In this document: one piece after another, positions 1 through 64,000 of the stretch
Layout of the letters: every line of letters begins with the position of its first letter
Numbering within the stretch: position 1 is the first letter of the stretch
Origin: Octopus bimaculoides
Lineage: Eukaryota
Direction of reading: 5' to 3'
Length of the DNA stretch: 64,000 bases
Assembly: GCF_001194135.2 (NCBI RefSeq)
Contig: NC_069004.1
Span: forward strand, 13,019,278 to 13,083,277
The notes under the pieces: model-generated
What the model was told of the DNA's origin: nothing
Databases searched by the model: none
What the model saw: the letters and a program-made list of their open reading frames with translations, nothing else
Position numbers and translations under genes: made by a program

Positions 1-1597
1 AACATGATTTTTGTTGTTGGATAGCAACTGTTTCCTATCTGCTAACTCCCAGAAAGCATGAAAAATAGTTAATATTTCCATCAAACTTTGCTTCTGTTAC
101 ATTTATTTTAACCCCAAAGAATTCCTCTCAACACATGGCTATGTTACTTCCCTACTACCCCTGCTCGTGATCAGAGACACACATATTGTCAGCCACCAAG
201 GGACATGTTTAAGTGGTTAAGGTCAAGCACCTGACAAGCAAATCTGTGATATTGAGCAGAATATTTGCTATAATGATATTTCTGCTTCAGCAACTCAGCA
301 CTGAATATGTCTGAAATGTAATGGGAAATAGGTCAGCTTCAAAATACTGATGTCCAGGTCACAAAAGCAAAGTTTGAAGGATATAGTAGTGATTTCCTTT
401 GATTTCTGGATAGAAGCAAATAAGAAATAGCACTTACTGATGAAAGATAAAGAAAAAAAAAGTTGTACAGTGTAATGAAACATTTAGAATTAGAAATTTT
501 AAAGTTGATAGAATGGTGTATAGGATTATCTTGAAATTTCATTTTATTTACAACAGGAACCACCTCCATTAAATTATTTGAACATTTGAAAACATTTTTA
601 AATAAGTAAAATGCATAATGTATATGTGGTTGTGTATGTACATGTCATTTTTTGCTTTTTTACTTGGCCATGCAATGGGACTGAACCAGGAACCATGTGG
701 TTAGGAAGCAAGCTTCTTACCACATAGCTTTTACTTGTTTCAGTTTTTGCACTGTGGTCATGTTGTGGCACCACCTCAAAGGGTTTAGTCAAACGAACTG
801 ATCCAATTCCTTATTTTTTAAAGCCTGGTATTTCTTCTATTGGTCTCTTTTGCCAAATCACAAAGTTATGGGGATGCAAGTAAACCAACATTGGTTGTCA
901 AGCAGTAGTGAGGGACAAACATGACACAAACGCCCGCAAGTACACAATGGGCTTCTTTCAGTTTCCGTCTACCAAATCCACTCACAAGGCTTTGGCTGGC
1001 CTGGTGCTATAGCAGAAGACACTTGCCCAAGGTGCCACATAATGGAACTGAACCCAGAACAATGTGGTTGGAAAGCAAACTTCTTACCACCTAGCTACAC
1101 CTGCACCTATCATTCATGTTAGTTTAACATTCACTTTGCCAAGCTAGCATGGATTCGATAAGGATATATTTGAGGTAGAATTTTACAGCCAGGTGCTCTT
1201 CCCGTTGCCAACTTTTACCTACTTTTCAAGAAATATTCTTTATCCCACAAATCTCCTCTTCTGCTTACTGCTCTTGCTGCATTTATCCAGCCCCCCCCTT
1301 CATCCACCTCTCTCTTCTCTCATTATACTCTTACTAAAGCTTCTCCACCTCCTCACACTCTCTAACCCCCCCCCCTCTGATCTATCTTCACAAACCCTCC
1401 TCTAAAATTATTCTGTTTTGCATTCCTCACCTATTTCTCTCTTGCATGTTCCCTTCCTTCACACCTTCCACCCATATTCACCCTTATAGGGCATAGCACT
1501 GGATGCTCATTACTCTTACCACTCTCTCTCACACCTTTTATCCTTTACAGCTGACCTCAATCCCTTTCTCCATTCATTTGTCCCTGCAGTTTATAAA

Positions 1598-1858
1598 GGG
1601 TAAGGGTAAAGACCCTCTTCGGTCATGAATGACTATGGGATTGCACCTAGAAAGTAACCCTTTGAGGCACAAATCCGGGCAAGGTTGTTTATGGAAGACT
1701 GGCAGTCACCCATACCAGCCTCCCCTCTTCATGCCACCAGTGTTATCCAAGGGAAAGGTAAAGGGGCCAATACAGCTTGGCACCAGTGATGTCGCAACTC
1801 ATTTCTACAGCTGAGTGAACTGGAGCAACGTGAAATAAAGTGTCTTGCTCAAGAACTG
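1598..1858 (+). mobile_element. SINE, third family
   Basis: GGGATTGCACCTAGAAAG..GGCAAGGTTGTTTATGGAAGAC..CAGCTGAGTGAACTGGAGCAAC..GTCTTGCTCAAGAAC. Copies at ~8300-8400 (-), 8690-8915 (+) and 56280-56575 (-). Confidence 0.75.
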
Positions 1859-2381
1859 TTGTGTCTCGTCGACACTTATGTCCTTTAAACTCACTGGATA
1901 TGCCACTTAATAACATGGACTTATAACAAGGTTATAACAATACAAATATAAATCAAAAACTGTCTTCACTGACAGTGCGCATGCACCTTTATATGGTTTA
2001 GGACAGTTGACTTGCTATCTCACAGGGGTGTCAGGATATCACCACAAGAGCACAACACAGCTTGGTCTGGGAATTGAACTCACTACATGATTGTGAGCTT
2101 GACACCCTAACCACTGAGCTATGCGCCCTGCAGTGTATATATACTGTTACTCTCATCATACTTTGGCCTCTTGTCCTCATTTGGAAGCATCAGACCTTTC
2201 TTCCATCCCTTTAGTCTTGCAAGTTATAACAGCACCTCATTAGTGCTGATGCCATGAAAGAAATGCCAAAACTGAGGCACTGGAGCATGACAAAGCCCTC
2301 TGAGTTATTGGATCCATGTTAAATTATCCAACTCACTGCAACATGTAAGATGGATGCAAAATGACAAGAGTGATGATGCTG

Positions 2382-2408
<27 letters not shown>

Positions 2409-2412
<4 letters not shown>

Positions 2413-3749
2413 GGTCGGCTGAAAAGTTCATAGGCTGCCCAAGATTCTCTCATGGAATGTGACCAAACGAAGTTTAATTTTCAAAACAGTCCCCTTTGCA
2501 GTTCACACACTTCTTCTATCGGTGTTGCAACATTTAGATCCCATTGGTGGAAGAAGCTTTCATCTTGTTGGTCAATAAAGTCATCAACAGCAGATACAAC
2601 GTTATCACCACTGTAATACTGGTTCCCAGCCAAGTGTTTTCTCATGTTGGAGAACACAATGATAGACAGATGGGACAAAACCTGGAGAGTAAGGAGAGTG
2701 ATCAACCAGTTTAAAAGCCACAGTCATGCACAGCAGCCATTGAAACCAATGGATTTGTAATCTGGAGCATTGTGTTAATGAAGCAAAACCCCCTTTCATA
2801 AGTTGTCTCGAGCATTTTTGTCTTGATAGTCCTTCGTAACTGCTTCGGCAAGCTGGTATAGTACTCTCCATTGATAATGTGGTCCTTTTGAAAATAGTTA
2901 ACACATTTCCTTTTGTGTGCCAAAAAACTGAGGCCATCACCTTCCCAGTAGATGAAACAACCTTGACTTTCTTTGGAGCAGGTGAGGAGGGGTGTTTCCA
3001 CTGCATGGATTGTCTCTTTGTCGCTGGCTCAAAGTGATACACCCAACACTCATCTTGGTATAGGAAACATTGAAGGATACCAGCTGGATCTGCCTCAAAC
3101 TATGTCAGATTTTCCCATGATGTGATCAGGTGTCAGAAGACACGACACTGACTGAGCAGTAACTTTTGTCATGCCAAGTTCATTGTGCAGAATATTCTCA
3201 ACTCTCTTATGAGATGTGCTAATAGCATTGGCTATTTGATTTATAGCCACTTGCTCGTCATCCATCACCATGTGGAGAACACAATCGATGTTTTCCTGTG
3301 TGCTGGCAGATGAAGGACACCCAAACAACGGGTCATTTTCAAAACTCTCCCTCCTTCTCTTAAATTCAGCTGCCTACTTCTGCACAGTTGATTAAGCAGG
3401 AGCGTCATCCCCTAATGTAGCAACCATGTCAACATGAATGTCATTGGAGGGCTAAACCTTTTTTCTGCAGGAACTTGAATACACCACAATGCCAAATTTT
3501 GTCCATTTTCATAGTTACATTAGTTACAAGCTCAACAGGGTCTTCTTTCCCCGCCGATCCGTCCAAGAGTTACATTTGTCCATTTTCATAGTTACATTTG
3601 AAGCCTTCTTTGAACAGTGAAATGTCAGTTTACCCAAAAAGAAACAATGCATTTATTAATAAAAAGTGTTGAAATTATTGCATGGAAGATATCACAGCTC
3701 TAGCATCACTCTTTCATAGTCAGCCTATGAACTTTTCAACCAACACTAG
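2409..3749 (-). mobile_element. Mariner transposon relic (~1.34 kb)
   Basis: Inverted termini (GG[C/T]TGAAAAGTTCATAGGCTG at ~2417-2437 and 3721-3741). Fragments YHFEPATKRQSMQWKH, GKVMASVFW, HSPYSP and LHNELGMTKV in shifting frames. Confidence 0.9.
3527..3567 (-). pseudogene. 41-bp 28S rRNA fragment inserted in the mariner relic
   Basis: CAAGCTCAACAGGGTCTTCTTTCCCCGC is the reverse complement of the conserved 28S tract GCGGGGAAAGAAGACCCTGTTGAGCTTG. It is flanked by a 24-bp direct repeat (3498-3521 and 3575-3598). Confidence 0.85.
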
Positions 3750-3807
3750 AATATACAAACCAAGCAAATTAATATAAAACAACTAGATAATTCTTTACAC
3801 TTTAGCA

Positions 3808-5438
3808 CACTGGTTCTTAACCTGGAAGTGGGTGTCAGTAATTTCCAAGTGGGGTGCAAGCCCTTGAGAAAAAGCAGGAATTTCTCTAATCATATTTGTT
3901 ATTCTCTAGATGAGAGCATTGGCAAATAATGAGAAGTTTATGAAAAAATGCAAAAGTATTGCCTTATACCTTTAGTTTTTTTTATTCCACTATCTTAGCA
4001 CCGCTTACCATTTTCTGTACTTATTGACCCCCACCCCCCATATACCTTAAAACCCTCACTAATTCTGAATTGTAGCTTTAACATTTGTCTTTATTTTGTA
4101 ATTTTCTTCATTACAACAAGACTCGGGTTAAGAATCACTGGTATAAAGCTTAGATATTATTATCTTGTAAAGACAAACACCTTTTGCAGTTAAGAAATTA
4201 CAAACCAGTTTGATCCAGTTTTCATATACATCAAATAATGTGATTCGTAAAAATTAAGAGACGTGCTGAAACATTATCAAATCATTATAGTAACATACTA
4301 AGAAATATTAACTTAATTTTAAAAATTGAAAACAATTTTAAAATTTTAGGAAAATGAAAAGTATGATATATTTAAAAATAGGAAATAAAACAAAAAGTAT
4401 GTAGTGAGTTCTACTATTGCTCAATTTAATAAAGTCTCAAAAAAAATTAAAACACAGATTGGAAAAATAAAAAACTTTAACAATAAAACCCAAATTTTTA
4501 ATGTTAAATGTTTGTTAAAAATATAGTAAATTTTTTCTAAGGAAAAAAATTATAATATAAAACCAAATGTTAAACTAAAATTCAGATTTAAATATTACAG
4601 AAAGTACTAGGTAAAACTGAAAGCTATGCAAAATCTTTTCTTTTGTGAAGAAAAGATTTAAAAAATTTTTTCATACAAATAAATACAATATTCTATTGTA
4701 CAAATTTTTCGTATAATTTTAATTCCAAATTTTTTTGTTTTAATTTTTTCAGAACTTTTTACTCCAAGCATTTTAACTTGGGCCTTGACACGTGCCTTAT
4801 CTTTTGTTAGCATATTTGTGTTGTCAACTGCACATCAAATAATCCATGAGTATAAAGAAACAGAAGTATCTTGACAAATATGTTTGATTTAGATTTGTGT
4901 CCCTCTAAAAGGGTGACACAGAAGTCTCCCAGTGTGATAAGTTACAAAACTTTGAGCAATAATAGAATGCAACCCTCATGTTTGGAACTCCACTTGAGGA
5001 CAACACATCCTGCTCTTGCAGACAAGCCCAAGGCATTCTTTGAAAGAAAAAGACATTCCTTGAAGCAAGCTAAGTTGGACGGTAGTGGGGCATTTAGGCA
5101 ACAAACTTCAATGGTTGTTGAGGATTCCTATGAGATTGCCATGATGATTACAAAGAGTAAGAAGAGTCATAACATCGGAAAGTCTCTCATAAAACCAAGT
5201 CTACTCCGTGCAGCAGAACTCATTCTGGGGAAAGATAGTGCAAACAAGCTTTCCCAGATTTCACTATCAAACAATACAGTCAAGGAAAGGATTGATGACT
5301 TGTCTCAAGACACCAAAGATCAAATTCTCAATCAAGAGATTCTCCTGTTTTTTGTCATCCAGTGTGACGAAACAACTCACATCACTCAGTATTCTCAGCT
5401 AGGAGGAAGCATGGAAGTAAAAAGGTTAAGAACCACTG
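3808..5438 (+). mobile_element. hAT (Charlie/Buster, ZBED5/SCAND3-like) transposon, internally deleted
   Basis: TIRs CACTGGTTCTTAACC (3808) and GGTTAAGAACCACTG (ending 5438); 8-bp flanks CTTTAGCA/GTTTAACA match 6/8. ORF 4871-5400 has ..LELHLRTTHP, SYEIAMMITKSKKSHNIGKSLIKP, LSNNTVKERIDD and QCDETT. An extra right-TIR-like motif ends at 4140, so boundaries are uncertain. Confidence 0.8.
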
Positions 5439-5924
5439 GTTTAACAGATTGAGATTACTTTATCAAATGCCATGCTTGTCTATTCACATTGTTTTGAATT
5501 AATCATGCAAATATCTTGTGACTGAAATTTCAAAGATTAGTTCTAGAACATCATGAACTGTGTCTTTATCAGCCCCACCACCTCCAATGCCGTCCTCAGA
5601 ACAGGACTCAGCCAATTCATCCACGTTCTCTTTATATCTATCTCTAGCTCTGTTATTATTACTTTCTTGTGGATTCATTGTTTTCCTCTCTTAGTGATAT
5701 TGCTGCTCATACAATGAACTTTTCTCATCTCCCCTTTCTAGTCTCCTCTGCTGTTCCACGTTCATTATCCATCCCCCAAACCCTAACAATATTCACACAC
5801 GCAATATGCACCCTTCCTTTTAGTTTCAGTGAGACTCTCTTCCCTAATAAGCAGTCCACTTAGTTCCCAGGACTTCATCCATATGCAACTATAATATATA
5901 TGTAAAAATAATTAATAAATATTG

Positions 5925-6360
5925 ATTTCAAATTTCAGCACAAGGCCAGCAAATTGGAGGAAGGGGGTAAGCTGATCAGATCAATCCCAGTGCTCAATTG
6001 CAACTTATTTTATTGAATCTGAAAAGCAAAGTTGATCTTGGAGGAATTTGAACTCAGAGCATAAGGACAGACAAAATGCCGCTAAGCATTTTGCCCGGTG
6101 TGCTAATGATTTTGCCAGCTTGCTGCTTTAAGATTGGTAAAAGCTGATTTCAAATTCTGGCACAACGCCAGCAATTTTGAGAGAGAGGCTAAGTCAATTA
6201 GATCGACTCCAGTGCTCAACTAGTACTTATTTTATCAACCTTGAAAGGATGAAAGGCAAAGTCTAACCTGGCGGCATTTGAACTCAAAACACAAGGACCA
6301 ACAAAATGCTGCTAAGCATTTTTCCCAATGCGCTAACTGTTCTGCCAGCTCGCTGCCTCA
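5925..6360 (-). mobile_element. Two tandem SINE copies with a Deu/Nin-like central domain
   Basis: Family core GCCTTTCATCCTTTC..GTCGATAAAATAAGTACCAGT on the minus strand. Further copies at ~22160, 24290, 50810-51190, 57160 and 59840. Confidence 0.7.
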
Positions 6361-7756
6361 AAATTGGTAAATATTGATACATAAATATTAATACCAGATG
6401 TTTATATTTAAGAGAACAGACTACATATTTAAACATTGCTTTACATACAAGACACCTGGTTTATTAGGTATTTGAGCAACAACTGCTGTAGTTTTGTATT
6501 ACTACCCTCTGCCGTTTAACTGTTAAACAAACAGTAGCAACACTTAGTCATAGTAGTAGTAGTAGTACCATCAGCTGTTGTCCAGACATATAGATGCACT
6601 GTTATAATATCTAATTATAATATTTCTGAAATGAAAATCAGTGAGCTGGCAGAATCATTAACATGCCCAGCAAAATGCTTAGTGGCATCTTGTCCAACTT
6701 TATGTTCAGAGGCTATCATAGAAGACACTTGCTGAAGGTGCCATGCAGCAGGACTGAACCTAAAACCATATGGTCGGGAAGCAAGCTTCTTACCACACAG
6801 CCACATCTGTGCCTATATATACATACACACATATTTGTATATGTGTGTGCATTTGTGTATGTGTGTGCATTTGTGTATGTGTGTGTAATTGTGTATGTGT
6901 GTGTATTTGTGTATGTGTGTATTTATGTATGTGTGTGTGTATTTGTGTCTGGCAGCCCCACTACTTGACAATTGGTTTGTTCATGTCCTCCTAATTTAAC
7001 AAGTCAGTAAACGAGACTGATACAAAAAAACAGATCAGATTTTTAAAAAAAACAACAACAAACAAACTACGTACTAGGGTTGATATTCATTTGACTAAAC
7101 CCTTCAAGGCAGTGCCCCGGCATGGCTACATCCAATGACTGAAACAAGTAAAAGGTGAAAACTGATTCTTCATTAAAAAAATACAAAGAAAAAAATTGTA
7201 GACTGTAAAATGGCTGAAAGAAATGCAAAGCAGCCAAACAGAAATGGACAGGGTAAAAAAAGATCTGTTAAGACTGTTCATACTGAAATGACTTATTATG
7301 TGAGCCTACGTGACATCTGGGGCACAACTGAGCCAAATTAGTAGATGGAGCAATAACGGTATTTATCTATCTTTAACTTGTTTCAGTCCCTGGAAAGTCC
7401 CTATGGTGGGGCACTGCCTTGAGGCCAAACTCAGATTCATTTTTTTCCTTTTTCTTTTTTTTAAGCCTGGATACTTATTCTGTTGGATGGTTATTGCTGA
7501 ACTACTGAGTCACTGGATGTAAACAAACCAGCACAAATCATGAAGCAGATGCAGGGGACAAAATCAAAGACACACACATTTTATTTAATAATAGTTTGAT
7601 GCACAGTCTGTGGAACCTAGTTGGGTTCATTTGGTGAACCCACAAAGCTTGAAGTTATGTGAAGCCGAACCAAAATGTTATTAAAGAATATAACTCCAAC
7701 CAATGTGTTGAGTGACACTTTCTTTCATTTCTCCACTCACTTGCACACACACACAC

Positions 7757-7794
<38 letters not shown>

Positions 7795-7795
<1 letters not shown>

Positions 7796-8290
7796 AATGC
7801 GCCCGAGAGAAATGTTGGACATAAGAAGTATCAGATGTGGCGTGCAAGAGAGACGTTTGCATTGATATGGTCATGTACTACGGATGGATGAGGAGAGCTG
7901 TGTGAAGAAGTGCCACTCCCAAACAGTTGAAGGAATCCGGGATAGAGGGAGACCCAGGAAGACATGGGATGAGGTGGTAAAGCATGACCTTTGAATGTTG
8001 GGCCTCACAGAGGCAATGATGAAAGACTGAGACCTCTGGAGGTATGCTGTGACTGAGAAGACCCGGCAAATAAAGTGAGTCCACAGCTGTAACCTATACC
8101 AGTGTCACATAAACAGCCCACTCAAAAGTACCTTGGATTGTAGGGCGACATGCTATGCTTGGGGAGACCTATTGAGTTAAGTACATCAACCTCAAAATCA
8201 AATGGAAATTGCAGCTGTGATCCCCATGCCGGTGGCACATAAAAAGCACCATCTGAACATGGCCGATGCCAGCACCGCCTTGACTGGCTT
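7795..8290 (+). mobile_element. RTE LINE 3' fragment
   Basis: Homologous to 13970-14210 (TGGTATGGTCATGT, GACCCAGGAAGACATGGGATGAGGTGGT, GAGAAGACCCGGCAA). Confidence 0.8.
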
Positions 8291-9489
8291 CCATACTGGT
8301 ATGCATGGGCAACTGCTGGTCTTTCGTAAACAACCTTGCCCAGACTTGTGTCTCAGAGGAGAACTTTCTAGATCATTCATGACCAAAGAGGGTCTTTATG
8401 ATCAATTGATTGATAGATAGATAAGATATATAGGATTCAATGGAATCTAGGCAAATCAACATGTAGCAAACCCCATTTGGTGTTCTTTTGTATATATACC
8501 CCCCCCCCCCCNNNNNNNNNNNNNNNNNNNNNNNNNNNNNNNNNNNNNNNNNNNCACACACACACACAACAGGATTCTTTCAGTTTTGAAATCGACTCAC
8601 TGTAGGACTGAACCCTGTGTTTGGGAAGCAAACTTCTTACCCCAAAGTCACATGCTACAAATTTATGCAGAAGAGGAGTCTGTGTTAGTAAAAGACCCCC
8701 TTTAGTCATGAATGACAAATGGATTGCATCTAGAAAGTTCCCCTCCAAGGGACAAGTCCGAGCAAGGTTGTTTATGGAAGACCAGCAGTCACCCATGCAT
8801 ATCAGCCTCCCCACTCCAAGTTACCAAGGTTATCCAAGGGAAAGGCAAAGGTTGATACAGCTGAGTGAACTGGAGCAATGTGAAATAAAGTGTCTTGCTC
8901 AAGAACACAACACAACCTCACAATTGTAAGAGTGACGTTCTAAATCACTGAGCCATGCAACTGTGTTGGTAGGGGTATGTAATGTAAATGAATAGCAAAT
9001 GCTGAGTGAAAAAATTTTGCTGTGTCATCGATGAATGGAAGAGAGAAAAAGAACATGGGGAGAAAACCAGTGAGGGGCTGGGATTCACAGATAACCATCT
9101 CTCCTCACATTATAAAACTTTCCCTGTCTTTTCTACCCATTTACCCAGTCCAATCCTCTATTCACCCACCCCTTACTCTACTTTGAGGGTATGACATCCC
9201 CACCATCATCTCTCTCATTCTCCTCCAACTGGAGGAGAGTATGTTTTCAACAGCAACACATTAATCTCTACCCTTTACATATTCTTTTAATCTGTCATCA
9301 ATTGGCACTTCCTTCAATAGGACTCCTCCCTAGTCGGAGGGACTTTGTCTTTTTCTAGGAAGTTATTTAGTGACCACACTGGTGCTGGTGCAAAAAAAAA
9401 AACAACAAAAAAAAAAAGCACCCATAACACTCTGTAAAGTGGTTGACATTAGGAAGGGCATCCAACCGTAGAAACTAAGACAAAACTCC

Positions 9490-10020
9490 TGACTAAGGGA
9501 GGTGGATTTGTATTGGTCAAGAAAAAGTACAATAGAGGGATAGAAATAAGTGTCTTGCTATAGGAGATACTTGGCTACCTCAGTTGGAAAAGAAAGGAGA
9601 GAAAAAGACAAAACCAGAAAGGAAGATAGACAGACAAAGTGAGTGAGAGAGAGAGAGGGCTGATGGTGGAGATGTAAGACAAGGTGGTGTGGGTGAGTAT
9701 AAGTGGTACAGAAGATTGGGTTGGGAGGATAGAAGGGGTGATGTTTCATAAGGGTGTGATGGTTAGAGATGGGGGCACAGGTAACTGTAGCAAGTGATAG
9801 GAGTGGCTCAAGGGGTTGGGGGTCTATGGTTGATATGTGAGGGCACTGAGGCTTATTGTGTGTGGTTAGGAATGTGAGGTAAAGTGGAGGGATGGCATGC
9901 AGCCAGCCATTTTCCCCATGGGTTAGGGAAGAGGGCATTGGAAGATGGGTTGTTGAGGGGGATGATGGGAAGGGACAGATTGTATGTGTGGAGGTGTGTA
10001 GGGGGTATAGACGTAAAGAA
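9490..10020. repeat. Purine-rich interspersed repeat (probably PLE-derived) abutting the truncated piggyBac
   Basis: GA/GT-rich low-complexity tract; similar composition in reverse at ~1190-1560 and ~9100-9340. Confidence 0.35.
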
Positions 10021-10024
10021 CAAG

Positions 10025-11371
10025 CCTGTGTATAGTCTGATTTAGCTGGGCGAATCTTCTCAAAACAAGGAAATCACAAGATGTCTCAATCCATTGTTAA
10101 CTTTTCAGTGTCACAAGGATCGATTGTCAGGCCGTTATTAAAGTGTATTTATTGGTGAATCTTTTCAAATTTATTTCTACTCCCCAACACATACTTCTGA
10201 CAATAAAAGGATTCCAAGATATTTGTAAAGATCTTCAACAAAGTAAATTGTGTATCTCTTTTTGAGATGCATACTCAACTGTTTCTTTGCATATGTGTCC
10301 CATTATTTCCTCAAGGCTTACCTTCATTTTTTTCTTGTTCTTTACAACTGAAGGTTCTAATTCGTTTACCTGGTACTGAAATGTTTGGGAACTTTTTTTT
10401 AATGCTTTAAGAGCCCATGTACGCGAAATTTTCGGAGCACTTCTATACTTTTTTTCAACGTGAAAACTATCAGAAAGTTCAATTAACTCATTATCTATAT
10501 CCAAGATCTCTTTATAATCTTGATTTCGCAATCGAATTTCTGTGCTTTGTGAAAGCATACCACGACCAATACCTCTAAGATTTGCTGACGCCTCTTCGCA
10601 ATCACTGCCTGCATCATCTTTATCTGAATCTTGACCATCATTTGGAGCATGCAAAACAAATTCAAGTTCTTGTGCATCGTGAATTTCAGCTACGAATAAT
10701 TCGGAATGCTCACTTGTTTCGATAATGTTCAGTATTTCTTCTGCTTCCCTCCCGACATCAAGATTTCTCTTCAGCATAATTGTTTTGAAAATGAAACGAT
10801 GCAATTATAAACTTTTTAGAGCTAAATGTAAAAATATATTCATTTTGCAGTTAAGTAATAGACCCTTGAATATATTTAACAGTAAAACAATAAAGTAAAA
10901 AAAGAGCAAAAAAATAAATAAATAAATGCAACTGTAAGTGAAATATGAATTCTATATTCCGAAATGAACACTCCGATTTCCAGTGTATGATTTATCATAT
11001 TCAAGGGAAAAACACTTGATAAATTAAAACTTCCAAAATAATTTTGGTTGAAATATCATTTAAAATTAAAAGACGTAAGTCGCTGAATTAAAAATTTAAT
11101 TAAAATTTGGGATTCTATATCACTAAAAATATAGAACATAAACTTACGGTCTATAAAATTCACTCGACCAGATAAGAATGACTACTGAAGGAAAAGTTCG
11201 CAGCAAAATGTTGAATGAAATTATAAGGTCAAAGTTGCCAAATATCGCTAGAGAAATTGTTAGATATTAACCTATTGGTGTAGGTTTTGAAATGAAAGGT
11301 AGAGCGGTTAGATTTTTAGAATTATTTTTCTTTGGTAAAGTTTTCCGTATGACATATTGGGCACTAATGGG
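10025..11371 (-). mobile_element. piggyBac (PGBD2/3-like) transposon, 3'-truncated, in TDP2 intron 1
   Basis: Left end TTAA|CCCATTAGTGCCC (TTAA at 11372-11375). Transposase N-terminus open 10777-10235, then frameshifted EDLYKYLGILLLS, RNKFEKIH..HFNN and FEKIRP, matching the piggyBac pre-catalytic region. The DDD core and right TIR are missing. Confidence 0.8.
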
Positions 11372-11791
11372 TTAAGCTAACAGCGGAATAACAAACAAGT
11401 GGGTTTAAATATCTCACTATGATAGGATATGCACTTGCAAGTCTCTAAAAAAAGTTCTCTAAACAGTGCAATTATTTAAGAAATAGCTAATTTTGGGGTT
11501 GCCAATTTAGTCCCAAGTCAAAGTACTTTTTTATATTTTCATTTTATCTGACAGGTCATTTAAATAACGCACGTGCTTTGTAGCGCGTTCAGAACAACAA
11601 ACTTCGTTAGATGGCTAGAGGTTTCCGTTGTATTTTTTAAACAACAATAGCAAAAGAGAAAGTGTTCGTCTTAACATTTCCTTCTAAAGACAAAAGCACA
11701 GCAATAAACAAGTGGTTTTAAATATCTCATAGTAACAACAACAACAACAATAATAATAATAATAATAATAATAATATACCCCCCCACTTAC

Positions 11792-11935
11792 CTGCAAATC
11801 CCAAGAACAGTTCTGCAAATAGAACATAGCCAGAGCAGAGTCAGTCCCCGTTAATTTGACAAATTCATCACATCTCTCTTTACATTCAGCTCCACTGGGA
11901 AGCTGGCTTTCATCTTCTTCACTGGAGTCTGACAT
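11792..11935 (-). CDS. TDP2: Tyrosyl-DNA phosphodiesterase 2, first coding exon (N-terminal UBA-like domain, 48 codons)
   Basis: MSDSSEEDESQLPSGAECKERCDEFVKLTGTDSALAMFYLQNCSWDLQ: acidic leader plus C-x-x-F...TD.A.A.FYLQ...W.L pattern typical of TDP2 N-termini. Ends at a phase-0 donor CAG|GTAAGT (GT at 11791-11790). Downstream exons were not found. Other UBA-like proteins (DCN1/UBX) are not fully excluded. Confidence 0.8.
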
Positions 11936-12859
11936 TGTTAGAGAAACTGCTTTTAATTTACAATGGTTTGCGCTAACAGCTCAGATTAAAAGAGAGAAGA
12001 CCGACAGTGTTTGTTGTTCCAGTGACTTATATACCTTCGTCACAAATTGACATTTAGATTTATCTCCCTTGAATAAATAGAGTACATTTGTAAATATCTC
12101 ATTTTGCTTAGTCTTTCTCCACTTTATCATTTCACCGCCAACTCTTATCTGGATCCTCTCTCCCTTTTCTCAGTTTTTTTTTCCTTTTCATAAAGCTGTT
12201 CTGTATCATTTTTCATTATAATTTCATGATCCACTTGGATGAACTAGCGCAACCAACACTAATAATTTGACTGATACTCTCTTCTTCTTCTGTCAATTCC
12301 ACAAAAGACGAAATACTAAGTTGACCACAGTGGGATTTAAAATAAAAAAATAAAAGGTCTTAAGTAAATACCGCAAGACATATTACCCAATTCTCTACCG
12401 ATTCTGCTAATTCACCGTCTAAAATTTGTCCTTTGACCCGTTTTTCTTATTTTTCATTCATTTAATATAAATGTAATCATACATGGAATGAGACAGAACT
12501 GTTTACATTATCAGCTTATCTACAATTACAATGCACATTTAAACTCTGTCTGTCGTTATGTATGTATTATGCATGTATTATGTACGTACACAAGTACTCA
12601 CGCACTTGTGTAGGTATGTACCTGCGGACGTGTATAAGTACATAGGTACTTGTGTCAGGTTACTCTCATGAGTGTTACTGGTAACATGGAATCCAGCAGA
12701 ACCTGTTGCAGGTCCGTCGTCGGTGACTAATCTAGATCCACCCCCAACACAAAGCTTGCCTGGTGAGGAAGGTTCCTAAAAACCCAGCAGGATTAAAAAC
12801 AAAACCTGTCAAAGGGACGGATGAATTCTGTGTAGGTTCACCAAGTATCTAGCAATAGA

Positions 12860-13260
12860 CGGACACTCAGGAATTCCAGGTTGGTGTCTGACATGTTGAA
12901 AGACCTTTGAGAGTGAGGCACCTCTTAGCTTTTGCTAAAGCATGTCTCTTGGATAAGTCACTCTGATATAAAACCAGATATGTAGGGAATGGTGTTGAAC
13001 ATTTTTGGGATTTTTTGCTTGCACTTAAATTCACTCCCACAATCTTGAGCCTGTAATCCATATTGGCACCGGATGTTTTGTCCTGCCTGTCTCTGTATCA
13101 TGTCGGTAGTGTGAGGAGGGTCTGTGAAGTGCAGTGCAAGTCTTATTGGACCTAAAATTGTAGGTTGTGCAATCACCACTGAGACAACTATCAGATGCCT
13201 GGTTGAGTCAGCAACTATCCAGTGCCACAGCGACTGTGGAAATTGCAGACTCAAACCTGG
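12860..13260 (+). mobile_element. Decayed non-LTR retrotransposon 5' region (AP endonuclease remnant)
   Basis: QVGV*HVER..RHLLAFAKACLLD..L*YKTRYVGNG..HFW resembles the RxGxWNV...D...ETR...FW layout of APE domains; heavily degenerate. Confidence 0.4.
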
Positions 13261-13789
13261 GTGAAGCTGACTGCTAGTGCAATAACCTCATGCATGGGCA
13301 TTGCTTGCATTGTACATGAACAATGACCAATGATAGTCTTCTATGCTTGTGACTGGACAGCCAGCATATGTATCTATATACCTGCACGTACATATGCGAG
13401 TATAGCATGAGTACTTAGAAATTCTGGGCCGGAGTCTGATGCACTGTAACACCACTAGAAGTGAAGTGTCCTTACTTTTCTTTAAAGCTTGTTTCTTGGG
13501 CAGCTGATCTCAAGCTGACAAATACTAGAACCCTGATTCTGTCACATACAAAAAAAGCTAGTGAAAAATTTTGCCCTTCATATTCTTTATTCGTGAGAAA
13601 GAAAAAACTTGCATCTTCATTAATTATTTTATATTAATCATGGTAATTTGCTTCCCCCAACTTTCTAGTTTTCAGAACCCACATATACACATCATGAGTC
13701 ACACTGTTCTAGAAGGTCACTCTGGTATATAATCCTTTTGTATAAGGAATAGTGTTACCACCTCTGTTGGTGACACTATTCCTTATACA

Positions 13790-14262
13790 TAGGTGACAAA
13801 GGGCCTCTCACTCAGATTAAAAGGCCATGGGCCATGACTGCTGAGGACATGCGTAAGCTCGCAAGAAACGAAGCTAGTATGCTCCGATGGATGTGTAATA
13901 TCAGTGTGCATATTCGACAGAGTGTAAGTACCTTGAGAGAAAAGTTGAACCTAAGAAGCATCAGTTGTGGTGTGCAAGAGAGACAACTGCACTGGTATGG
14001 TCATGTGGTGAGAATGGACGAGGATAGCTGTGTGAAAAAGTGCCACACCCTAGCGGTTGAGGGAACCTGTGGAAGAGGTAGACCCAGGAAGACCTGGGAT
14101 GAGGTGGTGAAGCACGGCCTTCAAACATTAGGCCTCACCGAGGCAATGACTTGTGACCGAGACCTTTGGAAATATGCAGTGCGTGAGAAGACCCGGCAAG
14201 CCAAGTGAGACCATAATCCGAGGCCTCTGCCAGGGGTGTTGTCAGCCCACTTATGCGTACCT
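13790..14262 (+). mobile_element. RTE-clade LINE, 3' end of ORF
   Basis: EASMLRWMC..LREKL..LHWYGHVVRMDED..GRGRPRKTWDEVVK..DRDLW.YAV is a typical RTE C-terminus. Confidence 0.9.
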
Positions 14263-14269
14263 TCAGTTT

Positions 14270-14350
14270 ATCAGAGAAGTACTTACCCCATTTTACAAGT
14301 ATCACCATATATTTAACAAACAAAGAATAAGAATCTCATACTCTACCTAA
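14270..14350 (+). mobile_element. Penelope-like element fragment
   Basis: FYKYHHIFNKQRIRISYST resembles the H.IFN...(V/I)K(V/I)SYS motif preceding the PLE GIY-YIG domain. Confidence 0.55.
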
Positions 14351-14470
14351 CCCAGGGTCAATTATGGCAACTTCTAGATTGTATAACTGTTGTAATAGAA
14401 ATGTCTGTCTGCTTAAAAATGCCTGCTTGACTAGAAATATAGTTTACAAGTGTAATGTAATAGCTGATGT

Positions 14471-14850
14471 GGAGGCGCAATGGCCCAGTGGTTAGGGCAG
14501 TGGACTCGTGGTCATAGGATCGCAGTTTCGATTCCTAGACCAGGTGTTGTGAGTGTTTATTGAATGATAACACCTAAAAGCTCCACGAGGCTCTGGCAGG
14601 AGGTGGTGGTGAACCCTGCTGTATTCTTTCACCATAATTTTCTCTCAATCTTTCTTCCTGTTTCTGTTGTGCCTGTATTTCAAAGGGTCAGCCTTGTCAC
14701 ACTCTGTGTCACGCTGAATCTCTCCGAGAACTATGGTAAGGGTACACGTGTCTGTGGAGTGCTCAGCCACTTACATGTTAATTTCACGAGCAGGTTGTTC
14801 TGTTGATCAGATCAACTGGAAGTCTTGTCATCATAACTGATCAAGTGGCA
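14471..14850 (+). mobile_element. tRNA-derived SINE
   Basis: A-box TGGCCCAGTGG and B-box-like GTTTCGATTCC; second copy at 53173-53490. Confidence 0.8.
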
Positions 14851-15647
14851 TGAGAATAGCTGATACAAATATATGTATCTATATAGGCTTTATGTCGGGT
14901 AAATTCAAATCAAGAAATTCACCCGATGAAAGCGATTTTCTTTAATGATGTAATTACAATAATCAAATTATTCCTCAATAAAGAAAAACTGCAGAAACAG
15001 TCCTTTTGTGTTCTTCTTTTATGTAAACATAATTCCAGGAACCATCCTGATGTTGGATCTATAACTAGCATGGGATCATGAACCCATTTGTGAGTGTGTG
15101 CATGTGTGTGTATCTATATATATATGTGTGTTTACATATGTATAAGTATATGTGAGGTGTGTATATGATACATCTGTGTAAATATTTCGGTCCTTTCCTG
15201 GCATCCTGATTGTTAAAATACCTTGATTCTAAAGAATCCTACAACTGATGCATAATTATATTCATTGTAAATTCTTATGTACTATAATGGCTAAAGATAT
15301 CTTACTGAATTAAGGTTAGGAATATTCTTATAATTAAAAGCTATGATGAGAATATCAGTGAGTCACACATAAGAAGTTGGACTACTAAATGACAAATCAA
15401 CAATTCGTGCTTTATCTCCCAGGATGTCCTGAGTTCACAACTACGACCTTTCACTTTCACTGGTTTAGTTTACAAGAAAGTCCCTATGTTGTTTCTTAGT
15501 CTGCTAGAAATAACAACTAAATCTCCCCCAAATCATACTCTAATACTGGCGCATTAGAGAATGTAATCCTATATACACTATGTTTAGAAAAAAGATGAGA
15601 AAAGGAAAAGAAATGGTATGGTTACGTACTGAGTACTTTTGGAGCCA

Positions 15648-15667
15648 AGCAGCAGCAGCAGCAGCAG

Positions 15668-15731
<64 letters not shown>

Positions 15732-15745
15732 AACAGCAGCAACAA
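15648..15745. repeat. (CAG)/(CAA) trinucleotide repeat
   Basis: Direct inspection; no splice context or ORF support. Confidence 0.9.
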
Positions 15746-16487
15746 TAGGTCAACAAAAAACAATGGTTTCAAATTTTAATTGTATGTAGTGGCTCTTGAA
15801 TCCAGGTCAACTTTCACAGTGAAAGCTTTCCACCCATGGCATTCTCAAACCTTTAGTGGGATTTAGAACTTGGATATTCAATGGGACATCCCTTATTTAG
15901 TACAATAGGATGATGAAGTTGGTTTTTGAGGAAGATTTGGCTATCATTAACTGGTTATATGGTCATGTAGAGGTTTTGTATTCTATATGGTGTACCTAGA
16001 GATATTTGAATTTATTTCATCTTTCCATAATTTTTTCAAACTCCACTTCTGTGACTTGAAGAGCAAAATCAGAATGGGTGAGTAAATTAAAACAAAAACA
16101 AAAATATTCAGAAATAAAATAGCCTTGTCATTGTCAGTGACATGTAAAAGGCACCTGTGCCAGTGCCATGTTAAAGGCACACCTGTGCTGGTGACACATT
16201 AGAGGCACCTGTGATGGAGACACGTTGAATGAACCCATGCTGGTGACACCTCAAAGGCACCCATGCTGGTGACATATTTAAGGCACCTGTGCTGGTGACC
16301 ATTATGGGCACCCATGCTAGTGACATGTTAAAGGCACCCTGTACACTCATTGGAGTGGTTGATGTTAGGAAGGACATCCAGCCATAGAAATTTGGTCGAA
16401 TCCGATTGGAGCCTGGTGCAGCTCTCCAGATTACAAGTTCCAGTCAAACAGTCTAACCCATGCCAACCTGGAAAGCAGGTGTTTAAC

Positions 16488-16518
<31 letters not shown>

Positions 16519-16689
16519 GCCTGTGGTAATGCCACAAGTGTGCTGGTCTGGAACCAATTGAGGCACTTGGTTTTGAATTGATGGTTTCTTTTTTTCTTCC
16601 TCTTTTTCCTTTCTTTTTCTCCTTTTATTTTTCTTCATTCATGTTTGCGTTTTCTTCAGTCTTGGACTCGTATTTTAATGCGGTTTTGT

Positions 16690-17092
16690 AAGAGAGTTGC
16701 ATACAAAAGTGCCAATCACTTAAAGTGGATGGAGCTTGTGGGAGAGGAAGACCCAGGAAGACCCAGGAAGAGATGATGTATTGAGGACTGATCTCAAAAC
16801 GCTGAGCCTTACAAAGGAGATGACAAAGGACCAGAATGTGTGACACACTGCTGTACACAAGAAGACCTGTCCACCACAGCAGACTTGATACTGGTGCTGG
16901 TGCCACACTAAAAACATCCAATACATTCTGTGGAGTTGTTGGCAGTAGGAAAGGCATCCATTTGTAGAAACCATGCCTGAAGAGACAATGAAACCTGGTG
17001 CTTCCCCCAGCTTTACTAACTCTGGTTAAACTGTTCAATTCATTCCAGCATGGAAAATGGATGTAAAGTGAGGATGAAGATGATAATGATGT
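16690..17092 (+). mobile_element. RTE LINE 3' fragment with 3' UTR and (GAT)n-like tail
   Basis: KCQSLKVDGACGRGRPRK-like tract followed by the family 3' UTR (GGAAAGGCATCCA..GTAGAAACCATGCC). Confidence 0.7.
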
Positions 17093-18636
17093 ATCATATA
17101 CATACGTGTCATATATGTAATAAAACTATATATATAATCATCCTAACCAGGACTACCACATTATGTTGGCGAATAATCTTTAGAAGGGTACTGTTATTGA
17201 ATGTCTCTCATTCAGAGATTCAGAAATAATAATTTTTCTATTAGATCAGTGACTGTGTGTCACTTTGAAAATTATATATTTTCAACAAGAGTTTATAGCA
17301 GAGTTATTCTGTGCTGATGAAGACAAAGTAACCCAGAAACCGTGGTATGCAGATATTGCGTGCCACGGTTTGTATGTATGTATGTATGTATGTATGTGTG
17401 TGTGTGTGTGTGTGTGACCACAATAAACGTATTTAAAGTTATCACCTTTATTCCGTGTGTTTCGTTACCGGGTTCTTACCACAATAACATTACAGCCTTC
17501 TGAGCGGAGTCACATAAGATGGACTAAAGTGTTGACCCCGACGCCGAAAATACAACCTATCCATCTAAAGTGGTGACCCGACGTGATGTGGACACTTATC
17601 CTTCTAACTATATATACACACACGATGGGCTTCTTTCCGTTTCCGTCTACCAGATCCGTTCACAAGGCTTTGGTCGGTCCGAAGATATAGTAGAAGTCAC
17701 GTGCCTAAGGTGTCACGCAGTAAGACTGAACCCGAAAACCATGTGGTTGAGAAACAAGCTTCTTACCACACAATCACGCCTACATGATATATATAATACA
17801 AAACAACACTAAAATTCAAATCCCAAAACGAAGAAAACAAACATTAATGGGAAGAAAGAAAGAAAGAAAAATAAAAATAAATATCAATTCAACACCAAGT
17901 GTCTGAATTGGTCGCTCATCACAAACAAAATACTATTGAAAAATCTAATATAAGGGGAAACAACTCTTGCATAACAGATATATCATACCTTTCTGGAGTC
18001 AGGACGATTCCAGTATTTAAAATCTGTCCTTCCTTTAGTTCTTGANNNNNNNNNNNNNNNNNNNNNNNNNNNNNNNNNNNNNNNNNNNNNNNNNNNNNNN
18101 NNNNNNNNNNNNNNNNNNNNNNNNNNNNNNNNNNNNNNNNNNNNNNNNNNNNNNNNNNNNNNNNNNNNNNNNNNNNNNNNNNNNNNNNNNNNNNNNNNNN
18201 NNNNNNNNNNNNNNNNNNNNNNNNNNNNNNNNNNNNNNNNNNNNNNNNNNNNNNNNNNNNNNNNNNNNNNNNNNNNNNNNNNNNNNNNNNNNNNNNNNNN
18301 NNNNNNNNNNNNNNNNNNNNNNNNNNNNNNNNNNNNNNNNNNNNNNNNNNNNNNNNNNNNNNNNNNNNNNNNNNNNNNNNNNNNNNNNNNNNNNNNNNNN
18401 NNNNNNNNNNNNNNNNNNNNNNNNNNNNNNNNNNNNNNNNNNNNNNNNNNNNNNNNNNNNNNNNNNNNNNNNNNNNNNNNNNNNNNNNNNNNNNNNNNNN
18501 NNNNNNNNNNNNNNNNNNNNNNNNNNNNNNNNNNNNNNNNNNNNNNNNNNNNNNNNNNNNNNNNNNNNNNNNNNNNNNNNNNNNNNNNNNNNNNNNNNNN
18601 NNNNNNNNNNNNNNNNNNNNNNNNNNNNNNNNNNNT

Positions 18637-19850
18637 TAGTTGACTTTTCAATTTCTGAAGCGCTTAAGATGTTGGTTAAAGATTTTTACAATGTGATTAG
18701 CGACGAGACGAAGGCAGTTGCATTTTTACGAAAAAATAGCCTTTTAGATGATGAAAAAAATCTTGCACCATGTCATCGTTGTGGTGGAGAAATGAAGGAA
18801 GCCCGAAGAAAAAGGGAAAAACGGTAAAATTTTGCCAACTTCACATAGTAAGTATTTTGAAAAAAAAATAAAGTTAACAATGCTAAGCATGTGCAAAAGA
18901 ATTTATTAATAAATTGAATCGCAATTTGATGAAGATGAAATACAAATTTGAATAATTTTATCGATGAATTGAACAAACATCCGCTAGAAACGCAAGAAAA
19001 AGGTTTTCAGCACCCTTCCTCACCTGTAGTCAACAGAAATAATCAAAGCAAGATTGGGAAGGTTTCTCTCATCTTTTTCAAAATACAAATTTTCGAATCC
19101 AACCAGGTTCTTTCAATTGCTTGAGTATTGGTTCCAGTGTTTGGATCACATAATGTCTTTGGTGGTTGACAGTAGAATGGTAGAAGTTTGGACGATTTAG
19201 ACTGGAATATGCTGGCCATTCGTCGGAATGAATAATCAAATTTTCTGCAACTTCTCTCTGAATTATGGGTTCAAGTGTTTCATGATTTCTTTTTTCTACA
19301 TAAAAATGTCGGCAATCTACATCTTTCTTCAATCCAAAGACCCAGGGTCCATCAATGCATCTTACATGGTTTCTGTTGTTTTCTACTTTACCTTCACCGT
19401 CAGTTGAATCAAGGACATGGTCTCCTTGCAGCATTCTGCCTCTGTTGTATTTTCAGCGTCCTGCAGGCCGAGCGTCAAAGATTTGCATAAGTTCTTCCTT
19501 TTCTACTGTTTTCTGAGCAATTGTAAAAAATCGTAGAAACAATTTGTGAACAAACTTCACGACACATGTTGAACTAATCACATATTGATTCGGTACCGCT
19601 ACCCGTTAACTGATGCACCTTATCATAGAAGACATCTTGAATAAAATGAAAAGGTAATTCTAAAATTTGACACAGAGAAAGATTGCAATGGATTTTGTTA
19701 TTTAAATCAGTATAATAGAAAAAAAAAAAAATTTCTGGTGTGGAAAGACTGGTAAGTTTGGCAGTCGCGAGTTTTACAACGTAAATTAAACTAAAAAGTA
19801 ACCTAATATAATCGCCCTTTAAGTTGTAGATTACACGCCAAAGTAGCACC
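18637..19850. mobile_element. Merlin (IS1595/ISXO2-like) transposon with internal inversion
   Basis: Plus strand 18669-18841 encodes MLVKDFYNVISDETKAVAFLR..PCHRCGGEM..GKILPT. Minus strand from 19784 continues LRCKTRDCQ..YYTDLNNKIHCNL..CD*FNMCREVCS..KYNRGR..GPWVFG..HSDEWPAY..TVNH..TQAIERTW. A putative right TIR CGCCAAAGTAGCACC ends at 19850; the left end is in the gap. Confidence 0.85.
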
Positions 19851-21827
19851 TCTATATCTATGTGTCTGTGTGTGGGGGTACACACACACACACACATTTG
19901 TTGTTGACTGTGTTTTTGTTTAAGCTGATAATGCCTAAAGAGCTAGAAACATGTCTGGGAATCTAACAGGGGGGCAGCACTGGACAGATATGATGTTTTT
20001 ACAACTTTTTTACCATAAGAGAACATTTTTTTTCTCCACAGTAACTGCAGTGAATTTGTCTTTAGAAGTATGTCACAAATATATATATATATATATATAN
20101 NNNNNNNNNNNNNNNNNNNNNNNNNNNNNNNNNNNNNNNNNNNNNNNNNNNNNNNNNNNNNNNNNNNNNNNNNNNNNNNNNNNNNNNNNNNNNNNNNNNN
20201 NNNNNNNNNNNNNNNNNNNNNNNNNNNNNNNNNNNNNNNNNNNNNNNNNNNNNNNNNNNNNNNNNNNNNNNNNNNNNNNNNNNNNNNNNNNNNNNNNNNN
20301 NNNNNNNNNNNNNNNNNNNNNNNNNNNNNNNNNNNNNNNNNNNNNNNNNNNNNNNNNNNNNNNNNNNNNNNNNNNNNNNNNNNNNNNNNNNNNNNNNNNN
20401 NNNNNNNNNNNNNNNNNNNNNNNNNNNNNNNNNNNNNNNNNNNNNNNNNNNNNNNNNNNNNNNNNNNNNNNNNNNNNNNNNNNNNNNNNNNNNNNNNNNN
20501 NNNNNNNNNNNNNNNNNNNNNNNNNNNNNNNNNNNNNNNNNNNNNNNNNNNNNNNNNNNNNNNNNNNNNNNNNNNNNNNNNNNNNNNNNNNNNNNNNNNN
20601 NNNNNNNNNNNNNNNNNNNNNNNNNNNNNNNNNNNNNNNNNNNNNNNNNNNNNNNNNNNNNNNNNNNNNNNNNNNNNNNNNNNNNNNNNNNNNNNNNNNN
20701 NNNNNNNNNNNNNNNNNNNNNNNNNNNNNNNNNNNNNNNNNNNNNNNNNNNNNNNNNNNNNNNNNNNNNNNNNNNNNNNNNNNNNNNNNNNNNNNNNNNN
20801 NNNNNNNNNNNNNNNNNNNNNNNNNNNNNNNNNNNNNNNNNNNNNNNNNNNNNNNNNNNNNNNNNNNNNNNNNNNNNNNNNNNNNNNNNNNNNNNNNNNN
20901 NNNNNNNNNNNNNNNNNNNNNNNNNNNNNNNNNNNNNNNNNNNNNNNNNNNNNNNNNNNNNNNNNNNNNNNNNNNNNNNNNNNNNNNNNNNNNNNNNNNN
21001 NNNNNNNNNNNNNNNNNNNNNNNNNNNNNNNNNCAATATATATATCAAATCTCTATGATGAACGGCAAGCCGCTGTTAGTCATGCAAATGTGTGTGTGTG
21101 TTTCTGTGTGTATTTGGACTATGTATCACTTCAATGGAGGTGGGGTGGGGGTGGGGGGTCATACAATGAGCAAGATTCAGAGATTAGGAATCTTAGCAGT
21201 TCAAGTCTATGTATTGTCAGGTTTGATAATTTTATCAGTTTAAAAGGTCCGTTCTTCCGGAGGTTGGATTAGGTGGGTTGAGTTGAAAGGTGGGTGGTTG
21301 GTTGAGGGATGATGTTCCAAAAGAAATGTCCTGTTGCTAGTAACATACTGTATGCAATAGATACAGGTGAAAAACAGCTACATGCAACTACTACTACAAC
21401 TACTAATAATATGATCAGTATTTATAATAGTAGTAGTAGTAGTAGTAGTAGTAATAATGACTATAAAGGAGAAGTTTTTGTATTATAAAAAAAGAGGATG
21501 TGTTGATGTTCATGCCTTTCACAACATCAAAATGAAACGAGCTGAAGATGGCCTCAATCGAGAGTAAAATCTAAAACGTGTTACACTTTTCATTCATGAG
21601 AATTTCCTTCTTATATTGCTAGCCAATATTCTTCTTGGATTTACAAAAATAAAAGTCCAAATATGAAAAGAGAATGTCATGGAGATTGTGTGATGTTCGT
21701 GTTCGTCTCCATAGTAATAATTTTAACCAGAAGCACAAGGCCCATACATTTTGGAAGAAGAATATAATTGATTGGATTGAATCCCCCTATACTTAACTGG
21801 TGCCTTTATTTTATTAATCCTGGAATG

Positions 21828-22105
21828 AAGAAAAAAAAAAAGGCAAAGGAAAAATGGGAAAAAAAAAACAATGAAAACAGAAATGAGAAAAAAAAAAGGC
21901 AAAGGAAAAATGGGAAAAAAAAACAATGAAAAAAGAAATGAGAAAAAAAAAAAGGCAACGGAAAAATGGGGAAAAAAAAACAATGANNNNNNNNNNAAAA
22001 TGGGAAAAAAAAACAATGAAAAAAGAAATGAGAAAAAAAAAAAGGCAACGGAAAAATGGGGAAAAAAAAACAATGAAAAAAGAAATGAGAAAAAAAAAAG
22101 GCAAA
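21828..22105. repeat. A-rich ~55-bp tandem repeat
   Basis: Repeating AAAAGGCAA[A/C]GGAAAAATGGG(A)nCAATGAAAAAAGAAATGAG; small gap inside. Confidence 0.85.
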
Positions 22106-22624
22106 GATGACATCCAGGATTTGAACTCAAAACATAAAGAAATGCAACTTAATGTTGGTTTCAAATTTTGGCAAAAAGCCAGTAGTTTCAGGGTAGCAAG
22201 CTAGTTGATAACATTGACCCCAGTATTCAACTGGTATTTATTCTATCAACCTTGAAACGATGAAAAGTAAAGTTGACCTCGGTGGAATTTGAACTCAGAA
22301 CGTAAAGATGACTGAAATGCTGCTAAGCATTTTGTCCGGCGTGCTAGCTAACAATTCTGCCAGCTTGCAGCCTTAGAGATGCAACTAAATATCGCAAGGT
22401 ATTTTCTCTGTTGCTCTACCAATTCTCTCGATCCACTACCCTTTCAATAACAACAATTTATTTTGATTAAACACAAGGCTGATTTTTTTTTAATGGGGGT
22501 GGGGATTGGGGGTGGAGAATGTAAATATTTAAATAAATTCATTTTCATTCAACTGGTTTTGATCCGACTCTGGATCAGGCCATAGCATGTACTGACATAC
22601 TGGTTGTATGCCTACCTGTCCATG

Positions 22625-23092
22625 CTGGCCATTTGTGAGATGCATGACCGAGACCTTTGGAAATGTGCTGTGCGTGAGAAGACCCGGCAAGCCAAGTAAG
22701 ATCGTTGCCAGTGCCCCTGGACTGGCTCTTGTGCAGGTGGCACATGAGATGCACCATTTTGAGCGTGGCCATTGCCAGTACCGCCTGACTGGCTCCCGTA
22801 GGATTTTCGAGTGAGATCGTTGCCAGTGCCCCTGGACTGGCCTGTGCGGGTGGCACATAAAAGACACCATTTCGAGCGTGGCCGTTTTCGTGCGGGTGAC
22901 ACGTAAAAGCACCCACTACACTCTCTGAGTGGTTGGCGTTAGGAAGGGCATCCAGCTGTAGAAACTCTGCCAAATCAGATTGGAGCCTGGTGTTGCCATC
23001 CGGTTTCACCAGTCCTCAGTCGAATCGTCCAACCCATGCTAGCATGGAAAGCGGACGTTAAACGATGATGATGATGATGATGATGATGATGG
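22625..23092 (+). mobile_element. RTE LINE 3' terminus with internal tandem duplication and (GAT)n tail
   Basis: GACCGAGACCTTTGGAAAT..GAGAAGACCCGGCAAGCCAAGT, duplicated GAGATCGTTGCCAGTGCCCCTGGACTGG, GGTTGGCGTTAGGAAGGGCATCCAGC and AAACG(ATG)n. Confidence 0.85.
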
Positions 23093-23820
23093 GTTGTTCC
23101 ATGGTCAGTAAATTACAAGTACAATACTTCAGTGATCTGAGGGGGAACAAAAAGAGACATGTCAGACCAGAGACCATAAGTTTCACACAGTTCTGCTCAA
23201 CATTGCTTCTGTCATACCAACACTCAGGTTTGTAGGGAAGGGAGAGTCAAAATCTAACCCTAGGTTATTTTTTTAATTTATTTATTGACTATCTTCTCCA
23301 GAAGAAGACAGAGCAAAGTCAAACCTGGTGAGGTTTGACGTCAGAACATAAAACAACAGAACTAAATTATGCAGGGCATCCTTGACTATTTCTCCCACCT
23401 CAAAATCAATAATAATGATAATAATAATCCTTTCTACTGAAGGCACAAGGCCTGAAACTTGGTGGGGAGGGGACTAGTCAATAACACATTTTCCATGTGT
23501 GTATATTTTTGATGTCATAGTAATTTTATAAACTTTCAAGAGAATGTGAAATATTTCTTTTTTGGAATAGGTATCTTGAAACACACACATAACGCTATGA
23601 AAAATAGCATGGAAATACTGGGCTGTAAAACACTTTTGGACTGAAAAAGTCAAAGATGTAGGTTCACATTCAATGGGCAGCCTTCAATGTTTCTATCCAA
23701 AAGGGAATTTCAACCCCACATTTAAATTTCATTATTTATATCTTTATATGTGTTTTTTGAGATTTACTATTACAAAAAAGAAATATATATATATATATAT
23801 ACACACACACATATATATAT

Positions 23821-23860
<40 letters not shown>

Positions 23861-23974
23861 TCATCCAAAATGGAGATGAGTATCTATACTTCCATATGGT
23901 ATGCTTGAACAATTGTGAAGATCTCTTCACATGAAACCATTGGTTGTCTTGTTAACCCACAAACAAAAGCATGA

Positions 23975-24039
<65 letters not shown>

Positions 24040-26019
24040 TATATCTCTAGACACATATGCAGACACAAGTGCACACACACACATACACACAAGCGTGTGT
24101 GCACACCCACATACAGACGTATGAATAAGGAAGTAAACGAAGGCTAACAAAACTGCCAACCCATACAAATCTTATAATTCCCTTCATTACTGAGAGAATT
24201 TACCATTTCTCCATCTCAGACATTAGGACATTAGCGTATTTCTATTCTCACATTTTTATTTTAAAGTCAAATATTGCAATTGTATTAGTTCCAAATTTTG
24301 GCATAAAGCCAGCAAGTTCGGGGGAGAGGGTAAGTTGATTACATCGACCCCCAGTGTTCAACTGGTATTTATTTTATCAACCCTGAAAGCGATGAAAGGC
24401 AAAGTAGACCTCAATGGTATTAGAATTCAGAATGAAAAGACGGATGAAATTCCTCTAAGCATTTTGCCTGGAGTGGTAACGGTTCTGCCAGCTTACTGCC
24501 TAGAAACATTGCAATCATATTAAAGCTCCAGGTTCTGCAGAACTGTCATGGACAATGTTTATCAACCACTATCATCAACATGGGCGAGGCCTCTAAATGG
24601 TCGTTTAAGCTACTAGAAATAGCAGCCAAATCTCCCTCAAGTCACACCCCACCATCATAAAACAAAGCTGCACACATTGAATAATACTATACCATGTCTG
24701 AAAATAAGACAGAATGGTCATAGATGGAGCGTCCTTTATTCTGGAACAGCTCTGATCAATAGACCTATAATTAAGTAAATTCCAGTTATGAGTACAGTCT
24801 ACCTAAGACTACATTAGTCAATGATGTTGTTCAAAGGAGACTTTTGGAAATGGATCAGGGCTGCCCAACACTACCCCATATGTATCAATATACACTAACA
24901 TACTACCCCAACACCATTACACACACCACAACTACCACCCCACCATAACTATCACAGATTAGATTAGGAACCACTGAAGGTGAAGGTATAAACCAAAGTT
25001 TGGTTCAGCTTTTGAAGTAATAGAGTGGAGGTGATATTAAAATTGCACTGAACATTTGTGTGTGTATAAACATACACAACTAGGTATACATACGCATACA
25101 TATATACACTCATCAACAAATATACAACAGGGTTGAAGGAAAACATCTTGTGCAGACAAACATTCTGTATATATCTTTTATCTTTTACTTGTTTCAGTCA
25201 TTTGACTGCAGCCATACTGGGGCACTACCATGAGGAATTTTTAGTTGGTTGAATCAACCCCAGTACTTATTCTATCAGTCTCTTTTGCTGAACCACTAAG
25301 TTATAGGGATATAAACAGACACAAACAAACATATAATATATATATATATATATGATGGCTATTTCAGTTTCTGCCTACCAAATCAACTCACAAAACTTTG
25401 GTTGGCCTGAGGTTATAGCAGAACTATAGAAGATACTTGCCCAAGATGGCAAGCAGTGGGACTGAACCTGGAACCATGTAGTTGGGAAGCAAACTTCTTA
25501 CTGCATAGCCATACTTAGCTATACATGTGCATGTGTGTGTGTATGCATACACATACACACATGTATTTGTATGTATATATATGTATGTTTGTGTGTGTGC
25601 ACTCACACACACTCACATACTATATGATGTGCTTTACCATAGAAATTAGGGCTCAATACCCAAAGCACATTAGACCCTCACATTCCAATTTGTTTACTTA
25701 ATGTACAAAGTAGTGAATATTTAGATTTAGGTTATAAAAGAGGAGAACAGCCTGAAAAAAATTGTAATAATCACAGAAAATAAATTATTGAGATTTCAAA
25801 AACTTCATTATATAATATATAAATATATAGATGAGACTTAACAAGATCAAAACATGTCTGTAACATTCTTCAGTTGGCCTTAACAAACACAAGATCCAGT
25901 CATAAAGGTATTGTGTTTATTTTAAAGAAATTTGTATTAACTGATATCATCCGAGTTATTTTCCTCACCTATCTTAAAGCTTAAACATCCCTTTGTGGAA
26001 TTCTTATCATATAATTGCA

Positions 26020-26068
<49 letters not shown>

Positions 26069-26129
26069 GGTGGCATGTAAAAAGCACCTTTTGAGCTTTG
26101 AGCCTCATGGAGGCAAAGTGGCCAATGCC

Positions 26130-26486
26130 AGTGGCACTTGAAAAGTACCTTTTGAGTGTTGGGCCTCACAGAGACAATGACAAATGATCGAGACCTTTGG
26201 CATTATGCCATGTTTGAGAAGACCCTTCAAGCCAAGTACACACACAATCACAATTGTGACAGATACCGGTGTCATACAAATGGCACCTGTGCTGGTGGCA
26301 TGTAAAAGTACCCATTACACTCTTGGAGTGGTTGGCGTTAGGAAGGGCATCCAACCGTAGAATCCATGTCAAATCAGACTGGAGTCTGGTGCAGCCTTCC
26401 AGCTTGCCAACCTTGGTCAAACCATCTAACCCATGCCAGCATGAACAACGGATGTTAAATGATGATGATGATCATCATCATCATCA
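26130..26486 (+). mobile_element. RTE LINE 3' terminus
   Basis: Same 3' UTR and (GAT)n tail; followed by an inverted fragment of the same family to ~26620. Confidence 0.75.
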
Positions 26487-28056
26487 ATAAATATCTGTTT
26501 TCCATGCTGGCATGGGTTGAACGGTTTGAGAGGAGCCAGCCAGCTGAAGAACTGCCCAGGCTCTATTTGCCTGTTTTGGCTTGGTTCTTGGATGCCCTTC
26601 CTAATGCCAAACACTTCATTTCATGTTGCTCCAGTCCACTCTGCTCATTAAAATGAGTAATCCTGTGATGGACTGGCNNNNNNNNNNNNNNNNNNNNNNN
26701 NNNNNNNNNNGGGGGGGGGGGGTGAGGGAGGAGATATATGCACCAAAGAAACCAGGAAACTGGTCCTGAGTCTATATAACTTGGAAACGACCTTTATTAT
26801 TATTATTATTACTATTATTATTATTATCATTATGATATATATATATATATATATATACAATACATATGAGAAGGGATGACCACAAAGTGGACATCCTTTA
26901 TGCTAGAGATAGACCATCTACGGTCAAACCACTGGTTTTAAATTGGTATTAATTAAATTAATATCCAATTTATCACCCTTATTATCTAAATTTATATATA
27001 TATATATATATATATATAACGACTGCATCATCCTTTTGAAGTCCAATTTTCCATGTTTGCATAGGTTGGACAGAGTTTACTGAAGCAGATTTTCTATGGT
27101 TGGACATCCTACCTGTTATAAGCCCTCACCTATTCCCAAGCAAAGCAATATTTCCTCATGGCAAAGTATGTTCTTGCAGAATATCGGAAATGAATGACAC
27201 CAGTTTGTAAGACAGTGACAATCATTTACAACTATCATTTGATATCAAGACAAGGACACACACACACACACAAATATGGTGGGTTCAATTCAGTTTCTGT
27301 CAACCAAATTTACTCACAAGACTTTGGTTGGCAAGGACTATAGTAGAAGACACTTACCCAAGGTGCTATACAGTAGGACTGAACCCAACATCTCATGCCT
27401 GTACTTAATGTATATATCATATATATNNNNNNNNNNNNNNNNNNNNNNNNNNNNNNNATATATATATATATATATATAATATATAGGTGCAGGTGTGGCT
27501 GTGTGGTAAGAAGCTTCCTTTCCAACCACATGGTTCCGAGTTCAGACACACTGTGTGACACTTTGGGCATGTGTTTTCTCAGGCTGATTGATGCCTTGTA
27601 AGTGGATTTGACAGACTAGACAGAAACTGAAAAGAAGTCTATCGTGTGTATGTGTGTGTGTGTGTCCCACCACTGCTTGGCAACTAGTGATGGTGTGTTC
27701 ATGTCCCTGTAACATTAGCGGTTTGGGAAAAGAGACCAATAGAATAAAGTACAAGGCTTAAAAAAACAAAAGTACTAAGGGTGATTTATTTAGCTAAAAA
27801 CCTTTCAAGGCAGTGCCCCGGCATGGTCACAGTCTAATGACTGAAACAGGTAAAAAAATAAAAGATATACATATATAAAATGTCTTTTACTTTTCAACTG
27901 CTTCGACAGCAAGTCTGCAGAAAATGTTTGGGCATCATTGTCAGTGCAAGATACAGAAGTAATTACAGGTACTAAATGTATACACTAAGTTCTATGAGAT
28001 TGTCTGCAGTAGAATATTGAGCACTTGGGTGTCTTATACAATACAAGCAGACATAG

Positions 28057-29313
28057 CAGGCTGTTTGGGTTAAATTTGATGATTTTTTAAATGTCTCCTT
28101 TTTTTCTGGAACAGCTTGATACATTGGTGAGCAGTCAATGGTGTTGGGGGGGGCATGAGAAAAAGTTGGCTGATATGGAGGACTGGAAGCCATATGAATA
28201 TTGAAAAAGGTTTGCCTGTATCAAGATGATTCATGCTGGGTGTCTAAATGCTGACATCATTAAGGCTACTCCATGCTCGTGAACATTGTCAAGGCTGTAA
28301 AACATGACATGAACAGCTGCAATGAAGACTATGGAAACCATGGCCTGCAGGTAGGGATATAGCAGGGATTTTGACTCTGTGTCTTGCATGCCTGGATTCA
28401 TCCAACAACCACAGGATAAGGTGATGGAAGATCTGAGCAAGGGATTCTGGGCTTTGGTGAGGGAGATGAGTGCTGGAGTCGCTACCATGAAGATGGCCCT
28501 GAACGAGGACTTTTACTACCACTTGTACAAGAGGTACAAGGGAAAAATTCTGACGATCAAGATCAAGGAGACCCACTTGACAGATACAAAGAAGTTCCTG
28601 AACAAGCTGAGCCATCCTGTTGAGTCAGAGATGATCTAGTTCTTCTCAGATGAAAAGAACTTTTGTCTGGAACATTTGCACAACATCCAGAACAACAGGT
28701 GACGTACCAATCATGAAAACCAAGTTCCCCCAGACTGTGGTGGTCATTGGCTGTTTCCAGTGAGGATGATGCCATGCTACCCTACATCTTTGAACAGAGT
28801 CTAAGGCTCAATTCAGACAGCTACATGAAGCTACTGGAGACTGTGGTCAAACTCTGGCTGGTGAAGGTTGCTGCTGGAAAACCATATGTGTGGCAGCAGG
28901 ATTTGGTTCTTTGTCATACTGCCAGAAAGAGTGAGAAGTGGTTGCTAGAGTATTTCTATGACTTTGCCAGCCCCAATTTCTAACCACCTAATTCCTCCAT
29001 TTGTAATCCCATGAAATATTGTGTGGGACACCAATCCGCTCAGTCTGCAACACCAAGGCTGAGCTGGTGGCCAAGATCAAGGTGGTGTTTGAAGATCTTC
29101 CCAAGGGCACAGTGAGGAATGCATGTACTAGCTTCCAGAGCCGTCTTGAGGGCCATGGTTGAAGGTGAGGATGGCTACTTTGAGGAAACTTATTTCCCAG
29201 CCATAATCTAGTTGATATTTTTTGATTTCTTAAAAGTACTTTTATTTTTGGATGGAATATTGATTTTTTTCTTCCTTTTGTTCAACTGTCAAATTTAGCC
29301 CAAACATCCTCTG
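28057..29313 (+). mobile_element. Tc1/mariner superfamily (maT/DD37D-like) relic, copy 1
   Basis: Inverted termini (TGTTTGGG[T/C]TAAATTTGA). Fragments VSSEDDAMLPYIFE, PYVWQQD, F*PPNS..CNP; many stops. Confidence 0.8.
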
Positions 29314-29337
29314 TGTGTGTGTGTGTGTGTGTGTGTG

Positions 29338-29371
<34 letters not shown>

Positions 29372-29443
29372 TAGAGATCCACCCACACACATATACATGC
29401 TGTTGATGATTTCTTTTCCTTCTTTGGACATTTCCCTTTTTCC

Positions 29444-29477
29444 TTTCTGACGAAGATCTATGCTCAAAACGTCAAAA
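29444..29477 (+). ncRNA. Minimal (PLE-type) hammerhead ribozyme relic
   Basis: TTT-CTGACGA-A-GATC tat GCTC-AAAA-CGTC-AAA; a related relic lies on the minus strand at ~45896-45932. Core mutated. Confidence 0.45.
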
Positions 29478-30256
29478 ACTCTCTCTTTTTACCAAGCGTC
29501 AAACTATTACATTTCTTATGCTTGTCCTCTTGTTGTTTGTTATTGTTAATTTTATTGTTTGTTTATTTGATTTGACTACACACACATACACAGAGGCACC
29601 CATACATTATGTACCTACACATTTGTGTAATTAGAGGCTAAGACCATCAATTCTAAAAATACTTAGATGCTGACCATATATGGATGCGACCCTATATAAC
29701 ATCACATAGAATAAATGCCAAGATGAATGAAAAAGCATTGTTTATAGAAGGCTTTGTAAATGGGAATTATAACCTCAATATAAATTTGTGGGCATGTTTG
29801 CAAGTGTATGCAGGTCTGTATGTGTACATGGAAGTGCATGTCTATGCATGCACTTCTGTGGTCACACACATGTGTGATTTCTTTATGTGTACATAGTTCA
29901 ATGATTAAAAAATTTGTTTTTCAATCATGAAGTTTCAGGTTCAATACCACTGTGCAGCACAAGTTTCTACCAGGGCCTCAAGTCAACCCTAGTCTTGTGA
30001 ATAAGATGACTGGGTATAATGGAGACTGTATGTGTGAAACTTTGGTAAATGAACTGAATGGACTGGTAACTGAAAAGGGGTCAGTCATGCCACATGTCAT
30101 GCAACCCTGATCTTGTCTGAGGATTAAATTAACGGGACAAATGTATGTGGAATATTCAGCCACTAACACCATAATTCAGTGAATAAGTAGTTTCACTGAT
30201 AAAACAACTGGAATAACCCCATAGAAATCAATGGGAATCCATTTACTTATATTACA

Positions 30257-30325
<69 letters not shown>

Positions 30326-30711
30326 ACATATGAAAGAGTGAGTGAGTGTGTGTGTGTGTGCGCACACATGCACATGTAATTATATTTAAAAAAAAAACAG
30401 TTATTGGAAAATCTCAACCATACATGAAACTTCATAATGTAATCTGTCTTTTTCATTGAATTAAAAAAAAAAAAAATTATTCACAGCCATCATAGTTTAT
30501 CTTTTCTTTCCACTTTCTTTCTTGTTTCTCTCATTAACTCCTTCTCCCCACCCCTGACCACCACTCTCTCTTTTTCAGTCACTATACCACAAACATTACC
30601 TTCCTCTTTCTCAAACGATCTATTTTTACCTTGTTTCATTTGTGCATCACCATCATCATCATCATTGCTTTATTATTATTATTATTGTTGTTTTATGAAA
30701 AGAAAAAAAGT

Positions 30712-33700
30712 TTAAATGTTGGTGATTTGGGGATTTGAATTATGAAAGGAGTAGCTGGTTAAATTTAGATTATCCTTCCTACTACAGGATGTCGTGTTTA
30801 AACTGTCATCAGGTTCCTCCGTCAGAAAGAAGGAAGGTATCCGCTTGGAGTGGTCGTCACCGGTTTCTATGCCGTCAGCATTGTCATCAGCCTGAAAGAC
30901 AGAATTCTCACTAGACGTGTCCTCGTTAATTGCTAGCACATCAGCAGATGTGACGCTAGAAAGAGACCTGTGACTTGAGTGGCGAAAAAAATGCTCCAGT
31001 TCCTTGTCAATGCTGCTGGCCAAACTCAGTGATGGCGCCTTAAATGTAAGTTCACTTCCGGCAGTACTCACGCGATTGAATTGGGATGATGACGGAGAGG
31101 TTGATGATGACAAACACTCTGGAGATGAGCCACTACCAAGAAGGGCATCCTTTGACTGAAAGCCATTGTTTTGGTGGCACTTACTGCTGTTACTGTTGCT
31201 CCACTGAAGAGTTTTGGGAACTTTGGGAATTGAGACAGGTATTGGTGCTACAGCATGCATTCTTGGTACTCTTGGACTTTGACGCAACTCTTCCAGTTCT
31301 TCATCAGTACGGAAACGGACAAAACCATTTTGAACAATAAGCATTGAATCAGGCTCATCCAATGCTAAGTTTTCACCTTCTTGACTCAGAGAAATTGTTA
31401 ATGGAATTATTTCATAACCAGCAGCTTTGATTTCTTTGCGCCGTGTATCTTTTGAAATTCCAATGCTACTTATGTTTTCGTCCATGTTGGTCCAGCTGAT
31501 GTCTTTATGAGAATTCCACATGTTTTCCTTGCGACACAACCATGTGTAAGACGAACAGTAAAACCAAGGGTCGCAGCCATATTTGCTACGATGCTTAAAG
31601 GGAAGCGTGCTTATATAAGTAGTTATTATACAAAACAAGAATTCAAAGAAGCGAACAGCAGTTTGATAACCCCACCAGGGCCATGGTCTTGGAAGTTCAT
31701 TTGGGAAAATGCCCAAGAAGTACAGAGCTGAATATACTTGTAGACATGTACAAAATGTACCAATAATGGAACTAAAAAGAGCAACAGTTACACCAAGGCA
31801 GAGGGTGAGTCGTTCCTTGTATATTGTGTAGTTGTCCATGTGGATTTTGGCTTCACGGAGTTGAAGCAGGAGTTTTTGTCTTTTCTCAGCAGCAAAATGC
31901 AATTTTTTGTAAACATATATGTAACCCAAGAAAAGAAAAAGACCCCAGAGCACAAAGAAAATTTGGCAGACAAACAAAAAAGTTTTGACAGTAAGGAAGA
32001 GTCCGATGAGTATTGCAGCAGTGATGGGCAGGAGATAATGAACGACTATAATAGTAATTAATAAGGGCAAACACTGGAATTTGGATGACAAATAATAAAC
32101 TTTGGCAGTTTTAAGGAAGGCATAAAAGATTAATGCAAATGCTGATGTAAGGCAAGGAAATGCCAAGTAAAATAAGAGGAATCCTATGAGATAATGGTAT
32201 GTGTGGTCAGAGTTGTAACCATCAACCAGCAAGAAAAGAGCTCTTAGCAGACAAAATGTAAAGAGGAGCAGATTTACTGCAACAAAGTAATAGTTGTTTA
32301 GTAAGTGTATAGTATGTCGCAGTCGCAGTAAACAGATCAACAGATAAATGGCAAGAAGAGCAAACAGAGAACCAAAAGTATAAATGTGAACATGCCAAGC
32401 TGCTTTCCACTCCTGCTTGGCTACTTTCCAATCTGGGACAATTATGTAAGAGTTTTGAGGGCCCTTACTTTCTTTTACACTGACGTTTGTAGGAGAAGGG
32501 TCAGACGTTGAAGTAATCAGTGGCTTGAATATTGTTGCGATTGTTGTTGTAAAGGTATTGGATTTGGTTTCTAATGTGCTTTTAGTCCAGTCAGCAGTGG
32601 GTGAAGCTGTTGCCTTACTTTCAACAGAGGCCCCGTTTGTGCTGACAACAAACTTGTATTTAGAACTTGGAAATGTCTGACTGAAATTAGTTGAATTAGA
32701 ACCAGTATTTGGTGTTGGTTGCAGCAGTGTGTATAACTGACTGCTGGAAACTGTATTTGGGTGAAGAGTAAAAGATTTGTATAGACTGTTAGTGGGAGAA
32801 AGAGGAGATTTAGACATAACCGTAGTTTCTTCAATGACAGGTTTTGTCAGTGGTCTTGAATTATTGCTGGAAAGTGTTTTTGTTGTTGAATCAAGTTTGA
32901 GGGTCTTTGAGGATAAATTTGGATTGGGGACTGTGGTTGTCTGAACTGCCAAGGAACTCTGTTTGGTGTCTAAGGTAGCCAATAAAGAATTGTTCAACAG
33001 TAGAACAATGTTTGAAGTTGACAGAGATGCAGTGCGTAGCTGATTACTTAGAAGTGATACATTCTTCTTTGACCATCGATTTGACGAGGCATCAGTTGGG
33101 GTCAAGTAAAGGGAGTTTTCAATTTTGGGTTGAGTGTTGGTATCAGTTGAGTCATTCTTCAGTTGTAAGGTTATAAATGGCGTTGGCATTTTGGTCATAA
33201 GAGGCCCTTCGCTACCAGAATGCAAAAGATGTGAAGTCAATCCAATAGGTTCAAACTTGGAACTAGTTACAGGGTGAATATTTGTGGAAGTGGTGAATGT
33301 ATTTAATGGTAAGGAATTATAAATGGGAGTCACCATTGCCATTGAAGGTTTACTTTGAGAAGCTGATGATGTTGGTTGAACAAACAAAGAAGTTGAAGCT
33401 GTTTTGTGACTGGAAGACAAAAGAATAGCTTCTGATTTTGAAGCTGTGATGGAACTCTGGGGTAATGGAACTGATGAAGAAACAATCTTTGGCAATGAAG
33501 AGAAAGATGTTGGCTGGTGTGTTTTGTAAGGAATACTTTTAGTGTCAACATCTGTAATCATTGTAGTTTTAATAAAACTGGTGGCTGATGTTGGTGTTAT
33601 CTTATCAGGAGGATTATGGACGAAGGATGCAGCTGCAGTTGGCTTTATATTCTTAGATCGAGAATTATGGATTAACGAGGTGGCTGTTGTTGGCTTTATA

Positions 33701-34473
33701 ACCTTGGATCGTGGATTATAGATTAATGAAGCAGCTGCTGTTGGCTGTATAATCTTAGAACGGGGCTTACGAACATAAGAAGCAGCAGCTATTGTTGGTC
33801 TTGTAGTCTTACGCCGCCGATTACGGCCTGAGGAAGTAGCAGCTTCTGTTTGTTTTTTTGTCTTACGGCGTGGATTATGGCTGGAGGAAGCAGCAGTTTT
33901 TGTTGGTTTAGTAATTTTAAGAGTTGGGTTGGGGAGACTGTTGTTAGTGGATAGAGTATTGTTAGAGGAAACATTTTTTTCTTTAGCAGATTTCCTTTTT
34001 GCCCTCTTATTGGCTTGAGTTCGTAAACTGTTAGCAGACCGCTTAAAACGTCCCAAATGCAACTGCAGAGAATAACCATCAATTGGTTGTCGTGTGTTGG
34101 AAACTGTATCAAAGCAGTTATATTTTATGCTTCTGATTGGTAGATTTTTGGTAGAGAATAATTTGTAAAGGATGTTTCTATATCTACATTTTAATTCTGC
34201 AGCAGATGTTTGTGAGATTTTTAACTCTTGTTTTTTAAGCCGTCCAATTTTTCTGTTGGAGCCTAAAGGTGATATCTCTAAATTGGTCCGAGTTCTCTTG
34301 ACTGGAATATGCATTAAGCCATGAGACTGAATGAATGTCTTAGAGGCAGGGACATATTTTAATAATATTGTATCGTTGGAATAACCAGCAACTGTGGGTA
34401 TGTACAATAGTAAAGATTGTAATATGCAAGCAAGAATTAACCAGGAAAGAGATATCTGCAAAATAGTTTCCAT
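30712..34473 (-). CDS. PRRT3/PRRT4-like seven-transmembrane protein with long S/T-rich ectodomain (1253 aa, single coding exon)
   Basis: Uninterrupted ORF. The track start at 34506 is TTG; the first ATG (34473, METILQISLSWLILACILQSLLLYIPTVAG) begins a signal peptide, and an in-frame TAA lies upstream at 34533-34531. Seven hydrophobic segments at ~31610-32395 start with AW.VHIY.FGSLFALLA and include LRALFLLVD.Y, FPCLTSAF and PWPWWGYQTAVRFFE, as in the PRRT3/4 family. Confidence 0.85.
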   Translation of the reverse strand: METILQISLSWLILACILQSLLLYIPTVAGYSNDTILLKYVPASKTFIQSHGLMHIPVKRTRTNLEISPLGSNRKIGRLKKQELKISQTSAAELKCRYRNILYKLFSTKNLPIRSIKYNCFDTVSNTRQPIDGYSLQLHLGRFKRSANSLRTQANKRAKRKSAKEKNVSSNNTLSTNNSLPNPTLKITKPTKTAASSSHNPRRKTKKQTEAATSSGRNRRRKTTRPTIAAASYVRKPRSKIIQPTAAASLIYNPRSKVIKPTTATSLIHNSRSKNIKPTAAASFVHNPPDKITPTSATSFIKTTMITDVDTKSIPYKTHQPTSFSSLPKIVSSSVPLPQSSITASKSEAILLSSSHKTASTSLFVQPTSSASQSKPSMAMVTPIYNSLPLNTFTTSTNIHPVTSSKFEPIGLTSHLLHSGSEGPLMTKMPTPFITLQLKNDSTDTNTQPKIENSLYLTPTDASSNRWSKKNVSLLSNQLRTASLSTSNIVLLLNNSLLATLDTKQSSLAVQTTTVPNPNLSSKTLKLDSTTKTLSSNNSRPLTKPVIEETTVMSKSPLSPTNSLYKSFTLHPNTVSSSQLYTLLQPTPNTGSNSTNFSQTFPSSKYKFVVSTNGASVESKATASPTADWTKSTLETKSNTFTTTIATIFKPLITSTSDPSPTNVSVKESKGPQNSYIIVPDWKVAKQEWKAAWHVHIYTFGSLFALLAIYLLICLLRLRHTIHLLNNYYFVAVNLLLFTFCLLRALFLLVDGYNSDHTYHYLIGFLLFYLAFPCLTSAFALIFYAFLKTAKVYYLSSKFQCLPLLITIIVVHYLLPITAAILIGLFLTVKTFLFVCQIFFVLWGLFLFLGYIYVYKKLHFAAEKRQKLLLQLREAKIHMDNYTIYKERLTLCLGVTVALFSSIIGTFCTCLQVYSALYFLGIFPNELPRPWPWWGYQTAVRFFEFLFCIITTYISTLPFKHRSKYGCDPWFYCSSYTWLCRKENMWNSHKDISWTNMDENISSIGISKDTRRKEIKAAGYEIIPLTISLSQEGENLALDEPDSMLIVQNGFVRFRTDEELEELRQSPRVPRMHAVAPIPVSIPKVPKTLQWSNSNSSKCHQNNGFQSKDALLGSGSSPECLSSSTSPSSSQFNRVSTAGSELTFKAPSLSLASSIDKELEHFFRHSSHRSLSSVTSADVLAINEDTSSENSVFQADDNADGIETGDDHSKRIPSFFLTEEPDDSLNTTSCSRKDNLNLTSYSFHNSNPQITNI

Positions 34474-34807
34474 GTTGTCGCTTCTGTAGCGTACAACATG
34501 TGCCAATGTTATCGGTGAATGTCTTTCAAATTAGAAAACAACCTTTTTAATGCATAATGCCGGTATTCTGCCTCATATATCAATATACTGAGCATATTCT
34601 TCAGTGAGTGAGAATTGGGCAGTATAATTAAAAGAATACTGAAAGATTAGGAAACAACCGTGGCAAAGAAATCAGCATCCTCATGAAAATTCCTGATACA
34701 TAGAAAGATGGAATACTCCTGGTTGACAACTGTAATAGTCTTGAAGGTAGCGCTTATAAGAAATTGGTAGTTATGGATGTTGAACTGCTTCAGATAGTAA
34801 TAGATTT

Positions 34808-34832
34808 CTGAAGAAGAAAGAAAAAAAAAAAG
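34808..34832 (-). promoter_or_regulatory. 3' splice acceptor of the PRRT-like coding exon
   Basis: Minus strand reads TTTTTTTTTTTCTTTCTTCTTCAG|AAATC (AG at 34809-34808), giving ~334 nt of 5' UTR before the ATG; implies an upstream non-coding exon. Confidence 0.7.
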
Positions 34833-35134
34833 GAAAATTAATGAGCAAATAAAACAGAATTCAAGAATTCAAACAAATCAAACAAAGTAAAATTCTGATC
34901 TTTATTGGGAAAAAAAAGACAACAAAATAACAAAAAAAAGTGGCAGCATACATTTGTAAAAAAAAGACCTTATTAAACATAACTTAGATCAAGATTATTT
35001 TCAAAATCTGGGTACAGGTGCTGTGTTGGTTAAGAAATTTGCTTGGGTTCAATCCCACTGGGAAGTGTGTTTTTTAATATAACTCCAAGCTAATCAAAGC
35101 CTTGTGGGTGGATTTGCTAGACAGAAACTGAAAA

Positions 35135-35235
35135 ACAAACATCTGCTGCAGAATTAAAATGTAGATATAGAAACATCCTTTACAAATTATTCTCTACCAA
35201 AAATCTACCAATCAGAAGCATAAAATATAACTGCT
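35135..35235. repeat. Exact 101-bp inverted copy of PRRT-like coding sequence 34113-34213
   Basis: Base-by-base comparison: 35135-35235 equals the reverse complement of 34113-34213 at 101/101 positions. Confidence 0.95.
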
Positions 35236-35890
35236 ATGTACACTGCTATGTGTACATACAGAGTCTGCCAAAAAAATGTATACACAGGAAGCTTGCTTCC
35301 CAGCCACATGATTTCAGGTTCAGGCCCACTGCATGGCACCTTGGGCATGTGCTTTCTGCTATAGCTTCAGGCTGACAGAAGCCTGGTGATTGAATTTGGT
35401 GGGCAGAAGTTACTGTCATGTGCGCACATGTGTGTGTAAGTGTTTGTACCTCCTAACTTCAGGAAAGGAAAAATCTGTATAAATATTTAACATGTATAAG
35501 TACCTCTTTCGATGTTTTATCAAATTGTGATAACACTGAATAAAAATATACAGATTTCTTCCTTTCCTTAAGTGTGTATACATTTGTTTTGGTGGACTCT
35601 GTAAATATGTGTATATATAATATATGTTCATGCCTGTGTTTGTGTGTGCCCTTGTCTAGAAACAAATGAGGTTGTTTTGTTACTTGTCTTCTGTGAAAAA
35701 CAAGTGTAGCCATGGGAAAATATGACCTTGCTTGGAAACAGGTGAGGGTTTGTGACAGGAAGGGCATCCAGCCATAAAAAAATCTACCTCATATTCCAGC
35801 ATGGAAAAGTGGACATTAAAATGATGATGGATAATGTTACATATACATTCATATTTATTCATATATACATGTTCATATGTATATATATAT

Positions 35891-36717
35891 AATACAAAGA
35901 ATATATATGCATGTATACACACATATATGTACATACTTACATCTACATGTGTATATAGATGCATATCAGGGTACAGGATGTTAGAACAATGAACTACAGA
36001 CAACGGAATGAACACATAGGAAAATAGATAGCCACTTCGAATAATTCCTTCGTCAGCTGCCTCTATTCTAACTAGATGTTTCAAAGATAAGGCAGAACAT
36101 ACTCTAGAATAGTCTCTTCCTGAGTAGTGGATTGACCTACTAAACAGAGGACTCCAAGGTGGCAAACACAAACCAAGACAGGAAAAATTGGACAGTGAAA
36201 ACAACATTAAAATGCCGTATGGCCAAACGTGAATCTGATGTAGAACGCTAACAGTTCGTCTCGCCTTCATAGTGGCTGGAGTGAAAAGAGAGTTGACCAC
36301 AGGTCACGCGTGAGCAGAGAGGATGGTAGAGGGAGGAAGTGGAATGAGGAGGAAGAGAGAGATGTGTGTGTAGCAGTGAAGTAGAAGCCAGGACAACAGA
36401 AGGAAGCGGAGCGAGAGGGGGAGATGAATAAGAAGAAAGATAGTTAGATAGATAGAGGGATAGATAGAAAGATAGAGGAAGACAGACAGATAGATAGATA
36501 GATAGATAGATAGAAAGAAAGATAGAGTCACGTCAGAATAATAAAGTACAAACTTGCAAAAAGGACGTGTGCGTTCAATGATGTAATAATACAAAGAATA
36601 TATATGCATGTATACACACATATATGTACATACATCTACATGTGTATATAGATGCATATCAGGGTACAGGACGTTAGAACAATGAACTACAGACAACGGA
36701 ATGAATACATAGGAAAA
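35891..36717. mobile_element. Putative Penelope-like remnant bounded by ~130-bp direct repeats
   Basis: 35891-36024 and 36588-36717 are near-identical direct repeats. The minus strand carries a CTGACGA..TTCGAA hammerhead-like remnant at ~36037-36057. PLE assignment is inference. Confidence 0.5.
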
Positions 36718-36985
36718 CACAGACGCACAAACCAACATATACATATATATATGTATATACAATGAGCTTCTTTTCAGTTTCCGTCTATCAACGCCACTCA
36801 CAAGGCTTTGGTCGGCCCAAGGCTATAGTAGAAGACACTTGCCCAAGGTGCCACACAGTGGGACTGAACCCAGAACCATGTGGTTGGTAAGCAAGCTACT
36901 TAACTCACAGCCACTCCTGCACACACACACACACACACGTGTGTGTGTGTGTATATGTGTGTGTGTGTATATATGTGTGTGTGTG

Positions 36986-37864
36986 TTCTGATCAATAAGT
37001 ATCCGGACTGTTGCCATAGTAGCAAAGGAAAAGCACGCAGAGTGAAGTCGCTTGGCACAGATTGACCTTGATCTCTGCTGTATATGCACACTAAGCTTCA
37101 TCATTCTACTTCACTTCCACTGTTTACAGCAGTACTTGGAAGGAAGGTGTGTAGCCTGTGATCGTCACATTGACCATGACAGAGAAAGTTGAGCAGAGAA
37201 TCTGCAACAAATTTTGCCAAAAGCTTGGTGATACCTGCTCAGTGGCCTATGCAAAGTTTTTATCATTCTTGACACAATCAAGGAGATCCTGTGCAACAGA
37301 AACCAGAGTATCTTTTTGGTCAGCTGAAAGCAGTTTTGACACAAACTTAGCAGACATGTGTCTCACCTAAATCTTTAATGGTAATGGACTGAACTGAACC
37401 ATAAATAATCTGCACACCCTCTGATAACTAACAGATGGTGATGCAAAGATTTCCCCTCACAGCTGCACATGCATCTGTGATGTTTTTCTCAGTTCTGCTG
37501 GTTGTGGGTCTCCCAGAACGTTCATCAATATCGACATTTTTGCAGCCATCTTGGAAATGTGTGAACCACTTGTACACTTGTGTGTGGCTCATACACTCCT
37601 CTCCCTACACTTTCTGCAACCTTGCATACGACTCTGAGCAGGTATCACCATGACGACTTTCTCTATCATGATCAATGCGATGATCACACGCTACACACCT
37701 TTCTTCCAAGCACTGCAGTAAAAAGCGGAAGTGAGTTAGAACATTAAAACTTAGTGCACATGCACAGCAGAAGTTGAGGTCAATCTTTACCAAGTGGCTT
37801 CACTCTGCATTCTTTAGCTTCGTTACTATGGCAACAGTCCGGATACTTAATGATCAGACGTCGT
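36986..37864. mobile_element. Non-autonomous mariner made of two 5' ends in inverted orientation
   Basis: TIRs CTGATCA[A/T]TAAGTATCCGGACTGTTGCCATAGT at both ends. The plus arm encodes MTEKVEQRICNKFCQKLGDTC; the minus arm encodes the same N-terminal region (GDTCSESYARLQKV..QVYKWF..DERSGRPTTS). Confidence 0.8.
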
Positions 37865-37879
37865 ATGGATATGTATATG

Positions 37880-38039
37880 CATAGTAGCTTGCTTACCAGC
37901 CACATGGCTCCGGGTTCAGTCCCACTGCGTGACACCTTGGGCAAGTGTCTTCTACTATAGACTTGGGCCGACCAAAGCCTTGTGAGCGGATTTGGTAGAC
38001 GGAAACTGAAAGAAGTCCGTTGTATATATGTATATATAC

Positions 38040-38071
<32 letters not shown>

Positions 38072-38280
38072 TAGTGTGTCTGTGTTTGTCCCCCCACCAT
38101 TGCTTGACAACCGATGCTGGTGTGTTTACATCCCCGTAACTTAGTGGTTTGGCTAAAGAAACAGATACAATAAGTACTAGGCTTGCAAAGAATAAGTCCT
38201 GGGGTCGATTTGCTCGACTAAAGGCGGTGCTCCAGCATGGCCACAGTCAAATGACTGAAACAAGTAAAAGAGTAAAAGAT
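37880..38280 (+). mobile_element. Abundant bipartite SINE, near full length
   Basis: GGTTCAGTCCCACTGCG..GGGCAAGTGTCTTCTACTATAG..GGATTTGGTAGACGGAAACTGAAAGAAG, (CA/TA)n spacer, tail ending GACTGAAACAAGTAAAAG. About 20 partial copies occur on both strands (e.g. ~950, 6715, 17625, 25360, 27290, 27490, 35020, 35290, 36765, 38695, 50090, 53500, 59545, 60190, 61435, 63270). Confidence 0.85.
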
Positions 38281-39010
38281 TATATATATATACAAATATA
38301 TATCTGGTGGAAATCAATTCACGACTGAGTAAGGTTACTTCCTAAAGTCAGTAAGTTTGTGCAAACATTCCAAGAGATGAGTGATGGAGAGATGAGTGAT
38401 GGAGAGATGATTGATAGAGAGATGAATGATGGAGGGGTGGGTGGTGGAGGAGGTGAGTGATGGAGGGGAGAATGATGCAAGGATGAACGATAAGGAAAGA
38501 AATGAAATGATATGAATATATTGCTTTTCAAGAAATTTGGTTTACAATAAGAAAGAAGCTATTTGTTCAATCTATGGCTCATTGTGGGCCAGATATTTTT
38601 CAACGCTTTAATACTAACCAGCTTCACACTGCCACTGGTTTTGTGATACAAAACTTGCTTGAAAAATGTTTATTTTTGAACAAAACAAAAAAAGAAACTT
38701 GCTTCCCAAACACATGGCTCCAGGTTCAGTCCCACTGCATGGTGCCTTGTGCAAGTGTCTTCTACTATAGCCTCAGGCTGATCAAGGCCCTGTGAGTGGA
38801 TTTGGTAGATGGAAACTGAAAGCAGCCCATCATGTATATATATATATATATATAAATATCATTACAGATATAGGGTAAAGGATTATTAATTTATTAATAA
38901 ATTAATAATTAATAAATTAATAATTAATAATTTTTACCAAGTAGTTTGGTATGTAAAAAACCATTATCGGTAAAGAACTTATATAAAAAAGTTCTTTTAA
39001 AATTATAAAC

Positions 39011-39223
39011 ATAATTAAGGGATCAGCAACAGTTGCTTCACCACATACCGAAATTTAGAAATAGCAGTTAAAGTGCTAATTCTACTACTAAAATAAGTCT
39101 CCAAAAGATAGCAATACTATTGCTATCTGTTGGAGACTTATTGTAGTAGTAGAATTAGTACTTTAACTGCTATTTCTAAATTTCGGTATGTGGTGAAGCA
39201 ACTGTTGCTGATCCCTTAATTAT
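39011..39223. repeat. 213-bp near-perfect palindrome
   Basis: 106-bp arms, 1-nt centre (39117), 3 mismatches. Confidence 0.95.
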
Positions 39224-40274
39224 ATATATATATATATATATATCTATGCAAATGTGTCTTAGTGCTTGTTCCCCACCACCATCACCTGCACTTGACAATC
39301 AGTGCTGGTGTGTTTATATCTCCATAACTTAATAGTTCAGCAAAAGAGACTGATAGAATAAGTACTAGGGTTTAAAAAAAAGGGTCCTGGGGTTGATTTG
39401 TTCGAGTAAAACCCTTCAAAGCAGAGCCCCAGCATGGCTGCAGCCAAATAACTGAAACAAGTGAAAGATAAACAACAAAAGATCATAATTTTAGGTAAGA
39501 ACTCATTAAGTTACGTTCCCAAAACCAGCTTAATAATGAGGAAGTTGGTTAATTCACTAAATATTTTCTAAATCCTTGATTACTTACAAAATTATTTGCA
39601 ATACATAAGAGAGAATATTCCATTAGAAAAATGGTGATGGAAAGTTTAAAGATACAGGATAGATATGATGGTGGAGTTCCTAAGTTTGTAAGTCAGTCAT
39701 GTGTAGCTTTAAGATTTTTAGTTCGTTTAGCAATTGGACATTGCAGTAGAGTTGTGCATCTTTTATTTTTTATCTTTTACTTATTTCAGTCAATGGACTG
39801 CAGCCATGCTGGAGCATTGCCTTGAAGAATTTTAATTGAACTTGTTGACCACCCCCAGTAGTTATTATTATTAGTAATGGGCTTTCAGTTTCTGTCTACC
39901 AAATTCACTCACAAGGCTTTCGTCAGCCTGAGGCTATAGTAGAAGACACAGTGAGATTGAACCTGAAACCATGTAGTTGGGAAGGAAACTTAGATAGCCA
40001 AGATGGATTTTTATGTTTGTTTGTTTTTTTGTCATGAGAAAGGTACCCTTAAACAAGAGATCTGGCCTACATGCTTTCAACAGAGCAGATTCCACAAAAG
40101 CCACCCAAGGATCAAGTGGTGGTGTTAGACTGGGCAACAGATTAAATTTACCACCAAATAGGCTGAAGTGGGATTTGAACTTAGAATGCAAAAATCTAGA
40201 ATGTATTACTGCAAGGCAACCTGTTTGATGCTCAAATGACTCTGCCAGTTCATTCTACACAAGTAATTTATGTA

Positions 40275-41496
40275 CTGGGTATTTGGGGTACATTTGATGA
40301 TTTGTTATGTCTCCATTTTTCTGAAATACCTTGAAGTATTGGTAAATAGTCAATGGTGTTGGAGAGCATAAGGATTAAAGTTGTAGTTGAGAAAAAGTTA
40401 GCTGATATGGAAAACTGGAAGCCATTTGAATACTGGAAAAGAGTTATCTGTATCAAGATGATTTGTGCCAGGTATCAAAATACAAACACCATGACTGCTG
40501 CTCTAAGCTCTGTGAATACCGTAAAGGCTGTAAGACATGACATGAACAGCTGCAATGGAGACTATGGAACTGTAGCTAGCAGGAAGGGACACAGCAGGTG
40601 ATCTGACTGGGTCCAAACACTTGGATTCATCCGAAATTGCAGGACAAGTGGATGGAAGATCCAAGCAATGGAATCCATTGCTTGGCAAGAGAGACGATTA
40701 TTGAAGTCACCATGATGAAGCTAGTCCTGAATGACAACCAAGGCCAAGGAAACTCGCTTGACAAACGCAAAGAAGCTGAGGCGTCCTGTTGAGCTGAGGA
40801 TAATCTGTTTCTTCTCAGATGAAAAGAACTTCTGCCTAGACTAGATGAGCATTGCTCAGAACAACAATCCATGTGGTATTTCAATTATTATAAAAACTAA
40901 GTCCTCCCAAATTGTGATGGTTTTTGGGTGCCTCTCCAGTGAAGGTGACGTCATGCTACCCTACATCTTTGAAGAGAGCCTAAGGCTCAATTGAGACGGC
41001 TATGTGAAGCTACTGGAGACTGTGGTCAAACCCTGGCTGCAGTGCATTTGAACTGAAAGGCCATATGTGTGGCAGCAGGATTTGGCTCCATGCCATACTG
41101 CTGGAAAGAGCCAGAAATAGTTTTTGGAGGATTTCTACAACTTCACCCGCCCCAATTTCTGGCCTTCTAATTCCTCCAATTGTAATCCTATGGATTGCTA
41201 TGCATGGGGCATAGTAATTATTCTGCCTGCAACGCCAAGGCTGAGTTGGAGGCCAAGATCAAAAAGGTGTTTATAGATCTTCCCAGGGACACAGGGAAGG
41301 ATGCATGTGCCAGATTCAGGAGTCATTTTAAAGCCATTGTGGAATCTGAGGGTGGCTACTTTGAGTAAACCGTTATCTCCCAGCCATAATCTAGTTGATA
41401 TATTTTAATTTTTAAAAATACTTTTATTTTTGGATGGCATATTGTGTTTTCCTTTCATTTTATGCAAACTGTCAAATTTAACCTGAACACTTTCTG
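40275..41496 (+). mobile_element. Tc1/mariner superfamily (maT/DD37D-like) relic, copy 2
   Basis: Colinear with 28057-29313 (shared TTCTTCTCAGATGAAAAGAACTT, GTGTGGCAGCAGGATTTGG, CCCAGCCATAATCTAGTTGATAT). Confidence 0.8.
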
Positions 41497-42350
41497 TTGA
41501 ATCTGGAAGTAAACAAGCAAAGTCATTCAGGGTGAGATTTGAACATGAAATGCTAAAATTTGAAATAAATACTGCAAGTCATTTTGCCGGATGCCCTAAC
41601 GATGCTACCAATGTCAAATAACCTTTATATTTTGAGTGCAGTTTATCTTTTAATCCATCCAAGGTTGATAAAATAAGTAAGTTCATCCATTATCATGGGT
41701 ATAGCTTAGAGTTAGAAGGGTTCTCTCAAGCTTACTCTCTCTAGACACACACAGACACACACACAAAATACATTTCAAATGGTGATCCCACAAGCCAAGA
41801 GAACATAGGGCAAATATTGCTACAACCACAACATTGCCCAATGCATTACATACAGGACAATCTCCAATGTAATATAGAACATTAACCCCAGACTAAATCC
41901 TAACAAATAGAATACAGGCCCTCCATTAACAACCACCATTATAGTAACTACACACCAAAACACTGTTTAATATTGTTATCACTATGTAACATTTTGTACT
42001 AATCTATAGCTTGAAATGTTTTACTTTTATGCTTGGTGATGGTGGTAGGAGTGGTGCCTTTTTCTTCTTCTCTGTCTTTATCCTTTCTTTCTTCTTTGAA
42101 TGAGAAGGTTGTTTGTCCATTCGGTCAGGATGGAGTAGACAGCTTTATCTAATTTTACTGAGAGGAAATGTTTTTCACCCATAAACCATCATGCGTACAT
42201 ATGCTGAGAAATCAATTAAGAAATAATTCTAACACACCACTCTTTCATGTGTGAGAGGGAAGAAGAAAAAAAAAGATTATATAAAAGACATTACCCTTCA
42301 AAAACATTAAAAGACAAGTTGTGTGTTGCACTTGTTGCAAACATAAAGAA

Positions 42351-42385
<35 letters not shown>

Positions 42386-42431
42386 AGACTGAACTTCATG
42401 TTCATACATGTTTACCTTTTTTCCTTGTCCT

Positions 42432-43432
42432 ATATACATACATACATATACATACATATAAATACATATATATATGCATACATATACATATATATATAAA
42501 TATACATACATATATATATACATATACATATATATAAATATACATACATATATATATACATATACATATATATAAATATACATACATATATATACATATA
42601 TATACATACATATATACATACATATATATATACATACATATATACATACATATATATATATACATACATATATATATATACATACATATATACATACATA
42701 TATATATATACATACATATATACATACATATATATATATATATATACATACATATATACATACATATATATATATATACATACATATATACATACATATA
42801 TATATACATACATATATACATACATATATATATATATACATACATATATACATACATATATATANNNNNNNNNNNNNNNNNNNNNNNNNNNNNNNNNNNN
42901 NNNNNNNNNNNNNNNNNNNNNNNNNNNNNNNNNNNNNNNNNNNNNNNNNNNNNNNNNNNNNNNNNNNNNNNNNNNNNNNNNNNNNNNNNNNNNNNNNNNN
43001 NNNNNNNNNNNNNNNNNNNNNNNNNNNNNNNNNNNNNNNNNNNNNNNNNNNNNNNNNNNNNNNNNNNNNNNNNNNNNNNNNNNNNNNNNNNNNNNNNNNN
43101 NNNNNNNNNNNNNNNNNNNNNNNNNNNNNNNNNNNNNNNNNNNNNNNNNNNNNNNNNNNNNNNNNNNNNNNNNNNNNNNNNNNNNNNNNNNNNNNNNNNN
43201 NNNNNNNNNNNNNNNNNNNNNNNNNNNNNNNNNNNNNNNNNNNNNNNNNNNNNNNNNNNNNNNNNNNNNNNNNNNNNNNNNNNNNNNNNNNNNNNNNNNN
43301 NNNNNNNNNNNNNNNNNNNNNNNNNNNNNNNNNNNNNNNNNNNNNNNNNNNNNNNNNNNNNNNNNNNNNNNNNNNNNNNNTACATACATATATATATATA
43401 TACATACATATATATATATATACATACATATA

Positions 43433-43503
<71 letters not shown>

Positions 43504-43790
43504 ATACATACATATATATATATACATACATATATACATACATACATATATATATATATATATCTACATACATACATATATATATATACACATATATATA
43601 TATACATACATATATACATATACATATATATACACATACATATACACACATATATACACATACACACATATATACATATACACACATATATACATATACA
43701 CACATATATACATATACACACATATACGTATATACATATACATATATATATACATATATGCATATATACGTATATGTATGCCCAGAGCAT
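42432..43790. repeat. Compound (TA)n/(TACA)n microsatellite spanning an assembly gap
   Basis: Direct inspection; source of the long spurious Y/I/C/V/M ORFs. Confidence 0.95.
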
Positions 43791-43794
43791 GCTC

Positions 43795-44290
43795 TGGGCA
43801 TTCTTTCAACCAATGAAAGCAAATATTCAGTGGTAATATTTTGCCTCTCCTCTTGTAAGAGTGTCCAGAGGGTTTCTGCACTCCTTGATTGTCACTTTTT
43901 CCCTCTGCGATCCAAGTCATTCCACACAATTTTGATTGGATTGCAATCAAGGGATTGGGCTGGCGATTTCATTACAGTCAACATGTTGTAGGAGACATGT
44001 TAGCTTCATTGGCTTCACTTAGTTGTGCAACAATTTCATTTGCTGTCTGGCATCTGTTTCGAAGACTGGTGACTCTTTTGAACTTATCCTGTGATTTAGA
44101 ACTTACTTTTGGATGACTTGAGTGAGCTCTGTCGTTATTTTTTCCTGTTTCATGATACCTTACAATGGTGGAGTGGACAGCAGTGTAGGGAATTTTAACT
44201 TTTTTGGCTATATCCCGTAAACTATGTTTAGTCCCTTGTGGGCAGTAAAGAAATAACACATACACACACACGAATATTTCATGTTATGCT
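43795..44290 (-). mobile_element. Tc1-like transposon, internally deleted
   Basis: SLRDIAKKVKIPYTAVHSTIVRYHETG..D..S.HPKVSS (HTH) joined to [14 protein letters not shown] and [12 protein letters not shown] (C-terminus). Confidence 0.8.
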
Positions 44291-44984
44291 ATGAAATGGT
44301 GCACACAACCAGAATCTTTTTATTCAAGTCAAATATAACAAACTACTCCAAATTATTGTTGGAGAATCTGCATAAGTGGAGTCTAGATTGGTTAGTTTGT
44401 ACTGGCATTGAGTTGTATAAGTTGTAATAATGAAATCAAACCAAATAGCGATATTTTGAGATCATTTAATATGCATGTTTCAGGTTTGTGTATTATCTAA
44501 TATATAATAGGAAATGCATCCATTACATAAACCTTTCTCAGTTAAAAGCATTTCAAAACATATTTAAGGGATGACCAACACCCTCCCAATATAAACAGGT
44601 GAAAAACCTGTAAATAATACCAACCTGCCGACTAACTAATCCTTACCACATACTTACATTCTTTTGTTGACCCCTAAAAGCTGACATATCAAGTAACACC
44701 TAAATACAAAGATCAAAACACTAGACTGAATTCTAAAATTTAACTTTTAAATTCTCAAAACAAAAGGTAAATATCCCATTAATATATAAATAAAACCAAC
44801 AACAACCACACCAAGTGAGGAATCTTCTGTCTGAGAATCTAACTACATTCTATTGTGAACACCTATGACCCGAAGATGATGCACATAAAAATACACACTT
44901 AAATACACACTACATGTAGGAATAAATTCTAGCAATTAGCACTTCCCCAAATTTAATCAATAAAAATTCTCCATAGGTGCATGT

Positions 44985-45424
44985 GTAGTTGAGTGGTAAG
45001 AAGCTTGCTGCCCAACCACATGGCTCTGGGTTCAGTCCCACTACATAGAACCTTGGACAAGTGTCTTCTACTATAGCCTTGGGCTGACCAAAGCCTTGTG
45101 AGCGGATTTGGTAGATGGAAACTGAAAGAAGCCTGTCATATATATTCTTTTATATGATTCAGCCATGAGGCTGTGGCCATGCTGGGGCACCGCCATGTAT
45201 ATATTCATGCGTGTCTTTGTGTTTCCCTCACCACCACTGCTTGACAATTGATACTGGTGTGCTTATGTCCCTGTAACTTAGCAGTTTGGCAAAGAGACCA
45301 ATAGAATAAGTACTAGGCTTACAAAGAATAAGTCCTGGGGTCGATTTATTCGACTAAAACCATTTAAAGCAATGCTCCAGCATGGCCACAGTCAAATGAC
45401 TGAAACAAGTAAAAGGATAAAAGA
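44985..45424 (+). mobile_element. Abundant bipartite SINE, near full length
   Basis: Colinear with 37880-38280. Confidence 0.85.
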
Positions 45425-45544
45425 ATATCATGGCCACCACAACTTATGATACAACGTAATTATCATTCAACAGAACTCAGGTAACTCTAGAAGATTTTTA
45501 ACTTAACAGAGACTACATAAAGGCAAAATGAACTTACATTAATT

Positions 45545-45589
45545 ACAGTCTGATGATGACTTAGCAAGCCAAAACTTCAAAGTCACTGT
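45545..45589 (+). ncRNA. Type I hammerhead ribozyme relic (G12 mutated)
   Basis: ACAGT-CTGATGA-T-GACTT agc AAGCC-AAAA-C ttcaaa G-TC-ACTGT: stem I 5 bp, stem II 4/5 pairs, short stem III, GUC triplet; GAAA reads AAAA. Confidence 0.6.
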
Positions 45590-45737
45590 CAATATTATTC
45601 TTGTTAGAGAATAATAAATTTGTACTGTACCAAATGTATTAAGTAATCCTGCAATTTAATGTAAAATTGTTTTTATTATAACATAAAAACAAACATTTAC
45701 ACACACACACATTATTTTCCCCTTTTTCTTGTCCTTT

Positions 45738-45769
<32 letters not shown>

Positions 45770-47538
45770 CCACACATATATCTATATCTATATATATATA
45801 TATATAAGGAGAATTCACAAAAAAAACAACAGATGAAGACAGGTAGTGTAGAAAACAAACAGATGTATTAGTATAACGCTTGGGAATAGAGAAAGTCTTT
45901 GAAGTTTTGAGCCTAAGCTCTTTAACAGAAAGGAACACAGAAATAAACAAGGAGAGAAACACGGAGAGAAAAAAAAATGTGTGTAGTGGTCAGCGATCTA
46001 TCATGGCGAATGCTGGACAGAAGGGATTACACAGGAGAGCTAAGAAGAAGGGGAAATAGGATGGCTAAAAGTCATCTGACAGAAAATCAAAACCATTTAA
46101 TTCCAAGATTTATTTATGCTTAACAACTGAATGAATTTAATAAAAATCATCTACATATGAAACATCATGAAAATTGTTCAAACTGAAGTCCTTCTTGAGC
46201 AACACATTTTTCCATTCAAGTCAATACAGAATTACAGATAATATTTATGGAATTTTGATTTACTGTCGAGTGACTTCTGGCCAACCCTGTATATATNNNN
46301 NNNNNNNNNNNNNNNNNNNNNNNNNNNNNNNNNNNNNNNNNNNNNNNNNNNNNNNNNATATATATACACAGGGTAAGCCAGAAGTCATGCACCATACCAT
46401 TTGACATTTTATTTATATTACATTATTAATATTCATTTTGTCCATCATGTACAAGTATATGAGTATTCATCGTTATTTTATTTATTTGATGTAATTTTAG
46501 AAAAATTGAAGCAGGTCTTTGACAATTCCAGAGTGTTTTCAACTTATTTTGTGTGTGACTTTTGACCCACTCTGTACGTAAGTACATCGTGCATGCATAC
46601 ACACATACATACATACGATACATACATACATACATACATACACACACTTTTATATATACACATTCATACACACACACACAGACATACATACAAACATAAA
46701 CTAAAGTCAGTATGAAAAATTTTAGTGGATTTTTAACTTTTATGTCTTTTTGTCAGCACATTATCATCAATAAAATCATAGCAGAAATATATAATATACA
46801 AAAGGAGTAATTGTGTGTGTTATGATGATGATGATGATGACAATGTTAATCTAGTTGTTGTTAGTGTTGTAATGCTTGTTGCAGTAATGGAGCTGCAAAA
46901 GCTGGTAATTTAGGAGTGGACTTGGTCAATCAATTCCATTGTCCCAGGACGTATGATGCCTGAGTTTATGTGTGAATTATTCATATGTGAGTCCATAAGT
47001 AAATGAACACACATACACACACACAAACATGTACACATCATGCGTGCGCACACACACACACACACACACACACAAGTATATGGATCTTTGTCGGTTTCTA
47101 CAAGGCGTATACAGTTGTTCTATCAACTGAGCTAGGTTGGGTGAGTATTCCAGAGATGCATGTATCTTTAATGTAACTCTCAGCTCAAATCAACAAGACA
47201 CACTGAAATGCAACAAGACTGGCCTTTAAATCACAACTACAATCTATCTAACTGATGTTGGTATATTTACATCCCTGTAACTTTGCAGTTTGACAAAAGA
47301 AACTGATAGAATAAGTACCAGGCTTAAAAACGTATTGGGGTTGATTTATTCAACTAAAAATTCTTCAAGGTGGTGCCCTAGCATGGCCACAGTCTAATGG
47401 CTGAAGCAAGTAGAAGATAAAAGATATATAAAGGTAGACATAGACATTAGATACTGATTGTTGTGGTTAGCTGTTAACTAGAACTTAACCAAGAGCTAAT
47501 ATGGTATCCACTCAGGTAATATATCCCTCCAAACTCAC

Positions 47539-47580
<42 letters not shown>

Positions 47581-48678
47581 TTTGTTTTTATGTTATAATA
47601 AAAACAATTTTACATTAAACTGAACAATTACTCAATACTTTTGGTAGAATACTATTTACAGGGACATAAATACACCAACACTGGTTGTCAAGCGATGGTG
47701 GGAAATAAAGATAAAAACAAACACACAGATATATATATATATATATATATGACTTCAAAGTTTCAACCAGTTAAGCCATCATTTGACACGTGCGTGTGCG
47801 TGCACACACATATATATATTCGTATATAGAATGCATATATATCTACACACTTAAATAGAGACAGACATTGCACATACATACAAATACATACACACATACT
47901 TATATGCATGTATAGACACATATATATATATATATAGATATACAAACATTACATGCATATACAGGCCTCCACACACAGCTTTTCCTTTCTCTTGATGAGT
48001 TTTTATATTCATACATGTATAGAATATGTATGTACACATACCTCTATCTGCAGTCATGCACTTGCGGGGACACACACACACTCTCTTTCTCTATCTGTCT
48101 GTATCTCACTCTAAAACACAAGATAGAGGAAATTCAGAAATATACTTCTGAAGCAACCATAAATTATTTTAGAGAAAAATAAAAGTTACATCGTAAATTA
48201 GTGTTTTATTGTTTTTAAATAGAATTTCTTTTATATATTTTTTAAAAAAAGCTTCCCACAAAGGAGTCAATAAGAAAGAATATAAGTGTGCGTGCACGTG
48301 TGTGTTTGTGTATATATGGATGCACACATGCATACACACAACACATGCACACAGAGGAACACTCATAAATATTATGGCAGAACGACATATATAAATAGAT
48401 AGATAGATGCATACATACAAAGGCACAGAGAAAGTGTGAGGCATACACACCCAAATGTGCACATGTAAATGCAGATTAAAAAAAGATATATATATAAATG
48501 TATATAAGAGCAACAAGAAAGAATATTAAAGTATAAAACAAATTTATTATTTAACGTTTTCAAAATAGAATTTTAATAGTCTATTTGTATTCACTGACTT
48601 CATTATTTGAAGCATAATTTATTATTTTTTAAGCATTTCTTTATAATTATATTACACACAATACAGAACACACACACA

Positions 48679-48716
<38 letters not shown>

Positions 48717-48718
48717 TA

Positions 48719-48749
<31 letters not shown>

Positions 48750-51653
48750 GCATGTAAATTTCAAGAAGTTGTTTTGCTAAAAATTGGTAATGCTTTGCAA
48801 TATCTTCTGACATTTATCTTGAAGACAATATGTTGTGCTGCCTTAAAAGAAAACAAGGGAAAAAGACTGGTTACAGGATTTATTTTCTCAGCAACTAGGA
48901 GGGGGCTCCCTGAATAGAAGGTAAATAAATGAATGAGATAGCAGCAATGAAGTTAGAACCAGTTAGAATAATACCCCAGTTAGGGGTAGCTATTTCTAGT
49001 TTACTTAACACATATACCACAAGATTATGGGTTAGCATTAGTTAGATATGAAATCCAACCAACAACTCTACTCAGAATCTGGGAGGCATCCTAGTATGAT
49101 TTGGGAGCGCCAGCTCAAACTAATTGGCCATGTTGCTTGATTTTCTGAGTTAGATCCTGCTTACTGTGTTTTCTTCATTGAGGATCCCGCCGGGTTGATG
49201 GCTCATGTCGGTTGACCAGACCACACACCACATGGTATGAGGAGGTATATCGCAAAGATGAGAACTGACTAGGACTCTGCTCGAGGGGTCACCTGGGAGG
49301 ACCCAGGAATATACCGAGAAATGGTGAATGCAGCAACACACTTCAACAGTGCATGCTTCCTAACCCCAAATCTGATCTGATCTGATCTGATATACATGAT
49401 ACCATTAGGAAAAGACTGAAGATCACATGTCCTTATTATAACAGATGTGTTATAGAATTAAAACCTATTCTTTCAAAACACTTAAAAATGTCCCTGCTGT
49501 ATAGAATGATTGCGAAGGTGGTGTCCTGGCTGGATGGTTAAAATATTTGCTTTACAGACATGTGATTTCAGGTTCAATCCCACTGCACAAAACCCAGAGT
49601 AAACATGTGTGTTCAGGCTTGGCCCCATTGTACAACACCTTGAGTAAATGTTTTCTACTATAGACCAAACGCATGACCAAAGCATTGTTAGAGGGTTTGG
49701 TAGACAGAAGCTGAAGGAAGCCTGTTGTGTGTGTGTGTGTGTGTGTGAGTGTGCTTGTTCTGATATCATGTACTAGTTGTAAACAAATATCACCATCACT
49801 TAAGTGGTGTCATTTATTTGCAATCCTTTGGGAAAATATCTCTGACCACTGTGCATTTCTTGTTTGAAGGGGTAGGGGAAACATTAGTTTGTTTGGGAAC
49901 AGGTCAGTACTTTCATCTGAGTTATGCAAGAATGGGAAAAGTGGATGTTAAAATGAGGATGACAACTGTTACTGCTGCTGTTACTGCTACTACTTCAAGA
50001 AATGAGTGAGTCTATACATAATCACTAAGGCTGTTAGAAACAGCAGCCAAATCTGCCTCAAATTATACCCTACTAAAGAAGAAAAGGCACAGGTGAGGCT
50101 GTGTGGTAAGAAGTTTGCTTCCCAACCACATGGTTCCAGGTTCAGTCCCCCTGTTTGGCACCACATGGTTCTGGGTTCAGTCTCACTGCATAGCACCTTG
50201 TGCAAGTGTCTTCTACTATAGCCTTGAACCAACCAAGGCCACGTGAGTGGATCTGGTAAATGGAAACTGAAAGAAGCTCATCGTGTGTGTGTGTCCCCAC
50301 TGCTTGACAATTGGTGCGTGTTTGTTTTCATCCTTGGTAAAAGAGACTTATAGAATAAGTACAAGATTTTAAAAAAGAAAAGTACTAGAGATGATCTGTT
50401 GAAATAAACCTTTCAAGATAGTGCTCCAGTATGGCCACAGTCCAACAACAGAAACAAGACAAAAGATACAGAAATGCAGACAATCGCACATTCAGAAACA
50501 CATAAAGTGTTGTGCATACACACGTAACAGAAGCAAACAGGCAAACATTGAGGGAACCTTATATTTAATTAACAAGGTTAACATTAACCTTACACTTCCA
50601 ATGTATTTTCTATACAGAGCCAATCTGACAAAATGCCAACCCACTCCACTGACTGGCACCTGTTTCAGACTTCCTTTTCCATGTCTGGCTGTTTACTGGG
50701 GTGTGACAGCTACTGGAGAATTTAATCTAAAGAAACTATTCCACCACTGCCACCACCGCCACCGCCACCACCACCACCACCACCACCACCACTACCACCA
50801 CCAATAATGTTTTCAGATTTTGGCACAAGGCAAGCAAATTCAAGGAGGAGGATAAGTCAATTACATTGACCCCAGCATTCAACTGGTACTTACTGAACTC
50901 AGAATGCAAAGATGGACGAAATGCACTAAGCATTTTGCCTGGTGTGCTAACGATTCTGATTTCTTTATTGCCCACACGGGGCTAAACATAGAGGGGACAA
51001 ACAAGAACAGACAAAGGGATTAAGTCGATTACATCGACCCCCAGTGTGTAACTGGTACTTAATTTATCGACCCTGAAAGGATAAAAGGCAAAGCCGACCT
51101 CTGTGGAATTTGAACTCAGAATGTAACGGCAGACGAAATACCACTAAGCATTTTGCCCGGCATGCTAACGATTCTGCCAGCTCGCCACTATTACCAATAA
51201 CAAGAATGATTTCTGATTTAGGCAAAGTCGATCTGAACTTAGATTGTAAAGGGTCAGAGAAAATACCACACAGCAGTTGGTCACATCTGAGAATCCAGCA
51301 GGAAAGTGTAATGATGGATGTTGCTGATAGGACCCAGTCAAGGAGGTACCAGAGGACTATTCCATGACCCTTCCAGGAATGGTGGGTACCAAAAATGGCT
51401 GAATAGATAATACTAATTATTATAATTGTTTCCAATTGAAACACAAGGCCAGCAATTTTGAAGAGAAGGTACTTTATTTCTATGCATTTGTTTTGCAAGA
51501 TTCTTGATATGAAATCGTGTATTGAAACAGATATTGTTATATTTGGGGATGGTCATCTTTTGCCAATTAGACACATGCATTATTTATTTGCTCTTCACTT
51601 TAGTTTTATTATTATTATTATTATTATTTTAATTAAAAAATTTTTTTTTTTAG

Positions 51654-51805
51654 TTTATTAAAGTTCTTTCGTCACACATCCTGTGACCTCTTCAATGACT
51701 TATATCCCAGAAGGTCAAAATGGAATAGGCAGGACAAGGGGAGACATATGGGATAGAAAGTCACTGAAGAGGTCACAGGATGTGTGATGAAAGAACTTTG
51801 ATAAA
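51654..51805. repeat. MITE-like hairpin (~152 bp)
   Basis: ~55-bp arms TTTAT[T/C]AAAGTTCTTTC[G/A]TCACACATCCTGTGACCTCTTCA[A/G]TGACTT..TATCCCA. Confidence 0.85.
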
Positions 51806-52048
51806 GAATCTAATAATAATAATAATAATAACAAAGACAAAGTGAAGATCAAATAAATAGTGAGTGTATTTAACTGGCAAAAGATGACCATCCCCAAGTA
51901 TAAAAATATTGTATTTTATTAACTTGAAAGGTAAAGTTGACCTGACCAGTATTTGAAGTCAGAATATAAAGAATCAGAACAAGGTGGGAGGTGAGAGGTT
52001 ACAGGTTGCCAGTGAGGATGTAATGCTAGAACAGTGTTTGTAGTTAGT

Positions 52049-52347
52049 GGTAGGACAGTAGTTGTAGTGAATGGTAGGACAGTGGTTGTAGTGAATGGTA
52101 GGACAGTGGTTGTAGTGAATGGTAGGACAGTGGTTGTAGTGAATGGTAGGACAGTGGTTGTAGTGAATGGTAGGACAGTGGTTGTAGTGAATGNNNNNNN
52201 NNNAATGGTAGGACAGTGGTTGTAGTGAATGGTAGGACAGTGGTTGTAGTGAATGGTAGGACAGTGGTTGTAGTGAATGGTAGGACAGTGGTTGTAGTGA
52301 ATGGTAGGACAGTGGTTGTAGTGAATGGTAGGACAATGGTTATAGTT
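52049..52347. repeat. 24-bp minisatellite (GGTAGGACAGTGGTTGTAGTGAAT)n
   Basis: At least 11 head-to-tail units with no spacers; internal gap at 52194-52203. Confidence 0.95.
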
Positions 52348-52407
52348 TGTGGTAGGTAAGTGGAGGTTTTTCCTATATGACCAATAGCTTTATTTTAGCA
52401 CAAAGGA

Positions 52408-52472
<65 letters not shown>

Positions 52473-52898
52473 TGTGTGCGTGTGAGAATGTGCGTAATAT
52501 TGATGATGACAATGCTGGTTGTAAAAATGACACCCAAACCTATTTTCACCTCTTCCTGTTTAACTGGTTGACAAGATCATCCAAGTAGGTCATCATTGTT
52601 ACCCATCCCACCACCACCACCACTATCGCGACCACTTTTTTTGGACTGTGGTCATGCTGGGATACCATCTTGAAGGGTTTTTAGTCAAACAAACTGACCC
52701 CTTGAACTTATTCTACTGGTTTCTTTTGCTGAATGGATATGTTATAAGGACGCAAACAAACCAACACCAATTGTCAAGCAATGGCAGGGGACATACACAA
52801 ACACACTCAAAGACATACATGCATATATATATATATATATATTACGAAGACGTACTTGCATAGCAAGTGACCTGATCTGAGATTGTAAGCGGGAACGA

Positions 52899-53160
52899 AA
52901 ACAATTGCAGCATGGAAGGTGTTTATAAGCCATTTAAGAAACACACAAAAACTGTTAAATTCACTTCAACATTTAAATTTAATTTGCCAAAATATTTTCG
53001 TCGCTTTGAGACCGCAACCTGTTCTTTTGTCAGTGAACAGGTCAGGGTCTCAAAGCAACGAAAATAGTTTGGCAAATTAAATTTAAATGTTGAAGTGAAT
53101 CTAACAGTTTTTGTATGTTTCTTAAATGGTTTATAAACACCTCCCATGCTGCAACTGTTT
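52899..53160. repeat. Inverted repeat, 115-bp arms, 32-bp spacer
   Basis: 52899-53013 vs 53046-53160, 7 mismatches; the right arm runs into an N-gap. Confidence 0.9.
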
Positions 53161-53172
53161 ANNNNNNNNNNG

Positions 53173-53490
53173 ATTCCCAGACCGGGTGTTGTGAGTGTTT
53201 ATTGAGTGAAAACACCTAGAGCTCCACAAGGCTCCCGCTGGGGATGGTGGTGACCCCTGCTGTACTCTTTCACCACAACTTTCTCTCACTCTTACTTCCT
53301 GTTTCTGTCGTGCCTGTAATTCAAAGGGTCAGCCTTGTCACACTGTGTCACGCTGAATATCCCCGAGAACTACGTTAAGGGTACATGTGTCTGTGGAGTG
53401 CTCAGCCAGTTGAACGTTAATTTCACAAGCAGGCTGTTCCGTTGATCAGATCAACTGGAACCCTCAACGTCGTAAGCGACGGAGTGCCAA
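53173..53490 (+). mobile_element. tRNA-derived SINE (same family as 14471), head lost in gap
   Basis: Colinear with 14530-14840. Confidence 0.8.
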
Positions 53491-54094
53491 CAATATATAT
53501 ACAACCGGCTTCTATTAGTTTCCATTTACTAAATCCACTGACAAGGCTTTGGTTGGCTTGAGATTATAGTTGAAGACACTTGCTCAAGATACCACGCAGT
53601 GAAACTGAACCTGAAACCATGTGGTTAGGAAGCAAACTTCTTACCACACATATACATTTTTCTAAACTAACATAAGTTGGAAAGGTCTTATCTTCTTATC
53701 CCTTTTTGTCATGGCTCTTTGTCAGTCGGGGACATACAACAAGAAACAAAACCTGCCAATCTTTGTTATTGTATATATCATGTTGTTTAATAAGACTGGA
53801 TGCTTTTCCTACAGCCAACCACTTTACAGCATAGACTAGGTGTAGCTTATTGCATTTCCAGCAGAAGGGTTGACTGTGTCGAGAGTAAAGGGTCCTTCTT
53901 TAATCTGTGCCTAGTTGTGTCGTGAGCGAGATAGTGTGTACGTGAGAAAGAGAGAGAAAGACGGCTAAAAGTAGAATGATTATGATGATGGTTGTTCAGT
54001 CTCATGTTGGCTTTGATCCATCAGAATTATGATCAAAGGCATTTCACCCATGACCATCTTATCTTAATTTCCAAAATCATCATCATCATCATCT

Positions 54095-54350
54095 TCGTCA
54101 TCATTTAGTGTCTGTTTCCCATGATGGCATGAGTTAGACAGTTTGGCTGGAAATGGTAAGCCAGAGAGCTGCACTAGACTCCAATCTGTTTTGACTTGGT
54201 TTCTACGGCTGGATACCTTTCCTAATGCCAACCATTCCAAAGAGTATACTTAGTGTCTTTTACATCTCACCAGCACAAGTGTCTTGTATGTGTCACCGGT
54301 ACAGGTGCTCTTGATGTGTCACCAGCACAAGTACCTTTAGAGTGTCACCA
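54095..54350 (-). mobile_element. RTE-type 3' UTR fragment
   Basis: (CAT)n tail followed by the reverse complement of the family 3' UTR. Confidence 0.65.
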
Positions 54351-55736
54351 GCATGTTAAGACTACATAATCCTATTATTCTTCTCTTTTTGAAGACAACT
54401 GATTGTGATTTGGTTGTTACTTTTAGCAGATCGAGCAACCACATAGAAGCTCCTTCATTGGCTTGAGTATGATTAAATTAAGATGATGGTGGCTATGGTT
54501 GTCATTTAGTCCCATAACCCCTCCAATGAAAAAGGCATATGTACAAAGACGTTCCAACCATAACCATCCAATCTTATAAAGGTATATGTCTGGGACTATT
54601 TTGTATCCAAATGTATCTTTCATTTTTTTTCTCTTTTGAAAATAGTAGACTTTGATTTGAGGGAAATTTGGCTGTTATTTCTGACAGATCAAGCAACCTT
54701 ACACATGCTTCCTTACTGGTTCATTATAGACGTCAGTATCTATAATGTAAGACAATCTGGAATAGTTTTTAAAAAAACAAAAAAAAAATCCTTCTAGACT
54801 TGTCTCCCTTTATAGACCCTTTTTCTGTTTTTCCTTTTATTATCTCCAACTTGAGGAATTCTAATAAGGGATAATGTTACTTAATCCCCCGTCATGGCAT
54901 CTGATCTCCCATTCAGTTTACTATTACCAATGCTTTCCTTCCCAACTCTGAGTCTCAGATTGCAATATTAGATTCCTTATTAACAGGGAAAAGATCAAAT
55001 AAATCTCATTAATCACACTTTCTGTTTTGTTAACATAAACTAACTCAGGTAGCAGATTTATTTTATTTATAGTTTATGTTCTCATATTATTATTATCTTT
55101 GTTGTTATTATTATTAACCTATTAATTGCTTCAGTTATGTTTGCTTCATATTTCATTCACACAAACACCTGGCCCCATATACACACACATGCATACACAC
55201 TCATTCAATTACCTTTGCACTGCCAGGTAACAAACGACCTCTACATTGCCATGTTATGACAGAATGACCCCAAAATGACTCATTAGATTGGAAAATAAAA
55301 TATGAAGAAGCTACAATATCAGATTTGGAGTCAAAAAATACCTCCCTTCACTCCTTCCACCTATTTCAGACAAAATTATTTTGTCTCAGTAGACAGGAAA
55401 AATTAGCTTCTCAAACTATGGAGGTGAAATATGGATTTTGGGTGTTTTCACCAAATTACAAAAGCCACAAAATCTATAGGGAATAGTTTCGTGTGTGTGT
55501 GTGTGTGTGCATAGCCTAATACATAGTTGGTAGGCTTAACTTATCACTCTGGTTTACCACCACCACAACCAAAAATAACATCTGGTGTTAGGGGGTCTTT
55601 AACCCTTTAGTGTTTAAATCAGCCATATCTTGCTTTATGTTCAAACCAGCCAGATCTGGCCTCTCACACCTATCTTGCAATGTAATTTGAAAAAGTAACC
55701 AGCAGCAGTGTCGCCGCCACTGCTGCCACCACCGTC

Positions 55737-56180
55737 ACCACCATCACCATTTAGTGTCCATTTTCCATGCTGGTGTGAGTTGGGCGGTTTGACTGCAATT
55801 GGTAAGCCAGTGAGCTGCACCAGTCTCCAGTCTGTTTTTTGGCTGAGTTTCTACAGCTGGATGCCTTTCTTAATGCCAACCATTCCACAGAGTGCACTGG
55901 GTCTCTTTTACGTGTCACTGGAATGGGTGCTCCTTATGTTCCACTGGCACGTGTGCCTTTCACATGTCACCGGCACTGGCCATGACCATGATTTCACTTA
56001 GCTTGACATGTCTTCTCAAGCACTGCAATTTGTCAGAAGTTTCAGTCGCTTATCATCTCTGTGAGATTCAACAACCAAAGATCATATATCACCAGCTTGT
56101 CTAAGGTCTTCCTGGTTCTAATTCTTCCACAGGTTCCTTCCACAATTAGAGACTGGCACTTCTTCATGCAGCTGTCCATC
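55737..56180 (-). mobile_element. RTE LINE 3' terminus
   Basis: Reverse-oriented 3' UTR plus GGAACCTGTGGAAGAATTAGAACCAGGAAGACC. Confidence 0.7.
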
Positions 56181-56789
56181 ATTGAAATCTTGAAGCTATG
56201 AGATAATGCAAGATTAATTCAAAACAATGTGAATACACAAGTATTACATTTGAAAGCACGTGGATCAGTGGTAAGAGATTGTGAGTTCAATATCCTGGAC
56301 CGGGCTGTGTTGTGTTCTTGAGCAAGACACTTTATTTCATGTTACTCCAGTTCACTCAGCTGCAAAAGTGACTTTCGATGACACTGGTGCCAAGCTGCAT
56401 TGGCCTTTGCCTTTCCTCTAGGTAACATCAGTGGTGTGGAGAAGGGAGGCTGGTATGCATGGGCGACTGCTGGTCTTCCATAAACAACCTTGCCTGGACT
56501 TGTGCCTTGGAGGGTAACTTTCTAGGTGCAATCCCATGGTCATTCATGATTGAAGGGGGTCTTTACCCTTTTTACCTTTGACAAAATAATCTGAATGCTA
56601 AAGGGCTAATGGATAGGAGGTGAAAGGCCATATGGCCCAGTGGTTATGTTGTTGGACTCATGACTGTGAGGTCCTGGGCTCAATTCCCAGATCAAGTGAC
56701 ACATTGTGGCCTTGGGCACAATGAGTCACTTGCTCTAGTCTATTCAGCTGAAAATTAGTGTAGCAAAGTAGTTGAATGTGTGTGTATGT

Positions 56790-56915
56790 GCATGCACTTA
56801 AGCAGTGTGTTACATATCCAAGGGCCCCAATAATTACAGGCAATAAACCTGAACTTGTAATCTGGATAGAGCAACTGCAGATTTCTTAATAGTTCAGCAT
56901 AGGTATTTTCTTTTT
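56790..56915 (-). mobile_element. R4/Dong-like non-LTR retrotransposon C-terminal (restriction-like endonuclease) fragment
   Basis: EKENTYAELLRNLQLLYPDYKFRF, frameshifted to PVIIGALGYV, matches the EK..KY..L....P.(V/I)IGALG motif of R4-clade RLE domains. Confidence 0.65.
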
Positions 56916-58438
56916 CGCTGTTTGTTTGTTTGTATGTACGTACGTACATATGTATGTACATACATATGTACATTTGGGACTAAGTTGGTTGAGTCTAGCT
57001 GAAAACTGTCCTCTTTACTGTAAATCAGGAGTTTTCAACCACGGTCCATATAAGAATTTGTTGTTAAAATTTATGTGCAATAAAATGGTCATTCTTCTAC
57101 AATACAGGAAATATTTTACCAATTTCCTTCTATACAATTCCTAATAATATTTACTGGCAGAATCCTTAGCGCACCGGGTGAAACGCTTGTTATCATTTTG
57201 TCTGTCTTCACATTCTGAGTTCAAAATCTGCTGAGGTCAACTTAGCCTTTCATCCTTTCAGGATCAATAAAATAAGTACCAGTTGAGCATTGGGGTTGAT
57301 GGAATGAACTTATCTCCTTCTCCAAAATAGCTGGCCTTGTGCCAAAATTTGAAACCATTATTTAATTACTAAAATATAATCTGATATTTTAAGCATCAAC
57401 TGACTATGAGAATCCCCTGATTATAATAGGAATCAAAAGGGGTCCATGTGCAAAAAATTGAAGGGGTTCGCTGCTGTAAAAGTTGAAATGTTATAAACAC
57501 AGGAAGTGAAGAAGTAATTGAATGTCAGCCATCTTGACAAAGTTGTCAATGGGTCATCTCTTGTCCCATCACAACCATCCATACTTTATATTTGTGTATC
57601 CCTCTCACCTTCATGTTACTACTTGGATGGTTGAGCGTGTTGCTATCACTTGCCAAAATAGTGGTACCGCATTATTAAATGAAACATTTATCAAATATTC
57701 TATACGCATACTGTTTACACCACTGCAAACATTATTGGTACTTATTAATAATTAGGTGTATATTCTTTGCTAGAGATACAATCTAGAGACGAGAAAAGGG
57801 TTGGGATAAAATCCTTAGGCTGATAGCCTGGCACTGTACCAAGTTGTCCAGTTCCAGACTTAAATATGTTATATAAACTCTCTCTCTGTATACTTAACTG
57901 TTTCCTTTTTCTACCATGGCCAAGATTTTCATTGATGCTCTCTCTCTCTCTCTACTTATCCTTTTGCTTATGTTACTCTCTTTTTTTCCTTAATAAAATT
58001 AATTTTAGTATTTTTTCCTCATCATAATCTTCAATATTTTCCAAATGGACTACAGGGAATGGCATGAAGCCACAAACTATCAGCAGAAATATGGATGGAG
58101 NNNNNNNNNNNNNNNNNNNNNNNNNNNNNNNNNNNNNNNNNNNNNNNNNNNNNNNNNNNNNNNNNNNNNNNNNNNNNNNNNNNNNNNNNNNNNNNNNNNN
58201 NNNNNNNNNNNNNNNNNNNNNNNNNNNNNNNNNNNNNNNNNNNNNNNNNNNNNNNNNNNNNNNNNNNNNNNNNNNNNNNNNNNNNNNNNNNNNNNNNNNN
58301 NNNNNNNNNNNNNNNNNNNNNNNNNNNNNNNNNNNNNNNNNNNNNNNNNNNNNNNNNNNNNNNNNNNNNNNNNNNNNNNNNNNNNNNNNNNNNNNNNNNN
58401 NNNNNNNNNNNNNNNNNNNNNNNNNNNNNNNNNNNNNN

Positions 58439-58469
<31 letters not shown>

Positions 58470-59705
58470 AAGAACATCTATAAGAACTTACCTCCACTCT
58501 CGGGGAGTGGGAAGGCTGTGGTATATCTCTAAATTTCCAGATATTTATAAATCCAATCATCTACTACTGCATACCAATGTCATCCTCAAGCAGTTTTTGA
58601 TGGTCAATTTTATTAAGGTGGCGGTGGAAGTGGTGCTGTAGGGACAATGATGGGAGTAGTGGTAATCAAGGTGTAAAATATTGTACAGACCCATCATTAA
58701 TTACCTCACCATCTTTCTTCCCCCCCCTCTCTCTCTCTCTCTCTAACCTCCCAGGTAGAAAGAAGGAAAGATGAGTGGAGGAAGTGAGTCTTGCAATGTT
58801 ACAAAAATAAACATTGAAACTTGGTAATTATTTTTAATGAAAACACTACTACACAACGAACACATTTACAGCCAGAATAATGGTGCTACCAAAACCACAA
58901 CAAAAGACATTTGTGTATTGACTGTAATTTGATTGAAAAAACAGAGAAAACTAGTTCAAAAGGGCAACATTTTTTCCCAATAAAATTGAACATAAAAACA
59001 AACCAACAAAGAAGGCAGTTATTAAAATTGGTTCTTCTGCCTTATATTTTCTGCGAGCAGCATTTCACAAAATAGGGGAATGTTTTCATATGAATGAAGA
59101 TGGTTGTTGATTTTCTATATAGCTTCTGCTCTACTTCATGTCAGTTCTGCTTGAGCAGGAGTATGGCTGAAGAGATTTAACCAATCAAATGCAATATTTC
59201 AGGTAACTGATTAAATGAAGCATTTGATTGGTGTTTCTATTAGTAGCCATCTTTTAGTTTTTAACCCTTTAGTATTATTCATGTCACTCTGTCAAATGTA
59301 ATGCTTATTTATTAATACTGTTTTGAATTAATCTTTCACTATCTTGTAGCTGTGAGATTTTGATGATGTGATTAATAAAAACATTTTAGTTTAGTTATCA
59401 GCTCTAAATTTATCAGTAATAGTAATAAATCCACTTCACATAATCCCTTAGAAAAGGAAGTATATATTGAATAATGTAATCTTAGATGCACTCTCTGTTA
59501 GGAGGCACAAGCACTTACTTACACACACATGTACACACATGGCAGTAACTTCTGCCTACCAAATTCAATTACAAAGCTTCAGTCGGCCCAAGGCTATAGC
59601 AGAAGATATTTGCCCAAGGTACCACACGGTGGGACTGAACCCGAAACCATGTAGCTGGGAAGCAAGCTTCCTAACCACACAGCCATGCAGGGAGAGAGAG
59701 AGAGG

Positions 59706-59763
<58 letters not shown>

Positions 59764-60489
59764 AAGAAAATGACAGAAAATGTCTTGGTTGTAATGTCAC
59801 TGACCAGGGGCCTACTGACATTTTTATACTGCAAGGTTTATACTGCTGAGGTTGGCTTTGTCTTTCATCCTTCCAGGGTCAATAAAATAAAGTACCAGTT
59901 GAATACTGGGGGTGATGTAATCGACTTACACTCTCCCTTGAAATTGCTGGTCTTTCTTCTTTTATCCTTCTTTTACTTGTTTCAGTCATTAGACTGCGGC
60001 CATGCTGGGGCACCATCTTGAAGAACCTTAGTTAAACAAATTGACCCCAGTACTTATTTTTTTTAAGCCTGATATTATTCTATTGATCTCTTTTGCTGAA
60101 CTGCTACGGCATGTAGATATAAACACAAAACCACCAAATGTCAAATGATGGACACACACACACACTTATATATATATATTTTTATATATGACTGGCTTCT
60201 TTCAGTTTCTGTCTACCAAATCCACTCACAAGGTTTTGGTTGGCCAGAGGCTATAGTAGAAGACACTTGCTCAAGGTGCCACACAGTGGAACGGAACCCA
60301 GAGCCATGTGGTTAGGAAGCAAACTTCTTACCACACAGCCATACCATGGCCAGACATGTTCTCAGAGAATATTGGAAATGAATGACACCTCCTGTATAAC
60401 AGTGATACTCATTTCCAACTACCAAGTGGTGACAAGACAAGGAGACACAAACATACATTCAGAGACACACACACGACAAGCTTCATTGA

Positions 60490-60848
60490 GTTTCTTATTT
60501 GTTTATTGCCCACAAGGGGCTAAACATAGAGGGGACAAACAAGGACAGACAAAGGGATTAAGTCGATTACATCGACCTCAGTGCGTAACTGGTACTTAAT
60601 TTATCGACCCCGAAAGGATGAAAGGCAAAGTCGACCTCGGCGGAATTTGAACTCAGAACGTAATGGCAGACAAAATACCTATATGCATTTCGCCCGGCAT
60701 GCTAATGTTTCTTATTTCTTTATTGCCCACAAGGGGCTAAACATAGAGGGGACAAACAAGGACAGACAGTGTGTAACTGGTACTTAATTTATCGACCCCG
60801 AAAGGATGAAAGGTAAAGTCGACCTCGACGGAATTTGATCTCAGAACG
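60490..60848 (-). mobile_element. Young tandem pair of the Deu/Nin-like SINE
   Basis: TATTGCCCACAAGGGGCTAAACATAGAGGGGACAAACAAGGACAGACA occurs twice (~60503 and ~60721); CpGs are retained. Confidence 0.8.
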
Positions 60849-61979
60849 NNNNNNNNNNNNNNNNNNNNNNNNNNNNNNNNNNNNNNNNNNNNNNNNNNNN
60901 NNNNNNNNNNNNNNNNNNNNNNNNNNNNNNNNNNNNNNNNNNNNNNNNNNNNNNNNNNNNNNNNNNNNNNNNNNNNNNNNNNNNNNNNNNNNNNNNNNNN
61001 NNNNNNNNNNNNNNNNNNNNNNNNNNNNNNNNNNNNNNNNNNNNNNNNNNNNNNNNNNNNNNNNNNNNNNNNNNNNNNNNNNNAAATAAATAAAATCTTT
61101 GAAAATAAATAGCTTTAACTGTCTTCATTCAGTCAATATTTTTCCATAATCAATAACTATGACATTCAAAGTTTTAGAATCAAATCCAACCATAAAACCA
61201 ACTCCTCATATTGTCTGATATCACAATATCACCTCACACGAAACAAATTATGAAATGCGTTTTTCATGGTTTACTTGTTTTTTTAATCACTGCTAGTGAG
61301 TTGATTTAATTACTGCAGCCATATCAGATTAATGAAATTAGCCCAATTTAATTATGGCCTAAATGAAAATTAATGCAAATGAATCAAACCAAAAAACTGT
61401 AATAATAACAACAAAAATAAAAGAAAGCCAACAATAGGTGCAGGCATGGCTGTGTGGTAAGAAGCTTGTTTCCCAACCACATGGCTCTGGGTTCAGTCCC
61501 ACTGTGTGGCACCTTGGGTAAGAGTCTTCTACTATAGCCTTTGGTGCCTTGTAAGTGGATTTGTAGATGGAAACTGAGGGAAGCCTGTTGTATTTATATA
61601 AACAAGCCAGATGTGTGTTTTCTATGATGATTTGATAAGTGGTGCCGAGGTATATATATATATCATCATCATCATCATCGTTTAACGTCCGCCTTCCATA
61701 CTAGCATGGGTTGGACGATTTGACTGAGGACTGGTGAAACCGGATGCCTAACAATCGGTGTTGGTGTGTTTATGTACTTGCAACTTAGCGGTCCAGTAAA
61801 GAACAATAGAATAAGTACTAGGCTTTTAAAAAGACCAGCATTGGGGTTGATTCATTCGACTACAATGGTCTGGCTGCAGTTGAATGACTGAAGAAAAATA
61901 AAAGAATTTGAAGTTCTGCATTTGAGGGTTATTGTTGTTTAAACCCCAAGGCACATTACAGATGTAACTATACAATTGC

Positions 61980-62179
61980 AGCTGTGGCACATAAAAGCAC
62001 TCATTACACTCTCAGAGTGGTTGGCGTTAGGAAGGGCATCCAACTGTAGAAACCATGCCAAATCAGACTGGAGTCTGGTGCAGCCCCTCAGCTTGCCAGC
62101 CCTGGTCAAACTGCCTAACCCCTGCCAGTATGGATAATGAACATTAAATGATGACGACAATGATGATGATGATGATGAT
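61980..62179 (+). mobile_element. RTE-type 3' UTR fragment
   Basis: GAGTGGTTGGCGTTAGGAAGGGCATCCAACTGTAGAAACCATGCC...(GAT)n. Confidence 0.75.
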
Positions 62180-63929
62180 AGGCAAACGTGAGAGACATTG
62201 TCTGACATTTATTAACAACCTGAAGGAGGACAGGATTGGATTCTATCTATGAACTGAAAGTGGTGATGCTAGATCAAGATGCTTGGTGAAATGGCTTTGT
62301 CTTTGAAGACCGAATGGGATCCTGGCCAAAGTAAAGTAAAGTAGACAACTGTAAATTTTTATTTATTAATACATTAAAGTTATTAAAAGGTTCTTACATA
62401 AATCTATTTTGGACCTTTTTATTTTCTGTCTCAGAACTCTAATTCCTGGGAAGTATAAGTAAAATTAATGATATACAAATTTATTTTATTTAAATATCAC
62501 CATATGAAATGCTTTTCATTCATTTGTATATGTCTTTTTTCATACTAGCATGGATAAACAAGCATATTATTACTATAACTTGTTTCATAAATAAGGGATC
62601 TCTCATTGAATATGTCATTGAAGGTACAAAGCTAGCAGTTGATTTAATGATAGTGGGTATAATAACATCACTAATCTTAACTCAGTGGCTTTTGGTAAGT
62701 GTAAAGATGAACAAACATTGTTTGTTATGGCTGGTCAGAGAGAGATCATTGGCTTTGCACCTACAAAAAGCTTAGCTAACAGGTGACTTCAGATTCAGAT
62801 TGCTGGAGGCATATAATCTCTCTACAACTAAAGAGAGAAAAATTTCATGGTGAGTTAATTTTGTAAACAAAAACATACTGAAACAAAACTCTACTGGCAA
62901 AACTATGAGTGAGGCAAAGTTACCCCTTACATCACTTCTGATTATGTCAATGACAGGCCTGCAAAAGGTGTCTGAAAATGGCAGCATTTATCTAGTTGGC
63001 AAATGGGGAATTCCATGTGTCTAACACAAATTTCCTCTGATGAAAGCACTGAATAATTATTTCTTTTTTGGAATTTAAAAAGATCTCAGGGTCAAGTGAG
63101 TTTTTCAGGATTCTTGCTCTTTTAGTCAACTAAAGCTTACATTGTTTACTCCCATTGAGGTAAAGACCCAGTTATTCTAGGAACTACCATTTAATTTTGT
63201 ATGGCATACCTTTTAAATGCCATACGAAGCATGCTAGGGATGTGATGTTGTACCCCTCTCTCTATGTATATATGGGCAAGACATAGCTGTGTGGCTAAGA
63301 AGTTTGCTTCGCAATCACATGGTTTAGAGTTCAGTCTCAGTGTTGCACCTTGGGCAAGTGTCTTCCAGCCCCAGGCTGACAAAAGTCTTGTGACTGGATA
63401 TGGTAAATGGAAATTGTGTGGGTTCCTGTTTTATGTGTGTGTGTGTGTATGTTGGTGTTTGTTCTCACCACCACCACCACTGATAACCAGCGTTGTTTAG
63501 TTTAGTGGGTTCAGCAAAAGAAATTGATAAAACAAACAACAGACTTAAATAAGTACAGGGGGTTGATTTCTTGGATTAAACATTTCAAGGTGGTGCTCAA
63601 GCATAGCTGTAGTCCAAGGATTGAAACAAGTAAGAGATAAAAGATACATGTATATCCTTTATCTTCAAAATCTCATATAGATATAACGCACACACACATA
63701 TATATATATATATATACATACACACATATATATGTAGAGAGAAAGAGAGAGAGAGAGAGATCTAGCTATGACCTGAGGCTAACTATTGAACCACAGTGAC
63801 TGAGCTGACTGACTGGTTACTAAGATAGATTATTGCGATAAACACCTTATGGTCACATACCAATGTAGCTTAGTATATGTCGCATCACACCAATATGAAT
63901 GTTTATGGGTGTGCATGAAATCAATAACC

Positions 63930-63995
<66 letters not shown>

Positions 63996-64000
63996 TACTC

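What the first reader, a model, noticed from the sequence alone, without database searches (positions are those of the whole stretch)
34113..35235. Perfect intronic antisense copy of coding sequence: candidate editing-complementary duplex in the PRRT-like pre-mRNA
Seen: 35135-35235 is a 101/101 reverse complement of CDS 34113-34213 (codons QTSAAELKCRYRNILYKLFSTKNLPIRSIKYNC). It lies in the intron upstream of the acceptor at 34808, appended to a visibly decayed SINE, and is followed by a small CTGCTATGT reiteration. In the minus-strand pre-mRNA it could form a 101-bp helix looping out 921 nt that contain the 3' splice site and start codon. Established: ADARs edit exons paired with intronic complementary sequences, and coleoid cephalopods recode extensively. 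Inference: a templated insertion (polymerase-theta-like) created a de novo editing or splicing control element over an A-rich, Lys/Asn/Ile/Tyr-rich, two-Cys pro-region. Perfect identity means either a recent origin or active maintenance.
Basis: partly seen in the sequence, partly recalled or inferred. Interest (0 to 1): 0.8.

Follow-up and report, generated by a model that had tools for sequence, protein, structure and literature searches.

The report
Young backwards exon copy in intron
A 101-base piece of an octopus gene's coding exon has been copied backwards into the intron just upstream, most likely by a recent DNA copying slip, so the unspliced RNA could fold on itself, but nothing yet shows that the animal uses this.

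Summary
Window 34113-34213 and 35135-35235 are a 101/101 perfect reverse complement, 921 nt apart, and no third copy exists. The window is Octopus bimaculoides (GCA_001194135.2). The source arm encodes residues 87-121 of a 1253-aa PRRT3-domain protein on the minus strand. The copy lies about 330 nt upstream of a 3' splice site, which a transcript from a related octopod confirms. It sits at the body/tail boundary of an old, decayed SINE.

The copy carries two substitutions that arose only in the O. bimaculoides exon, so it was made in that lineage. Perfect identity needs only recency, not maintenance. O. sinensis and O. vulgaris lack the copy, but their target site is also missing, so no empty-site allele is available.

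The junctions show 6-nt and 1-nt microhomology, a 12-14-nt reiteration, and a mismatch plus a slip at the tract's end. This points to replication or repair template switching. Classical polymerase-theta insertion is a poorer fit, because the tract is too long, too distant from its template and too accurate.

A 101-bp RNA helix (-165.7 kcal/mol) is predicted. Editing, silencing and splicing effects are all untested. An assembly artefact is not excluded, since this is a short-read assembly and 101 nt is a common read length. Verdict: a probably real, probably neutral young structural variant, of moderate interest.

The parts
34113..34213 (-). Exonic source arm: CDS nt 261-361, residues 87-121 of the PRRT3-domain protein. 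The RNA is A-rich, with 45 A in 101 nt.
   Evidence: The sequence is present in the exon of O. sinensis, O. vulgaris and two further octopods, so the exon is the source.
35135..35235 (-). Intronic inverted copy. It reads mRNA-sense on the + strand, so it is antisense to the CDS within the minus-strand pre-mRNA.
   Evidence: 101/101 reverse complement. It shares two O. bimaculoides-derived exon substitutions.
35236..35242 (-). Probable continuation of the copied tract: ATG-TACA against exon TTGATACA at 34105-34112, with one mismatch and one 1-nt slip. The copy reads TAT where the outgroup exons read CAT/CAC and the present exon reads TTT.
   Evidence: The chance of such an extension is about 0.013. 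Suggestive, not proven.
35230..35255 (.). Junction B: tandem reiteration ACTGCTATGTAC / ACTGCTATGTGTAC. The first ACTGCT is the end of the copy, giving 6-nt microhomology.
35010..35134 (+). Old decayed SINE (SINE1). Its body ends ...GGAAACTGAAA at consensus position 152, and the copy starts 2 nt later, at the body/tail boundary (junction A, microhomology of 1 nt or less).
   Evidence: Its 5' part is orthologous in O. sinensis and O. vulgaris.
34214..35134 (-). The 921-nt loop between the arms. It holds the polypyrimidine tract and the 3' splice site (AG at 34809-34808), the 5' UTR part of the coding exon, and the ATG (34473-34471).
30712..34807 (-). Large coding exon of the PRRT3-domain gene. 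The ORF runs 34473-30712 and encodes 1253 aa.
   Evidence: PF25987 PRRT3, precomputed; O. vulgaris UniRef name 'Proline-rich transmembrane protein 3/4 domain-containing protein'.
35288..35420 (+). Second, 5'-truncated and diverged SINE (SINE2), nested in an older imperfect local foldback (35257-35286 / 35573-35603 and 35456-35481 / 35547-35573).

Best explanation
This is a young structural mutation specific to the O. bimaculoides lineage. During replication or break repair in the upstream intron, a growing DNA strand left its template inside the simple-sequence tail of an old SINE. It stuttered locally, which produced the 12-14-nt reiteration. It then annealed through the 6-nt microhomology AGCAGT/ACTGCT to the same-strand or sister copy of the coding exon about 1 kb away. 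It copied about 101-109 nt in reverse orientation and returned with 1 nt or less of homology. This is a switch-and-return template switch of the four-point / serial-slippage / FoSTeS-MMBIR kind.

Shown: the inverted perfect copy, the junction anatomy, the lineage-specific derived bases in the copy, and the predicted helix.

Inferred: the enzymology, and everything about RNA consequences. The most likely present status is a neutral or nearly neutral variant. If the intron is transcribed with the exon, its intronic arm pairs with codons 87-121 in the pre-mRNA. That would make an incidental long perfect dsRNA that ADAR would deaminate promiscuously. It is not an evolved control element.
For: - Perfect 101-nt inverted copy, unique in the window.
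- The exon is the source, because the sequence sits in the exon of four other octopods.
- The copy shares the O. bimaculoides-only changes GAG>GAA and CTGCC>CTGCT, so it postdates the split from O. sinensis/O. vulgaris. That split is put at 13-34 My in PMC10925132.
- Zero differences are compatible with any age up to about 0.5-0.7 of that time.
- Junction B has 6-nt microhomology plus a 12-14-nt tandem reiteration. Junction A has 1 nt or less.
- The tract ends with a mismatch and a 1-nt slip. This is the pattern reported where templated synthesis aborts (PMC5068794).
- The neighbourhood holds other local rearrangements: a 136-nt direct duplication and an older foldback.
- Template switching is a documented source of new perfect inverted repeats and RNA hairpins (PMC5453318; PMC10710096 and PMC8794818, listed).
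- The MFE and centroid folds of the 1231-nt pre-mRNA stretch both contain the whole helix, and the duplex energy is -165.7 kcal/mol.
- The SINE next to the copy is old and shared with the outgroups, so the copy was not made together with it.
Against: - No read-level or second-assembly confirmation could be obtained. The only record with this protein is the same short-read, gap-rich assembly.
- 101 nt equals a common Illumina read length (own knowledge). The project's read length could not be checked.
- No empty-site allele exists. O. sinensis and O. vulgaris both lack the 3' part of SINE1 that forms the target.
- A tract of about 100 nt copied from about 1 kb away is longer-range than the short template switches described in PMC5453318.
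- Co-transcription of intron and exon rests on a transcript from another species (L003). Its 5' exon was not found in the window.
Confidence: 0.68

Rival explanations
1. Assembly artefact. The inverted 101-mer was introduced during contig building or gap closure of the Illumina-based assembly, for instance from a fold-back chimeric read or a misplaced read, and is not in the animal's genome.
For: - The window has 12 N-runs, which is typical of a scaffolded short-read assembly.
- A later paper calls this assembly gap-rich and fragmented (PMC10925132).
- The perfect tract is exactly 101 nt, a common read length (own knowledge).
- It sits where a SINE's TA/TG tail is expected, a sequence class that often breaks assemblies here.
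- The small tandem reiteration at junction B could be an unmerged overlap from gap patching.
- No independent assembly or read evidence could be retrieved.
Against: - The feature lies 7.7 kb from the nearer N-run, inside the gap-free stretch 27458-42864.
- K-mer or overlap-based closure needs reads that cross both junctions. That means two independent chimeric junctions, each with 6 nt of homology or less.
- Homology probably continues 8 nt beyond the 101 with a mismatch and an indel. The tract is then not read-sized, and at that position it differs from the present exon while matching the inferred earlier state.
- No other perfect inverted duplicate occurs in 64 kb.
Confidence: 0.12
2. The copy is a functional editing-complementary sequence or splicing/expression control element, kept identical by selection or gene conversion. 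It directs ADAR recoding of residues 87-121 or regulates use of the 3' splice site.
For: - The duplex is predicted to dominate the fold.
- The exon arm has 45 A, of which 29 would recode if edited.
- Coleoids edit heavily, and ECS-type intron-exon pairing is an established mechanism (PMC5705066; PMC9068888).
Against: - The copy is absent from every other species examined. No conservation or compensatory change can be shown.
- Perfect identity is explained by youth alone.
- The arm is not more conserved than the rest of the N-terminal region.
- Known selective ECS duplexes are short and imperfect. A perfect 101-bp helix predicts non-selective hyper-editing (own knowledge).
- In squid, editing is enriched in coding sequence and 3' UTR over introns relative to editable adenosines, and most ubiquitous low-level sites are likely by-products (PMC9068888).
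- No RNA data exist for this locus.
Confidence: 0.06
3. RNA-templated origin. A broken DNA end in the intron was extended on the gene's own nascent transcript or mRNA by a reverse transcriptase activity (LINE RT or Pol theta), rather than on DNA.
For: - The copy is mRNA-sense on the + strand and lies between two + strand SINEs.
- The transcript of the same gene would be physically close by.
- The source lies wholly within one exon, so a DNA template and an RNA template cannot be told apart from the sequence.
Against: - Both SINEs are old: SINE1 is shared with the outgroups and SINE2 is about 78% identical to other copies. The copy is 100% identical, so it was not made in either SINE's retrotransposition.
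- There is no poly(A), no target-site duplication and no splice junction.
- RNA-templated repair is rare in normal cells (own knowledge).
Confidence: 0.07
4. Same origin, different consequence. The hairpin is processed by Dicer into endogenous siRNAs antisense to the host mRNA, as at an hpRNA-like locus, which would give self-silencing rather than editing.
For: A long perfect intramolecular dsRNA is predicted. Inverted duplication of target-gene fragments is how Drosophila hpRNAs and young plant MIR genes arise (own knowledge).
Against: No small-RNA data are available. The intronic arm is removed with the intron. ADAR editing of the duplex would antagonise dicing. The endo-siRNA pathway is poorly characterised in cephalopods (own knowledge).
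Confidence: 0.05

Closest known systems
Template-switch mutations (Ripley quasipalindrome model; four-point model of Loytynoja and Goldman, PMC5453318; de novo RNA hairpins and miRNAs from template switching, PMC8794818 and PMC10710096)
   Same: A nearby stretch is copied in reverse complement in one event and creates a perfect inverted repeat that can fold as an RNA hairpin. It is lineage-specific and flanked by small irregularities.
   Different: The described events are mostly tens of bases with arms close together. Here the tract is 101-109 nt and the template is 921 nt away, which is nearer to the FoSTeS/MMBIR scale. The ancestral empty site could not be recovered.
Polymerase-theta templated insertions (TMEJ 'delins', snap-back synthesis; PMC5068794, PMC4912351)
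   Same: Microhomology-primed junctions, a reverse-complement insert as in snap-back synthesis, reiterated priming that gives a small duplicate at the junction, and a mismatch and slip where synthesis stopped.
   Different: The insert is about 4-10 times longer than typical. The template is about 1 kb away rather than within about 10-20 bp. The first 101 nt are error-free despite the reported rate of about 1 error per 30 bp.
Intronic editing-complementary sequences (GRIA2 Q/R site ECS; Drosophila Syt1 ECS; PMC5705066)
   Same: An intronic sequence complementary to an exon of the same pre-mRNA, which must pair before splicing.
   Different: Known ECSs are conserved, imperfect and usually short, and they direct site-selective editing. 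This one is perfect, long, present in one species and has no editing evidence. It lies upstream of the exon and encloses the 3' splice site.
Inverted Alu/SINE pairs in pre-mRNAs
   Same: An intramolecular long dsRNA in a transcript, expected to be promiscuously edited. Such pairs at 82-96% are frequent in this very window.
   Different: One arm here is protein-coding sequence, so any editing would recode the protein. The arms are 100% identical.
hpRNA loci and young plant MIR genes born by inverted duplication of their target gene
   Same: An inverted duplicate of a gene fragment gives a perfect hairpin that is antisense to that gene.
   Different: Those are separate transcription units acting in trans. 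Here the duplicate is in cis, inside the target's own intron. No small RNAs are known from it.

Membership tests
Template-switch (switch-and-return) mutation | The inserted tract is the reverse complement of nearby sequence on the same chromosome | tested here: met
   101/101 match, 921 nt away, and the only copy in the window.
Template-switch (switch-and-return) mutation | Derived state: absent from the ancestor or sister lineages, with an intact empty site | tested here: inconclusive
   The copy is absent from O. sinensis, O. vulgaris and the L002 species. However, the target site is itself missing in the first two. The derived status rests on two O. bimaculoides-specific exon substitutions shared by the copy.
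Template-switch (switch-and-return) mutation | Short range, within one replication fork | tested here: inconclusive
   The 921-nt distance and 101-109-nt tract are larger than the short events modelled in PMC5453318. They are compatible with FoSTeS/MMBIR-scale switching (own knowledge).
Polymerase-theta templated insertion | Junction microhomology and reiterated priming | tested here: met
   6 nt (ACTGCT) at junction B with a 12-14-nt reiteration, and 1 nt or less at junction A.
Polymerase-theta templated insertion | Small insert (mostly under 25 bp) templated within about 10-20 bp of the break | tested here: not met
   The insert is 101-109 nt and its template is 921 nt away, against the published distributions.
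Polymerase-theta templated insertion | Error-prone synthesis | tested here: inconclusive
   0 errors in 101 nt, then a mismatch and a 1-nt slip in the last 8 nt.
ADAR editing-complementary sequence | Intronic sequence base-pairs with the exon in the pre-mRNA | tested here: met
   Predicted only. The MFE and centroid structures both hold the full helix, and the duplex energy is -165.7 kcal/mol.
ADAR editing-complementary sequence | Intron and exon are co-transcribed | tested here: inconclusive
   The acceptor at 34808 is confirmed by a spliced transcript of another octopod. The 5' exon was not located in the window, and there are no O. bimaculoides RNA data.
ADAR editing-complementary sequence | A-to-I editing of the paired exon segment | not testable with these tools
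   No RNA-seq or editing tables were reachable.
ADAR editing-complementary sequence | Evolutionary conservation or compensatory change of the pairing | tested here: not met
   The copy is present in one species only, and the arm is not a conservation peak.
SINE/LINE retrotransposition chimera (RT template jump) | The co-inserted parts have the same age | tested here: not met
   SINE1 is shared with the outgroups and heavily decayed. SINE2 is about 78-80% identical to other copies. The copy is 100% identical to the exon.
hpRNA / endo-siRNA hairpin | Small RNAs of 20-23 nt from both arms | not testable with these tools
   No small-RNA data. No Rfam family matches 30000-40000.

The most novel reading that the evidence does not exclude
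The copy is real and fixed in O. bimaculoides, and it acts as a newborn editing-complementary sequence. It would turn 29 recodable adenosines of a conserved, Cys-containing N-terminal segment of a PRRT3-like membrane protein into a species-specific hyper-edited patch. O. sinensis and O. vulgaris, which lack the copy, would serve as natural controls. That would be a dated example of how one template-switch mutation creates a cluster of recoding sites in a coleoid.
Probability: 0.13. Interest if true: 0.65.

Novelty: new member of a known kind. Interest (0 to 1): 0.33.

Why it matters
If it is real, this is a clean and datable case of a single template-switch mutation placing a perfect antisense copy of coding sequence into the same gene's intron. 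That is raw material for an ADAR substrate, an siRNA hairpin or a splicing-modulating helix. Coleoid editing sites number in the hundreds of thousands, and how their double-stranded structures arise is poorly documented. A one-species newborn duplex with close relatives that lack it would allow a direct before/after comparison. If it is an artefact, it is a useful warning about exact read-length inverted duplicates in this widely used reference assembly. As it stands there is no sign of selection or function, so it is of moderate interest.

Tried and rejected
1. Independent confirmation. I looked up the window protein and two flanking ORFs (206 aa and 102 aa) among public contigs. Only the same assembly carries the protein, and the ORFs are not on record. 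No Logan contigs of O. bimaculoides cover the locus.
2. Read length and assembly methods. The 2015 genome paper and the 2017 editing paper are not held. The 2022 paper gives no genomic read length for the octopus.
3. Empty-site test in O. sinensis and O. vulgaris. The orthologous target is deleted or replaced in both, so the test is uninformative.
4. SINE-retrotransposition chimera. Rejected on the age mismatch.
5. A repeated mobile element that carries the copy. Rejected, because the arm and its right-hand flank are unique in the window and in the outgroup loci.
6. Source arm as a special conserved RNA element. Rejected, because its nucleotide, amino-acid and third-position conservation is average for the N-terminal region.
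7. Known RNA family. No Rfam hit in 30000-40000.
8. The Pfam scan of the protein in the local library found nothing. The PRRT3 assignment therefore rests on the precomputed PF25987 hits and source names.
9. Other exon-derived fragments in the window. None were found. The only other hits are the TA microsatellite of the 3' UTR.
Full report
**What is there**

The sequence at 34113-34213 is the exact reverse complement of 35135-35235: 101 of 101 bases, with 921 nt between the arms. A window of this size and composition would be expected to hold about 1e-49 such pairs by chance. No 12-mer of the arm occurs anywhere else in the window. A search of the whole exon against the window finds no other copied fragment, only TA-microsatellite hits of the 3' UTR. 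The other long inverted repeats in the window are SINE pairs and foldback elements at 82-96% identity, or microsatellites. This is the only perfect one.

**Where it is**

The window comes from Octopus bimaculoides assembly GCA_001194135.2, chromosome CM046624.1. The minus strand carries a 1253-aa ORF (34473-30712) in one large exon. Its orthologues are O. sinensis LOC115224017 (94% identity) and an O. vulgaris protein that UniRef names a 'Proline-rich transmembrane protein 3/4 domain-containing protein'. Both have a precomputed PF25987 (PRRT3) hit. The local Pfam copy gave no hit.

The exon arm encodes residues 87-121, QTSAAELKCRYRNILYKLFSTKNLPIRSIKYNC. A Logan contig from a more distant octopod (L003) is a spliced transcript. 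It aligns to the window up to 34808 and then continues into an unrelated 5' exon. The copy is therefore intronic, about 330 nt upstream of the acceptor. The 921-nt spacer holds the acceptor and the ATG. The 5' exon itself was not found in the window.

**The flanks**

A consensus built from 11 SINE copies in the window aligns to 35010-35134 from consensus position 0 to 152, ending GGAAACTGAAA. The copy begins two bases later, at the boundary between the SINE body and its TA/TG tail. On the other side the copy ends ...ATATAACTGCT and is followed by ATGTAC ACTGCTATGTGTAC. This is a 12-14-nt tandem reiteration whose first ACTGCT belongs to the copy.

Gapped alignment carries the homology eight bases further (34105-34213 against 35135-35242, 107/109), with one mismatch and one 1-nt gap. 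In simulation such an extension arises by chance about 1.3% of the time. A second, 5'-truncated and diverged SINE follows at 35288-35420, nested in an older imperfect local foldback.

**Direction and age**

The 101-nt sequence sits in the coding exon of O. sinensis, O. vulgaris and the two Logan species. The exon is therefore the source. None of those loci has an inverted copy within 10 kb.

This absence is weaker evidence than it looks. Both O. sinensis and O. vulgaris share a breakpoint (...GTATATGTT|TGGAGTTATAG) at which the 3' part of SINE1 is missing, and that part is the target site. About 3.2 kb of the window (35089-38295) corresponds to a single SINE in them. No empty-site allele exists.

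The dating rests on the alignment of the arms. The O. bimaculoides exon has two changes not seen in any other species, GAG>GAA and CTGCC>CTGCT, and the intronic copy has both. The copy was therefore made in the O. bimaculoides lineage after those changes.

Just beyond the perfect tract, the outgroup exons read CAT or CAC (His) and the present exon reads TTT (Phe). The copy reads TAT, a possible fossil of the intermediate state. If that is right, the exon has changed once since the event, and the copy cannot have come from a read of today's exon.

[quoted passage not shown] With those rates, zero differences in 101 nt stays within 95% limits for ages up to about 0.5-0.7 of the split, with a median near 0.12-0.16. 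PMC10925132 cites 13-34 My for the split. Recency is enough, and 'active maintenance' need not be invoked.

**How it was made**

This part is inference. The anatomy is that of a switch-and-return template switch:
- the copy is inverted;
- the template is nearby;
- entry used 6 nt of microhomology and exit used 1 nt or less;
- there is a local stutter at the entry side;
- the tract ends with a mismatch and a slip.

Read on the minus strand, a nascent end ...CATAGCAGT first slipped back 12-14 nt. It then paired through AGCAGT with the exon, was extended to 34213, and returned next to the SINE body.

Template switching of this kind is documented as a source of new perfect inverted repeats and RNA hairpins (PMC5453318; PMC8794818 and PMC10710096).

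However, published Pol theta inserts are mostly under 25 bp, about 85% are primed within 10 bp of the break, and they carry about one error per 30 bp (PMC5068794). A run of 101 error-free bases copied from 921 nt away fits a more processive, replication-type switch better.

An RNA-templated event cannot be excluded, because the source lies within one exon. A SINE retrotransposition chimera can be excluded, because the neighbouring SINEs are far older than the copy.

**Could it be an artefact?**

The assembly is short-read based and has 12 N-runs in this window. A later paper describes it as gap-rich. The perfect tract equals a common Illumina read length (own knowledge), and the project's read length could not be checked. 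The site is one where a microsatellite tail is expected.

Against an artefact:
- The feature lies 7.7 kb from the nearer gap.
- Closing a gap through it would need two independent chimeric junctions.
- The homology probably runs past 101 nt, with a difference from the present exon.
- No similar perfect duplicate occurs elsewhere in 64 kb.

I could not obtain any independent assembly or read evidence. I put the artefact at roughly one in eight.

**What it may do**

Folding the 1231-nt minus-strand stretch gives an MFE structure and a centroid structure that both contain the entire 101-bp helix. The isolated duplex has an energy of -165.7 kcal/mol. The exon arm has 45 adenosines, and 29 of them would change the amino acid if read as G.

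If the intron is transcribed with the exon and the helix forms before splicing, ADAR would be expected to deaminate many adenosines in both arms non-selectively. This rests on established behaviour of long perfect dsRNA (own knowledge), against the background of heavy coleoid editing (PMC9068888; PMC5705066). Dicer processing or slowed use of the enclosed 3' splice site are alternatives.

None of this is shown. There are no RNA data for the locus. The copy is not conserved. The arm is no more conserved than its surroundings. No Rfam family matches. The default reading is a neutral or slightly deleterious young variant with at most incidental editing.

**Verdict**

It is a new instance of a known kind of mutation, the template-switch inverted duplication that creates an RNA hairpin. 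What makes it notable is that one arm is coding sequence of the host gene.

The decisive checks are simple. Look for the two junctions in the existing HiFi assembly and reads. Then compare RNA with DNA in O. bimaculoides and in its relatives that lack the copy.

Noticed in passing
window 39004-39230: Near-perfect palindrome with 113-nt arms at 96% and a 1-nt spacer. It is bounded by TTAA on both sides and its ends read GGGATC...GATCCC. It has no SINE similarity and looks like a piggyBac-type foldback MITE.
   Followed up: partly
window 52899-53160: Palindrome with 126-nt arms at 92% and a 10-nt spacer. It ends one base before the N-run 53162-53171. It is either a foldback element or an assembly effect at a gap edge.
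   Followed up: partly
window 35089-38295 vs L001 9218-9432 and L005: About 3.2 kb of the O. bimaculoides intron corresponds to roughly 215 bp (one SINE) in O. sinensis and O. vulgaris. Both share the same breakpoint, which removes the 3' part of SINE1. This stretch of intron is structurally very unstable.
   Followed up: partly
window 35889-36024 and 36586-36717: A 136-nt direct duplication at 95.6% identity, about 700 bp apart, inside the O. bimaculoides-specific segment.
   Followed up: no
window 35257-35603: Nested imperfect inverted repeats (35257-35286 / 35573-35603 and 35456-35481 / 35547-35573) bracket SINE2. They are not repeated elsewhere in the window or in the outgroup loci. This is an older local foldback right next to the young copy.
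   Followed up: partly
window 34110-34112 (exon) vs 35236-35238 (copy): The codon is His (CAT/CAC) in the outgroups and Phe (TTT) in O. bimaculoides. The intronic copy reads TAT there, a possible preserved intermediate of a two-step codon change.
   Followed up: partly
window 33600-33752 and 33861-33911: 51-nt tandem units inside the CDS at 63-73% identity. They encode about 17-aa repeats (KPTAAAS..HNPRSK-like) in the Ser/Thr/Pro-rich extracellular region of the protein.
   Followed up: no
window 42430-43660, flanking N-run 42865-43380: A long TA-rich microsatellite array on both sides of an assembly gap. It is similar to the TA tract in the gene's 3' UTR (30237-30360).
   Followed up: no
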